Shown one piece after another: positions 1 to 64,000 of a DNA stretch of 64,000 nt. This DNA is from an uncultured Myxococcales bacterium (GTDB lineage: Bacteria; Myxococcota_A; Polyangia; GCA-2747355; CAZCFB01). The position numbers were made by a program, and so were the translations under genes. The stretch's first letter is position 1. Every line of letters starts with the position of its first letter. The notes under the pieces were generated by a model. That model did not search any database. It was not told the origin of the DNA and saw only the letters and a program-made list of their open reading frames with translations. The stretch spans positions 302 through 64,301 of the forward strand of contig CAZEFW010000032.1 in NCBI GenBank assembly GCA_964511535.1, read 5' to 3'.

Positions 1-943
1 CCGCGCTCAGCCCGTGGGTGATGAACAGGTGGCCCTCCACCAGGGCGACCAGCTGATGCGACCAGACGCCGGTGTCTGCCGGTCGGGTGGCCACCCAGTC
101 CGCCTCGCCCTGCAGCACCAGGCGGCCCAGAGCCAGCGCGCCGTGCAGCCCGGCCATGGCGCGGCAGCCCTGGTCGGTGGGGTTGTACGCCCCGGAGATG
201 CCGAGGCGTCCCGGGCCGAGATCCACCTCCACCAATGCCCACAGAGCCTTGAGGGTGTCGGTGTCGCCGGTGGTGAAGCTGCCGTTGGTCAGGGCCACGG
301 CGGCCATGCCCCAGCCGAGGTCCACGCCCAGCTCCAGCCCGTAGTCGGGGTTGGAGAAGTTGGCGCCGCTCACCAGGCGGGTCAGGGCCGCGTCGTCGCG
401 CAGGCGCAGGCCGAAGGGGGGCAGGATGCGTCCGCCGCGCAGGTAAGCGCCCCACGGGCCGCGCACCAGGGCCCACGCCTCGCGGGTGCGCAGGCCGTCG
501 CCGGAGATCTCCTCATCGAGGTAGATCACGATGCGGTCGGGCCAGGGGCGAAGCTCCAGGTAGAGCTGCCCGCCCGAGCCGTCGAAGCTGTTGCTCACCC
601 CGCTGCCAGCCCCGTCATCAAGGCTCGTGCGGTTGGCCAGCTTCAGGTCAGCGCCCAGGGCGAACCAGGAGGCCACCTCGCCGGTGGTGATGGCGGTGAG
701 GATGCCGCTGCCGGTGGGCGCGGCCGGGGAGCGGGAGGGCAGGGCGGCGCGGGGCTGGCCCCCGGCGAGGGAGAGGTGGCTCATGGCGTACAGCGCGCCG
801 TAAGCGGTGCGCTTGCCGCCGCCCAGAGGCGAGGTGTGGCAACGCCCGCAGCGCAGGCCGCTGTCGGCTGAAAAGCGCGGCTCCGCGGCCGCCGGGGACG
901 CGACCGCCAGCAGGAGCAGGGCCGCCAGCAGCTTCTCAGTCAT
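1..943 (-). CDS. Secreted protein truncated at its C-terminal end by the window edge. Signal peptide, one CxxCH haem-c motif, then beta-barrel-like alternating sequence.
   Basis: Absent from the ORF track because it has no stop in the window. My reverse-complement translation from ATG 943..941 gives MTEKLLAALLLLAVASPAAAEPRFSADSGLRCGRCHTSPLGGGKRTAYGALYAMSHLSLAGGQPRAALPSRSPA... In this frame the only listed minus-strand ORF stops at 1370, so the frame is open down to position 1. The start overlaps the upstream stop (ATGACTGA). Confidence 0.55.
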   Translation of the reverse strand, partial: MTEKLLAALLLLAVASPAAAEPRFSADSGLRCGRCHTSPLGGGKRTAYGALYAMSHLSLAGGQPRAALPSRSPAAPTGSGILTAITTGEVASWFALGADLKLANRTSLDDGAGSGVSNSFDGSGGQLYLELRPWPDRIVIYLDEEISGDGLRTREAWALVRGPWGAYLRGGRILPPFGLRLRDDAALTRLVSGANFSNPDYGLELGVDLGWGMAAVALTNGSFTTGDTDTLKALWALVEVDLGPGRLGISGAYNPTDQGCRAMAGLHGALALGRLVLQGEADWVATRPADTGVWSHQLVALVEGHLFITHGLSA

Positions 944-1370
944 TGGGCGCCCCGCGGGTGATCCAGGCGCGCAGGCGGGCCACCTGAGCCGCGGTCAGCG
1001 GCGGGGCGAGCCTCGGCATGCGGGTGCCCACGATGCCGGCGCCGCCGAGCTTCCGCATCAGGTAGCTCCGGTCGGGATCCCCCGGCGCCACCAGCACCGC
1101 GCTCTTGATCTGCGCGCTGGCGCGCTGGACCAGGGCGGCGTGGGTCTTGCCCCGGTCCAGCCTCAGCCCGGCAGATGCTTTGCCCAGGTCATGGCAGTCG
1201 GTGACGCAGTGGCGGTCGAGGATGTCGGTCTGGATGGCTGACAGCGTGGAGGCCCCGGTGCCGGTGGCGCCGCCGTCGCCGGCGGCAGCGGCGGCCCCGT
1301 CCACGGCGCGAACCTCCGGGCAGCAGCCTGCCAGGGCAAATGCCAACACCAGCGCCGGGGCGAGCTTCAT
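936..1370 (-). CDS. Lipoprotein with a Planctomycete-cytochrome-c (PSCyt1)-like domain
   Basis: I chose the internal ATG of ORF 936..1541 (MKLAPALVLAFALAGC lipobox). Pattern seen: CVTDCH (C-x3-CH), GLRLD, PGDPDRSYL, MP, WITRGA. Confidence 0.65.
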   Translation of the reverse strand: MKLAPALVLAFALAGCCPEVRAVDGAAAAAGDGGATGTGASTLSAIQTDILDRHCVTDCHDLGKASAGLRLDRGKTHAALVQRASAQIKSAVLVAPGDPDRSYLMRKLGGAGIVGTRMPRLAPPLTAAQVARLRAWITRGAPND

Positions 1371-1514
1371 CAACCCAGAGTGCCAAGGGGGGGCGGCAAA
1401 TGCAAAGGATGCCCGGGCTGGAGCAATGTAGGCAGTGCGGGGTTTTGGGGCGGGTGGCGCGGCGGGGGGGGGCGAGAGTTGGGGCGTGCTTGCCGTTGGG
1501 GAGCGACGCTCGTG

Positions 1515-1553
1515 TAACAAAAAACAAGGAACAAAAAACAAAGAACAAAAAAT
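1515..1553. repeat. A-rich phased repeat (GAACAAAAAACAAR, about 2.7 copies) in the divergent promoter region
   Basis: The sequence gtaacaaaaaacaaggaacaaaaaacaaagaacaaaaaatt is seen directly. It is a strong AT island in GC-rich DNA, lying between divergent starts at 1370 and 1647. Confidence 0.6.
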
Positions 1554-1646
1554 TGGCGGTGGTGTTCGGGGCTTCGGAGCTCTTGCTTAACGCCCATCGC
1601 CATTCACTTGCGCCGCCGCACCCGATGCCTCCATTCTGGGTGGGTG

Positions 1647-4067
1647 ATGCGAATCATCCCGCTCTCACTGGCTCTGGGGCTGCTGCTCGCTGCTTGCATG
1701 GAGCCGCGGCCGCGCGCCACCCTCACGGTCGAGGTGGTTGGGCCAGCCAACCCGCGGCCGCGCTGCGTCTCGGGTGACAGCTCCCTGGGGCAGCTCTACC
1801 CGGCGGGGGACCCGATCAAGGGGGCGCGGGTTCGCTTGACGCCGGGCGGGCTCGGCGGGACCACCGGCGCCGACGGCAAGCTCGTGCTCAAGGACCTGCC
1901 CGGGGAGACCTACAAGCTCCTGGCCTCCGCCCCCGGGTTCGCGGCGGCGGCCGAGCGCACGGTGACCCCTGGCCAGGGCGCGGCGCTCACCCATCGCATC
2001 ATGTTGACCCCCTGCGTGAGCACAGGGCCCCACCGTCATCGCGTTGGGTTCGGCACGTCGGTCACCCTCACGGCCACCACCCGTTGTGGGGACGCCTGGA
2101 AGGGAGCGACCTTCACCTGGTCCCAGGTGGAGGGCCCGGACGCGCGCGCCACGGTCAAGACATGGGTCGCGCCGAGCCTCGACTTCACCACCCTCGCACT
2201 GGAAAAGGTCAAGCGCCTGCCCGCCACTCCGCGGCTGCTCTCCTTCTCTCCCGACGAGGCGGGCCAGTATGTCTTCCGCGTCACCGCGCGGCGCGCCGAC
2301 GGGGTCAGCGCCAGCGCCTACGCGCTGGTCACCTCCACCGACGTCACGGGGCCGGTGACCAGCGTGCCGCCCGGGCTGCGCTACTACCTGATGGGGCCGA
2401 AGCAGGGGCCCTGGAAGTGGATCGTGGACCGCTGGCCCGCCGGCTGGATCCGCACCCTGGAGGGGGCCACCACCCGCACCCCGTCGGTGACGCCGTTGCC
2501 GCCGTCGAGCATGACCGTGCAGGCGGATCTGATCATCCGGGAGGTCAACAGCAACACCTCCTTCACCCTGGTGGTGGGGCCGTGGAACCTGGTGAACCGG
2601 GACTGCGGCCGCTCGGACTGCCACCCCGGGCTGCAGAAGAGCTGGGAACGCACGCGCCACGCCACCACCTGGCGCCGGCTGGTGGAAGGGGAGCTGTCCG
2701 CCTCCCGGGGCGGAGGCGCCGCCAGCTGCGCCGCCTGCCACGCCCTGGGATACAACCCCTCGGCGGACAACGGCGGGTACGACGACGTGGCGCGCCAGCT
2801 CGGCGTGACCTTCCCGTCGACGCCGACCCGGGGAGTCTACCGCGGCCTGCCGGCCGCCCTGCGCGAGGTGAGCAGCGTGTACTGCCTGGCGTGCCACGGC
2901 CCGGCGCGGGTGGACCCGCCGGTGGCGGAGCAGCCGGGGCGCTTTGCGGTGGGCGTCTGCGCGCGATGTCACGACCGCAAGCCCGAGCAGGACCTGGTTG
3001 ACCAGTGGCGCCGCAACCGCATGGCCCGCACCGTGACCGGCGACCTCAACGGCCCGGAGGCGCGGGAGGAATGCGCGCGCTGCCACACGGCGCAGGGGTT
3101 CTACTACGAGCACTTCGCCCTGGCGCGCCCCCCGTCGAAGAAGGTGGCGATCCTCTCCTGCTGCGAGAACCTGGAGCCGATCACCTGCCAGGCCTGCCAC
3201 AGCCCCATGTACGCCCACGACGAGGCGCAGGTGTTCCGATCCGGCGCGGTGACCCTGCGTGACGGGTTGACCCTCACGGGCCAGGGGAGCGGCGCCCTGT
3301 GCGTCACCTGCCACAACGACGAGCACGCCCCGGGGGCGAAGCAGACGCTCGCCATGCGCCTCGGGCCTCACGCGCCGCAGGCCGAGCTGCTGCACGGCAA
3401 GGCGGGCCACGCGCTGGACGCCACGGGCCACCCGTCGCTGGAGGGCGTGGCGTGCGCGTCCCGGGTAGGGGAGGGGTGCGTGACCTGTCACATGGACAGC
3501 GGCCCGGCCGCCGGGGACCCGGATCACCGCCAGGTGGGCGGCCACACCTTCCGCATGATCTCGGCCGGCGGGCGGCCCAACGTGCGGCCTTGCCAGGCGT
3601 GTCACGCGGGCATGACCAGCTTCGATCCGCTGGCCCGGGGGGACCGCGACGGCGACGGCCGTGTGGAGAGCGTGCGCGCCGAGGTGGATGGGCTGCTGGC
3701 GCTGCTGAAAGGACGCATCGACGCCACCATCAAGGCCGGCGCCGTCCAGGGCTGCGCCGCCAGCAAGCCCGCCGGCGTATCGTTCAAGATCGGCTTTCAG
3801 CTGCGGGTCGTGATCACCGACGCCGGCGGCCATGACCTGGGCGACTGCGACCGCAGCGGAGGCATCGAGCGGGACGAGCAGCCGTACACCTTCCCGTCCT
3901 CCCCCCAGGGTGCGCTGCTGCACAAGGCGGCCTATAACTACCTGGTCGTGGTCCGGGACGGCAGCCGGGGGCTGCACAATGTCCCGTACACGGTGCGGCT
4001 GCTCCAGCGCACCATCGCCGCGGTGAGCGGCGGCAAGAACCTGCCGGGGTGGGAACTGTACCGGTAA
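1647..4067 (+). CDS. Multihaem c-type cytochrome lipoprotein (8 CxxCH)
   Basis: I chose the internal ATG of ORF 1608..4067 (MRIIPLSLALGLLLAAC lipobox). Eight canonical CxxCH motifs: CAACH, CLACH, CARCH x2, CQACH x2, CVTCH x2. There is also one CGRSDCH variant. The N-terminal region looks Ig-like or carboxypeptidase-regulatory-like. Confidence 0.8.
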   Translation: MRIIPLSLALGLLLAACMEPRPRATLTVEVVGPANPRPRCVSGDSSLGQLYPAGDPIKGARVRLTPGGLGGTTGADGKLVLKDLPGETYKLLASAPGFAAAAERTVTPGQGAALTHRIMLTPCVSTGPHRHRVGFGTSVTLTATTRCGDAWKGATFTWSQVEGPDARATVKTWVAPSLDFTTLALEKVKRLPATPRLLSFSPDEAGQYVFRVTARRADGVSASAYALVTSTDVTGPVTSVPPGLRYYLMGPKQGPWKWIVDRWPAGWIRTLEGATTRTPSVTPLPPSSMTVQADLIIREVNSNTSFTLVVGPWNLVNRDCGRSDCHPGLQKSWERTRHATTWRRLVEGELSASRGGGAASCAACHALGYNPSADNGGYDDVARQLGVTFPSTPTRGVYRGLPAALREVSSVYCLACHGPARVDPPVAEQPGRFAVGVCARCHDRKPEQDLVDQWRRNRMARTVTGDLNGPEAREECARCHTAQGFYYEHFALARPPSKKVAILSCCENLEPITCQACHSPMYAHDEAQVFRSGAVTLRDGLTLTGQGSGALCVTCHNDEHAPGAKQTLAMRLGPHAPQAELLHGKAGHALDATGHPSLEGVACASRVGEGCVTCHMDSGPAAGDPDHRQVGGHTFRMISAGGRPNVRPCQACHAGMTSFDPLARGDRDGDGRVESVRAEVDGLLALLKGRIDATIKAGAVQGCAASKPAGVSFKIGFQLRVVITDAGGHDLGDCDRSGGIERDEQPYTFPSSPQGALLHKAAYNYLVVVRDGSRGLHNVPYTVRLLQRTIAAVSGGKNLPGWELYR

Positions 4068-4086
4068 AAAAATCAGGAGGGAGTCC

Positions 4087-5145
4087 ATGTCGGAAGCGAG
4101 CCCCGGCCAGGGGCACAAGGTCTGCGTCACCGGCGCATCGGGGTACATCGGCAGCCACGTGATCCAGCTCCTGCTGGACCGGGGCTACCATGTGCGGGCC
4201 ATGGTCCGCGACCCGGGCGACGAGAAGAAGACAGCGCACCTGGCGGCCATGGGCGAGGGGCGAGAGGACAGGCTGGAGCTGCTGGCCGCCGACCTGGTGG
4301 AGCCGGGCAGCTACGACGACGCCGTGGCCGGCTGCGACCTGGTGTGCCACGTGGCCGCCTCGGTGAAGCTGGCCGCCAGGGACCCCCAGCGCGAGATCGT
4401 GGATCCCGCGGTGCTCGGCACGGCCAACGTGCTGACCGCGGTGCGCAAGGCGGGCACGGTCAAGCGGGTGGTGATCACCTCCTCCATCGCGGCAATCTTC
4501 GACGACGGCAAGCCCCACGATCACCAGTTCTCCGAGGACGACTGGAACGGCAGTTCCACCATCGACTCGGAGCCGTACAACCTGGCCAAGACCCTGGCAG
4601 AGCGCGCCGCGTGGAAGGCTCACGACGCCCTGCCCGAGGAGGAGCGCTACGAGCTGGTGGTGCTCAACCCGGTGGTGGTGCTCGGCCCGCTGTTCACCCG
4701 CGGGCACGGGCGCAGCTCGCCGGCGCTGGTGCGGGACCTCATGGCCGGCGCCATGCCGGCGTGCCCCCGGATCTGCCTGTCCATGGTGGACGTGCGAGAC
4801 GTGGCCATGGCCCACGCCCTGGCCCTGGAAAAGCCTGACGCCGAGGGGCGCTACATCCTGCACCACGAGGGGCTCTGGATGCAGGAGGTGGCGAAGCGTA
4901 TCGCGCCGCACTTCCCCCAGTACAAGGTGCCCACCGGGCGGCTGCCGAACCTGGCCATGTACGCGGTGGGGCTCTTCAGCAAACGCGTCTCCTTCGGCTG
5001 GGTGCGGCGGAACCTCGGCCGGCGGCATCTGGTGAACAACCGAAAGTCCATCGACGACCTCGGCGTGACCTACCGGCCCATGGACGAGACCCTGCTCGAC
5101 ACCTGCAAATCCTTCATCGAGCTGGGCCTGGTGCGGCCGAAGTAG
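4087..5145 (+). CDS. NAD(P)-dependent SDR, dihydroflavonol/cinnamoyl-CoA reductase-like (epimerase/dehydratase family)
   Basis: N-terminal Rossmann motif VTGASGYIGSHV. Length 352 aa. A GGAGGGAG Shine-Dalgarno sequence lies upstream of the ATG. Confidence 0.85.
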   Translation: MSEASPGQGHKVCVTGASGYIGSHVIQLLLDRGYHVRAMVRDPGDEKKTAHLAAMGEGREDRLELLAADLVEPGSYDDAVAGCDLVCHVAASVKLAARDPQREIVDPAVLGTANVLTAVRKAGTVKRVVITSSIAAIFDDGKPHDHQFSEDDWNGSSTIDSEPYNLAKTLAERAAWKAHDALPEEERYELVVLNPVVVLGPLFTRGHGRSSPALVRDLMAGAMPACPRICLSMVDVRDVAMAHALALEKPDAEGRYILHHEGLWMQEVAKRIAPHFPQYKVPTGRLPNLAMYAVGLFSKRVSFGWVRRNLGRRHLVNNRKSIDDLGVTYRPMDETLLDTCKSFIELGLVRPK

Positions 5146-5181
5146 TAGGGAGTTGGGAGTCGGGAGTTTGGAGTCGACCTG

Positions 5182-6084
5182 TTGAAGCAGCCCCTTCGTA
5201 CAACACCCCTTCGCCTGCTGCGGTTCGCGGCTCGGGTGCTGCGCGCCTTCGGCCGCAACCGGGGGCTGCTGCTGGCCGGCGGCGTGGGGTACAACGCGCT
5301 GCTCTCCGCCGTGCCGCTGTTGGCGGTCACCGTGACCGGGCTGAGCTACCTCGTGGAAGAGCCACTCATCCTGCGCACCATCGAGGTGGAGATGCAGCTG
5401 CTCTTCCCGCGGCACTCCGAGGCGCTGCTGGAGGCGGTGCGCGCCTTCCTCGCCGCGCGCGAGGTGGTGGGCGTCATCGGCTTCATGGTGCTGCTCTTCT
5501 TCTCCTCCATCGCCTTCCGCATGCTCGAGGAGGCCATCGCCGTGATCTTCGGCGAGGCCGCCATCCGCGAGGGCGAGGGGAAGCGCAGCTTCTGGATCTC
5601 GGCGCTGCTGCCGTACATCTTCATCGGGGCGCTGGTGCTGGCCCTGCTGGCGGTGACCCTGCTCACCACCTCCCTCGACGCCCTCGGCCCGCGCACGCTC
5701 AACATCCTCGGCAAGGAGATCTCCCTGCAGGCCGCGTCGGGGGCGCTGGTGCGGCTGGTGACCTTCGCCGGGCTGGTTCTGCTGTTCGCCTCCATCTATC
5801 GCGTGCTCCCGGTCACCCGGGTGCGCATGGGCCGCGCCCTGGTGGGCGGGCTGTGCGCGGCCGCGCTGTGGGAGGTGGCCGGCCGGGCCCTGGCGTACTA
5901 CTTCGCCCGCATCTCCCTGGTGGGCGTGGTGTACGGCTCCCTCGCCACGGTGATCGTGGTCCTGCTCAGCCTCGAGGTGGCGGCCATCATCCTGCTGCTG
6001 GGCGCCCAGGTCATAGCGCAGCTCGAAGCATGCTCCCGGGCGGGAGTCCCCTGGTACGAGAGGCCGCCTGACCCCGAGCCGTAG
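5182..6084 (+). CDS. YihY/BrkB family inner-membrane protein
   Basis: Family-typical N-terminus (LLLAGGVGYNALLSAVPLL) and a multi-TM profile. TTG start as given in the track. Confidence 0.75.
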   Translation: MKQPLRTTPLRLLRFAARVLRAFGRNRGLLLAGGVGYNALLSAVPLLAVTVTGLSYLVEEPLILRTIEVEMQLLFPRHSEALLEAVRAFLAAREVVGVIGFMVLLFFSSIAFRMLEEAIAVIFGEAAIREGEGKRSFWISALLPYIFIGALVLALLAVTLLTTSLDALGPRTLNILGKEISLQAASGALVRLVTFAGLVLLFASIYRVLPVTRVRMGRALVGGLCAAALWEVAGRALAYYFARISLVGVVYGSLATVIVVLLSLEVAAIILLLGAQVIAQLEACSRAGVPWYERPPDPEP

Positions 6085-6297
6085 CTTCAGCCTCAGCACC
6101 TACGCCGCCGCGGTTCATTCTGTCATTTCGTCGTTTCGGCGTTCTGTCATTCAGCAGCCCCAGCCCCACCCCCAGCCTCAGCTTCAGCCTCAGCCACAGC
6201 CCCAGCCTCAGCACCAGCCCCAGCCCCAGCCCCAGCCCCAGCTTCAGCCGTTCATTCTGGCATTCTGGCATCCCGGCGTTCTGGCACTCTGGCATTC
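6085..6297. repeat. Composite microsatellite block: 8-bp units (ATTCTGTC-like), then about 16 x 6-bp (CAGCCY), then about 6 x 8-bp (ATTCTGGC)
   Basis: Read directly from the sequence. The spurious GLGLGL ORF 6011..6295 on the minus strand is its translation. Confidence 0.9.
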
Positions 6298-6300
6298 ACC

Positions 6301-6328
6301 GGCGAAGGCGGCCCAGGCCGCCGTCGCC
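6301..6328. terminator. GC hairpin closing the repeat block, between convergent gene ends
   Basis: ggcgaaggcggcc-cag-gccgccgtcgcc gives an imperfect stem of about 12 bp. There is no U-tract. Confidence 0.35.
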
Positions 6329-6341
6329 GCCGCTCCTCCCA

Positions 6342-6731
6342 TCACCGATAAGGACCGCTGCCTCGGTCGGGCTGAATCGGCTCCAGCCGCGTCAGGTGCT
6401 CGGCCAGCGATTCGGTGTCCTTGACGTACCACTCCACCTTGCCGCACTCGCCGCAGACATACGCCTCGAGCTCGCCCGCGCCCTTGCTGCGCCAGATGCT
6501 CGGCAACACCAGGGACATGCGGGCGCGCCCCTGATCCCGGTCGAGCACATGGGCGGCGTGGTAGATCTCCTCGCCGCCGCAGGCGGGGCAGCGACGCTGG
6601 CCGCGCATGGTCAGCTCGGCGCGGTTGCGGGCAGCGGTGAGGCTGGCGCGCAGGTCTTCCACCTCGGCGCGCAGCTCGCTCAGCTGTTCGCGTAGTTCGG
6701 GCGCGGACCGGGTCTCGTCATCCTGTGGCAT
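6342..6731 (-). CDS. Zinc-ribbon protein with an N-terminal coiled coil
   Basis: CPACGG ... CGECG pairs (two CxxC knuckles). N-terminal heptad-like LREQLSELRAEVEDLRASL. Confidence 0.6.
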   Translation of the reverse strand: MPQDDETRSAPELREQLSELRAEVEDLRASLTAARNRAELTMRGQRRCPACGGEEIYHAAHVLDRDQGRARMSLVLPSIWRSKGAGELEAYVCGECGKVEWYVKDTESLAEHLTRLEPIQPDRGSGPYR

Positions 6732-6773
6732 CGTCGCGGTGCTCCTGCTGGCAAAGGGTGTATTGTACCTCCC

Positions 6774-16094: not shown

Positions 16095-17846
16095 GTGATT
16101 CCCACAACCACAAGCCTGCATCTGTCCCGGCTACGGATCCTGACGATTTCAGGGATCCTCGCATGCGCGGCGCTGTGCCCGGCGGACGCGCGGGCAGAGG
16201 GGCTGTTCGCCCTGGGCAACGTTGGGCTCGGCGATGAGCTGACCACCATGCGCATGAGCCCCGCGGACACCAAGTTCGTGCTGGTGGGCAACACCCGGGG
16301 GCAGATCTACCGCACCGCGGACGGCGGAGCCACCTGGCAGGTGGTGACCATCACGCCGGTGCGCACGCTGTTCTTCGGGCGCGAGCGATCCTCGGACCCC
16401 AGGCTGGAGTACGCCCTCGGGCTGCCGGGCAAGTCGCCCCACCTTCAGTCCTGGCTGCGACGGCAGGGCCTGGCCACGTCGGGCATCAACCTGCAGCAGC
16501 TGCTGGTGAACAAAGGCGACAAGATGACGGCGGTCAACTGGATCGAGATCGATCCGACGAACGATAGCCGGGTCTTCGTGGCCACCGTCGACGGCTTATA
16601 TCGATCCATCGACCGCGGGCGCACCTTCCAGCGCATCTTCCAGGGGCAGAAGTCCATGGCGGAGCGCATGGTCAACACCGTGGCCGTGGATCCCCATGAT
16701 CCCCGCCGGGTGCTCATCGGCACTGCCTCGGGGCTGTTCGTATCCAAGAACAACGGCACGTACTTCCGCAAAACCATGAACTATTACATGCGGGACTCGT
16801 ACATCCGCGAGATCCATTTCGATCCGGAGCAGCCGGGCCTGGTCCACGTGGCCATGGGCGGCTCCGCAATGGCGAGCCTCGACGGCGGGGACTCCTGGAT
16901 CACCACCCACTGGGACGAGTGGGGGCCGCGCGCGGACGTGCAGAGCTTCAGCATGGGGCCGGGCAACGTGCGCCTCATCGGCACCCGCGACGGGCTGTAC
17001 GCCTCGTGGCAAGGGGGCGAGATGGGCACCTGGGTCCGGCGCGGCATCCGGTTCGTGGGCACGGCCATGATCAAGGTGTTGGCCACGGCGGATCCAAACG
17101 TGTGGCTCGCCATGACCCAGGAGGCGGTGTGGGCCACCATGGACGCGGGCCTGAACTGGACCAAGGTGTTCCACACCGGCGGCAAGGAGGCTCCACGCTG
17201 GATGAGCTGCCACAGGGGAGATCTGAACCACCTGTGGATCCTGACCAACCGTCAGGTCTACCGCGTCGGCGCGCCCAACCTCGCGCGGCCAGCCCCGCGG
17301 CGGAAGAAGCGGCGCATCTGGCCCCCCGAAGTGCCGACGCTTCACCAGTTCTGGGTCAAGATCAAGAAACATAACCGGCTGTATTTCAAGGACAATCAGA
17401 AATACCGCGACCGCGGCCCAATGGCGGCGCTGCTTCCCAACGTCACCCTGGCAGTGACCCACACCCAGTCCCAGGACAACTCCACCACCTACGACCGGCT
17501 CTACCGCACGCTGCCGTACCGGTACCACTACCGGGACCAGGACGAAGGGCTCAACTGGGAGGTGATGGCCAACTGGGATCTGGGGCGGCTCGTGTTCGAC
17601 CTGCGCCAGCTGCCGCACTTTGGCCGCATCCAGCGGAACCTGTCAGCGACCCGGCGGGACATCCACGAGCGTGTCCACCGGCTGTACCAGGAATATCTGC
17701 GCCTTTATCTGACCATGAAGGGCGCGCCACCACGAGATACGAACACAAGGTTGCATTACGAGATCAGGCTGCAGGAGATCTCCGCTTACTTCGACGCCAT
17801 CAGCGGAGGCTACTGGAGCCGTACGAGCAAAGGAGGCCAAAAATGA
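16095..17846 (+). CDS. Secreted BNR/Asp-box beta-propeller protein with a TolC-like C-terminal module
   Basis: Asp-box-like motifs TADGGATW, SIDRGRTF, SLDGGDSW, TMDAGLNW. The C-terminal 140 aa is homologous to the next ORF. GTG start 11 nt after the upstream stop. Confidence 0.75.
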   Translation: MIPTTTSLHLSRLRILTISGILACAALCPADARAEGLFALGNVGLGDELTTMRMSPADTKFVLVGNTRGQIYRTADGGATWQVVTITPVRTLFFGRERSSDPRLEYALGLPGKSPHLQSWLRRQGLATSGINLQQLLVNKGDKMTAVNWIEIDPTNDSRVFVATVDGLYRSIDRGRTFQRIFQGQKSMAERMVNTVAVDPHDPRRVLIGTASGLFVSKNNGTYFRKTMNYYMRDSYIREIHFDPEQPGLVHVAMGGSAMASLDGGDSWITTHWDEWGPRADVQSFSMGPGNVRLIGTRDGLYASWQGGEMGTWVRRGIRFVGTAMIKVLATADPNVWLAMTQEAVWATMDAGLNWTKVFHTGGKEAPRWMSCHRGDLNHLWILTNRQVYRVGAPNLARPAPRRKKRRIWPPEVPTLHQFWVKIKKHNRLYFKDNQKYRDRGPMAALLPNVTLAVTHTQSQDNSTTYDRLYRTLPYRYHYRDQDEGLNWEVMANWDLGRLVFDLRQLPHFGRIQRNLSATRRDIHERVHRLYQEYLRLYLTMKGAPPRDTNTRLHYEIRLQEISAYFDAISGGYWSRTSKGGQK

Positions 17847-18526
17847 AGCTTTTGACACCCACACTGGCGCTGATGGTGCTGCTGTCCTCTCTGGGCGGCG
17901 GCGAGGCGCTGGCCCAGGGGAGCCCCGAGGAGATGGAACAACAGCAGCCGCAGGCGCCCCCGCCACCGGACCCGCGGGTCGTACGGGCGCTCAAGCTGCG
18001 CTTCGAGCAGGAGCCCGGCGTCGCAGAGGTGCAGAAGGCTGCGCTCAAGTTCTTCAAGGTCCACCCGGAGAGGGTGGCGTCATTTCGGCGGGGCGCCGCG
18101 TGGAAGGCGCTGATGCCGGATGTCGAGTTCATCTTCAACCGGGAGGACGGCACGAGCGACCGGACCCTGTGGGACCGCCTGTATCCAAAGTTCACGGATT
18201 ACAAGGACCTGGAGAAGGGCAGCCGGAGCACCACGTCCTACGGCATCCGGGCTCACTGGGCGCTGGATCGGCTCATCTTCAACGCGGAATCGCTGGACGT
18301 GGCCTCGCTGGTCGGCGTGCAGGAGGGGCTGCTGCGCGAGATCACCAGCCTGTACTTCACCCGGCGGCGCCTGATGACGGCCATCAACCTCAACCCGCCC
18401 CAGGACCCCAACGAGCAGATCACCGAGGAGCTGCGTCTGCAGGAGATCACCGCCAACCTGGACGCGCTGACCGGTGGGTACTTTACCAAGGAGCTGCGCA
18501 AGCGGTTCGAGTCGGGGCCGCAGTAG
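17843..18526 (+). CDS. Secreted protein sharing the C-terminal module of 16095..17846
   Basis: Signal peptide MKLLTPTLALMVLLSSLGGGEALA. AGGAGG Shine-Dalgarno and an ATGA start/stop overlap with the upstream gene. Shared blocks: LMPDV, WDRLY, WALDRLIF, LRLQEITANLDALTGGYF. Confidence 0.75.
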   Translation: MKLLTPTLALMVLLSSLGGGEALAQGSPEEMEQQQPQAPPPPDPRVVRALKLRFEQEPGVAEVQKAALKFFKVHPERVASFRRGAAWKALMPDVEFIFNREDGTSDRTLWDRLYPKFTDYKDLEKGSRSTTSYGIRAHWALDRLIFNAESLDVASLVGVQEGLLREITSLYFTRRRLMTAINLNPPQDPNEQITEELRLQEITANLDALTGGYFTKELRKRFESGPQ

Positions 18527-18803
18527 GGGGCTGACGCCGGGTACGGCTGGCGACCGGAGGATCCAGTGGCCACCTGCCCGGGGACGGAAAGCCCGAAAGT
18601 GGCGACAATAGTAGCCACCTGCCGGCAAGATGGCGTCGAGCTTGATCTGAACCGTGCAGAAAGGGTAGTATAGAAAAATGATTCGATTGCAGGATGTTAC
18701 GTGGGCAAAGCGGTGCGGGGCAGGGTGGATCCGGCCTCGGGGGGAAACCGGCCCGCGTCTTGCAGTTTCTTGGGCCGTTGACGAAATGACCCGGAGAGCG
18801 ACC

Positions 18804-19823
18804 ATGAGCCAGAACAAGACCTCGAGCCTGAACGCGGCAATCCTGCTCAGCAGCATCGTGGCCCTCGTGGCTGTTGGTTGTGGCGGCGTCGAGCCCCCGG
18901 ATCCGTACACGCCCCCCACTGGCAATGGCGTGAACAACGACCCGAACAAGAACAACAACAACAATAACAACAACAACGGCAAGAAGGTGCAGAAGCCCAC
19001 GGTGGACGCCCAGGCCAACACCGCATGCACGGCCTCCATCCCGCTCACCGGCCGCGGCCCCATCGGCGCTTCCATCCTGGTCAAGGGCGGCGCTGGCGAC
19101 ATCAGCACCGACACCCACTCCGTGACCGGCCGCTTCTGCGTGGACGTCAAGCTCTACAAGAACACCACCAACACCCTGAAGGTGTACGCGCTGGACCCGC
19201 AGCTCGGCCTGAGCGCCCCGACCACCATCAGCATCACCCACACCAAGTGCAACCTGCCGACCAACCCGAACCCCACGCCCACCGAGAAGTCCAAGAACCA
19301 GGCCCTCGGCGCCAAGGTCAAGAGCGACGAGACCCCCAAGGCGGGCCAGAACACGGCCATCACCGATGGCGACGCCACCACCTACGCGCAGTACACCGGC
19401 GGCTGGCTCGGCTGGGCCGCCAAGCGCGTGGTCATGGTGAACCTGGGCAAGCTGGTGCAGGTTGACAAGATTAAAATCAAGTGGCGCCACAGCTCCAGCA
19501 GCTCGACCCAGCACTACGCCGCCGAGTATGAGATGTACACCGCCACCGGCACCCCGGGCGACCTGACCCAGGACAACACCCTGTGGACCAAGATCAAGAC
19601 CGTCAAGGCCGGCAGCGGCGGCGTGGAGACCCACGAGCTGAAGAACAAGGGCCTGATGGTCCAGCACGTGGGCATCATCATGATGCAGGACGGCGAGAGC
19701 TACACCAGCAGCGAGACCTTCGACCTGTCCGAGATCGAGGTCTGGGACCTGGTCAAGAAGAGCACCACCCCCACCAACGACCCCAAGAGCAAGACCTGCT
19801 CCGATATTGACACCAGCATCTGA
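18804..19823 (+). CDS. Lipoprotein with an F5/8 type C (discoidin) carbohydrate-binding domain
   Basis: I chose the internal ATG of ORF 18678..19823 (MSQNKTSSLNAAILLSSIVALVAVGC lipobox, GGAGAG Shine-Dalgarno). Poly-Asn linker. Discoidin-like AITDGDATTYAQY ... DLSEIEVWD. Confidence 0.7.
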   Translation: MSQNKTSSLNAAILLSSIVALVAVGCGGVEPPDPYTPPTGNGVNNDPNKNNNNNNNNNGKKVQKPTVDAQANTACTASIPLTGRGPIGASILVKGGAGDISTDTHSVTGRFCVDVKLYKNTTNTLKVYALDPQLGLSAPTTISITHTKCNLPTNPNPTPTEKSKNQALGAKVKSDETPKAGQNTAITDGDATTYAQYTGGWLGWAAKRVVMVNLGKLVQVDKIKIKWRHSSSSSTQHYAAEYEMYTATGTPGDLTQDNTLWTKIKTVKAGSGGVETHELKNKGLMVQHVGIIMMQDGESYTSSETFDLSEIEVWDLVKKSTTPTNDPKSKTCSDIDTSI

Positions 19824-19860
19824 GCGAACCCGCCGGGGCCTGAAGCCCCAGCGGATTCGC

Positions 19861-19888
19861 AGCGGACCTTCGGTCCGCTTCTGTTGTT
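19861..19888 (+). terminator. Intrinsic terminator candidate
   Basis: agcggacc-ttcg-ggtccgct stem-loop followed by ttctgttgtt. Confidence 0.55.
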
Positions 19889-20125
19889 CGCCTGGCTGCG
19901 CCAGGCTAGTTGCCGGGCGCCAAACGCCCGGCGTCTGGACTGCTCGCGCACCTCAAGTGCGCTCCGCGGGCTCCTCGCTCGCGCCTTGCCTCCCGGGCGT
20001 CTCGCGGCCCTTTAGACCCTGTTTGATCTTCGGCGCTCATCGAATAAGGCCAGTAGACATGGACGTGGACGAGACCGGATAAAGGTACGCTATTTCCTTG
20101 CCGCCAGGCTGCCGCAAGCCCGCTC

Positions 20126-20173
20126 CGTCATTTCGTCGTTTCATCGTTTTGTCATTCGCGCCCGACGGGCGCG
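20126..20173. repeat. 8-bp microsatellite (ATTTCGTC-like) ending in a GC hairpin, cgcgccc-gac-gggcgcg
   Basis: Read directly. Same architecture as 20351..20414. Confidence 0.8.
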
Positions 20174-20196
20174 CCGGCTAACTTCCAGAAGCGCAC

Positions 20197-20239
20197 AAAA
20201 TGTCAAGCAGGGGGGTCAGACCCCTACACTTGACATTTT
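20197..20239. repeat. 43-bp nested palindromic element, copy 1
   Basis: aaaatgtcaagcaggggggtcagacccctacacttgacatttt. Outer arms TGTCAA/TTGACA; inner perfect palindrome GGGGTC-A-GACCCC. Confidence 0.9.
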
Positions 20240-20267
20240 AACGAACCGCGACGCCCGGTTTCCATTT

Positions 20268-20309
20268 ATATGTCAAGTAGGGGGGTCAGACCCCTACACT
20301 TGACATTTT
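20268..20309. repeat. 43-bp nested palindromic element, copy 2
   Basis: atatgtcaagtaggggggtcagacccctacacttgacatttt. Confidence 0.9.
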
Positions 20310-20350
20310 CCGGCGAGGGCCTCTCAGCGCAACTGGCAGGCAGAAACCTC

Positions 20351-20414
20351 CGGCATTCTGGCATCCCGGCGTTCTGGCACTCTGGCACTCTGGCATTCGC
20401 GCCCAAAGGGCGCG
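20351..20414. repeat. 8-bp microsatellite (ATTCTGGC x about 6) ending in a GC hairpin, cgcgccc-aaa-gggcgcg, that abuts the stop of 20420..21250
   Basis: cggcattctggcatcccggcgttctggcactctggcactctggcattcgcgcccaaagggcgcg. Confidence 0.85.
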
Positions 20415-20419
20415 CCGCC

Positions 20420-21250
20420 TTAGCTTCCTGGCGTGCAGATGTACTTCGTATTCCAGCTCGGCGGTACGCACACCCGGTAGCACTGGCCATCGCCGCCCCG
20501 GCGGTAGGCGCAGTCCCAGGGGCCCTGGCCCTTGGCCTGGTTCCACTTGCAGTCGCCGTTGTCCGCGCACTTGCGCATGCAGGAGCCGACGCTGTTGATG
20601 TTGGCGATGCAGGTGGAGGCAGGGGGGCAGCGGCCGTCCGAGGCGCAGTTTGCCTTGGCGCAGTAGCCGCCGCCGACGTCGGTCAGGCAGATCATGTTGT
20701 TTTCGCACCCCTGCTTCTGGCCGGCGCAGGGAGCTCCGGTGGTGGCCACCAGGTCGACCTCCAGCACCTTGTCGTAGCCGATGGGGATCGGGTTGCAGGT
20801 GTTGAACCGCAGCTTGTCCGCGCACCCGCGCGCCACAACATGCACCCCGCCGTAGCTGTCCCGGCCGAGCCCTTCCACCACCAGGACCACCTCCTTGCCC
20901 ACGGGAAACACCAGACCGTTAACCACGGTGGAGTTGGCGTCCTTGGTGGGCCGGCTGATTGTCCGGGTGGAGAGGATGGCCAGGGCAGGGTGTCCCATGG
21001 CGTACACCCCGGGGATCTGGCTGCATGACAGGGGGCCGCCCTTGGTGGTCCGGCCGCTGATGATGGTGACCTGGTAGCGCTCGATCACCTGCTGCACAGT
21101 GCGGTCGGTCACGAACGCCTGCTTGGCGGCGCCGGCATCACCGTAGGGTGGACAAGGCCGGGGCTCGGGGTCACCCGCGCACGCGGCGACGGTCAACACG
21201 GCCAGCGCCGAGACTGCGAGCCACGGTCGTTTCAACGCAACGCTTTTCAT
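20420..21250 (-). CDS. Lipoprotein with a Cys-rich C-terminal domain, unknown function
   Basis: Lipobox LTVAAC. About 20 Cys in the C-terminal half. ATGA overlap with the upstream TPR gene. Confidence 0.7.
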   Translation of the reverse strand: MKSVALKRPWLAVSALAVLTVAACAGDPEPRPCPPYGDAGAAKQAFVTDRTVQQVIERYQVTIISGRTTKGGPLSCSQIPGVYAMGHPALAILSTRTISRPTKDANSTVVNGLVFPVGKEVVLVVEGLGRDSYGGVHVVARGCADKLRFNTCNPIPIGYDKVLEVDLVATTGAPCAGQKQGCENNMICLTDVGGGYCAKANCASDGRCPPASTCIANINSVGSCMRKCADNGDCKWNQAKGQGPWDCAYRRGGDGQCYRVCVPPSWNTKYICTPGS

Positions 21251-22275
21251 TTCAGCACCACCGAGGTGCCCACGTTGGTGGGCAGCGGCCCTTCACCCGG
21301 CTCCCACGGCTTGGTCACCAGCAGCGCGGCCACGATTCCGCCAGCCACGGCCAGCCCCGCGCCGACGCCGATTGCATACCAGTGCCAGTTGGATTTCTTG
21401 GGCGGCGGCTGCACCACGCGCACGATGTGAGGGTCGTCGGGCGCGCCCGAAGCGGCCAGCGCGGCGAAGCCCTCGGCGCCCAACAGCACCACGAAGAAGA
21501 GCACCTTGCCCCGGGCATCTTGTTCCTCACCGAGGTCGATGGCGGGGATGTTGGCTTTCACCTTCTTCTGGCCCGGCTTGACCTTCAACTTGATGTTCGA
21601 GAAGTCCCCCGCGCCCACCCTGCGCCAGCGCACCAGAGCGCCCGCCACCATCTTGCGCGGGTCGTGGATTTGTAGGGTCACGGTGATGGGTTGGCCTGCC
21701 TTGGCTTGCTTCGGCGCATCCACCTTCAGCTCCACCGGCAAGCGCTGGCCAGGCGGCTGCCCGGCGCCCGGCTGGGGCTGTCCGGCGCCCGGCTGCGGCT
21801 GCCCGGCGCCCGGCTGAGGCTGCCCGGCGCCCGGCTGAGGCTGCCCCGCTCCCGGTTGAGGCTGAGCACCAGGCGGCTGCAGCTGGCCCTTCTTCTTGAG
21901 GCGATCCAGCGCCTCCTCGAACATGGCCTTGATGCTGGGCGACACGCCGCCAGGGAGCCGGAACCCGGGGCGTACGCTCAGCAGCGCGATGAACGCCTGG
22001 ACCGCGTCCTCGGCCCGACCCACGGCGGTGAAGCAGATCCCCATGTAAAGGTGCACCGTGGCTTTCTGCACGTCGGAGATGCCGGGCACCTGAAGCACCT
22101 GAATCAGCGCCTCGAGGGCCTGGTCATACTCCATCTGGTCGTACGCCTGCTCGGCCTGCTGGAGCAGCGCGTTTGCCTTGGCGGAGTCCGCTGAAGGCGC
22201 CCCCTGCTGCTGGGCGGAGGCCGCGCCACCGAGCGTACATAGGATCGCGAAGACAGAAAGGAAACGGCAGATCAC
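21247..22275 (-). CDS. Secreted TPR-like protein with a PQPGAGQ repeat linker and a C-terminal TM anchor
   Basis: GTG start. Signal peptide MICRFLSVFAILCTLGGAASA. 5-6 x PQPGAGQ. C-terminal WYAIGVGAGLAVAGGIVAALLV. Confidence 0.7.
   Translation of the reverse strand: MICRFLSVFAILCTLGGAASAQQQGAPSADSAKANALLQQAEQAYDQMEYDQALEALIQVLQVPGISDVQKATVHLYMGICFTAVGRAEDAVQAFIALLSVRPGFRLPGGVSPSIKAMFEEALDRLKKKGQLQPPGAQPQPGAGQPQPGAGQPQPGAGQPQPGAGQPQPGAGQPPGQRLPVELKVDAPKQAKAGQPITVTLQIHDPRKMVAGALVRWRRVGAGDFSNIKLKVKPGQKKVKANIPAIDLGEEQDARGKVLFFVVLLGAEGFAALAASGAPDDPHIVRVVQPPPKKSNWHWYAIGVGAGLAVAGGIVAALLVTKPWEPGEGPLPTNVGTSVVLK
21755..21880. repeat. In-frame 21-bp tandem repeat (about 6 copies) encoding PQPGAGQ
   Basis: ggctgcccggcgcccggctga units read directly. 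Confidence 0.9.
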
Positions 22276-22419
22276 AGCCCGATGCTATAGGCCGTGTAAC
22301 GACCCGTCAACTCTCCGCGAGGCGGTGTAGTCCTGCCCAGGGCCACGCGGGGTTGAGACTTGCCTCCAGCCATAGTAGAACGGCACCGCTGAAAACATCA
22401 CCTGAACAGGGAGTCGATC

Positions 22420-25002
22420 ATGGCCACGGACCTCACCACCTTCGCCACCGAGTATGTCAAGCATCTGGAGCAACGCGCCGCCCAGGGCATCCCGCCCCTG
22501 CCCCTGTCCCCAGGGCAGACCGAGACCGTCTGCGCCGCGCTGCTGGAGGCCCAGGCAGACCCGGCGTTGCTCACCGTGCACGATCAGGCCGACACCGTGG
22601 CGTCTCTGCGCCATCTCCTCGGCGAGCGAGTGCCGCCCGGGGTGTACCCCGCGTCCAAGGTAAAGGCGGCGTTCCTGGCCGATCTCGCGCTGGGCGAGGC
22701 AGCCTCGCCGCACATCAGCCAGGCCGAGGCCGTGGCGATGCTCGGCGCCATGGGCGGCGGGTACAACATCCCGCCTCTGCTCAAGGCGCTCGAGGGCGAG
22801 CATGCCCAGCAGGCTGCGGCGCTGCTGGAGGACATCATCCTCGTGACGCCCGACGACATCTCCGCCGTCAAGGCGCTCGCGGCAGGCGGCAACGAGGCCG
22901 CACGGGGGTTGCTCAAGGGCTGGGCCGAGGCGAGCTGGTTCGCACACGCGCCCGAGGTGCCGATGGAGCAGCGGCGCGTGGTGATCCGCACCACCGGCGA
23001 GATCAACACCGACTTCTACTCGCCCGCGCAGGAGGCCTCCACCCGGGACGACATCCCCCTGCACGCCCTGGCCATCCTGAGCACCAGCCCCCACGACCGC
23101 GACTTCCTCGAGCGGCGTGAGAAGCTGCTGGAGCGGGACTTGCCGTTCCTTTACGTGGGCGACGTGGTGGGCACCGGATCGAGCCGCAAGTCGGCCTCCA
23201 ACTCGCTGGTCTGGTGGGTCGGTGAGGACATCCCCCACGTGCCGAACAAGAAGCGCGGCGGCCTGGTGTTTGCGGCCAAGATCGCGCCCATCTTCTTCAA
23301 CACCATCCGCGGCTGCGGCGCCGTGCCCGTGCGGTGCTCCACCGGAGATCTCCAGGAGGGGCAGGAGGTGGTGGTGGACTTCAACAAGGGCGAGGTGAGG
23401 CTGGACGACGGCGCGGTGCTCACCAGCTTCGACGTGGTCCCCGGCTCCATCATGCTCGAGGCCCGCGCCGGCGGCCGCAACAACCTGATCATCGGCCGCA
23501 AGCTCACCGCCAACGCCCGCGCTGTCTGCGCCGACCTCGGCCTGGAGATGGGCGAGGCCGCGGTGTCCCCCACGCCCAGGCCAGAGCACGACGCCGGGAC
23601 GAAGTTCTCCCTGGCCCAGAAGATGGTGGGCGAGGCCGCCGGCCTGGCCGGCGTGCTGCCCGGCGACTACTGCGAGCCCACGGCTCACATGGTGTTCAGC
23701 CAGGACACCACGGGCAAGATGACCCAGCAGGAGATCATGGAGCTCGCCACGGTGCGCTTCGCGGCCCCCACCATCCAGTCGTTCTGCCACACGGCGGCCG
23801 GCCCCAAGAGCAAGGACGCCCTCATGCAGACCGACCTGGGCGGCTTCATCTCCGAGATGGGCGGCATCGATCTGCGCCCCGGCGACGGGGTGATCCACAC
23901 CAACGGCAACCGCTTCCTGCTGCCTTACTTCGTGGGCACCGGCGGCGACAGCCACACCCGCTTCCCGGTGGGGCTGTCCTTCCCCGCGGGCTCGGACCTG
24001 GTGGCGTTCGCCGCCAGCCAGGGGTACTTCCCGCTGGACATGCCCGAGTCGGTGCTGGTGCGCTTCACCGGCAAGCCCCGGCCTGGCATCACCGTTCGTG
24101 ACCTGGTCAACGCCATCCCGTACGCCGCCATGAAGGCCGGCAAGCTGAACCTGAAGAAGGGCGACGAGAAGGTGAACATCTTCGCCGACCGGGTGCTGGA
24201 GATCGAGGGGCTGGAGTTCCTCACCGTGGAGGAGGCGTACAAGCTGACCGACGCATCGGCCGAGCGCAGCGCCGCGGGCTCCACCTTCCACCACGACCCT
24301 GCCAGGGCCATCGCCTACGTGGAGAACAACCTGCGCTTCCTGAAGAACAACTTCTCCCGGCGCCACCCGGCCCAGGTGGTGCACAAGATCATCGAGCAGA
24401 TGGAGCAGTGGCTCGCTGATCCGCAGCTGCTGGAGGCCGACCCCGGCGCGCAGTATGCGGAGGTGCTGGAGATCGACCTGGACACCATCACCGAGCCGCT
24501 GCTGGCCGCGCCCAACGACCCCGATAAGGTTGTGACCCTGTCAGACGTGGCGGGCACCAACATCGACGAGGTGTTCGTGGGCTCCTGCATGGTGGACATC
24601 ACCGACTTCCGCGCTGTGGCCATGATGCTGGGCGACGAGCGGGTGGACCACCGAATGAAGTTCTGGACCGTGCCCCCGGACCGCGAGAGCAACACGGCGC
24701 TGGCCATGGAGGGTGTGCACGGTCAGCTGCTCGGGGCAGGCGCCAACGTGCATGTGCCCGGCTGTTCGCTGTGCATGGGCAACCAGGCGCAGGTCGCCAC
24801 CGACGCCACCGTGCTGTCCACCAGCACGCGTAACTTCGACAACCGCCTCGGCGTGGGCGCCCAGGTCTACCTCGGCTCGGCTCAGCTGGCGGCCGTGACC
24901 GCCCTGAGCGGCGAGCTGCCCACGGTGGACCGGTACATGGAGTACTACAAGCGCATCGAGGGCAGCCTGGACGAGCTCTACAAGCCGCTGGTTCACGGGT
25001 AA
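22420..25002 (+). CDS. acnB: Aconitate hydratase B (bifunctional aconitase 2 / 2-methylisocitrate dehydratase)
   Basis: 860 aa. The N-terminus (EYVKHLEQRAAQGIPPLPL ... VPPGV ... GGYNIPPLL) is collinear with E. coli AcnB as I remember it. Confidence 0.9.
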   Translation: MATDLTTFATEYVKHLEQRAAQGIPPLPLSPGQTETVCAALLEAQADPALLTVHDQADTVASLRHLLGERVPPGVYPASKVKAAFLADLALGEAASPHISQAEAVAMLGAMGGGYNIPPLLKALEGEHAQQAAALLEDIILVTPDDISAVKALAAGGNEAARGLLKGWAEASWFAHAPEVPMEQRRVVIRTTGEINTDFYSPAQEASTRDDIPLHALAILSTSPHDRDFLERREKLLERDLPFLYVGDVVGTGSSRKSASNSLVWWVGEDIPHVPNKKRGGLVFAAKIAPIFFNTIRGCGAVPVRCSTGDLQEGQEVVVDFNKGEVRLDDGAVLTSFDVVPGSIMLEARAGGRNNLIIGRKLTANARAVCADLGLEMGEAAVSPTPRPEHDAGTKFSLAQKMVGEAAGLAGVLPGDYCEPTAHMVFSQDTTGKMTQQEIMELATVRFAAPTIQSFCHTAAGPKSKDALMQTDLGGFISEMGGIDLRPGDGVIHTNGNRFLLPYFVGTGGDSHTRFPVGLSFPAGSDLVAFAASQGYFPLDMPESVLVRFTGKPRPGITVRDLVNAIPYAAMKAGKLNLKKGDEKVNIFADRVLEIEGLEFLTVEEAYKLTDASAERSAAGSTFHHDPARAIAYVENNLRFLKNNFSRRHPAQVVHKIIEQMEQWLADPQLLEADPGAQYAEVLEIDLDTITEPLLAAPNDPDKVVTLSDVAGTNIDEVFVGSCMVDITDFRAVAMMLGDERVDHRMKFWTVPPDRESNTALAMEGVHGQLLGAGANVHVPGCSLCMGNQAQVATDATVLSTSTRNFDNRLGVGAQVYLGSAQLAAVTALSGELPTVDRYMEYYKRIEGSLDELYKPLVHG

Positions 25003-25007
25003 GAAAA

Positions 25008-25083
25008 CGTGGACGTGGACGTGGACCTGGACGTAGATGATCGGTATCGAACCGGTCGTCTACGTCCACGATTACGTCTACGT
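25008..25083. terminator. Hairpin built from inverted 6-bp arrays (GTGGAC)n / (GTCTAC/GTCCAC)n, between convergent genes
   Basis: acgtggacgtggacgtggacctggacgtagatgatcgg - tatcgaa - ccggtcgtctacgtccacgattacgtctacgt. It starts 6 nt after the acnB stop. Confidence 0.5.
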
Positions 25084-25099
25084 TGGATAGCAGCTGCGC

Positions 25100-27076
25100 C
25101 TACAACCCGGCCCGCATCCCCTTCAACCCCACATCCTTCGGCCACCGCTTCAGCGCTGCGTCCAGCGTACGGCGCGCTTTGCCCTTCTTGCCGTCCGCCA
25201 GCTGGACCCGCGCCGTCGTCAGGTGGGACAGCGCGTTGTCCTCGCCCACCTTCATCATGTGCGCGGCGAGCTTGCGCGCCTGGGGCAGCTTGCCCTGCTT
25301 GAGCGCGATCCGCACCCACAGCTCGTGAGACGGCAGGTGGAACGGGTTCAGGTGAGCCGCCTCCGAGGCGCGGGCGGCGGCTTCATCCACCTTGCCCTGC
25401 TCGAACAGCACGCGCGCCAGGTTGTGGTTGACGTCGAAGTAGTACGGGCTGCGACGGAGCACCTCTCGATAAGCGGCCTCGGCCCTGGCCAGCTGCCCCA
25501 GCTTCCACAGGCTGTAGCCCCGGAGGTAGTGGGCCTTGATGTTGCCGCTCCAGGTCCCCACGGCGCGGGTGAAGCGCCGCTCGGCCGCGCCGGCATCGTC
25601 GCGCTCCAGCGCCTGCCGTCCACGGTGTACATGGAAGTTGGCCACGAAGTCGCTCAGGGTGATGGCGAAGGCCAGTCCCAGCGCCATGCCCACAGCGGCG
25701 CTCACCGCGAGCCGGGGCCCCACGCCATCGAGGGATATGGCGCGGGATCGCGGCGCCGGCAGTTCCGCCGCCCGGGCGGCGGCGAGGGCGATGCCCGGCA
25801 GCGCCCAGAACATGAACAGCGGCGGCTGGAACCGCAAACATACCTCCACCGAACCATGGGCCACCAGGCCGAGCACGCCGGCGGAGCAGGCCAGCATCAA
25901 CGCCCGCAGCCCCGGATCCCGGGCGCGACGGGCGCCGGCCAGGGGCATGAAGAAGAAGCACGCCGCCAGGGTGACCCACGCGGCGAGGCCAAGCAGCCCC
26001 GACTCGGCCAGCACCTCCATCGGCTCGCTCACGCCATGCTCCACATGGTACTCGTTGCGCGGGAAGTAGCGGGCAAGCTCGGCGGTCCTGTGGCGCGGGA
26101 GGTTGAGGGAGAAGGTGCCCAGGCCCTTGCCCAGCACCGGATCTTCCCTGGCCATCTTCAGCGCGCCCTCCCAGATCAGCAGCCGCTTCTGCACCGTCGG
26201 GCCGCGCAGGGAGAGCAGCCGGTCGCGCTCGCCGGGATCCAGGTCTGCCTTGGTAACCGCCAGCGCGGCCAGCGCAACCAGGGCCAGCACCACCGGAACG
26301 CCGAGCTTCAGCGCCGCCCCGCCGGAGGTCGGCTCCTCGCCCGCCTCGCCCTCGCCGTCGTCGGTGCGGCGCCTGGCCAGAAGCGCGAGCCCCACCACCG
26401 TGAACACCAGGGTCAAGCCCATGGCCCCCAGCCCGGCGCGGCTCAGGGTGGCCACCGCTGCGGCGATGTTCAGCACCAGCGCCCCGGCGAGCAGCGCCCG
26501 CACGGTGGCGGACCGCCCCATGAACCAGAAGGCGGCCAGGTTCAACGGCAGGCACGCCACCAGGAAGGTGATGAAGATGTTGGGGTGGGTCGCGGTGCTC
26601 GACACGCGGAAGTGCCCCACCAGCCCCTCGGTCTTGAAGATCGGGTCGAGGTGAAAGAACTGCAGCACCCCGTACAGCGCCATGATGGAGCACGCGAACA
26701 GCAGGAACCCCACCGCGCGGCGCAGCCACTTGCGGCTGCCGAAGAAGCTCGCCCCGAGCAGCAGGAAGCCGAGCCCGCCCAGGCGCGAGGCGAGCACCGG
26801 GAACCCGGCCTCCGGGTGCGGGCTGGCTGCCAGGGTCACGACCCAGGCCAGCACGTTGACCCCGAGCACCGCCATCAGCGGCGTCAGCTTCAGCTCGCTG
26901 CGCTCCTCGCCCAGCGAGAGCCAGAGCCACCCCATGGAGGCCAGGGCGACGATGCCCACCAGAAAGACATCCTTGATCTGGTGAGGGTAGATGGACCAGA
27001 AGGAGAGCGCGAGGGGCACGAGCACCAGCAGGGCGAGCAGAGCCCAGGTGATGGCACGTCGAAGGTTCAATTCCAT
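25100..27076 (-). CDS. O-antigen ligase/polymerase (Wzy_C)-like membrane protein with C-terminal TPR repeats
   Basis: About 10-12 TM segments. ATLSRAGLG and EYHVEHGVSEPMEVLAESGLLGL blocks. TPR-like C-terminal 200 aa. Confidence 0.7.
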   Translation of the reverse strand: MELNLRRAITWALLALLVLVPLALSFWSIYPHQIKDVFLVGIVALASMGWLWLSLGEERSELKLTPLMAVLGVNVLAWVVTLAASPHPEAGFPVLASRLGGLGFLLLGASFFGSRKWLRRAVGFLLFACSIMALYGVLQFFHLDPIFKTEGLVGHFRVSSTATHPNIFITFLVACLPLNLAAFWFMGRSATVRALLAGALVLNIAAAVATLSRAGLGAMGLTLVFTVVGLALLARRRTDDGEGEAGEEPTSGGAALKLGVPVVLALVALAALAVTKADLDPGERDRLLSLRGPTVQKRLLIWEGALKMAREDPVLGKGLGTFSLNLPRHRTAELARYFPRNEYHVEHGVSEPMEVLAESGLLGLAAWVTLAACFFFMPLAGARRARDPGLRALMLACSAGVLGLVAHGSVEVCLRFQPPLFMFWALPGIALAAARAAELPAPRSRAISLDGVGPRLAVSAAVGMALGLAFAITLSDFVANFHVHRGRQALERDDAGAAERRFTRAVGTWSGNIKAHYLRGYSLWKLGQLARAEAAYREVLRRSPYYFDVNHNLARVLFEQGKVDEAAARASEAAHLNPFHLPSHELWVRIALKQGKLPQARKLAAHMMKVGEDNALSHLTTARVQLADGKKGKARRTLDAALKRWPKDVGLKGMRAGL

Positions 27077-27147
27077 GGAGGGTATCGGCGCATGCGAAGG
27101 TGAGGTGGAATTATTTCAGCAATGTAGGGAGGGAGCAAGGAAGGGAC

Positions 27148-27183
27148 AAAAAAAGAGGGCGGAGCAACGAGGCTCCGCCCTCT
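27148..27183 (-). terminator. Rho-independent terminator of 27207..27860
   Basis: On the minus strand: AGAGGGCGGAGCC-UCGUU-GCUCCGCCCUCU followed by UUUUUUU. Confidence 0.75.
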
Positions 27184-27206
27184 GGCTTTACAGCCGAGGT
27201 TTGACG

Positions 27207-27860
27207 TTACGCGCGACGACGCACGAACATCAGACCGAACAGCAGCGCCAGGCTAAGCGCCGCGCCAGCGGTCTCGCTGGTCTGGCCCATCTGGCAGTCA
27301 CAGCCGCCGCCGGAGCCGTCGTACTCGCCGTAGGTCTCCATGCCGGCCATGGTGGTGTTGGGGCCCACATCGCTGTTCAGGCTCCACTTGACCAGGCTGC
27401 CGGACAGGGCGTCCACGGTCAGGGTCCAGGTACCGGTCACGGGCTCGCCCGCGAAGGCAGCCAGGGACTCAGCGGTCTGCAGACCATTGGTACCGAACCA
27501 GCCCTCAAGGCCCTTCGCGTTTGCAGCCTTGGAGCGCGCGCCGTCCGCCAGGAGCACCCGCGTACCGGAGGGCGAGGTCAGGTAAACCTTCGCCTGCTTG
27601 GCCTGCGGGGTGGCGACGTTCAGGTACACGCTCAGGCGCTGCACCAGACCGTCGGTCTCGGCGAAGACCACGTTGCTGTGGGTCTTACCGGTAATGGCCA
27701 CTGGGTTCTCGACAGCCATGGTCAGGGTCTGCGTGATCACCGGTGCCTGGTCGGCGTCGGCGATGGCGCGGTCCCCGGAGGCTCCCAGCCACAGGGCCAT
27801 GACGCCCACGAAACAAAGGACGCCCACTCCTACGAACAGCTTGGAATTTTTCTTGTTCAT
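27207..27860 (-). CDS. Stand-alone proprotein-convertase P-domain protein with a MYXO-CTERM-like tail
   Basis: I chose the internal ATG of ORF 27207..27908 (MNKKNSKLFVGVGVLCFV). P-domain blocks LTSPSGTRVLLADG and GEPVTGTWTLTVDALSGSLVKWSL. Tail GGGCDC ... AGAALSLALLFGLMFVRRRA. Confidence 0.7.
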   Translation of the reverse strand: MNKKNSKLFVGVGVLCFVGVMALWLGASGDRAIADADQAPVITQTLTMAVENPVAITGKTHSNVVFAETDGLVQRLSVYLNVATPQAKQAKVYLTSPSGTRVLLADGARSKAANAKGLEGWFGTNGLQTAESLAAFAGEPVTGTWTLTVDALSGSLVKWSLNSDVGPNTTMAGMETYGEYDGSGGGCDCQMGQTSETAGAALSLALLFGLMFVRRRA

Positions 27861-28055
27861 TTCTTTACCTCTTCCTGGTGAAACAGGTTTATGAAAACAG
27901 GCTTCCAAAATGGAAACCCAGGCTCAAAATGAGAATAGCTGACGGGGTATTAGCCAGTCAAGGAAGTTTCTTGAATAAAGTAGTAGGAATTTACAAACGG
28001 CGCTGTGCGGCTAATTGCATGAATTTAAACACATAATCCCGCATGCTGTCAACAG

Positions 28056-28095
28056 GGTGGATCCTGTTCGCCTGCGCTGGAAAGTGTGATCCACC
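28056..28095. promoter_or_regulatory. Perfect 8-bp inverted repeat (GGTGGATC, 24-nt spacer, GATCCACC) inside an AT-rich divergent control region
   Basis: Read directly. It lies in the low-GC stretch of about 280 bp between 27861 and 28140. Confidence 0.4.
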
Positions 28096-28225
28096 GCACT
28101 AAAACGACAGATTTATCGTTAAATTTCGCGAGGAGATCTCCCCCCATCGTGCGGTCCTGGCTCCGCGCAGGCACCGGTGGCACAGGGGGTGTTGGTACCG
28201 GGACCCGGCGTGATAAGAAGGGGAG

Positions 28226-29605
28226 GTGAACTCCAGGATCCAGGGCCGGTATGTTGGCCTCTTCATCTTTGCCCTGTGTGGCGGGGTGTGCCTGCTGTTC
28301 TACAGGCCGATCCTGGGAGCCTATTTCATTCTGGATGATTTTGTCTGGCTCGAGTGTGCCACCCGGGTGGGCTCGGATCCCGCGGTGATCTTCAACCGCA
28401 GCATCTCCAACTTCTTTCGCCCGCTGGCCCACCTGCATTTCGCGCTGGTGGGTGCCCTGTTCGGCGCAGACCCAACGGCACATCACGTGGCTTCGCTGCT
28501 CCTGCACGCGCTGAACGCGGCGCTGCTCGGGATCCTGGTCCAGCGCCTGAGCGGCGCCGCGCTGGCTGGTATCCTGGCGGGGATCCTGTTCGCGATGCTG
28601 CCGCTGCACGGGGAGGTGATGGTCTGGATCTCGGCAGTCACCGAGCCCGTTTATGGAGCTGCGGCTCTTGGCGCGCTGCTGTGTTGGCACCAGCTGCTGA
28701 TCCGACAGCAGGGCTGGCTCGGCTGGTATCTGGCCGCGTTCATCTTTTATCTGATGAGCCTGGCAGCCAAGGAGGCGGCGGTCAGCGTGCTGCCGCTGAT
28801 GCTCTTGTTGCACCAGGCGGTGCGGCTGCAGGGGCGCGACAGGGGGCGGCACCCGGTGCTGTACCTGCCCATGGTGCTGCTGCTGGCGGGCTATCTGCGA
28901 TTCCAGTACGACACCCAGCAGGTCAGCTACCTGGTAAAGAGCGGCATGTGGGCTCCCGGCTGGCATGCGCTCGAGCTGACCGCGGCCGGGGGGCGGTACC
29001 TCATGGGCATCGCCTGGATCCCCCTGGTCATCCTCGGGCTTGGCTGGCTCTGCTGCGCCCGCGGCCAGGAGGGCAACGCCGGGCGTCGGGTGGGCCGGCT
29101 CTTGCTGTGGGCCGGGCTGCTGGTGCTCGCGTTTGGGGCGGCCATCTTGCCATACGCCATGTTCACCGGCGCCACGCTGCCCAACCGATACTTCTACCTG
29201 CCCGGCATGGTGCTCGCCATGGCCGCCGGAGCGCTGGCTGCACCCGCCCTGGCGAGGCCTCTGCGCTGGCCCGCGCTGTTTCCATTCGTCGCCCTGCTGG
29301 TGGGGCTGGCCATGGGCGCTCTCGCTGCCCGGGCCGAGATTGTCCGCTACGCCGAGACGGCCCTGGAGACGGAGTACTTTGTAAAGAGCGCGGCCAGCCT
29401 GAAATCACGAGCCGGGAAGATCGTGGTGGTGGACGGGCTGCTGCGCGACCAGCAGTTCCAGGCAGCCATGGCCCTGGCGCGCCCCGGCGCAGGCGCCGAG
29501 ATGAGCAGCGTGGGCCGGGACGAGCTCCCCGGCCAGTGGGCAGCGGGCACCGTCTGGGCCTGGGATCGCGTGACCCGCAAGTTCCACCCTGTGGCCTCCC
29601 CCTGA
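28226..29605 (+). CDS. GT-C-like polytopic membrane protein (FILDDFVWL family), paralog A
   Basis: GTG start with a GGGGAGG Shine-Dalgarno. N-terminus LLFYRPILGAYFILDDFVWLECA ... NFFRPLAHLHFALVGALFG. Multi-TM. Confidence 0.6.
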   Translation: MNSRIQGRYVGLFIFALCGGVCLLFYRPILGAYFILDDFVWLECATRVGSDPAVIFNRSISNFFRPLAHLHFALVGALFGADPTAHHVASLLLHALNAALLGILVQRLSGAALAGILAGILFAMLPLHGEVMVWISAVTEPVYGAAALGALLCWHQLLIRQQGWLGWYLAAFIFYLMSLAAKEAAVSVLPLMLLLHQAVRLQGRDRGRHPVLYLPMVLLLAGYLRFQYDTQQVSYLVKSGMWAPGWHALELTAAGGRYLMGIAWIPLVILGLGWLCCARGQEGNAGRRVGRLLLWAGLLVLAFGAAILPYAMFTGATLPNRYFYLPGMVLAMAAGALAAPALARPLRWPALFPFVALLVGLAMGALAARAEIVRYAETALETEYFVKSAASLKSRAGKIVVVDGLLRDQQFQAAMALARPGAGAEMSSVGRDELPGQWAAGTVWAWDRVTRKFHPVASP

Positions 29606-29611
29606 GACCGG

Positions 29612-30976
29612 CTACTGAACCCGCCTGAAGTGCCCGGAGACCGGGTCCCAGCGCAGCGCGCGCTTCTTGCCCCACTTGCGCGGGAGCATCTTGCGGTGGG
29701 TTCCCCATACCGTGCGCGGGTGGTCGGGGTGAAAAACATAGAACGCGCCCCGGACATGCAGCCCACGCAGCGGCGAGCCGAGCACCAGGGTGTGACCGTC
29801 GAGGCGCAAGGTGGCCAGCTCGTGGACGAAGCGCTCCACCGGGATGGTGACCTGCTGGTAGCGGATCAGCTCGCGCCGCGAGGTCAAGAACCCGGGGATC
29901 GCCATGACGCACAAGGCGGCGCCCACGAGGGCCGGGGCCAGCCAGCGGTGGTCCAGCCGCACCGCCGCCAGGGCGGCGCCGATGCCGAGGGAGAGCACCG
30001 CCGCCGATAAATAGAAGTACCTGCTCGGCATCACCTCGGCCTGGAACCATATGTAGGGCAGCATGGCCAGGCCCACACCTGCGATGACGGCGGCCGCGGA
30101 GAGCAGGATGACCCGCCCCGGGGCGTGGGCGCCAGCGCCGCCGCGACGGGCGAGCAGCCCGAGCAGCAGCACCGCAGCCAGGGCAGGCCACGCCTCCAGC
30201 GTCAGGTAGTAGGCGCTGTTGGACAGCACCACCGCGGCGTGCGAGCCGAAGCTGTACATGCCGCTGCGTACCAGCGGGTTTTGATGCTGGACCATGAGCT
30301 GCAGCCCCAGGTAGGCCACCAGGGCCAGCGCGAAGGGCAGGTGCGCCAGGGGCGAGATTCGCCAGGTGCGCCCGGTGCGGCGCAGGGCGATCTCCAGCAC
30401 CACGAGCAGCGGCCAGACCACCACCGCCGTCTCCTTGCAGCAGAGCGCCAGCACGTACGCAGCCCACGCCACGAGCATGTGGCGCAGGCGCCCGCCAGTC
30501 TCACGGTGCAGGGCCCGATGCCAGGCCAGGGCAGCCAGCGCGCCGAAGATCACCAGCAGCGGCTCGGCGGCGGCGGAGACCCACACCATGGCCTCCTTGT
30601 AGATCGGGTGCAGCAGGATGAAGACCGCGCCGGTGGCGGCGGCAGGCCAGGGCCTGCGGGTGAGGCGCAGGCAGAGCAAGCACAGCATGGCGGCGGCCAG
30701 CCCGTGCAGGGCCAGCACCGCCGCGTGGAACGCCGGCGGGGACGGACCGAAGGCGCCAAAGAGCAGGGCGAACAGCCCGTGCACCACCGGCCGGAAGAAG
30801 TAGTTGATGTGCCGGTTGAACACATGCCACGGCGATCCGGTCGTGGTCTCCCGGGCACAATCGAGCCAGACGAAGTCGTCGAGGATGAAGAAGGAGGTGA
30901 GCACCGGGCCGTAGAGCAGGAACGCGCCGCCGCTGCACAGGAGCAAGCTGAGCAGGAAGAAGCGGCGGTGGGGCAT
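29612..30976 (-). CDS. GT-C-like polytopic membrane protein (FILDDFVWL family), paralog B
   Basis: N-terminus LLYGPVLTSFFILDDFVWLDCA ... NYFFRPVVHGLFALLFGAFG, collinear with paralog A. The convergent stops are only 6 bp apart. Confidence 0.6.
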   Translation of the reverse strand: MPHRRFFLLSLLLCSGGAFLLYGPVLTSFFILDDFVWLDCARETTTGSPWHVFNRHINYFFRPVVHGLFALLFGAFGPSPPAFHAAVLALHGLAAAMLCLLCLRLTRRPWPAAATGAVFILLHPIYKEAMVWVSAAAEPLLVIFGALAALAWHRALHRETGGRLRHMLVAWAAYVLALCCKETAVVVWPLLVVLEIALRRTGRTWRISPLAHLPFALALVAYLGLQLMVQHQNPLVRSGMYSFGSHAAVVLSNSAYYLTLEAWPALAAVLLLGLLARRGGAGAHAPGRVILLSAAAVIAGVGLAMLPYIWFQAEVMPSRYFYLSAAVLSLGIGAALAAVRLDHRWLAPALVGAALCVMAIPGFLTSRRELIRYQQVTIPVERFVHELATLRLDGHTLVLGSPLRGLHVRGAFYVFHPDHPRTVWGTHRKMLPRKWGKKRALRWDPVSGHFRRVQ

Positions 30977-31086
30977 CTGGGATCAGGTCCGGAGGCTAGA
31001 AGATTCAACAGCAAGGCTTACACCGATGTGAGGAGCCCACAAGACAGGAATTGTCCCCGCGCGCTGCCGGGACATAGACTTGGGGC

Positions 31087-32607
31087 TTGGAAGGACAACT
31101 CCACACGACCTGGTTGCCCGCCGCGGGGGCGTTGCTGGCGGCCATCTGGCTCGCCCTGGGGCACAAGGCGCCGCTCTTTGCCCTGCTTGACCGCCCAATG
31201 AGGGCGGACAGCGCGCGCGCGAAGTTGGCGCTGGCCGGGCTGCTGGTGGTGGGCGTGGGCGCCTCCGTTCTTGGGGGCGGCGGCGTGAAGCGCATCAACC
31301 GCTGGGACACCTACCACTACTACATGGGCGCCAAGTATTTCCCCGAGCTCGGCTACCGCGGCCTTTACGACTGCACGCTGGCCGCCGACCTTCAGGCCGA
31401 TCGGGCGGGCGACCTGACACGACGAAACATCCGGGACATGGAGACCCTCCGCCTGGAGCGCGCCGACATGGCCAGGGAGCGTGCGGAGCACTGCCGCAAG
31501 GCGTTCTCTCCCGCGAGGTGGCGCGCGTTTCGGAGCGACCTGGGCTGGTTTAGAGCCGGCATGACCGACGGGCGCTGGTTCGACATGCAGAAGGTGCACG
31601 GCTTCATGGCCACGCCCGTCTGGATTTTGATGGGCCGGCTGTTCACCTCCGTCGGGCCTGCCTCGGACCTGCAGCTGCTGCTGCTCACCAGCCTCGACGA
31701 TCTGATCATGGGGCTGGCCTGGCTGGTGGTGCTGCTCGGGTTCGGCTTCCGGCCCGCGCTGGCCGCGGCGGCCTTCTGGTTGACCAACTACCCGGCGCGA
31801 TTCTCCTGGACCGCGGGCTCCTTCCTGCGCCAGCCCTACCTCGCGCTCTCCATGTGCGGCCTCGGCTGGCTGCGCCAGGGGGGGCGAGAGCTCGCCGCGG
31901 GGGCGGCCCTGGCCAGCGCAACCCTGCTGCGCCTCGGGCCGGGGGTGCTGCTGGTGGGGCCGGCCATGGGCGTGGCCCGGGCTCTGTTCGGTCGGCAGCG
32001 CCCGCGGCTGGCGCCAGAGCAGCGGCGGTTTTTGGCCGGCGCTGCCCTCGCCGCGGCGGTGCTGCTGCCCGCGGCCAGCCTGGCGGTGAGCGGGATGGAG
32101 GGGTGGCTCGGCTTCGCCAAGAAGTTTCGAGACAAGCAGGCCACCACGCTGACCACCACCATGGGGCTCAAGGTCGTGGCATCCTTCTCTCCCTCCAGCC
32201 GCGAGCGCGTGGTCAGCCGTCAGGACGGCCCGCGGCGCTACACCCTGTGGCAACAGGGCCGCAAGAGCACCTTCCAGCAGCGGCGGCCCATCTTCTACCT
32301 GATGGTGGCGGGCTTCCTGCTGCTGCTCTGGCGGGCCACGCGAGGGCTCCCTGCCTGGCACGCGGCGGCGCTCTCCGCGGGGCTGCTGCCGGTGGCGCTG
32401 GAGTCGAACTGCTACTACATGGCGCTCCTGCTGCCCCACGGGTTGCTGGCCGGCGTCTCGGACATCGCCGCGGTGGGGCTGAACCTGTTCGCCTGCGCCA
32501 GCCGGCTGATCCCGCTGATCACGCCCTGGTTCGACGAACAGTACCTGGCAATGAGCGTGCTGGTGGTGCTACTGGCGGTGGTGGCCGCCGCGCGGGAGGC
32601 TATCTAA
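31087..32607 (+). CDS. Polytopic membrane protein of unknown function
   Basis: About 12 hydrophobic segments. Conserved-looking loop RWDTYHYYMGAKYFPELGYRGLYDC. The TTG start is uncertain; the alternative is ATG at 31198. Confidence 0.55.
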   Translation: MEGQLHTTWLPAAGALLAAIWLALGHKAPLFALLDRPMRADSARAKLALAGLLVVGVGASVLGGGGVKRINRWDTYHYYMGAKYFPELGYRGLYDCTLAADLQADRAGDLTRRNIRDMETLRLERADMARERAEHCRKAFSPARWRAFRSDLGWFRAGMTDGRWFDMQKVHGFMATPVWILMGRLFTSVGPASDLQLLLLTSLDDLIMGLAWLVVLLGFGFRPALAAAAFWLTNYPARFSWTAGSFLRQPYLALSMCGLGWLRQGGRELAAGAALASATLLRLGPGVLLVGPAMGVARALFGRQRPRLAPEQRRFLAGAALAAAVLLPAASLAVSGMEGWLGFAKKFRDKQATTLTTTMGLKVVASFSPSSRERVVSRQDGPRRYTLWQQGRKSTFQQRRPIFYLMVAGFLLLLWRATRGLPAWHAAALSAGLLPVALESNCYYMALLLPHGLLAGVSDIAAVGLNLFACASRLIPLITPWFDEQYLAMSVLVVLLAVVAAAREAI

Positions 32608-32746
32608 CCTCCCTTCGCCAGACTCGCCCTAGAAAACGCTGGCTTTGTTGCTCGTCGGTCGCTTGCCGCCAGCAAGCTCCCTCCTCGCGCCGCGCCAGCA
32701 TTTCCAATCGCTTCGCCTGGCTCGGTCCGGTTAGTTGTCCATCGCT

Positions 32747-34303
32747 CTACACGCTCGTGATGGCGTTGACCTGTTTCTGAAGCTCGCACACCAGCTCGCC
32801 GCGCTCCTTGGCCTCGTCGGACAGCGCCTCCTCCAGGGAGCGGTGTTTGCCCTCGGCGAGGTTGGTCTCGCGCACGAAGATCCCCAGCTCGTCGGCCAGC
32901 GCCTTGAGCCGGCGGATGCGGTCGTTGCGCACCTCCAGCGTGTTGGTGCCGTCGGTGGTGGACCACTTGTAGTGGTAGTCCATGTCTGGCAGGCAGAGGC
33001 CGTACTTGTCGGCGCGGATGTGGATCGGCGTGTCGGTGATGATGTGCAGGGCGTTGATCGACTTCAGCTCGTCGATGTAGTCGGCGTTCTCCTTGACGAA
33101 GCTGTAGGTCTCCTGGAACGCGTCTTCGTCCTCGCCCGGGAAGCCGATGATGGTGAACAGCGCCGTCTTGATGCCCGCGTCGTGGGCGTCCCGCACCACC
33201 TTCTGCGCCTCCTCGCGGCTGAACAGGCGCAACTTGTTCATCAGCTTGAGCACCCGGTCGGAGGCTGACTCCACGCCGAGCTGGAGCTCGTAGCAGCCGG
33301 CGGCGCGCATGGCCTGCAGCACCTCGGCGCTCTGGCCCTTGTGGGGGATCGCCTCACCCCGCCATTCCAGCTCCATGCCGGAGTCGATGATCAGCTGGCA
33401 CAGCTTGCCCATCTCCTCCACGTCGCCGTTGATCACCGGGTCGCACACGGTGAAGCGCTTGATGCCGAGGAACTCGGAGTAGTGCTTCAGGCTGGCCAGG
33501 ATCGCCTCGGCGGAGTGGGTGCGGTACTTGCCGTCGATCATCTTGCCCTTGCAGAAGCTGCAGGCGCCGATGCAGCCGCGGCTCCACTCCACGATGAGCT
33601 CGTCGCCGGGGTAGCGGTCCAGCAGGAAGTCCTCGTAGTGCGGGAAGGGGATGCCGTCCAGGGGGAGGATCCGCTTGCGCCGCTTGTACGGCTCCGGCTC
33701 CGCGTCGGTGGCGCGCTGGATGTAGACCCCGGTCATGCCGCTCAGGTTCTCACCTGCGCGGAGCCGCTCGATGGCCTCCACCAGGATCGCCTCGCCCTCG
33801 CCCATGGCGTAGCCCTCGATGAGCTCGGGGATGTTGTCGATGAAGATCTGCCGGTACTCGGGGGTGACGCAGGCGGGCCCGCCCAGCAGGATGTGCTTGT
33901 CGGGGGCGCGCTCCTTGATGCGGCGGACCAGCTCGATGGTGCAGCGCTCCTTGGGGTCCACCACGGAGAAGCCAACCAGCGGGGCATCGCTGGCCGCGAC
34001 GATGTCGGCGTACTCGTCCAGGTGCGGACCGATGATGTCGAGCAGCAGGTCGAAGGTGGTCTCGTTGCTCCAGTAGTTCTTGTTCTCCACATGCCACAGC
34101 AGCTGCCACTCGGCGCCGAGGCGATGGTAGAGGTCCACGTTGAAGTCGAGCACCTCCACGCCGTAGCCCTTGTGCCGCGCGTAGCCTGCCAGGTGGGCCA
34201 GGGCCGTGGGCGGGTTGTTGAAGCCCCAGGGGGCGGCGGTGGCCAGGATGACGTCGATGGGGCGGCCCTCGTCCGGGCGGTTCTGCCACGGGGTCTCGGG
34301 CAC
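32747..34303 (-). CDS. B12-binding-domain radical SAM enzyme (class B)
   Basis: N-terminal Rossmann-like B12 domain (LVGFSVVDPKERCTIELVRRIKERAPDKHILLGGPA). CxxxCxxC at WSRGCIGACSFC. GTG start. Confidence 0.8.
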   Translation of the reverse strand: MPETPWQNRPDEGRPIDVILATAAPWGFNNPPTALAHLAGYARHKGYGVEVLDFNVDLYHRLGAEWQLLWHVENKNYWSNETTFDLLLDIIGPHLDEYADIVAASDAPLVGFSVVDPKERCTIELVRRIKERAPDKHILLGGPACVTPEYRQIFIDNIPELIEGYAMGEGEAILVEAIERLRAGENLSGMTGVYIQRATDAEPEPYKRRKRILPLDGIPFPHYEDFLLDRYPGDELIVEWSRGCIGACSFCKGKMIDGKYRTHSAEAILASLKHYSEFLGIKRFTVCDPVINGDVEEMGKLCQLIIDSGMELEWRGEAIPHKGQSAEVLQAMRAAGCYELQLGVESASDRVLKLMNKLRLFSREEAQKVVRDAHDAGIKTALFTIIGFPGEDEDAFQETYSFVKENADYIDELKSINALHIITDTPIHIRADKYGLCLPDMDYHYKWSTTDGTNTLEVRNDRIRRLKALADELGIFVRETNLAEGKHRSLEEALSDEAKERGELVCELQKQVNAITSV

Positions 34304-34340
34304 CGGGATGTGGCCCGGGTCGTGGGGGGGCGGCGCCGCA

Positions 34341-36398
34341 TCATGAGCGGGTTCGGGGGGGAGGTGGAGCTCGGGGGCGGGATCGGGGTCGGGGTCGGGG
34401 GCGGGGTCGGGAGCGGGGTCGGGGTCGGGAGCGGGTTGGGGGGCGGGCGCGGGGGGCGGGCGCGGGCGCGGGCTCGGGCTCGGGCTCGGGAGTGGAATCG
34501 GGACGCGGGACCGGCTTGGCTGGCTGAAGGGGCGCGAGCTCTTCGCGCGCCTCGCCGGTCAGCTCGTCCACGGCGTCAGGGTCCTTGCCCGTGAGGCTCG
34601 GCCGCTCGGCCTCGGCCATCACGGCTGCGCCGGGGGTGCCCGACGCGCCGGGAGGGGCTTCGTACTGCGGGCCCTTGCCGGGGATCACCAGCCCTACCAA
34701 CGCGTCCTTGGCCTCGCCCACTGATCGGCGGAGCTCCTGCGTGGCGAGCAGCGGGCCCTGGCGGGTGAAGGCGCGCATGGCGCCGCCCACTCGCTGCAGG
34801 CTGCTGATGGCCCGCGACACCTTGCCCGGCTGAGTCTCTGATTGTTCGGGCGGCACCATACCCGCGCCGGTGCCCTCCCAGCCGGGTGGGCGCCAGGGGG
34901 GCTCCACAGCCTTCGGCTCCTCGGACTCGGCCGGCGCCTCGGGCTCGGCCGGCTCCTCGGGCTCCGGCTCTTGCCCCGGCATCTGCACGTCCCGGCCGAT
35001 GCTCTGGGCGGCCCACACCGCGGTCTCCATGCTGCGGCGGTGCCGCAGGTACGGGATGCCGAACTCGTCGAGCACCCGGCCCGGCTTGTCCATGGTGCCG
35101 TAGGCCAGCAGGAACCGGCCGGGGTCGCGCTCCTTGATCCGGCGCATCACCTCCAGGGTCAGGGCCTGGTTCGCCTCGCAGATCATGAACAGCAGGTGGC
35201 CCGCGGCCACCTCTCGGGCCCGGGCCACGCACCACTCCACCTCGTCGGGCACCTGCTGGAGCAGCTCGGCCGAGCCGTCCCCGTGGTGCACGACGCCGTG
35301 GCCGGCGCGGTGCCACAGGTGGGTCACCGTGTTGTCCATGCGCTGGTAGACCTTGTCGCTCAGGTCCGCCATGGTCTCGGTGAGGCCGATCTTTCGCAGG
35401 CCGGATTGCACGGAGGGCATGGTTGAGCCGTCGCTGTCCATGACTGCGCACGGCAGCAGGACCAGGGCCATGTCCACTTCGGTTCTGGGGGTCACGGGTT
35501 GCACGATGGCCTCCTCACAACGGCTGCAGGGGAACCCCTCGGGCAGGGGGTGTTTTCCGTCGACGATCTCGCGGACCGCCCGGTACTGGTCCGAGTGCCA
35601 CAGCTGCTCGATGCTCTGGCCCTCGAGGCTGCCGGGGATCACCTGCCGCTGCCAGTCCATGCAGCACAGGATGGTCTCTCCGCTGTAGAGAACATGGAGC
35701 ATCTCGGGCCACCAGATGGAGTTGCAGCCCATCACGGTGGTGTTCTCCGGTGGGGCCGCCACCTCCACGTCCACGTTGCCGGCGCGGCTGATGGACTGGC
35801 CGAAGAAGCTGATCCGCTTGACGCCAAGCTCGCGGAAGTGGGTCAGCTCGGCGTCGCGCTCCTCGCCGGTGACCGGGCCGCCGCCGTTGAAGGTGACCAT
35901 CACCCACTCCGGCCCGCGGCGCGCCACCGCCTTCTCCACGAACTTGTCGACCCGGCGGTAGGTCACGTCCCGCTTGAGGCCCATGGCCTCCTTGTAGGCC
36001 TCCTCCGAGAAGCCGTGCACGCTGATGCCGATCCAGTCGAGGCCGGAGTCGAGCAGCGCGTCGGCGCGCTTGTCGGTGAGCAGGCTGCCGTTGGTCAGGA
36101 TGTGAACCGTGGCCTGGGGGTTTCGCTCCTTGGCGTAGTTGATCCGCGGCACGATGTCCGGGTCGAGCAGCGGCTCGTTCATCAGGTAGAGCATGATGCT
36201 CTGGACCTCATCACGATGCTCGCTGCACTCGTCCATGATGCGGCGGAACAGCTCCTCCTGCATCACGCCCTGGTCGAGATCGCCGGACACCTTGGGGTAG
36301 GGGCAGAAACGGCAGGCGGCGTTGCAGCGGCTCACCGTCTGCACCATCACCTTTTCGGGGAACGGAACCAGCGTCGTCATGGCGGGATAGTGTAGCAC
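34341..36398 (-). CDS. Radical SAM/SPASM-like enzyme fused to a B12-binding-like domain and a long Pro/Glu/Arg low-complexity tail
   Basis: CNAACRFC (C25/C29/C32). Auxiliary Cys cluster GCNSIWW ... ILCCMDW ... FPCSRCEE. The second half (LLFMICEANQALTLEVMRRIKERDPGRFLLAYG) resembles the B12 domain of the next gene. The start is GTG 36398 or ATG 36380. Confidence 0.75.
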   Translation of the reverse strand: MLHYPAMTTLVPFPEKVMVQTVSRCNAACRFCPYPKVSGDLDQGVMQEELFRRIMDECSEHRDEVQSIMLYLMNEPLLDPDIVPRINYAKERNPQATVHILTNGSLLTDKRADALLDSGLDWIGISVHGFSEEAYKEAMGLKRDVTYRRVDKFVEKAVARRGPEWVMVTFNGGGPVTGEERDAELTHFRELGVKRISFFGQSISRAGNVDVEVAAPPENTTVMGCNSIWWPEMLHVLYSGETILCCMDWQRQVIPGSLEGQSIEQLWHSDQYRAVREIVDGKHPLPEGFPCSRCEEAIVQPVTPRTEVDMALVLLPCAVMDSDGSTMPSVQSGLRKIGLTETMADLSDKVYQRMDNTVTHLWHRAGHGVVHHGDGSAELLQQVPDEVEWCVARAREVAAGHLLFMICEANQALTLEVMRRIKERDPGRFLLAYGTMDKPGRVLDEFGIPYLRHRRSMETAVWAAQSIGRDVQMPGQEPEPEEPAEPEAPAESEEPKAVEPPWRPPGWEGTGAGMVPPEQSETQPGKVSRAISSLQRVGGAMRAFTRQGPLLATQELRRSVGEAKDALVGLVIPGKGPQYEAPPGASGTPGAAVMAEAERPSLTGKDPDAVDELTGEAREELAPLQPAKPVPRPDSTPEPEPEPAPAPAPRARPPTRSRPRPRSRPRPRPRPRSRPRAPPPPRTRS
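34371..34492. repeat. 6-bp G-rich microsatellite (GGGGTC/GGGAGC/GGGCGC/GGGCTC) lying inside the 3' end of the ORF above
   Basis: Read directly. On the minus strand it translates as PEPEPEPAPAPAPRARPP..RSRPRPRSRPRPRPRPRSRP. Confidence 0.9.
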
Positions 36399-36408
36399 CG
36401 GCGGGGGG

Positions 36409-37200
36409 TCAGGGCAGGGGCGGTCCAGCGCGCATCAGCTCGTTGAGCGCCCGTCGGACCTGCTTGGCCAGCCCCGGCAGATCTTGCTCCTGCGACCCGG
36501 CAACCGGGATCGGCTCACCGAACAGCACGTCCACCTTTCCCGGGCGCACCCGCCAGTCGCCCGCGGGGCAGATGTTGCGCAGCCCGCGCAGGCCCATGGG
36601 AACCACCGGCACGCCCGCCATCAGCGCCAGCCGGAAGGCGCCCGGGTAGAACGGGCCGATGCGCCCGTCCCGGGTGCGGTGCCCCTCGGGGAAGACCACG
36701 AAGCTGTCGCCGCCGCGGATCATCTCGGCGGCGCGCTCGAAGGCCTGCCGGTTGAGCTCCTTGTTCTTGCGGTCCACCGGGATCTGCCCGAATACCCGCA
36801 CGCACCCGCCATAGATCGGGATGTCGAAGTGGCTCTGGTCCTGAAACGACCGGTGGAAGTACGGGATCGACTGGAACACCACGAACAGGTCCAGCAGGCT
36901 GACATGGTTGATGCAAAAAATGTACGCGCCCTGTGGGTCCAGGCGCTCCAGCCCGTGCTGCTCCACCTCGATCCCCGCGAGCCCCGTGACCCGGCGACAG
37001 ACGAACTTGCCCAGGCGATCGAACTTGCGGCCAGGGATGACGGTCTTGTCCAGCAGGTTGAACAGCAGCAGCCAGGCGCCCAGGTGCGGGGCGCTCACCG
37101 CCCAGCGCGCCACGGACCCGACGGTCTCCAGCGGTGAGAAGGGCGCCAGGTGGTCCTGGTACAGGTCGAGGTCCTCGTTCAGTTCAGGGGGCGCGGGCAT
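36409..37200 (-). CDS. plsC: 1-acyl-sn-glycerol-3-phosphate (lysophospholipid) acyltransferase
   Basis: HX4D motif NHVSLLD. FPEGHRTRDG. VPVVP block. Confidence 0.75.
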   Translation of the reverse strand: MPAPPELNEDLDLYQDHLAPFSPLETVGSVARWAVSAPHLGAWLLLFNLLDKTVIPGRKFDRLGKFVCRRVTGLAGIEVEQHGLERLDPQGAYIFCINHVSLLDLFVVFQSIPYFHRSFQDQSHFDIPIYGGCVRVFGQIPVDRKNKELNRQAFERAAEMIRGGDSFVVFPEGHRTRDGRIGPFYPGAFRLALMAGVPVVPMGLRGLRNICPAGDWRVRPGKVDVLFGEPIPVAGSQEQDLPGLAKQVRRALNELMRAGPPLP

Positions 37201-37209
37201 GTCTGTTTC

Positions 37210-37680
37210 TCAGTCTCTGTCGGGCTCGATGTCGATGACGTCACCCTGCGCGGGGCCGGGGCCGGGGCCAGGGCCGGGGCCCGCCCCGGGGAAGGGCCCC
37301 ATGGGGGTCAGCTGCACGCGGCCCTTGAGGTACCGCACAAGCCAGCGCGCGGCCCGGGCGCGCACCGGCGGGATGAGCAGCAGGAAGCCCACGCCGTCGG
37401 AGATAAACCCGGGCAGGATCAGGGTCGCGCCCACGATGAGCAGCATGATGCCAGCCACGATCTCCTCGGCGGGCATCTGGCCGCGGTTCATGGCGCCCTG
37501 CATGCGCGCCAGTGTGGCCAGGCCCTGCATGCGCACCAGGCTGCCGCCCACCACGCCGGTGAGCACGCACATGGCGGCGGCGGTGAGGAAGGAGAAGCGC
37601 GCGGCCACCTCGATGAGCAGGTAGAGCTCGGCGAAGCCGACCACCATTACCAACAGAAAGAATCGCGCGACGAACGTCAT
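37210..37680 (-). CDS. fxsA: FxsA family membrane protein
   Basis: FAELYLLIEV ... LTGVVGGSLVR ... LLIVGATLILPGFISDGVGFLLLIPPVR is the FxsA signature as I know it. Confidence 0.75.
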   Translation of the reverse strand: MTFVARFFLLVMVVGFAELYLLIEVAARFSFLTAAAMCVLTGVVGGSLVRMQGLATLARMQGAMNRGQMPAEEIVAGIMLLIVGATLILPGFISDGVGFLLLIPPVRARAARWLVRYLKGRVQLTPMGPFPGAGPGPGPGPGPAQGDVIDIEPDRD

Positions 37681-37693
37681 GGCGGTTGCTTGA

Positions 37694-39463
37694 TTAGCGC
37701 ATTCTGCGGTGCGTGGCCAGCGCAGCGGCCAATAGAAGCAGCCAGAGGGGAGCCGGCCCGCCCGCCACGGCGCAGGTGCCGCCCGTGCTGCCCGGCGTGC
37801 CGGCGCCGCGGTCGGGGGCAGGGGAGGGCAGGCCGTCCGTGGCAGCAGCGCCGCGGTCCTTCTTTGTCTTGCCGGCGTCGTTGCCCGGGGGCGCGCCCGC
37901 CTCCTTGCCCGGGGCCCCGGCGTCCTTTTTGGGCGGCGGCTTGGACTGCCCGATGTTGAGGTAGCAGATGGCGTAGACCGTGCTCTTGTTCGGGTCGGCG
38001 GTGAAGGTGAGCCGGTGGGTCCCCTTCTGCTTGGGCGTGACCGCGTAATACCAGTGGTACTTGCCGCCCACCTTCTTCACCCCGCCCCAGGTGGTGGGCA
38101 GCTTGCCGCCCGCCGGCGCCTCCACCTCCAGGCCCACGTTGGCGTACGGGGCAGCGGCCGAGATGTCCACATTCACCTTGGCGCCCGGCGCGGGCTTGCC
38201 CGGGGACCAGCTCATGCTCGCCGTGCCCCGGCAGGTGGGCGCGCAGTCGCCGCGGGTCGACCGGCAGGTGTAGCCCGCCTTGCAGCCGCCGGCGGCGCCG
38301 CATGAGGCGGTGGCCTTGCACTTGCCGCTGGCCAGCTCGCAGATCTGCTTGCCCTTGCAGTCGCGGTCGTGGGTGCAGCCCGTGGGCGTGGTGCCGCCGC
38401 ACTTGACCTTGGTCCAGGCATACTTCTTGGAAAACGCCTTCTTCAGGTCGCCCAGCAGCTTGCTGCGGCTGCCGATGGCGAAGTCGCGGCCCGTGCCGTC
38501 GTCGTTCTTGGTCCAGCGGTAGGGCGTGATGGCGCGCACCTTCGTCTTGGCGGTCTTGTTCCACGCCGCCACGTCGGCGTACAGCGCCTGGAAGTAGCCC
38601 ACGTCGGCGTCGGGGTAGCACTTGTTCCCCTTCTGAGGGGTGCAGGCGTTTCCGCTCTCGGTGATGAACACCGGCGCGCCGCCCAGGCCCTTCTTCTCGA
38701 TCACCTGCGTGATGTAGTCGCGGTAGATGCGGAAGTTCCAGTGCCAGGTGTCGCTCCAGGTGGCGCCGCCCGGGCACTGGTCGACGGTGTTGTCCGTGGC
38801 CTTCTTGCCGTCGGTGACCTTGGACGCCTTGAGCGCCGAGCCGGTGCCCTCCTGGGTGTAGGCGTGCAGGGCGAAGCCGTCGGGAGTGACCCCCTTGGCC
38901 TTGATCTTGTCGATGATCATGCGCAGTGAGTGCAGGCAGCCGGGCGAGTAGGGCGAGTTGGGCGCCACCAGCACCAGGTCCGACTGGTGGCCCGGCAGCT
39001 TGTGCACCCGCTTGTGCACCTCCACGTAGGCCGCGGCGTAGCCCGCTGAGGAGCAGTCGGGGTCGCTCTTGTTCCAGGTGAAGTTGGGCTCGTTGCCCAC
39101 GATCCAGACATGGATATTGGGGCACTTGCTCACGAAGGAGGCGAAGGCCCCGCCGTAGCCAGGCGCCTGGGACGCGCTCTTGGGCACCGACTCCGAGCCG
39201 GAGACGTCCAGGCGCTGGATGATGGAGATACCCGCCTTGGTAGCCGAGGTGTGGCAGCTGGCCCCGGGCGAGCCGGAGGTGCCGATGTACTGCAGGTCGG
39301 TGATCCAGCCCTTGTCGCAGCCCGACGTGGCGCCCTTCATCCAGGACTCTGCCTGCATGTCGTGCATGCCGTTGAGCAGCGCCGACTGCCCCGGCGGCGG
39401 CTGGGCGGCGGCGGCCCGTGGCAAGGCGGCCAGCAGGAGCAGGAGGGGGAGGAGGCGGTGCAT
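37694..39463 (-). CDS. Secreted clan GH-A-like (TIM-barrel) glycoside hydrolase with a Cys-rich linker, an Ig-like domain and a MYXO-CTERM tail
   Basis: Signal peptide. WIVGNEPN and VFITESG (candidate acid/base and nucleophile Glu). Tail GGTCAVAGGPAPLWLLLLAAALATHRRMR. Confidence 0.65.
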   Translation of the reverse strand: MHRLLPLLLLLAALPRAAAAQPPPGQSALLNGMHDMQAESWMKGATSGCDKGWITDLQYIGTSGSPGASCHTSATKAGISIIQRLDVSGSESVPKSASQAPGYGGAFASFVSKCPNIHVWIVGNEPNFTWNKSDPDCSSAGYAAAYVEVHKRVHKLPGHQSDLVLVAPNSPYSPGCLHSLRMIIDKIKAKGVTPDGFALHAYTQEGTGSALKASKVTDGKKATDNTVDQCPGGATWSDTWHWNFRIYRDYITQVIEKKGLGGAPVFITESGNACTPQKGNKCYPDADVGYFQALYADVAAWNKTAKTKVRAITPYRWTKNDDGTGRDFAIGSRSKLLGDLKKAFSKKYAWTKVKCGGTTPTGCTHDRDCKGKQICELASGKCKATASCGAAGGCKAGYTCRSTRGDCAPTCRGTASMSWSPGKPAPGAKVNVDISAAAPYANVGLEVEAPAGGKLPTTWGGVKKVGGKYHWYYAVTPKQKGTHRLTFTADPNKSTVYAICYLNIGQSKPPPKKDAGAPGKEAGAPPGNDAGKTKKDRGAAATDGLPSPAPDRGAGTPGSTGGTCAVAGGPAPLWLLLLAAALATHRRMR

Positions 39464-39488
39464 GGTCGGATTGTACTACGGGCGGGGC

Positions 39489-39672
39489 GGCGGCCTGTGG
39501 CCGCCGAATGCCAGAGTGCCAGAGTGCCAGAATGCCAGAATGCCAGAATGTGACGGCTGAAGCTGAGGCTGATGCTGAGGCTGGGGCTGATGCTGAAGCT
39601 GATGCTGAAGCTGATGCTGAGGCTGAAGCTGACGCTGATGCTGAGGCTGACGCCGAAACCGAGGCCGAATAG
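39489..39672. repeat. Composite block on the minus strand: (CAGCNU) x about 19, then (AUUCUGGC) x about 6, then a GC hairpin. Same order as 6085..6328.
   Basis: Hairpin ggcggcc-tgt-ggccgcc at 39489..39505. Octamers at 39506..39553. Hexamers at 39556..39672. Confidence 0.9.
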
Positions 39673-39701
39673 CAACAGCAACTGTCAACCGTCGACTACA
39701 T

Positions 39702-42700
39702 TCAGCCGTGAATCGTCCGCTCTATAATCTCCTGCTGCACCTCGGGCGACAGGTCGGCGAAGTAGGCGCTGTAGCCGCTGACGCGCACCAGCAGCCACGG
39801 GTGCTTCTCGGGGTGCTCCCGCGACTCGCGCAGCAGATCCGGGTCCACCGCGTTGAGCTGCACGTGCATGCCCCCGTTGGCGAAGTAGCCGCGGATCAGG
39901 GCCGCCACCGCCTCGGCGCCGGCCTCGCCCGGGACTGCCGAGGGGTCGAGCATCACGTTCACGCTCACGCCGTTCTTGGCGTGCCGTCTGAGGTCCAGGC
40001 GCGCCGCAGAGTTGAGCGCCGCCGTGGGCCCGGCGCGATCCATGCCGTCTGCCGGGGACAGGCCGTTGGCCAGGGCCGCGCCGGCCGGGCGCCCCGACGG
40101 CATCGCGCCCACGGTCTCGCCAAACGCCTGGTGGCTGGTGACCGAATAGAAGCCGGCCACGTAGGGCCCGCCCCGGGTGTTCTTGTGCTTGCCCAGGGCA
40201 TCGGCGAAGGCGCCCATCACCGCGTCGGCCCAGCGGTCCACCAGGGGTTCGTCGTTGCCGAACTTGGGCGCGCGCATCAGGTGCCCCTGGAGCCAACCGT
40301 ACCCCTCGAAGTCCTTCTTCAGCGCCGTGACCAGCGTGGGCAGATCGCACAGCTGGCTGGTGAAGACCACGTCGGCCACCGCGGCCAGGCTGTCGGCCAC
40401 GTCCACCACGCCGACGCCCTGGATCCCGCTGGCGTTGTAGCGCGCGCCGCCCGCCGAGGCGTCCACGCCCTTCTCCAGGCAGCCGTCCACGAGGCATGAA
40501 GTCAGCGGCGTGGGGTGAAACCGCGCGTTGGCCAGCTCGATGGGCTGCAGGTGCTTCATCAGCTGTGCCACCAGGTGGGCCACCTGCTTCTCGAACGCGT
40601 CGAACAGCTCCTCGGTGGAGCCCAGCTTCTTGACTGGCGGCGTACGCGTGCCGCCTCCGCGGGTGCCCAGGGCCCACTCGAGGCAGATGGCCAGGTTGGC
40701 CAGCGCCGCGTCGGTGGAGCCGTAGGTCTTGCCGCAGGACACCGGCTCCACGCACCCCACCGGGCTGTAGTCCAGGGCGTCCCGGCGGGTCATGCGCCGC
40801 CCCTGGAGCATGGGCACCACCACGTCGTCGTTCATCAGCGAGGGCGCCCCGGCCCCGTCGCGCAGCATGGCGGCGATGCGATGGACGTAGGCCGGGCGGC
40901 TCCCCTTGTGGACGCGCGCGTGGTAGTTGGGCTGGCGCATGCGCAGCCGCTCCATGGCGTCGAGGAACAATCCGGTGAGCTCGTTCTCCGCGTCGCCTCC
41001 TGCGGGGGTCTGCCCGCCCACCACCACCACCTGCCCGTTGAACATGCCGCCGTGGAACCGGGTGAGGTAACCGGAGAAGACCGGGACGATCTCGCTCATC
41101 TTCACCGTGAAGCAGCCGATGAGCTCGGCCGCCTCGTGGCGCTCGATGCGCTGGCTGGCTCGGTCCGCCTCGTACAGCGGCCAGAGCAGCTGGTCCAGCC
41201 GCCCCGGGGAGATGCTGTTGTCCAGGCTCTCCTGGCTCAGCGCGATCTGCACCAACAGGATCGACTGCAGCGCCTCGCGCATGGTGTGGGCCGAGCGCGC
41301 GGGCACCCGCGAGCAGATGTGGGCGATGGCGTACAGCTCGGCCATGCGCGCGGCGTTGCGCTCCCGGCGGGCCAGGCGCCGGGCCTCCTTTTCGTAGGCG
41401 GCGGCCATCTCCTCCACGCCCTTGCACACGATCTGGACCGCGGCGTGGAAGTCCTTCTGCTCCTGGTCCCGGGCGGAGTCCATGGCCCTGGCAGCCCGCC
41501 GCGAGATGCCGGAGATCCCCTCGCGCAGCAGCAGCTCATAGTCCGGCACGAAGTGAGAGATCCCCCCCGCCTCGTTGATCAGGTACCGCGTCGCCTTGAG
41601 GGACTCGCGGTAGAACCCGGGCGCCTTGTAGAACGGGAACGCCCGGGCCGCCAGGTGGCGCGTGGCCCAGAACGGGAACACCTTGCGCTTGAGCGCGGCG
41701 CGGTCCTCCTCGTCGATCTCCAGCGGATTGACCTCCCGGGTGTCGAAGCTGTTCAGGTCGAGCAGCTGGGCCACGCCGTGCAGCTCCGGCAGGATCCCGC
41801 CTCCCACCCGGCGAGAGCTGAAGCTGCCCACCAGCAGCTCGTGGTCGTAGATCCTGGCGCTGCGGCTCTTCAGCACATGGCGCAGCGCCTCCGCGCGCTG
41901 GATGATGGCCGGCTTCTTCCGGTTCGGCTTGTCCCGGTAGTACTCGGTGACCAGCAGCGCTCGCTCGGCGCAGATCCCCGGCCTGGCGCGCTGCACGGCC
42001 TTGCGCAGGCGGTACACGCGGGACGTGAACGGATCCTCCTTGCGCACGGCGGCGAGGGTCTCGGTGGGCTCCCCCTCCACCGTCACCTGGATGCCGTGCA
42101 TGTTGAACAGGGTGGCGGCCCGCGCCAGCGCCTCCTCTGCTTCATCGGCGCTGATGTCGAGGGTCGGCTGCTTGCTGCCAAGGGGCTCGAGCTTCGCCGC
42201 CCCCGCCCCGTTGTAGCGCAGCAGCCGCAGCTCCTGCTGGTCGAGCCCCTTGAGGGCCACGGCCAGCGCAGAGATGCTCTCGTCCGAGTCGTTGTGGCCT
42301 GGCACCACGGGGAAGCGGAAGCGAACCGCCGCGCCCGCCTCCAGCAGGCGGCTGGCGTTGTCCAGGATGCGCTCGGTGCCGACCCCGGTGAGCTCGCGGT
42401 GCAGCCGGGCGCCGCCCGCCTTGAGGTCGAAGTAGAACTGGTCCGTGTAGCGGCGCAGCGCCTGGAACGCCTCCCACGGCGCCTCACCGCAGGTCTCCAC
42501 CAGGGTGCCCACGCCCTTGACCTTGCAGCGCGAGAGCAGGCGTGAAGCGGCGCGGTACTGCATCAGCGGCTCACCCCCCGACAGGGTGATCCCGCCCCCC
42601 GACGCGTCGAAGTAGGCCTTGTCGGCGAGCAGCTTTTCGGCCAGGCGGTCCACCATCACGCGCCGCCCCACGCGCCGGAGCGCCTCCTGGGGGCAGGCGC

Positions 42701-42977
42701 GGGCGCAGTCGCCGCAGGCCTGGCACAGCCCGCGCAGCAGCCGGTCGTCCGCCTCCACCAGGGCTCGGTGCTCGCACACCTCCACGCACCTGAAGCAGCG
42801 CACGCACCGGTTGGCGTGGAACGCGATCTCGCCGCGGGCAGAGATCGACTCCGGGTTCTGGCACCAGGCGCACCGCATGGGGCAGCCCTTGAAGAACACC
42901 ACCGTGCGCAGACCGGGCCCGTCGTGGGTGCAGAACCGCTGCACGTCGAAGATCAGCAAGTCATGGGCGCCTGGCAT
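39702..42977 (-). CDS. Fusion protein: glycyl-radical-enzyme activase (radical SAM) at the N-terminus, glycyl radical enzyme (PFL-fold, eliminase-type GCVEP loop) at the C-terminus
   Basis: Activase part: FCTHDGPGLRTVVFFKGCPMRCAWCQNPE (C32/C36/C39), plus CVRCFRCVEVC and CQACGDCARAC ferredoxin-like motifs and ITLSGGEP. GRE part: VGCVEPVSCG thiyl loop and C-terminal LVRVSGYSAYFADL (Gly1068). Confidence 0.85.
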   Translation of the reverse strand: MPGAHDLLIFDVQRFCTHDGPGLRTVVFFKGCPMRCAWCQNPESISARGEIAFHANRCVRCFRCVEVCEHRALVEADDRLLRGLCQACGDCARACPQEALRRVGRRVMVDRLAEKLLADKAYFDASGGGITLSGGEPLMQYRAASRLLSRCKVKGVGTLVETCGEAPWEAFQALRRYTDQFYFDLKAGGARLHRELTGVGTERILDNASRLLEAGAAVRFRFPVVPGHNDSDESISALAVALKGLDQQELRLLRYNGAGAAKLEPLGSKQPTLDISADEAEEALARAATLFNMHGIQVTVEGEPTETLAAVRKEDPFTSRVYRLRKAVQRARPGICAERALLVTEYYRDKPNRKKPAIIQRAEALRHVLKSRSARIYDHELLVGSFSSRRVGGGILPELHGVAQLLDLNSFDTREVNPLEIDEEDRAALKRKVFPFWATRHLAARAFPFYKAPGFYRESLKATRYLINEAGGISHFVPDYELLLREGISGISRRAARAMDSARDQEQKDFHAAVQIVCKGVEEMAAAYEKEARRLARRERNAARMAELYAIAHICSRVPARSAHTMREALQSILLVQIALSQESLDNSISPGRLDQLLWPLYEADRASQRIERHEAAELIGCFTVKMSEIVPVFSGYLTRFHGGMFNGQVVVVGGQTPAGGDAENELTGLFLDAMERLRMRQPNYHARVHKGSRPAYVHRIAAMLRDGAGAPSLMNDDVVVPMLQGRRMTRRDALDYSPVGCVEPVSCGKTYGSTDAALANLAICLEWALGTRGGGTRTPPVKKLGSTEELFDAFEKQVAHLVAQLMKHLQPIELANARFHPTPLTSCLVDGCLEKGVDASAGGARYNASGIQGVGVVDVADSLAAVADVVFTSQLCDLPTLVTALKKDFEGYGWLQGHLMRAPKFGNDEPLVDRWADAVMGAFADALGKHKNTRGGPYVAGFYSVTSHQAFGETVGAMPSGRPAGAALANGLSPADGMDRAGPTAALNSAARLDLRRHAKNGVSVNVMLDPSAVPGEAGAEAVAALIRGYFANGGMHVQLNAVDPDLLRESREHPEKHPWLLVRVSGYSAYFADLSPEVQQEIIERTIHG

Positions 42978-43034
42978 ACCTGGCCATTTTACCGCAGCCG
43001 CTCGCGGTTCCGGTGGGAAATAGCTGGGGCCCCC

Positions 43035-43955
43035 TTACCTGGCGCGCGCGCGCAGCGCCGCCAGCAGATCGTCCCAGGGCGCCGGCACCTCGAAGCTGCC
43101 CTCGTCGTCAGGCAGGGCCACCTTGCTGGCGTGCAGCAGGGCGCCGGCATTTTCCCGGCCGGGCAGGTCCAGGGGCGCGCCGCCGTACAGGGTGTCGCCC
43201 GCCAGGGGGTGGCCGAGGTGTGCCAGGTGAACGCGGACCTGGTGGCGCCGCCCGGTGGCGCTCTGTACCCGCACGAGGGTGTGACCGCCCAGCTGCTCCA
43301 GCGGCTCCACCACGCTGCGCGCCTCGTGGGCGGGATCCGGGAGGTACTCCTCCACGGCCGCCACCCGGGTGCGGTCCCCGGGCACGGGCTTGACCGATGC
43401 GGTGACCTCCGCGCCCTCCGCCAGCGCGCCGGTGGCCACTGCGAGGTACTCCTTGGTGACCCGGCCATCGCCGAACTGCTGTCGCAGGCGGCTGTAGGTC
43501 TCTGGATCCCGCGCGGCCAGCAGCACGCCGCTGGTGGAGCGGTCCAGGCGGTGCACCAGCCCGGCCTCGCGCGGGTCCGGCGAGGCCCCCACGCAGTCGG
43601 GAAAACGCGCCGCGATGCCGTTGGCCACGGTGCCGCGCTCGGCAGGCCGGAGCGGGTGGCAGGGCAGCCCGGCGGCCTTGTTGATGGCCACCAGATCCGC
43701 GCGCTCGGCGATGATCTCCAGCGGGATCTCTGGCTGGGGCGTCGGGCCTACCTGGGCGGCCGCGGCAGGCAGCGACACCCGCTGCCCGGCCCGCAACCGC
43801 AGGCCCTTCTTGGCGCCGCGCCGGCCATCCACCCGCACCTCGCCGGCCGCGATGAGCCGCGCCGCGCCGGCGCCGCCCATGTGGGGCAAGCGCGCGCACA
43901 GGAACCGATCCAGACGAAGCCCTGCCTCGTCCGGTCGGACCTGGTAGTCGATCAT
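43035..43955 (-). CDS. RluA-family 23S rRNA pseudouridine synthase (RluD-like, with S4 domain)
   Basis: HRLDRSTSGVLLAA catalytic Asp motif. HQVRVHLAHLGHPLAGD. Confidence 0.85.
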   Translation of the reverse strand: MIDYQVRPDEAGLRLDRFLCARLPHMGGAGAARLIAAGEVRVDGRRGAKKGLRLRAGQRVSLPAAAAQVGPTPQPEIPLEIIAERADLVAINKAAGLPCHPLRPAERGTVANGIAARFPDCVGASPDPREAGLVHRLDRSTSGVLLAARDPETYSRLRQQFGDGRVTKEYLAVATGALAEGAEVTASVKPVPGDRTRVAAVEEYLPDPAHEARSVVEPLEQLGGHTLVRVQSATGRRHQVRVHLAHLGHPLAGDTLYGGAPLDLPGRENAGALLHASKVALPDDEGSFEVPAPWDDLLAALRARAR

Positions 43956-44001
43956 GGGGAAGGAGATTGCTGACAGCTGATCGCTGTCTGCTGAAGGCTG
44001 C

Positions 44002-44403
44002 CTAGCGCTTGCTGAACTGGTAACGCTTGCGGGCGCCCGGCTGACCGTACTTCTTGCGCTCCTTGACGCGGGCGTCGCGCGTGAGGTAGCCGGCCTTCTT
44101 CAGCGGCGGGCGCAGCTCGTCGCTGAACTGCAGCAGCGCGCGGGAGATCCCGTGGCGCACGGCCGCGGCCTGGCCCGTCGAACCACCACCGTGCACGTTG
44201 GCCTTGATGTCGAACTTGGCCTCGTTCTCGGTGAGCACCAGCGGCTGCATGAGCACCAGCCGGTTGGTGGCGCGAGGGAAGTAGTCCTCCATGTCGCGGT
44301 CATTGATCAGGACGCGCCCGGTGCCGGGGGTCATCCATACCCGGGCCACGGCAGCCTTGCGGCGGCCGGTGCCGTAGAAACGATCTTGGGTCTCGGTGGT
44401 CAT
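44002..44403 (-). CDS. rpsI: 30S ribosomal protein S9
   Basis: I chose the internal ATG of ORF 44002..44793 ([22 protein letters not shown] ... [19 protein letters not shown] ... [18 protein letters not shown]). Confidence 0.95.
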
Positions 44404-44837
44404 GCCTGGATCTCCACTGCCTTGGGCTGCTGGGCCTCGTGGGGATGCTGCGCCCCGGCGTAGACCTTGAGCTTCTTGAGGAGCCTGCGACCGAGCGGTC
44501 CCTTGGGCAGCATGCCCCAGACCGCGTGGAACACCAGGTCCTCCGGTTTCTTCTCCCGCATCTCCGCGGCGGAGGTGGTCTTGAGCGCCCCCGGAAACCC
44601 GCTGTGGGAGTAGTAGTTTTTCTGCTCTTCCTTGCGACCGGTGAGCTTGACCCCCGCGGCGTTGACCACGACGACGAAGTCGCCAGTGTCCACGTGGGGA
44701 GTAAACTGGGGCTTGTTCTTGCCCCGCAGGATGCGTGCAATGGCGGTGGCGGCCCGGCCGAGGGTCACCCCGTCCAGATCCACCAGCACCCACTCGCGGG
44801 CCACTTCACCGGGCTTTGCCTGATAAGTCTTGGACAT
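44400..44837 (-). CDS. rplM: 50S ribosomal protein L13
   Basis: 3' 438 nt of ORF 44400..46010 ([53 protein letters not shown]...). ATGA overlap with rpsI. Confidence 0.95.
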
Positions 44838-44901
44838 CTTTATTCCTATACCTTTCGTAACCAGTGACGCGTAGCGCGGCCCTGGGGGTCGAAACCGGGA
44901 G

Positions 44902-44930
44902 TTTGTACTGTCTTGACGCGCGGCTGTCAA
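44902..44930 (-). promoter_or_regulatory. Putative sigma70 promoter of rplM-rpsI
   Basis: On the minus strand: TTGACA, 17-nt spacer, TACAAA, about 65 nt upstream of the rplM ATG. Confidence 0.45.
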
Positions 44931-44978
44931 CCTCGGAAGGCTTAACAACCGCTTTTTATGGTGATACTTGGAACACCC

Positions 44979-46703
44979 ATGCTGCTGCATATCCACATCA
45001 AGGATCTGGCCATCATCCACGAAGTCGAACTCAGCCCGGGTCCAGGGCTCAACATCCTGACCGGGGAGACCGGCGCGGGCAAATCGATCATCGTCGGTGC
45101 CGCCGGGCTGCTGCTGGGGGGGCGAGCCTCTGCTGACATTGTGCGCAAGGGGCAGCGGGAGGCGGTCGTGGAGGCGTTGTTCGATCTGACCAGCCTGCCC
45201 AACGTGGCCCGGGCCGTCACCGAGGCGGGGCTCCCGCTGGAGGGGGAGGAGCTGCTGCTGCGGCGCGTGATCTCGCGGGCCGGCCGGGGGCGGGTGCATG
45301 TCAACGGCGCGCTTTGCACCCTGGCCGTGTTGCGAGGCATCACCAGGGAGCTGCTGGACATCAGCGGTCAGCACGAGCACCAGCTGCTGTCGGATCGGGC
45401 GCGGCAGCGGCGGATCCTCGATGCCCTCGCCCTGGGCGCGGGCCAGATCGAGACCATGGCCAGGCGGCACGCCGAGCTGGGCAAGGTCTCCTCCAGGCTG
45501 GCCCAGGGGCGGCAGGAGGAGAAGCAGCAGGCAGAGCGGCAGGACTTCCTGGCCTACCAGCTGCGGGAGCTGGAGGGGGCCGACCTGCGCCAGGGCGAGG
45601 ACGAGCAGCTCGCCCTGGAGCGCGAGCGCTTGCAGCGCGCATCGGAGCTCACCGGCGTGGCGCTGGAGGGAGAGGAAGATCTGTACGGCGGGGACGGGTC
45701 GGTGAGCGAACGGCTGGCCCTGCTCCGGCGCCGGCTGGAGGAGCTCGCGCACCTGGATCCCGCGCTGCCGGGGCTGGCCGGGCAGCTTGAAGAGGCGGGT
45801 CTGCAGGTGGAGGACGTGGCGCACTCCCTGCGCCGGCTCGGTGCCGCGGCGGAGCTCGATCCGGCCCGGCTGGAGCAGGTGGAGGCGCGGCTGGATCTGC
45901 TGCACCGCCTGGGGCGCAAGCATGGCCGTACAGTGGCAGAGATGCTGGCTCGCCAGGAAAAGATGCAGGCCGAGTTGGCGCGGCTGGAGTCGCTGGAGCA
46001 TCACCTGCATGACCTCGAGTCAAATCTAGAAAAAAAGAGAAAAGCATCCGAAAAAGAAGCGAAAAAAGTGGAGAATAAACGTCGGAAGGCGGCGCGCAAG
46101 CTGGCGGCCGAGGTCACCGATCACCTGACGCGGCTGCGCATGGAAGGGGCCCGGCTCAAGGTGGACCTGAGCGCCCTGCAGGCGCGGGATGGCGACGATC
46201 CGGCGCTGGTTTTTGCAGACAGGCGGCTGGCGAGCCATGGCTGGGACAGCGTGGAGTTCCTCATGGCCACCAACCCGGGGGAGGATCCCAAGCCCCTGGC
46301 GCGCATCGCCTCCGGGGGAGAGCTGAGCCGGGTGATGCTGGCGCTGCACCGGGTCCTGGGCGAGTACGAGCCTCGCGCCACGGCGGTGTATGACGAGGTG
46401 GACGCCGGGGTAGGGGGGGCGGTGGCAGATGTGGTGGGGCGCTATCTGGCGGACGTGAGCGCCCACCGTCAGGTGCTTTGTGTGACTCACCTGCCCCAGG
46501 TGGCCGCCCACGCCGCGCACCACTTCCACGTGGACAAGACCGTGGCCCGACGCGGAAAAAAGGCCCGGGCGCGCACCCGGCTGCGGACCCTGGATCCAGC
46601 CCAACAGGTGGAGGAGCTGGCCCGCATGCTCGGCGGCGAAGAGGTGACCGAAGAGGCCCGCGCCAACGCCCGCCGCCTGCTCGAGACCGCCGCGGGATCC
46701 TGA
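44979..46703 (+). CDS. recN: DNA repair protein RecN
   Basis: [41 protein letters not shown] ... [18 protein letters not shown] ... GQHEHQLL is collinear with E. coli RecN. The start is ATG 44979; the alternative is 44958. Confidence 0.9.
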
Positions 46704-46719
46704 TCCTCCCCCCCTCAAT

Positions 46720-46762
46720 AAAATGTCAATTAGGGGGGTCAGACCCCACCGGTTGACACTTT
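46720..46762. repeat. 43-bp nested palindromic element, copy 3
   Basis: aaaatgtcaattaggggggtcagaccccaccggttgacacttt. Confidence 0.85.
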
Positions 46763-46881
46763 ACGGAGGGGGAGGGGCCGGGGCTGAATTGACACTCCGG
46801 TGTCCGGCGTGCTACCCAGAGACCTGCTGCGGCTCTTCCCCCACGACTACCGGTGCATACCGACGCCCAGCGACGATACGC

Positions 46882-48246
46882 ATGAGACGACAGGACTACT
46901 ACGGTTTCCGCACACAATCGCGGCGCTCCCGGCGCAAGGGCAGCTGGCGTGGCAGCATGCGCCTCGGGCTGTTGTTCGCGGTGCTGGTGGGCATCAACGT
47001 CTACGTCTTCTTCTTCCGCGGCGGCACCTCGATCCAGGACATCCTCAAGGCGAGCGCCATCAAGAAGAGCGATGCGGCCGAGACATCCGGCAAGGGCAAG
47101 GCCACCGCGGACGGCGCCAAGGACCCGTTGCTGGGCGATCAGGCCGCCACCGAAGGCGCGCTGGTCATCAAGGGCAGCATGAAGGGGCACCTCGGCCTCT
47201 CCACCGCCCTGACCGCCAACAAGCTCGACGCCCGCCAGGCGGCAGAGCTCATCGAGGCCCTCAAGCCGGTGCTCAACATGCGCGCCCTGCAGCCGGGCCA
47301 CAGCTTCGAGCTGCACCTGGACGCCGCCAGCGGCACCCTGCGCAAGTTCATCTATCGCCTGTCCAAGATCTCCGCCGTGGTCGCCAGCCGCGGCGTGGGC
47401 GGCGGGCTGCGCGCCCGCAAGGCGGACCGCAAGATGGACGTCAAGGTGCTCAGGCTTGGGGGCAACGTGACCACGTCCCTGGGCCACGCGATCCAGCAGG
47501 AGGGCGAGGCGTCCTCCCTGGTGGCCCGGTTCGTCTCGCTGCTGTCCTACGACATCAACTGGTACGCCGATCCGCGCGAGGGAGACGAGTACCGGCTCAT
47601 CGTCGAGAAGCGCTTCCTGGACGGCAAGTTCTACGGTTACGGCAAGGTCCTGGCCGGAGAGTACAAGGGCGTCATCGGCCGGCGCCAGGTGTTCTACTAC
47701 AAGGACCGCGCCGGCAAGGGCGGCCACTACACCCCGGAGGGGCGCTCGGTATACCGTTCGTTCCTCAAGGTGCCGCTCAACTTCAGGCGCATCAGCTCCA
47801 AGTTTGATCGCAAGCGCTACCACCCCGTGCTCCACCGCACAAAGGGCCACTACGGCGTGGACTACGCCGCTGCCCCGGGCACTCCGGTGTGGGCCACCGC
47901 CGCTGGGGTCGTGACCAAGTCGGGCCGCTACGGCGGCGCGGGCAAGATGGTCCAGGTGCTGCACAAGAACAGCGTCAGCAGCGTGTACATGCATTTCTCC
48001 CGCATCGAGCGGGGCATCCGCGTTGGCAAGAAGGTGCGCCAGCGGCAAGTGATCGGATATGTCGGCTCAACTGGCCTGGCGAGCGGGCCTCACCTGCACT
48101 ACGGTATCTACGTACGTGGCAAGTATGTAGACCCGTTGAAGTTCGACGCTGGCAAGGGGCCGCTGCTACCCAAGGCAGAGCGCCTGCGCTTTCTGGATCA
48201 GCTGCCCGATCGCCGCGCCGAGCTGGAGAGCATCACAGTCGATTGA
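46882..48246 (+). CDS. M23 family (LytM-type) metallopeptidase with an N-terminal TM anchor
   Basis: HYGVDYAAAPGTPVWA and GSTGLASGPHLHYGI motifs. I chose ATG 46882 because the upstream part of ORF 46723.. translates the palindromic repeat. Confidence 0.85.
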   Translation: MRRQDYYGFRTQSRRSRRKGSWRGSMRLGLLFAVLVGINVYVFFFRGGTSIQDILKASAIKKSDAAETSGKGKATADGAKDPLLGDQAATEGALVIKGSMKGHLGLSTALTANKLDARQAAELIEALKPVLNMRALQPGHSFELHLDAASGTLRKFIYRLSKISAVVASRGVGGGLRARKADRKMDVKVLRLGGNVTTSLGHAIQQEGEASSLVARFVSLLSYDINWYADPREGDEYRLIVEKRFLDGKFYGYGKVLAGEYKGVIGRRQVFYYKDRAGKGGHYTPEGRSVYRSFLKVPLNFRRISSKFDRKRYHPVLHRTKGHYGVDYAAAPGTPVWATAAGVVTKSGRYGGAGKMVQVLHKNSVSSVYMHFSRIERGIRVGKKVRQRQVIGYVGSTGLASGPHLHYGIYVRGKYVDPLKFDAGKGPLLPKAERLRFLDQLPDRRAELESITVD

Positions 48247-48259
48247 TCACATCTAGCTC

Positions 48260-49132
48260 ATGAGCGAACCCCAGGCACAGACAGGCGCCGGGCCGGGAGG
48301 CCCGATCTCTGGTACCGCAACCGACCCGGTGGCTGGCACCGGGACGTTGTTCCTGGACGTGTGGCGCAGCTTCCCGCTGGTCAAGCGCCTGGCCCTGACC
48401 GACTTCCGCGGCTCCTACTCGGGCTCGGCCCTGGGCGTGGTCTGGGCGGTGGTCCAGCCGCTGGTGATGATATCGCTCTACACGCTGATCTTCGCCGTGG
48501 TGCTCAAGGTGAAGGTGGGCGCCAAGGGCAGCGTCACCGACTTCGGCCTGTTCCTGATCTGCGGCATGATCTCGTTCAACATCGTCGCCGACGCCATCCG
48601 CCGATCGGCCGACGTGTTCATCCAGCAGTCCCACCTGCTGCGGCGCCTGCCCATGCCGCCGGCGGTGCTGCCTGCTGCGCGGGTCTCCACCGTGCTCATC
48701 GAGCAGTGCATCGCGCTGCTGATCTTCTTCGCGCTGCTGTTCGTCTTCGGCCGCCCGCCCGGGTTCAAGGCCCTTGCCTTCGTGGCGATCCTGCCGATAC
48801 AGATCGCCATCGCCCTGGGCATCTCCACCGCCATCGCCTGCATCACGGTGATGTTCCGGGACATCGGCGCGCTGACCGACTCGCTGGTCACCATCTGGTT
48901 TCTCGGCACCCCCATCTTCTACCCGCGGGACTTCCTGCCCCCCATGCTGCGCCAGATCATCGACTGCAACCCGATGACCGCGGTGGTGGAGGCCTACCGA
49001 TCGTTGCTGCTGCACAACACCTGGCCGCCTGTTGTGGACCTGGCCTACGCCGCCGCCTTCGGCGTGTTCTTCATGCTGGCGGGCAACTGGGTCTACGGGC
49101 AAGTGCGGGGCCAGATCATCGACCACGTTTGA
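48260..49132 (+). CDS. ABC-2 type polysaccharide/O-antigen export permease (Wzm/TagG/KpsM-like)
   Basis: Six TM segments. LALTDFRGSYSGSALGVVWAVVQPL N-terminal signature. No cognate ATPase gene is adjacent. Confidence 0.75.
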   Translation: MSEPQAQTGAGPGGPISGTATDPVAGTGTLFLDVWRSFPLVKRLALTDFRGSYSGSALGVVWAVVQPLVMISLYTLIFAVVLKVKVGAKGSVTDFGLFLICGMISFNIVADAIRRSADVFIQQSHLLRRLPMPPAVLPAARVSTVLIEQCIALLIFFALLFVFGRPPGFKALAFVAILPIQIAIALGISTAIACITVMFRDIGALTDSLVTIWFLGTPIFYPRDFLPPMLRQIIDCNPMTAVVEAYRSLLLHNTWPPVVDLAYAAAFGVFFMLAGNWVYGQVRGQIIDHV

Positions 49133-49154
49133 ACCGAACACCCGGAGCTGAGCC

Positions 49155-50045
49155 GTGGAAGCCGCCGACTGCTATGTCTGGGACCTGAACCCGATCATCT
49201 TCAAGCTGGGCTCGCTGCAGATCCGCTACTACGGGCTGCTCTTCGCCTCCGCCTTCTACCTCGGCTACCGCACCTTGCTGTGGCAGTTCGGCCGCCCGGG
49301 GATGGACCTCGACCTGGCCCGGCGCTACTTCCTGTACATCTTCTTCGGCGCCGTGCTCGGCTCCTTCTTCGGCCACCGCATCTTCTACCGGTGGGATGTG
49401 TTCGTGGACAACCCGCTGTCGGTGTTCGACATCCGGGGCGGGATGAAGGGCCTGGCCAGCCACGGGGCGACCGTCGGCATCCTGACCGGCATGTTCATCT
49501 TCAGCCGGCTTACCAGGATCCGTTTCCTCGAGCTTGGCGACCGGGTGATCTTCGGCGTGGCCATCGGCGCCACCCTGGTGCGGGTGGGCAACTTCTTCAA
49601 CTCGGAGATCGTGGGTCGCCAGAGCGATGTGGCCTGGGCAGTCTGCTTCCCGCGCTTCGATCGGGGAGCAATGATCCCGCGCCACCCGAGCCAGGTCTAC
49701 GAGACGATCCTCGGGCTGTCGGTGCTGGCGCTGCTCTTCATCGTGGATCGCCTGGCGGGCAAGGATGAGCGTCCCATGGGGTTGCTGTTCGGCACCTTCA
49801 TGACCACCTACTTCGCCGGTCGGTTCGGCGTGGAGTACTTCAAGGCGTACCAGGCGCTGCCCACCAGCTACCCCCTGACCATGGGGCAGTGGCTGAGCAT
49901 CCCGTTCTTCCTGCTGGGGGTCGCGGTGGTGATCTGGTCCCTCAAGACGCGCCGCCCCGGGCACATCCCGCCCTCCGAGCCGGGCGCACCTGCCAGACCT
50001 GGCAAATCTCGCGGGTCTCGTAAACGGTCGAAGAAAAAAAGGTAA
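49155..50045 (+). CDS. lgt: Prolipoprotein diacylglyceryl transferase
   Basis: YYGLLFASAF, GGMKGLASHGA, RVGNFFNSEIVG, PRHPSQVYE, MGQWLSIP blocks are collinear with E. coli Lgt. Basic C-terminal tail. Confidence 0.9.
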   Translation: MEAADCYVWDLNPIIFKLGSLQIRYYGLLFASAFYLGYRTLLWQFGRPGMDLDLARRYFLYIFFGAVLGSFFGHRIFYRWDVFVDNPLSVFDIRGGMKGLASHGATVGILTGMFIFSRLTRIRFLELGDRVIFGVAIGATLVRVGNFFNSEIVGRQSDVAWAVCFPRFDRGAMIPRHPSQVYETILGLSVLALLFIVDRLAGKDERPMGLLFGTFMTTYFAGRFGVEYFKAYQALPTSYPLTMGQWLSIPFFLLGVAVVIWSLKTRRPGHIPPSEPGAPARPGKSRGSRKRSKKKR

Positions 50046-50178
50046 TAGGGAGTACCTAAAAAAACTGAAAATAAAGTCTTGAAATCCTCCAAAACCTGTA
50101 TAAACATGAGATCTGTCCAGACGGGCGGCACGGCTGCCTTTAGATGTCGCCCCGCTGGCTCTGGTTACGGAGGACACC

Positions 50179-50787
50179 ATGCAAGAGAGCGCAGGCGGCA
50201 GGCCAGAACCTAAACTCCCGGAATCAAACGTCGATCAGAGGTTGGCTGCCCTCGAGCAGCGGGTCGAGGTGCTGGAGCGCTCCCAGGCGTCAGCAGATGA
50301 TTCGGTCTGTATCGTGGTCTACAGCGGCACCCTCGACAAGCTGCTCGCCACCATGAACATCGCCACCGGCGCGGCTGCCATGGGCTGCAAGGTGCGGCTC
50401 TTCTTCACCTTCTGGGGCACCGCGGCGCTACGCAACGCCGACGGCGCCGCCGAGGCCGAGGAGAAGGCCGATCGCAACTTCATGGACAAGATGATGGGCT
50501 GGATGCTGCCCTCCGGGCCGTCCGATCTGAAGCTCTCCACCATGAACATGTGGGGCATGGGCAAGTCGATGATCCGCAAGCGCATGAAGGAGCAGGGCGC
50601 CGCGGATCTGGACGAGCTGTTCCAGATGGCGCGGGACTGCGACGTGGAGATCAACGTCTGCGAGATGAGCATGAACCTGCTCGGGCTCAGCATGGAGGAC
50701 CTGTGCGAGCACGAGGGGATCAAGTGCTGCGGCGTGGGCACCTTTCTCGGCTACGCCCTGGATAGCAAAGTTACCCTCTTCGTTTGA
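50179..50787 (+). CDS. DsrE/DsrF-like (DrsE_2) sulfur-relay family protein with an N-terminal coiled-coil extension
   Basis: VCIVVYSGTLDKLLATMNIATGAAAMGCKVRLFFTFWG ... VCEMSMNLLG. Confidence 0.65.
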   Translation: MQESAGGRPEPKLPESNVDQRLAALEQRVEVLERSQASADDSVCIVVYSGTLDKLLATMNIATGAAAMGCKVRLFFTFWGTAALRNADGAAEAEEKADRNFMDKMMGWMLPSGPSDLKLSTMNMWGMGKSMIRKRMKEQGAADLDELFQMARDCDVEINVCEMSMNLLGLSMEDLCEHEGIKCCGVGTFLGYALDSKVTLFV

Positions 50788-50869
50788 TACGGGCTATCAT
50801 GGGCTCGCTTCACGACATGGGAAGTCGTAGACGTTAACTCCCTTGGGGGGAAAGGCGAGCGCAGGAGAC

Positions 50870-51097
50870 ATGGCTGACAAGACGCTCGACGCGGTGGGGA
50901 TGAAGTGCCCCAAGCCGCTGTTCGAGGTGCACAAATCGATCAAAGACATGGAAGGCGGGCAGGTCCTCGAGGTTCGCGCTGATGACCCGGCCTTCAAGCT
51001 GGACATCGAGGCGTGGTGCCGCCGCACCGGCCACGATCTGATGGAGCTGCAGAAGGAAGATGCCCTCTTCACGGCTCTGATCAAGAAGACTGACTGA
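50870..51097 (+). CDS. TusA/SirA-family sulfurtransferase
   Basis: I chose the internal ATG (AGGAGA Shine-Dalgarno). LDAVGMKCPKPLFEV carries the CPxP active-site motif. Confidence 0.8.
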   Translation: MADKTLDAVGMKCPKPLFEVHKSIKDMEGGQVLEVRADDPAFKLDIEAWCRRTGHDLMELQKEDALFTALIKKTD

Positions 51098-51121
51098 CCG
51101 GCCCGGCGGGCAGGAGACATC

Positions 51122-51490
51122 ATGGCGAACAAACTTCTGGTTATCCTCACCACCGGATCCGAGGACCGCGGCAACCGCGCGACCCTGGCCTACTCCATGG
51201 GCGTGGCCTCCCTCATCTCGGGGGTGGAGGCTACCATCTACCTCACCATGGGCGGCACCGTCTGGTCTCGACAGGGGGCCATCGACCTGGTGCATATCAA
51301 GGGCTTCGAGCCCCTGACGACCTACTCGGAGCAGTTCGTGGAGATGGGCGGGCGGGTCCTGGTGTGCAGCCCGTGCAACGAGTTTCATTGCGCCATCGGC
51401 GCCAGCGAGCCGCTGATAAACGGCGCGGAGCTGGCCGGCCTGACCCATGTGGTGGACCTGGCGCTGGACGCATCCGTGGTGACGCTTTGA
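51122..51490 (+). CDS. DsrE family protein
   Basis: AGGAGA Shine-Dalgarno. KLLVILTTGSEDRGNRATLAY ... VLVCSPC. Confidence 0.7.
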   Translation: MANKLLVILTTGSEDRGNRATLAYSMGVASLISGVEATIYLTMGGTVWSRQGAIDLVHIKGFEPLTTYSEQFVEMGGRVLVCSPCNEFHCAIGASEPLINGAELAGLTHVVDLALDASVVTL

Positions 51491-52545
51491 GCGACGGGCC
51501 TCGCGCCCGTCCTGAGCTCCGCGGGGAAGACCTGATACTGCTGGGAGGCTTCACCCGGGCGCGCCAGGCGCTGGGCAGCGAGGACCCTGGCGTGGTGGAG
51601 GCTGCCCTGGCCGAGCTGGAGGGGCAGGTGGGCGAGCGGCTCACCGAGCTGCGGCAGGGCGCCGAGGCGGTGGCTGACGCCAACGCCCGCGGGGTGGAGA
51701 TCCTCCAGGGGCAGATCGATCTCAACGAGCAGCTGCGCCGCCAGAACGAGCAGCTCCAGCAGCAACAGGACCAGATCCAGGCGCTGCTGGACGAGCTGGT
51801 GGCCGTGGGAAGGAGCCTGCGCGATGGCGAGAACGTGGAGGGCACCGTCCAGCAGCAGCTGGCCGAGCGGTCCACCGCCATGATGGAGCAGGCCGTGGCG
51901 CTGGCCGAGGCCAACGTGCACGCGGTGACCATGCTCGAGGAGCGTGAGACCGCGCTGCTGGAGCTCAAGGTCCGGGCCAAGGAGCTGGAGTCCACCACCG
52001 TCGACCTGGAGACCCAGGCCACGGTGGACGCCCTGACCGGCCTGTTCAACCACCGTTACTTCGTGCACCAGATCGAGCGCGAGATCGCCCGGGCCCAGCG
52101 CCACGGGCGGGAGCTGAGCCTGGCCTTCGTTGACCTGGACAAGTTCAAGCCGATCAACGACCAGTACGGCCACCAGGCCGGCGACAGGGCGCTCAAGCTT
52201 CTGGGTGAGGTGGTGCAGCACACCCTGCGCACGTCGGACCTGACCTTCACCCCTGACGACGGCGAGCCGGTGCTGGCGCGCTATGGCGGCGACGAGTTCG
52301 TGGTCATCCTGCCGGAGACGCCGCTTCAAGGGGCTGGCGTGGCCATGGCGCGGGTGCGCACCGCGGTGCGGGACAGCCCGTTCCCGCTGGCCGACGGCGC
52401 CGAGTCGTACCGCATCACCGTCAGCGTCGGCGTGGCATCCATGCGCGAGGGGGACACGGCCGAGACCCTGGTGGCCCGCGCGGACAGCGCCGTGTACGAG
52501 GCCAAGGAGGGTGGCCGGGATCGCGTGGTGATGGCCGGCGCCTGA
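51487..52545 (+). CDS. Diguanylate cyclase (coiled-coil N-terminus plus GGDEF)
   Basis: RYGGDEFVVIL, DLDKFKPINDQYGHQAGD. The start is uncertain. I chose TTG 51487, which overlaps the upstream TGA; the track ORF begins at 51364, inside the DsrE gene. Confidence 0.8.
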   Translation: MSDGPRARPELRGEDLILLGGFTRARQALGSEDPGVVEAALAELEGQVGERLTELRQGAEAVADANARGVEILQGQIDLNEQLRRQNEQLQQQQDQIQALLDELVAVGRSLRDGENVEGTVQQQLAERSTAMMEQAVALAEANVHAVTMLEERETALLELKVRAKELESTTVDLETQATVDALTGLFNHRYFVHQIEREIARAQRHGRELSLAFVDLDKFKPINDQYGHQAGDRALKLLGEVVQHTLRTSDLTFTPDDGEPVLARYGGDEFVVILPETPLQGAGVAMARVRTAVRDSPFPLADGAESYRITVSVGVASMREGDTAETLVARADSAVYEAKEGGRDRVVMAGA

Positions 52546-52549
52546 GCCG

Positions 52550-54622
52550 CTACTTCACCTTCACGTACTGGCAGATGTTGTCAGCCAGCACATGGTCCCA
52601 TTCGGCGCTCCCCTCGTCGAACAGCTCCACCTGAACCGACTTTCCCTTGAGGTCCGTCACGTCCCAGCGCACATGCCGCAGCTGGTGGTCGTTGCGACCG
52701 CTGACCTCGCGCACCGACGCGCCGTCCAGCAGCAGGCGCACGCCGGCGCGCCCGGGGCCGCCGCCGCCGCCCACCACCAGCTCGAAGCGGTCGCCCACCA
52801 CCTCGAAGGGATCGCTGCGAAGGGTGCCGGTGCGCGCGTCCAATCCCTGGTAGCTGTCGGCGATCCACTTGCCGATGAAGTCCTCCCGCACTCCGGGCGG
52901 CGGGCGCCGCTTGACCGGCCCTCCGCCGAAGGCCTCACCCGTGGGGGTCCAGCCGCTGAAGTCGCCGCTCTCGAAGTCGAGGCAGGCGCCGACCTTGCGG
53001 TGGCTCGCCTTCACCCGGCGGAACACCATGATGTACTTCTCGGAGGCCAGGGCAGGGGCGCCGCGCACGTTGAGCCCCAGGTCGCGCCAGCGCCACACCT
53101 TGCGCACTGCCTCGTACTGGCGCCGGAAGTCGGGGTGCTGGGCCAGGTCGGTCTCTCCCTGCCAGTAGCCCGGGACATACTCGAAGTCCGACGGGTAGAC
53201 CCGGGTGTTGAGCACCACGAAGGTGGGCTTCAGCGACAGCACGTAGTCCGAGTCCCACTTGGTGTGCACCAGCCCGTGCCCCGCCTGTCGCGCGATGTGT
53301 CGGTCGTTGAGCCCGGCCATGTCGATGACCGGCATGCCCGAGTAGTAAGGCAGGGCGCCGGCGTGGTTTACCGCGATCAGATCGCTGGGGCGGCCGTTTT
53401 CCCGCAGCCAGCGGGCCACCTCCTCGCTGACCCGGGGCAGCTCGCCCTCCATGTTGATCAGCATGTCCCGCTTCTCGCCACGGAAGGCGGCCTTCCACTC
53501 GCTCCAGGGGGTGCCCATCAGGTTGTGCACCGCGCCGAGCAGCAGCAGCACCCCGGCGGCGGCCCCCAGGGCTGCGGCGCGACCGCCTCTGGCGACTCGC
53601 TGCAGCCCCACCGCCAGGGCCGCGGCGGCCAGGGGCACGCCGGGCTGGAAGAAGCGCCACTCGCGCATCCAGTCGCCGCCCTCCAGCACGATGATGCCGG
53701 TCATCAGCGCCAGCGCGCCCATGAGCAGCTGCCCGGCGCGTACGGCCAGCGCCCCCAGCAGCAGCGGCGCGCAGGCCAGCACCACGTGCATGGGCCGCTC
53801 GGTGGCCAGGCGCCTCAGGTAGACCCACCCCTCGCTCAGCTGGTTATCCCCCATCTCCTTGGCGTGGTAGGTGTTGGGCAGCAGCTCGCCGAAATATGAG
53901 ACTCGCCACAGGTGGTACAGCAGGGCGCCGCCGGCCCAGATGGCCACCCAGACCCACCGGCGGCGCAGCTGGCGGCGGAGGTCCTCGACGGAGCGAAGCT
54001 TCAGCAGCAGGTAGAGCGCGGGCACCGCGACGAAGGCGGGCCCCTCGGGGCGGATCATGATCAGGCCGAGCAGCGGGATGGCCGAACCCCAGCGGCGACG
54101 GTCAGCGTCAGGCGGATCCGCCTCCTCCCGGGCGAAGAGCAGCAAGGTGAGCAGCAGCAGGGTGCCGTAGGCCGCGGTCTCCAGCCGCATGCTGACCCAC
54201 CATACATAGGGGAAGCTCACGGCCAGGGGGAGCGGCGCCAGCGCGGCCAGAGACCAGCTCACCCTGGCCCCGCGGTCCGCGCCCAGCCTGGACGCGGCCA
54301 CCACCGCCACCATGGCCACGGCGGCAGCCAGCCAGGCCAGCGCGCGCGCCGCCTCGGGGATGGGCGCGCCCAGCGCCCCGAGCACGCCGATGATCAGGAC
54401 CCAGAGGAAGTTGGAGTACCCCTCGACCCGGTAGCCCGGGTTCCACTCCAGCCCGTCTCCCGCGGCGAGCCTCGCGGCGTAGCGGAACGAGATATAGGCG
54501 TCGTCGGAGGCCATGTCCCGGTAGTAGCTCGCCAGGGCGGCGAGCAGCACCAGCGCCGGCAGAGAGGCGAGCAGGATGCCCCAGGGGATCTTTCCGAGGG
54601 TCTGGCGGAGGGTCCGGTCCAT
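52550..54622 (-). CDS. GT-C-fold membrane glycosyltransferase-like protein (DDAYISFRYA family) with a C-terminal lectin/LamG-like soluble domain
   Basis: I chose the internal ATG 54622 of ORF 52550..54805 (MDRTLRQTLGKIPWGILL). SDDAYISFRYAARLAAGDG and FGELLPNTYHAK. The C-terminal 150 aa (CLDFESGDFSGWTPTGEAFGGGP ... VELFDEGSAEWDHVLAD) is beta-sandwich-like. Confidence 0.6.
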   Translation of the reverse strand: MDRTLRQTLGKIPWGILLASLPALVLLAALASYYRDMASDDAYISFRYAARLAAGDGLEWNPGYRVEGYSNFLWVLIIGVLGALGAPIPEAARALAWLAAAVAMVAVVAASRLGADRGARVSWSLAALAPLPLAVSFPYVWWVSMRLETAAYGTLLLLTLLLFAREEADPPDADRRRWGSAIPLLGLIMIRPEGPAFVAVPALYLLLKLRSVEDLRRQLRRRWVWVAIWAGGALLYHLWRVSYFGELLPNTYHAKEMGDNQLSEGWVYLRRLATERPMHVVLACAPLLLGALAVRAGQLLMGALALMTGIIVLEGGDWMREWRFFQPGVPLAAAALAVGLQRVARGGRAAALGAAAGVLLLLGAVHNLMGTPWSEWKAAFRGEKRDMLINMEGELPRVSEEVARWLRENGRPSDLIAVNHAGALPYYSGMPVIDMAGLNDRHIARQAGHGLVHTKWDSDYVLSLKPTFVVLNTRVYPSDFEYVPGYWQGETDLAQHPDFRRQYEAVRKVWRWRDLGLNVRGAPALASEKYIMVFRRVKASHRKVGACLDFESGDFSGWTPTGEAFGGGPVKRRPPPGVREDFIGKWIADSYQGLDARTGTLRSDPFEVVGDRFELVVGGGGGPGRAGVRLLLDGASVREVSGRNDHQLRHVRWDVTDLKGKSVQVELFDEGSAEWDHVLADNICQYVKVK

Positions 54623-54752
54623 GGCCGCGCCCAGTATATTCGATTCCGCGGCGAGCAAACGACTTTGCTTCCAGGGTGAGTTTTTGGTGGGTCCACGGTA
54701 TCCAGAACGGCCACTTTGAAGTATGACTTTCCCAGGGAGGAGTTGAGAGGCA

Positions 54753-56285
54753 TTGACGAGCAAAAAGCGCAAGAAGGCACCGACGCAGGCATTCATCGTC
54801 ACCACCGGGGGGATGCTGCTGCTGGCAGGAGTGGTGCTCTACAACGGGGGGATCAGCCGATCCCAGGACCCCGCGTGTTGCCCTTGCCCGGCGGCCGCCG
54901 GCATCGCCGATGGCACCCTCGCCCGGGCCACAGCTCAGCCGAAGCGGTACAACATGCTCGTGCTGGTCATCGACGCCGTGCGGCAGAAAGACCTCGGCTG
55001 CTACGGCGCCACCGGCGGCATCACGCCCAACATCGATCACTTCGCCACGCGCAGCGTTCAGTTCCAGCGCGCCTACGCCCACGCGCCGTGGACCAAGCCG
55101 TCGGTGGCCTCGCTGTTCACTGGAGCTTACCCGCGACGGCACCGGCTGTGGGAGGAGCGGGGGCGGTTCGCCATCCTGTCCAAGAAGGCCAACACCATGG
55201 CCGAGATCTTCTCGCATCACGGCTACACCACGGTGGGGCTGTCAGCCAACCCCAACGTGGCGCGGCATGTGGGGCTGGCCCAGGGGTTCGATCGTTTCCC
55301 GCACCTGATGGGGTACGACAAGGGCACCACCCCCCGGTTGACCGAGGCGGCAATCGCCGAGCTCGGGCGGCTGGCCGCGGCCAACAACCCGTTCTTCCTC
55401 TACGTGCACTACCTCGACCCGCATGACCCTTACGACCCGGTGGTGCGCACCGAGTACTGCCAGCGCCGGCTGGCGGGCCGCATCATCACCAACCCGCATG
55501 TGCGCGCCGGCAAGGCCCATATCCTCAGCGGCGAGGAGGCTCTGGGCAAGGCGCTGCGCGGCGGCCGCATCCCCACGCCCCTGGCCATGACCGAGGAGGA
55601 GCAGGACTACCTCAAGGGCCTGTACGATTGCGAGATCTCCCTGGTGGACATGGCCGTGGGCAGGGTGCTGGAGAAGCTGAGGAAGAGCGGCCTGGAAGAC
55701 GACACCATCGTCCTGCTCACGGCAGATCACGGCGAAGAGTTCATGGACCACGGGCTGCTGCGCCACGGCTACCAGGTCTACGAGGAGATGGTGAAGGTGC
55801 CCCTGATGGTGCGCATGCCGGGAGGGCTGGATCGGGCGCGCAAGGAGACCCGGGTGGTTCAACAGGTGGACATCCTGCCCTCCCTGCTGGCGCTCAACCG
55901 GCTGCCGCCCCAGACCGGCGGGCTGGACGGGGGCCTGCTGCCCCTGGGCGGGCTGCGCCCCGCGGGCGAGCAGGGCGTGGCCATGGGCTCGACCCGGTTC
56001 CGCCGACGGGACCTGACCTATCTGATCAAGGGCAAGCACAAGCTGCTGCTGGATCGCAAGACCGGCGAGATGCAGCTGTTCGACCTCGAGGCGGATCCCA
56101 ACGAGGTGGCGCCGGACACCTCGGCGTCGCCGCTGCGTGACGCCCTGGCCGCCGAGCTGGCGCGCCGCGCCTCGGCCGCCGAGAAGCGGGCCCTGCCGCC
56201 AGGAAAACGCCGCCCGCGGCGCAAGCAGGACCCGAAGCCCGAGGTGATCCGCAAGCAGCTGGAGAGCCTGGGCTATATCCAGTAG
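54753..56285 (+). CDS. Alkaline-phosphatase-superfamily (sulfatase-like) enzyme with Thr in place of the FGly Cys/Ser
   Basis: LVLVIDAVRQKDLGCYG ... APWTKPSVASLFTG (T-K-P-S-V where sulfatases have C/S-x-P-S-R) ... LTADHGEEF. Single N-terminal TM. TTG start with a GGGAGGAG Shine-Dalgarno. Confidence 0.7.
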   Translation: MTSKKRKKAPTQAFIVTTGGMLLLAGVVLYNGGISRSQDPACCPCPAAAGIADGTLARATAQPKRYNMLVLVIDAVRQKDLGCYGATGGITPNIDHFATRSVQFQRAYAHAPWTKPSVASLFTGAYPRRHRLWEERGRFAILSKKANTMAEIFSHHGYTTVGLSANPNVARHVGLAQGFDRFPHLMGYDKGTTPRLTEAAIAELGRLAAANNPFFLYVHYLDPHDPYDPVVRTEYCQRRLAGRIITNPHVRAGKAHILSGEEALGKALRGGRIPTPLAMTEEEQDYLKGLYDCEISLVDMAVGRVLEKLRKSGLEDDTIVLLTADHGEEFMDHGLLRHGYQVYEEMVKVPLMVRMPGGLDRARKETRVVQQVDILPSLLALNRLPPQTGGLDGGLLPLGGLRPAGEQGVAMGSTRFRRRDLTYLIKGKHKLLLDRKTGEMQLFDLEADPNEVAPDTSASPLRDALAAELARRASAAEKRALPPGKRRPRRKQDPKPEVIRKQLESLGYIQ

Positions 56286-56306
56286 TAGCGACCGCTACGC
56301 GGCCGC

Positions 56307-56347
56307 GGCTTCAGGCTTCGGGCTTCAGGCTTCAGGTTTCAGGTCAC
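56307..56347. repeat. 7-bp microsatellite (GGCTTCA x about 6)
   Basis: ggcttcaggcttcgggcttcaggcttcaggtttcaggtcac. Confidence 0.85.
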
Positions 56348-56388
56348 AGTGGACTTGTGACCGGCAGCAATTATCATACACACCGCAC

Positions 56389-57567
56389 ATGCCGCGCTTG
56401 CTGCTCATCCTCCTGCTCCTCATCACCGCGCTGTCCGGTTGCAAGAAACGTTCGGGCCAGCCGAAGCTGCAGCCCCCGCCTGGCGCGGGGGACGGCAAGC
56501 TGGTGGCAGCCCGCGCGCCGTCGGACGCGGCGTTCTCCTTTGTGGTGCTGGGCGACACTCAGTTCCACAATAACGACTGCCACGCCGGGCCCTCCGAGCT
56601 AAACGCGCTGCCCGGGGCGGTGCTGTCGCTGGCGCCGGACTTCATGCTGCACGTGGGCGATCTGATGCACGAGGCCCGGGACCCGAGCACCTACCATGTG
56701 TTCACCAGCTGCCTCGGGGCCATGCTCGACCGGGTACCCATGTTCCCCGCCGTGGGCAACCACGACATGGACTACGACCTCGGCATCGTCAACTTCCGCG
56801 AGTACCTGCAGCACCAGCTGTTCCTGCGCAACGCCGTGCTGGTGGGCGGCCGCTACAACGCCCGGTTCCCCATCACCTACGGCGACGACGCCACGGAGTA
56901 TTCCACCGACAAGAAGAAGCCCCGGGACATGAACCTGGTGCCGAGCGGCTTCTCGCACAAGCTGTACTATGCCTTCCGCCACCAGAACGCCTACTTCGTC
57001 ATCTTCGAGGTGGGCACGCGCTGGGAGGTGTGTACGCCCATGGCGTGGATCCGCAAGCACTTCGAGATGGCCCGCGCCGACAGCAGCATCCAGCACCTGT
57101 TCGTGGTGATGCACAAGCCGGCCTACTCCACCTACATGGATGAGGGGGGCGGCGGCGACTCGCTGCTGTCGGTGCGCGCGCCTTACGAGCACCTGTTCCG
57201 ACGCTTCGACGTGACCGCCGTGTTCACCGGGCACTCTCATGTCTACGAGCGGTTCTACGTCCCGGATGACGGCAAGCCGACCCGGGCCGAGGGGACCCCG
57301 CGGCGCTGCTTCGACCAGGACGGCAAGGGGGTGCACCACGTGACGGTGGGACCCTGCGGTTCGGCGTTCATCCCGGGCGACTACTGCCGCAAGACGCCCC
57401 CGCCGCGGGAGGAGCCGAGCCTCAATTATCTGCAGGGCAGGGGGTGCGGGCACAACATGGCTCAGGTCATCGTCCGGGGCGGGCAAGCGCATGTGCGCAT
57501 CGTCGGCTACGAGGGCAAGCCGGGCGCGTTCACCACCTCGTTGTGGGACCAGTTCACCATCCGCTGA
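56389..57567 (+). CDS. Calcineurin-like metallophosphoesterase lipoprotein
   Basis: Lipobox ITALSGC. Motifs VVLGDTQF, GDLMHE, GNHD, GHSHVYERF. Confidence 0.8.
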   Translation: MPRLLLILLLLITALSGCKKRSGQPKLQPPPGAGDGKLVAARAPSDAAFSFVVLGDTQFHNNDCHAGPSELNALPGAVLSLAPDFMLHVGDLMHEARDPSTYHVFTSCLGAMLDRVPMFPAVGNHDMDYDLGIVNFREYLQHQLFLRNAVLVGGRYNARFPITYGDDATEYSTDKKKPRDMNLVPSGFSHKLYYAFRHQNAYFVIFEVGTRWEVCTPMAWIRKHFEMARADSSIQHLFVVMHKPAYSTYMDEGGGGDSLLSVRAPYEHLFRRFDVTAVFTGHSHVYERFYVPDDGKPTRAEGTPRRCFDQDGKGVHHVTVGPCGSAFIPGDYCRKTPPPREEPSLNYLQGRGCGHNMAQVIVRGGQAHVRIVGYEGKPGAFTTSLWDQFTIR

Positions 57568-57619
57568 GCGGCCTCGCTCCGGTGTTATAGTTGTCCCTCG
57601 ATAATCCACGGATGGATGG

Positions 57620-58435
57620 TTGAGCCTGATGACTCCCTCGAAGATTCTCACGGGCGGCCTGGCGCTCCTGCTGCTGGCGCTGGCGCTGGCCCCCGCCCCG
57701 GCGGCGGCGAAATCCAGGATCCCGGCGGCGGACCGGGCAGCGGCCAAGGCCCACTTCAAGGCCGCGCGTGAGCTGTACCGGACCTCGCTGTACGAGGAGG
57801 CCCTGGCGCGATTCAACAAGGCGCACCAGCTGGACCCGCAGCCGGAGTTCCTGTTCAACATCGCCCGCTGCAACGAGGTGCTGGCGCGGCTGGAGCTGGC
57901 GATCAAGCACTACGAGCACTACCTGGCGGCCATGCCCCGGGCGAAGAACAGGGCGCTGGTGGAGACCCGGCTGGCGAGCCTGAAGGCGCGGCTGGCCAAA
58001 CAGAAACAGCCGAAGGCGCCGCCGGAGCCGAAGAAGGCGGCGCCGGTGGAGGCCGCCCCGGCGACCCGGCCGGAGGTGTCGGCGCCGTCCGACTGGCGCT
58101 GGCCGGCGGGCTGGGCCGCGGTGGGCGTGGGGGGCGCGCTGGTGATCACCGGGGTGGTGCTCGGCGTGATGGCCAGCGGCAAGACCGACGAGTACAACCA
58201 GGCCGCGGCGGACAAGAAGCACTACTCCGAGCTGCAGGACATCGAGAGCTCGGGCAAGGCGCTGGAGGCCGCGCAGATCGCCACCCTGGTGGTGGGGGGC
58301 GTGGCCGCGGCTGCCGGAGCGGGCCTGCTCACCTGGAGCTTGCTCGGCGGGAGTGATGATGAGCGCGCGGCGCTGAAGCTGGCACCCTACGCCTCCGGCC
58401 TCGGGGGCGGCGTGGTGCTGGGAGGGCGGTTCTGA
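57620..58435 (+). CDS. TPR-like secreted protein with C-terminal TM segments
   Basis: Signal peptide. TPR-like YEEALARFNKAHQLDPQPEFLFNIARCNEVL. Two hydrophobic segments. The start is TTG 57620 or ATG 57629. Confidence 0.6.
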   Translation: MSLMTPSKILTGGLALLLLALALAPAPAAAKSRIPAADRAAAKAHFKAARELYRTSLYEEALARFNKAHQLDPQPEFLFNIARCNEVLARLELAIKHYEHYLAAMPRAKNRALVETRLASLKARLAKQKQPKAPPEPKKAAPVEAAPATRPEVSAPSDWRWPAGWAAVGVGGALVITGVVLGVMASGKTDEYNQAAADKKHYSELQDIESSGKALEAAQIATLVVGGVAAAAGAGLLTWSLLGGSDDERAALKLAPYASGLGGGVVLGGRF

Positions 58436-59898
58436 TGGCTCACTCGAGGACTCTACTGCTGGCGCTCCTGCTGTTGCCGGCCGGCTGCTTCAACCCGGAC
58501 ACCCCGGCCACTTATTACTGCGCCCACCAGGGCGATGTCTGTCCAGATGGTATGGAGTGCGACGGCAACAAGTGCGTGGACAAGGGCAAGGCCACCGACG
58601 CCCGCGCGGACAAACCGAAGGGGAACAAGGACAGCGGCACAGACGGCAAGAAGCCGCCGAAGCAGGACAAGGGGACGACCCCGAAGCAGGACAAGGGCGT
58701 AACCCCGAAGCCGGACAAGGGCACCCCGCCCAAGCAGGACAAGGGCACTGGACCGACGCCGGACAAGGGCACCCCGCCCAAGCCGGACAAGGGCGCGCCC
58801 CAGCCGGACAAGGGCGTGGTCAAGTGCTCGGCGACCCAGTGCAAGATCGGCGGCAATTGCTACGACGATGGCAAGTCGCTCAAGGGCAACACCTGCCGCA
58901 CCTGCTTCGCAAAGATCAACAAGACCGGCTGGATGCCCACCTGCGCCAAGACACTGGCCGGCACCGGCAGCAAGGGGTTCCAGGACGGCGCCGGCAGCTC
59001 CGCCGAGTTCAACCAGCCCTTCGACATCGCGGTAATGGGCCAGGGCTCCAACGCCAAGGTGTACATCGCGGACGATGCCAACCACCGCATCCGGCTCATC
59101 GAGGTCCTGACCGGCAAGGTGAGCACCGCCGCAGGCAGCAACTCCTCGGGGCACGCCAACGGCCCCGCGGCCACGGCCAGGTTCAAGAACCCCCAGGGCA
59201 TCGCCCTGGCCAGCTCGGGCGAGCTCTATATCGCGGACTACTACAACCAGAAGATCCGGAAGCTGCACAACGGCCAGGTGAGCGACTTCGCCAGCCTCGG
59301 CAAGAAACCCGTGGGGCTCACCCTGCGCCCGGGAGGCACCCCGGAGCTGTTCTTCACGACGGGCAATGACAACCGGATCTACCGGGTGACCGGCAGCGGC
59401 GCGGCGACGCATTACGCCGGCACCGGCGACCCGTTCTACCTCGACGGCGCGCTGCTCTCAGCCAAGTTCAACAACCCCCACGGCATCGTGGCCGTGGGCA
59501 GCGTGGATCTGTACGTCAGCGACACGAACAACTACCGCATCCGGCGGCTCGGCAAGACCCAGGTCACCACCCTGCTCGGCCTCGGGACCTCCAAGTTCAT
59601 CGACGGCCCTGCGGTCTCCGCAGGCATCGGCTGGTCCTACGCGGTGGGGTCGGACAAGGCCGGCCGGCTGTACATCTCGGACTACTCCAACTGCGCCATC
59701 CGCGTGTACCACAACGGGCACCTGGCGACGCTCATCGGCAAGGGGCCGCCCCAGCCGCTGCCCTCCGGATGCGGCGACAAGGACGGCGACCGCAGCGTGG
59801 CCATGTTCCACCAGCCGTACGGGGTGGCAGTGGATCCCACCGGCGTGGTTTACCTGGTCGACCGTGGGAACCAGAAGATCAAGCAGATCCACTTCTGA
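58435..59898 (+). CDS. NHL-repeat beta-propeller lipoprotein with a PKQDKGTx repeat linker
   Basis: Lipobox LLPAGC. Five NHL-like units (FNQPFDIAV..YIADDANHRIRLI, FKNPQGIAL..YIADYYNQKIRKL, FNNPHGIVA..YVSDTNNYRIRRL, and others). TGATG overlap with the upstream gene. Confidence 0.8.
   Translation: MAHSRTLLLALLLLPAGCFNPDTPATYYCAHQGDVCPDGMECDGNKCVDKGKATDARADKPKGNKDSGTDGKKPPKQDKGTTPKQDKGVTPKPDKGTPPKQDKGTGPTPDKGTPPKPDKGAPQPDKGVVKCSATQCKIGGNCYDDGKSLKGNTCRTCFAKINKTGWMPTCAKTLAGTGSKGFQDGAGSSAEFNQPFDIAVMGQGSNAKVYIADDANHRIRLIEVLTGKVSTAAGSNSSGHANGPAATARFKNPQGIALASSGELYIADYYNQKIRKLHNGQVSDFASLGKKPVGLTLRPGGTPELFFTTGNDNRIYRVTGSGAATHYAGTGDPFYLDGALLSAKFNNPHGIVAVGSVDLYVSDTNNYRIRRLGKTQVTTLLGLGTSKFIDGPAVSAGIGWSYAVGSDKAGRLYISDYSNCAIRVYHNGHLATLIGKGPPQPLPSGCGDKDGDRSVAMFHQPYGVAVDPTGVVYLVDRGNQKIKQIHF
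58657..58818. repeat. In-frame 24-bp tandem repeat (about 7 copies) encoding P-K-Q/P-D-K-G-x-x
   Basis: ccgaagcaggacaaggg... units read directly. Confidence 0.9.
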
Positions 59899-59929
59899 TT
59901 CCGGGCGCCCATTGAGCCTGGAACCAGAG

Positions 59930-61603
59930 ATGAGCCGCCGCGCAATCGCCCTGTGGGCGCTGGCGCTCGTGGCGGCCTACGTCGCCCCTCGGGTGGTGGC
60001 CTACCGCGGCCTTGAGCAGAGCCCGCGCATCGAGTTCCTCGACATGAACCGGCACCAGGTGAACGTCGACCTGATCGAGAAGGCGGGGCGCCTGGGGCCG
60101 GGGAGCTTCGACCACCCACACCTGGATCATCACCGCACCCTGCCGTTGCCGGTGCATCCGATGAAGTGGCCCCACGGCGTGTACCACCTGGCCGGGCTCT
60201 GGTCCGGCGCCCTGGGGCCGATGTCCATCTGGACCACCCAGCTGACCAATGGCCTGTTCGCGGCGCTGCTGGTGTTGGCCCTCGCCGGCCTGGGACGGCA
60301 CGCGCTGGGCAGCACGAGGCTCGGGCTGTGGGCGGCATTGCTGGTCTTGCTCAGCCCGTGGCACTTCGCCGCCGGCTGGTACCTGAGCCTGGACCTGCCC
60401 CTGGCCTCCATGGTGGCCATGGGGCTGCTGCTGCTGCTGGGCAGCGACCGATTTCGGCGCCCCGGGTACACCGCCGCCTTCGGGCTCTGGTCCGGGCTGG
60501 CCGTGGCGGTGAAGTTGACCTACGGCCTGTACCTGCTCGGGCCGTCGGTGGTGGCCCTGGTCCTCGGACTGCGCCCCGGGGGATGGCGCGCCCGCGCGCG
60601 GGTGGCCGGGCAGGCGGCGCTGGCGGCCCTGGTGGCCCTGGGGCTGGGCGCCTACCTGGTGGGGGTGGATCTGGCGGAGGTGTGGACCGAGGCGTCGGCG
60701 CACTTCGGCACCGGCGATCCCAATGAGCACTTCGAGATGCACGTGATCCAGCCCTGGACCTTGCGCTGGGTCATGGCGCTGCCGCTGTTCGCGGCCAACA
60801 ACTTCCCCTGGCCGCTGCTGTTGCTGTTGCTGCCGGGCCTCGGCCTGGCGCACCACCCGCGGCGGGCGCTGCCCGGGCGCTGGCTGCTGCTGTCGTTTTT
60901 GTGGGGCGCCTACCTGGTGCTCACCCTCATGGGCCACAAGCTTGAGCGCTACCTGCTGCCGGTCTATCCAGCGCTCTGCCTGGTGGGAGTGTGGGGTTTG
61001 GCCCGGATCGGCTCCGGCAGGGCGGCCCGCTTCGCCCTGCCCGCGGTGGGCGCCGCCTTCGCGGCCGCGCTGCTGGCCGCGCACTTCTACCCGACCCCCT
61101 GGTTCGTGGACGAGCGAAGCCGCGGGCCCGAGGACTACATGTACGAGCTGCGCCTGCCCGGGGTGAGCACGCTCGCCGGGCTGCGGCGCTACAAGCACCA
61201 CCACCAGTGCGACCTGCGCCAGCTGATGAAGCAGGCCGAGGCCCTGGAGCGGTCAGACCCCTCGAACCAGCCGCTGATGGTTGCCATGGTCTGGGCCGAT
61301 GACGCGCCCGGCGCGGACCTGGTGCGGGTGCGCAACCTGTTCTGGTACTTGCGCACCCACATGGCCCACGCCGCCCGGGACCGGCTGGTGATGGAGCCCA
61401 CGGAGCGGCCCTTCGACCCCCTGCGCGAGGCGGTGCTGCACGCGCCGCTGATCCTGGTGCTGCACCCGCCGGAGGTGGACCCGGAGCAGCTCTACCCGGG
61501 GACGCTGGAGCTGAGGCAGCGGCGCCAGGCCCGCCTGACCTGCCAGGGGGAGCCGCCGGCCACGGCGGCCCTGTCGCTGTACAAATCTACGTTTCGTCGC
61601 TGA
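59930..61603 (+). CDS. ArnT/PMT_2-like GT-C membrane glycosyltransferase
   Basis: I chose the internal ATG 59930 (MSRRAIALWALALVAAYV). About 12 TM segments. WYLSLDLPL loop. Confidence 0.55.
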   Translation: MSRRAIALWALALVAAYVAPRVVAYRGLEQSPRIEFLDMNRHQVNVDLIEKAGRLGPGSFDHPHLDHHRTLPLPVHPMKWPHGVYHLAGLWSGALGPMSIWTTQLTNGLFAALLVLALAGLGRHALGSTRLGLWAALLVLLSPWHFAAGWYLSLDLPLASMVAMGLLLLLGSDRFRRPGYTAAFGLWSGLAVAVKLTYGLYLLGPSVVALVLGLRPGGWRARARVAGQAALAALVALGLGAYLVGVDLAEVWTEASAHFGTGDPNEHFEMHVIQPWTLRWVMALPLFAANNFPWPLLLLLLPGLGLAHHPRRALPGRWLLLSFLWGAYLVLTLMGHKLERYLLPVYPALCLVGVWGLARIGSGRAARFALPAVGAAFAAALLAAHFYPTPWFVDERSRGPEDYMYELRLPGVSTLAGLRRYKHHHQCDLRQLMKQAEALERSDPSNQPLMVAMVWADDAPGADLVRVRNLFWYLRTHMAHAARDRLVMEPTERPFDPLREAVLHAPLILVLHPPEVDPEQLYPGTLELRQRRQARLTCQGEPPATAALSLYKSTFRR

Positions 61604-62444
61604 GTAGCCCGGCGGCGCAGCCGGCCATGGACGCGGCGTGGCACGGCAAGCACAGGGCGGCCAGGGCCGGGTCCCGGTGGCGCCGCAGCGAGCTGCCGAG
61701 GGTCACCGGCCCCCAGCGGGCCGCGTTGCGCACCACCGCCGCGGGCGACTCGCCGTGCCGCCGCAGGGCGCGCACCTGATCCCGGCTGTGGCGATAGATC
61801 ATGCGCAGCAGGCTGGAGACGCTGTCCCGACGCAGGTGCATCACCTGGGCCGCGGGCTCGTAGGCCAGCCGGTGGCCGGCCCGCCGCAGGCGAACGCTCA
61901 GGTCCACGTCCTCGCCGTTGGTGCGGTAGCCCTCGTCGAAGCCGCCGCACGCCAGCGCCGCCTCCCGCCGCAGGCAACAGCAGGCGCCCACCAAAAAGGG
62001 CGCGTCGGCCAGGGCCTCGGCGCCCTGGGTCTGGCGCCAGAAATGCCCACGCCACCGGTCGGGCAGGGCGCCGGCCGCGTCGCCGGCTGCGGGCTCCAGC
62101 ACCTGCCCCCCCACCCCCGCCAGCCGCGGGTCCTCGAACCCGCGGGTGATGCGACGCGCCAGGTCCGGCCGCGGCACCGCGTCGGCGTCCAGGAAGAGCA
62201 CCAGCTCTGCCCGCGCCCGGGCCAGGGCCGTGTTGCGCGCGGCGGCCAGCCCGCGGTTTTGCGGGTGGCTCAGCACCTGGAAGCCGCACTCCCTGGCCAG
62301 GTCCGTGCTGCCGTCGGTGGAGCCGTCGTCCACAAACAGCAGCTCGTCGGGCCGCGGGCGCAGGGCGGACGCCGCCTGGAGCACCTGGCGCAGCTGCGGT
62401 CCGCCGTTGTAGCAGGGTATGGCGAGGGTGAGCGTGGGCATCAT
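61587..62444 (-). CDS. Family 2 glycosyltransferase
   Basis: LAIPCYNGG ... LLFVDDGSTDGS ... NRGLAAARN ... FLDADAVP (DxD). Confidence 0.85.
   Translation of the reverse strand: MMPTLTLAIPCYNGGPQLRQVLQAASALRPRPDELLFVDDGSTDGSTDLARECGFQVLSHPQNRGLAAARNTALARARAELVLFLDADAVPRPDLARRITRGFEDPRLAGVGGQVLEPAAGDAAGALPDRWRGHFWRQTQGAEALADAPFLVGACCCLRREAALACGGFDEGYRTNGEDVDLSVRLRRAGHRLAYEPAAQVMHLRRDSVSSLLRMIYRHSRDQVRALRRHGESPAAVVRNAARWGPVTLGSSLRRHRDPALAALCLPCHAASMAGCAAGLLSDET

Positions 62445-64000: not shown

Follow-up and report, generated by a model that had tools for sequence, protein, structure and literature searches.

A single gene in the window, that is, in the whole 64,000-nucleotide stretch of DNA that was analysed, joins a radical-SAM activase and a glycyl radical enzyme (GRE) in one polypeptide. 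Judging from its sequence, the product appears to be a genuine single-gene activase and GRE system with a three-[4Fe-4S] radical-SAM activase. The explanation preferred here, to which a probability of about 0.7 is assigned, is a maintained single-gene GRE system that arose by loss of a stop codon, is activated in the tethered state and catalyses a 1,2-elimination, likely of a hydroxyl group. This natural fusion layout is conserved and recurrent in uncultured bacteria, and no published description of it was found: neither the full-text literature search nor the June 2026 GRE review (PMC13450708), from which the words 'fused' and 'fusion' are absent, describes a natural activase-GRE fusion. An earlier sequence-only reading had likewise known of no characterised example.

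Domain organisation of the fused gene

The gene and its predicted features are located as follows.

39702..42977 (-): entire fused gene, 1091 codons and a stop codon (39702-39704); frame uninterrupted
42078..42977 (-): activase domain, aa 1-300; radical-SAM core with ferredoxin-like insert (TIGR02494, Pfam Radical_SAM)
42861..42884 (-): CX3CX2C (C32, C36, C39), predicted to bind the SAM-cleaving [4Fe-4S] cluster; invariant across the 30 aligned fused homologues
42693..42806 (-): two CX2CX2CX3C motifs (C58-C68, C85-C95), predicted auxiliary-cluster sites; Fer4 matches, 8/8 Cys invariant
42567..42584 (-): LSGGEP, aa 132-137, SAM-binding GGE motif; L132-P137 invariant in the 30 fused homologues
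42024..42077 (-): linker, aa 301-318; variable among homologues, partly disordered in the model
39705..42023 (-): GRE, aa 319-1091; PFL-like barrel and glycyl radical domain (Pfam, Foldseek)
41553..41555 (-): His475, corresponding to His164 of glycerol dehydratase, which is proposed to act as the acid on the leaving hydroxyl; invariant
40743..40760 (-): Cys loop VGCVEP, aa 740-745 (Cys742, Glu744), aligned to glycerol dehydratase; C742 and E744 invariant
40710..40712 (-): Asp756, 14 residues past the catalytic Cys, like glycerol dehydratase Asp447; invariant
39759..39785 (-): glycyl loop RVSGYSAYF, aa 1065-1073 (Gly1068), aligned to glycerol dehydratase; R1065 and S1067-S1070 invariant

The translation contains no stop, as expected for the single 1091-aa ORF of the sequence-only reading; a script check found all the motifs at the residues which that reading had named, and an HMM scan confirmed its Radical_SAM, activase, PFL-like and Gly_radical domains. 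The Pfam matches are Radical_SAM at aa 26-233, Fer4 families at 52-107, PFL-like (PF02901) at 319-953 (E 1e-164) and Gly_radical (PF01228) at 970-1073. In NCBIfam, the GRE-activase model TIGR02494 covers aa 9-289 and exceeds its cut-off (285.7 against 174.35 bits). The best-scoring family for the GRE part is TIGR01774 (PFL2/GD family; aa 318-1090, 658.6 bits), whose cut-off of 678.2 is missed by 20 bits, which leaves the protein formally outside this family. The three sequence characters of PFL-like GREs, namely the PFL-like barrel, the glycyl radical domain and the Cys-loop Cys, are all present, and the predicted GRE matches solved GREs with Foldseek TM-scores of 0.92-0.94 overall and 0.93-0.94 for 1r8w and 2f3o, normalised by target length. 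The eight-Cys ferredoxin-like insert of the activase (C58/61/64/68 and C85/88/91/95) is the mark of the majority class of GRE activases (PMC13450708, section 2.1).

The two halves are connected by an 18-residue linker, which in homologues is lengthened by inserts reaching about 40 residues, as revealed by the junction alignment. The pLDDT of the model is below 50 at aa 306-312, in the middle of the linker, and about 81-94 over the activase domain. Neither the window frame nor the homologue alignment contains a conserved Met or an internal start at the junction.

Genomic neighbourhood and host

The fused gene lies downstream of three housekeeping genes on the same strand, a context correctly recognised from the letters alone.

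44400-44837 (-): rplM
44002-44403 (-): rpsI
43035-43955 (-): RluA-family (RluD-like) pseudouridine synthase; 57-nt gap to the fused gene

Other neighbours in the window include a secreted glycosidase-like protein, FxsA, PlsC and RecN. The 5 kb or so around the fused gene leave no space for genes of shell proteins, transporters or aldehyde dehydrogenases, in agreement with the earlier remark that none is adjacent, and shell or aldehyde dehydrogenase families are absent among the approximately 30 of 41 window ORFs that were scanned. The set of adjacent shell, aldehyde dehydrogenase and phosphotransacylase genes that defines a microcompartment locus is thus lacking at the fused gene, and a second activase or GRE was not found in the window. 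Nine neighbourhoods from the clade to which the gene belongs (clade A, the window included) are mutually different, and none of the others has a gene in common with the window. In the absence of conserved partner genes, the product presumably passes into general metabolism.

The gene is compositionally native, as had been proposed: its codon usage correlates with that of the other window genes at 0.96, the highest value printed (mean 0.86), and its GC3 is 0.95. The best named relatives of the window RecN belong to Myxococcales, Deltaproteobacteria and Polyangia MAGs (44-53% identity), and its best relatives overall are metagenomic proteins (66% identity). By its protein relatives, the host appears to be an uncultured Myxococcota-like lineage, consistent with the earlier suggestion of a probable myxobacterium. 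The next gene of the window carries a MYXO-CTERM-like tail, which is Myxococcota-like as well. GREs are oxygen-sensitive, and the sequence-only reading had gone on to propose an anaerobic metabolism hidden in a mostly aerobic lineage. The argument is unproven, as the host lineage is uncultured and its aerobic habit only presumed.

Predicted chemistry of the GRE half

The comparison with solved structures supports an eliminase-like rather than PFL-like GRE, as far as sequence can tell. Among solved structures, the highest scores go to A. fulgidus PFL2 (545 bits), glycerol dehydratase (448), 1,2-propanediol dehydratase 9rco (440) and CutC (434); the X-succinate synthases score 213-218 bits and PFL 99. 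Cys742 and Glu744 align to Cys433 and Glu435 of glycerol dehydratase (IIGCVEP), and RVSGYSAYF aligns to its glycyl loop RVAGYSAQF, which bears out the homology of the thiyl Cys, the Glu and the radical Gly assumed earlier. His475 lies in GISHF, aligned to GVGHV of 1r8w (His164), and Asp756 in STDAAL, aligned to WHDSAF (Asp447). All the sequence marks of the C-O dehydratase type, Cys-x-Glu (C742-V-E744) and the His164 and Asp447 equivalents, are therefore present; the roles of CXE and His164 in C-O eliminases have been reviewed (PMC13450708, sections 5.6, 5.6.1). It is most likely that the enzyme performs 1,2-eliminase (dehydratase) chemistry.

The glycerol dehydratase of C. butyricum (1r8w/1r9d) and 1,2-propanediol dehydratase (5i2g, 9rco) share with the fused protein the Cys-x-Glu, His164/Asp447, the SISPxRxDQ segment and an activase with a ferredoxin-like insert, at TM-scores of 0.92-0.93, normalised by target length. 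They differ in having a separate activase, only 34% identity and other second-shell residues: the fused protein has ESLDN for ES(N/S)GH, STD for WHD and YSVT for YP(S/V)S. Because these pocket residues differ, glycerol or propanediol cannot be assigned as the substrate by simple transfer. In addition, these dehydratases are usually found in diol-utilisation or microcompartment loci, whereas the fused gene of the window stands alone.

The close relatives outside clade A include split pairs, both of the sister clade (L041, L014, L028, L012) and of a wider group (e.g. L011, L019-L021, L036), with a GRE 48-53% identical. They share the pocket signature GGISH[FL], ESLDN, GG[ML]FNGQ, GCVEPV, STDA, YSVTH and RVSGYS and the same three-cluster activase, which is encoded upstream on the same strand, and they too are without conserved neighbours. 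They differ in that the two polypeptides are encoded by genes whose stop and start abut or overlap by 4 nt, and none has been characterised. The substrate is probably shared with these split relatives of the same pocket signature.

Another 1,2-eliminase or isomerase activity in place of C-O dehydration is rather unlikely, be it the cleavage of a C-N bond in an amino alcohol or of a C-S bond in a hydroxysulfonate, or the PflD/YbiW-like isomerisation of a sugar phosphate. The CXE loop is common to C-O, C-N and C-S eliminases (PMC13450708). The HpsG, HypD and CutC HMMs give near-equal scores (434-446 bits), and therefore sequence alone picks no subclass. The pocket has Asp-Asn (D586, N587) in place of the Gly-His of glycerol and propanediol dehydratases, as well as Thr755, 13 residues past the catalytic Cys, a Thr also found in the aligned CutC chain. 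An acidic pocket residue might bind an amine (cf. HypD Asp278, CutC Asp216/Thr502). However, both His475 and Asp756 are invariant, and there is no Arg either four residues before His475 or in AGFYSVTSH, where, judging by the alignment register, the two sulfonate-binding arginines of C-S lyases would lie. Moreover, none of the NCBIfam equivalog models is reached (HpsG, HypD, CutC and HpfG, 392-446 bits against cut-offs of 1000-1100), every cut-off being missed by more than 550 bits.

It is very unlikely that the GRE is a hydroalkylase (X-succinate or alkylsuccinate synthase) feeding a beta-oxidation-like pathway, as suggested for A. fulgidus PFL2. PFL2 (2f3o), the top PDB match, whose activase is a separate protein, has 38% identity and a TM-score of 0.94 (target-length normalised), as well as the CXE loop and the His/Asp equivalents, and its function is debated between dehydratase and methylalkylsuccinate synthase (PMC13450708). 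The Gly loop RVSGYSA coincides with the BSS/IBSS heptad quoted in the same review, and acyl-CoA synthetase, enoyl-CoA hydratase, acyl-CoA dehydrogenase and FadR-type genes occur near some relatives (4-10 of 84 loci). These acyl-CoA neighbours are not conserved within clade A, however, and the solved X-succinate synthases are far weaker matches (TutD 218, MasD 213 bits) than the dehydratases (440-448 bits). The second shell of the PFL2 pocket is also unlike that of the window protein (QENYEQ against ESLDN, CVEIAP against CVEPVS, CYPMT against FYSVT). Small accessory-subunit genes are also lacking, the fused gene being bordered by the 57-nt gap upstream and by a 238-nt spacer of tandem repeats downstream.

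Under the preferred reading of a tethered eliminase, the reduced activase domain would cleave SAM, as is known for the family, and the 5'-deoxyadenosyl radical would take a hydrogen from Gly1068 of its own chain or of the partner chain in a GRE dimer. The stoichiometry would be fixed at 1:1, and a separate activase gene need not be co-inherited or co-expressed. The glycyl radical would then generate a thiyl radical on Cys742, which would take a hydrogen from a hydroxylated substrate positioned by Glu744, His475 and Asp756. Elimination of a group from the adjacent carbon, in all likelihood OH, would yield a carbonyl product.

Spread, origin and significance of the fusion

In a scan with one genome per species, fused genes were found at 34 of 84 loci. 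Clade A is monophyletic in the NJ tree and consists of fused genes only, from uncultured Acidobacteriota, Myxococcota-like and other MAGs; its sister group comprises split pairs in the same activase-then-GRE order, found in MAGs of Myxococcales, Polyangiaceae and Deltaproteobacteria. Beyond clade A, there are a second fused clade (B), a third fused cluster and one case of reverse order. Clade B (e.g. P0084, P0087, L046), represented in Smithella, Desulfomonilia, Clostridia, Leptospira and Promethearchaeota MAGs, likewise has the activase ahead of the GRE in a single chain of about 1090-1120 aa and retains the GCVEP loop and the His/Asp equivalents. It differs in its 31-35% identity, its independent origin in the tree, its activase, which is short and PFL-AE-like and lacks the ferredoxin insert, its pocket (AHF, ESYEN, ETMSTDQ, NTDC) and its Gly loop (RVAGYC). 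These comparisons of predicted proteins show repeated fusion, with at least two to three apparently independent origins. The sequence-only reading had called the architecture unusual; this stands insofar as only about three of the best 150 clusters at 50% identity are fused, but not in view of approximately 58 fused clusters, the 34 of 84 loci and the repeated origins. The JGI product names of two proteins (P0036, P0089) already name both halves.

The tree and the gene order point to a single origin of the clade-A fusion, at the base of the clade. It probably arose when an ancestral activase-then-GRE pair, whose genes abutted or overlapped by 4 nt, lost the stop codon between them. The activase and GRE genes overlap by 4 nt in two split pairs of the sister clade (L012 and L014) and abut with zero gap in a more distant relative (L011), and the activase C-termini and GRE N-termini of the split pairs match the respective flanks of the linker.

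In 30 aligned fused homologues, all 11 activase Cys, the GGE motif, H475, C742, E744, D756 and G1068 are invariant, and the fused gene is selectively maintained. It is highly improbable that the activase domain chiefly serves other GREs, or that the GRE half is decaying as a passenger, with the fusion irrelevant to GRE activation. Activases do act catalytically, and limited cross-reactivity is possible (PMC13450708), but both halves are equally constrained in clade A (activase 50-60%, GRE 58-75% identity), no other GRE is present in the window, and independent fusions always join the activase to a GRE that retains the Gly and Cys loops.

A merger of two genes through loss of a stop or a frameshift in assembly or sequencing, which a single base error could cause where split genes abut or overlap by 4 nt, and in favour of which one clade-A contig, L010 (P0059), has its frame broken within the GRE, is effectively refuted by independent assemblies (an identical 1091-aa protein on JGI contigs, P0099, and on a separate ENA contig a protein, P0100, with one internal substitution, I358F, and a start called six codons downstream), by the same fused frame in approximately 58 clusters, whose proteins are 54-70% identical and come from different samples, and in four species-representative genomes (L005-L008), and by a linker that stays in frame while its length and sequence vary, which is not expected of independent errors. 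The closest seemingly unfused match (P0046) is a fused gene interrupted by a contig end.

The window gene belongs to a populous family, in which the functional effect of fusion is putative. An adaptive tether, as opposed to a neutral read-through, in which a 1:1 activase quickly and repeatedly re-installs the radical at fluctuating or low oxygen and the Asp-Asn of the pocket marks a novel class of GRE substrate, e.g. an amino alcohol, is an unlikely extension. If true, it would place elimination chemistry in Myxococcota-like bacteria and Acidobacteriota, which are not classic strict fermenters, and would provide a natural stoichiometric activase:GRE complex, of a kind not known from any structure. 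PFL-AE is the only activase with a solved structure, the way in which the buried glycyl loop gets to the activase and then flips back is "not well understood", and insoluble or low-yield activases are the main bottleneck for GRE function assignment, so that "more stable GRE:AE interfaces" are wanted (PMC13450708). A family with a natural 1:1 covalent tether may serve as a test system for activase structure, loop access and AE stability. A 1:1 PFL-AE:PFL ratio leads to faster installation of the radical and also to its faster loss (PMC13450708), and the fixation of this ratio by evolution at least twice would make radical lifetime a testable question. This uncharacterised eliminase-like GRE clade, in fused and split forms, occurs widely among MAGs of sediment and soil type, beyond the well-studied gut anaerobes.

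An activase and a glycyl radical enzyme in one reading frame

The gene at 39702-42977 on the minus strand comprises 1091 codons in a single uninterrupted frame, and profile scans with Pfam and NCBIfam place in it both a radical-SAM activating enzyme (activase) and a glycyl radical enzyme (GRE), as the sequence-only reading had proposed. Every motif named in that reading was found by a script check at the residues assigned to it.

Features of the fused protein (motifs by script check, domains by Pfam)
aa 26-233, Radical_SAM domain
C32/C36/C39, CX3CX2C motif
aa 52-107, several Fer4 families
C58-C68 and C85-C95, two copies of the CX2CX2CX3C motif
aa 132-137, LSGGEP motif
aa 319-953, PFL-like domain (E 1e-164)
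aa 740-745, VGCVEP motif
aa 970-1073, Gly_radical domain
aa 1065-1073, RVSGYSAYF motif with Gly1068

In the NCBIfam comparison, aa 9-289 matched the GRE-activase subfamily TIGR02494 with 285.7 bits, above the cut-off of 174. The family nearest to aa 318-1090 is TIGR01774 (PFL2/glycerol dehydratase), where the score of 658.6 bits lies 20 bits below the cut-off, and all the equivalogs of characterised GREs, whose cut-offs are 1000 or more, fell far below threshold (HpsG 446, HypD 435, CutC 434, HpfG 392). The AlphaFold2 model built on the homologue alignment (mean pLDDT 84.6, pTM 0.84) shows two confident domains, with pLDDT below 50 at aa 306-312 of the linker. This model confirms the presence of two folded domains and of a disordered linker.

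The loss of a stop codon or a frameshift through sequencing error, which had been raised as an alternative explanation of the single frame, is opposed by independent contigs, by numerous homologues and by a variable in-frame linker. The identical 1091-aa protein is also encoded on JGI contigs (P0099), and a separate ENA contig carries a version (P0100) that differs in a single internal substitution, I358F, and in a start called six codons downstream. The protein search revealed about 58 clusters that are 54-70% identical over the full length and have the same domain order. In the alignment, the junction (aa 301-318) is variable in sequence: certain members have as many as about 40 inserted residues, and no internal Met is conserved. 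Such variation marks a real linker and speaks against a shared sequencing error. In 30 aligned fused homologues, the activase half keeps its 11 cysteines and the GGE motif without exception, and His475, Cys742, Glu744, Asp756 and Gly1068 are likewise invariant, which indicates purifying selection on both halves. The activase-GRE fusion is genuine.

One protein of 790 aa with 73% identity (P0046) was considered as a close unfused relative and rejected: its frame stays open up to the edge of the contig and extends into the C-terminal part of the activase, so that it is a truncated fused gene.

Frequency and origins of the fused architecture

When a single genome was scanned for each species, at least 593 relatives were found. 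The arrangements were counted in 84 loci (the 80 best genome loci and four contigs) by searching the activase and GRE halves of the query separately against ORFs. The fused order activase-GRE was found in 34 of the 84 loci, split pairs with the activase first in 25, split pairs with the GRE first in 18, the GRE only in five and a fusion in reverse order in one. The genes of split pairs may lie very close together: they overlap by 4 nt in loci L012 and L014 and abut with zero gap in L011.

The exhaustive search of 1.84 billion representatives clustered at 50% identity returned 4051 proteins resembling GREs at E <1e-30. In the top 150 of these 4051, the fused clade that includes the window gene (clade A) is a single full-length representative, and beyond it only two clusters, P0227 (a third lineage) and P0233 (a second fused clade, clade B), are confirmed activase-GRE fusions. 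The P0227 protein (1136 aa, 40% identity) has a ferredoxin-type activase and the activase-GRE order. The same representative library contains a GRE bearing an N-terminal SCP2 sterol-carrier domain (P0241).

In the neighbour-joining tree of GRE domains, the window gene falls together with loci L001-L003 and L005-L008 in clade A, which is monophyletic and contains fused genes only. Its sister group is made up of split pairs with the activase first, from MAGs of Myxococcales, Polyangiaceae and Deltaproteobacteria. Clade B (loci L032, L035, L042-L046, L049-L051, L053-L056, L059-L061, L063-L067, L069-L071, L074 and L075) is also entirely fused and is distant from the window protein, at 31-35% identity. 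Its activase is short, PFL-AE-like and without the ferredoxin insert, and its GRE has its own pocket and the Gly loop RVAGYC; its hosts include Smithella, Desulfomonilia, Clostridia, Leptospira, Bacteriovoracaceae, Myxococcota and Promethearchaeota MAGs. The fusion in clade B is independent of that in clade A. For clade A, gene order, tree topology and the junction alignment suggest as the simplest origin that an overlapping activase-then-GRE pair would have lost its stop codon. The architecture, which the sequence-only reading considered unusual, is thus a minority one among GRE families but not unique: it has at least two or three separate origins, and the fused clades are all populous.

Two further arrangements were observed. 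In the Deltaproteobacteria MAG AB_1215_Bin_95, a GRE is followed by an activase in one frame (L034:1514-4525), while the remaining members of its clade are split GRE-then-activase pairs; this reverse fusion was seen only once, at the end of a contig, and may be an assembly error. The Spirochaetota MAG USMO_maxbin.118 carries three paralogous systems (L036, L043 and L079), arranged as a split activase-then-GRE pair, a clade B fusion and a split GRE-then-activase pair.

Genomic context and host

The sequence-only reading had placed the gene directly downstream of rplM-rpsI-rluD on the same strand, and the coordinates agree with this.

Genes and repeats around the fused gene
44400-44837, minus strand, rplM, upstream of the fused gene
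44002-44403, minus strand, rpsI, upstream of the fused gene
43035-43955, minus strand, RluA-family pseudouridine synthase, separated from the fused gene by 57 nt
39555-39669, repeat GGCTGA with 6/12/18-nt periods, about 16 copies
39506-39550, 8-nt repeat GAATGCCA, 5.6 copies
37694-39463, minus strand, secreted protein of 589 aa: signal peptide, glycosidase-like core ('VGNEPN'), Cys-rich central part
32747-37680, minus strand, four-gene string, tightly packed (9-37 nt between genes): FxsA, PlsC-type acyltransferase, radical-SAM/SPASM protein, B12-binding radical-SAM protein

The true start codon of rplM is the ATG at position 44837, and the TGA of this gene overlaps the ATG of rpsI. The mechanical ORF 44400-46010 (minus strand), which contains rplM and extends about 390 codons upstream across recN (44958-46703, plus strand), was dismissed as a high-GC artefact. 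Both repeats lie in the spacer of 238 nt that separates the fused gene from the gene of the 589-aa secreted protein downstream, and tandem repeats make up almost all of this spacer. No promoter or terminator was detected on the minus strand around the fused gene, and tblastn found no second activase or GRE within the window. The assumption that the gene is native rather than imported is borne out by its composition, with GC3 of 0.95 and a codon-usage correlation with other window genes of 0.96 (mean 0.86).

The 589-aa secreted protein, which has no Pfam family, ends with GGTC, a hydrophobic helix and RRMR, resembling a MYXO-CTERM sorting signal, and its tail alone weakly matches a myxosortase-dependent phytase model. 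In the four-gene string, the radical-SAM/SPASM protein (685 aa) has a C-terminal extension of 385 aa, and the models nearest to the B12-binding protein (518 aa) are those of RiPP C-methyltransferase and P-methyltransferase, scored far under the cut-offs. The nearest relatives of RecN are metagenomic proteins with 66% identity, and the best named ones come from MAGs of Myxococcales and Deltaproteobacteria, at 50-53%, and from Polyangia, at 44-46%. These relatives and the MYXO-CTERM-like tail support the assignment of the host to an uncultured Myxococcota-like lineage. The earlier suggestion that a mostly aerobic lineage harbours an unrecognised anaerobic metabolism is not established, as none of the results identifies this lineage as aerobic.

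The flanking ORFs of the 84 related loci were clustered, and the cluster representatives were scanned against Pfam. The families that recurred most often among real neighbours were a FadR-type regulator (10 loci), an ABC transporter and an enoyl-CoA hydratase (nine each), a PilS-like histidine kinase (eight), an SDR (seven) and an acyl-CoA synthetase (six). None of these frequent families is conserved in clade A, so no neighbour can name the substrate. Nine clade A neighbourhoods, including that in the window, and three of split relatives all differ from each other, and blastp detected no synteny of clade A loci with the window; tblastx matches were discarded as high-GC noise. The system behaves as a self-contained unit, consisting of one gene when fused and of two when split.

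Genes of acyl-CoA metabolism recur weakly near the relatives. A fused clade A locus (L003:2113-9920) and a split relative (L091:9569-16073) adjoin genes for biotin carboxylase, carboxyltransferase and acyl-CoA dehydrogenase, with AtuA added in L091 and enoyl-CoA hydratase and BKACE in L003. This Atu/Liu-like set is a possible hint at the pathway, and the acyl-CoA neighbours are a lead only.

Predicted chemistry and meaning of the tethered pair

By sequence match, the closest solved relative of the GRE half is A. fulgidus PFL2 (2f3o, 545 bits), followed by C. butyricum glycerol dehydratase (448 bits), 1,2-propanediol dehydratase (9rco, 440 bits), CutC (434 bits), X-succinate synthases (213-218 bits) and PFL (99 bits). 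TM-scores of the model against glycerol dehydratase, propanediol dehydratase and PFL2, normalised by target length, are 0.92-0.94. In the alignment, Cys433, Glu435 and His164 of glycerol dehydratase correspond to Cys742, Glu744 and His475, and its Asp447 lies 14 residues past the Cys, as does Asp756. The CXE glutamate is hydrogen-bonded to the substrate in the available eliminase structures and, in glycerol dehydratase, CutC and IslA, serves as the base that takes the proton from the hydroxyl of the substrate, and His164 of glycerol dehydratase is the acid for the leaving hydroxyl (PMC13450708). The two arginines anchoring the sulfonate in C-S lyases are absent by alignment register. Based on these equivalents, the structural relatives and the missing arginines, the GRE half is probably a radical 1,2-eliminase, and C-O dehydration of a small hydroxylated compound is its most likely reaction; we estimate the probability of this reading at about two in three. 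The second shell differs from that of diol dehydratases, with ESLDN for ES(N/S)GH, STD for WHD and YSVT for YP(S/V)S, and is also unlike that of PFL2. Clade A and dozens of split relatives at 44-53% identity have a common pocket signature, and therefore the fused and split forms probably share one substrate.

Full-text literature searches, with most subscription journals outside their coverage, found no description of a natural activase-GRE fusion, including in work on GREs in Myxococcota, and the words 'fused' and 'fusion' do not occur in the comprehensive GRE review of June 2026 (PMC13450708). The earlier statement that no characterised example of a covalent 1:1 activase-GRE is known accords with both sources. 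The annotation names at JGI already label both halves, and the architecture is thus visible in databases. The system is a known pair of GRE and activase, of which the architecture is a covalent variant, and the fused protein is one member of a large uncharacterised family. PFL2 itself was still a GRE of unknown function in 2026 (PMC13450708).

According to the same review, PFL-AE is the only activase with a solved structure, it is not understood how the glycyl domain returns after activation, a 1:1 ratio of activase to PFL speeds radical gain and radical loss alike, and insoluble activases and weak GRE:activase interfaces are the main practical bottleneck (PMC13450708). A natural pair tethered 1:1 bears directly on these matters.
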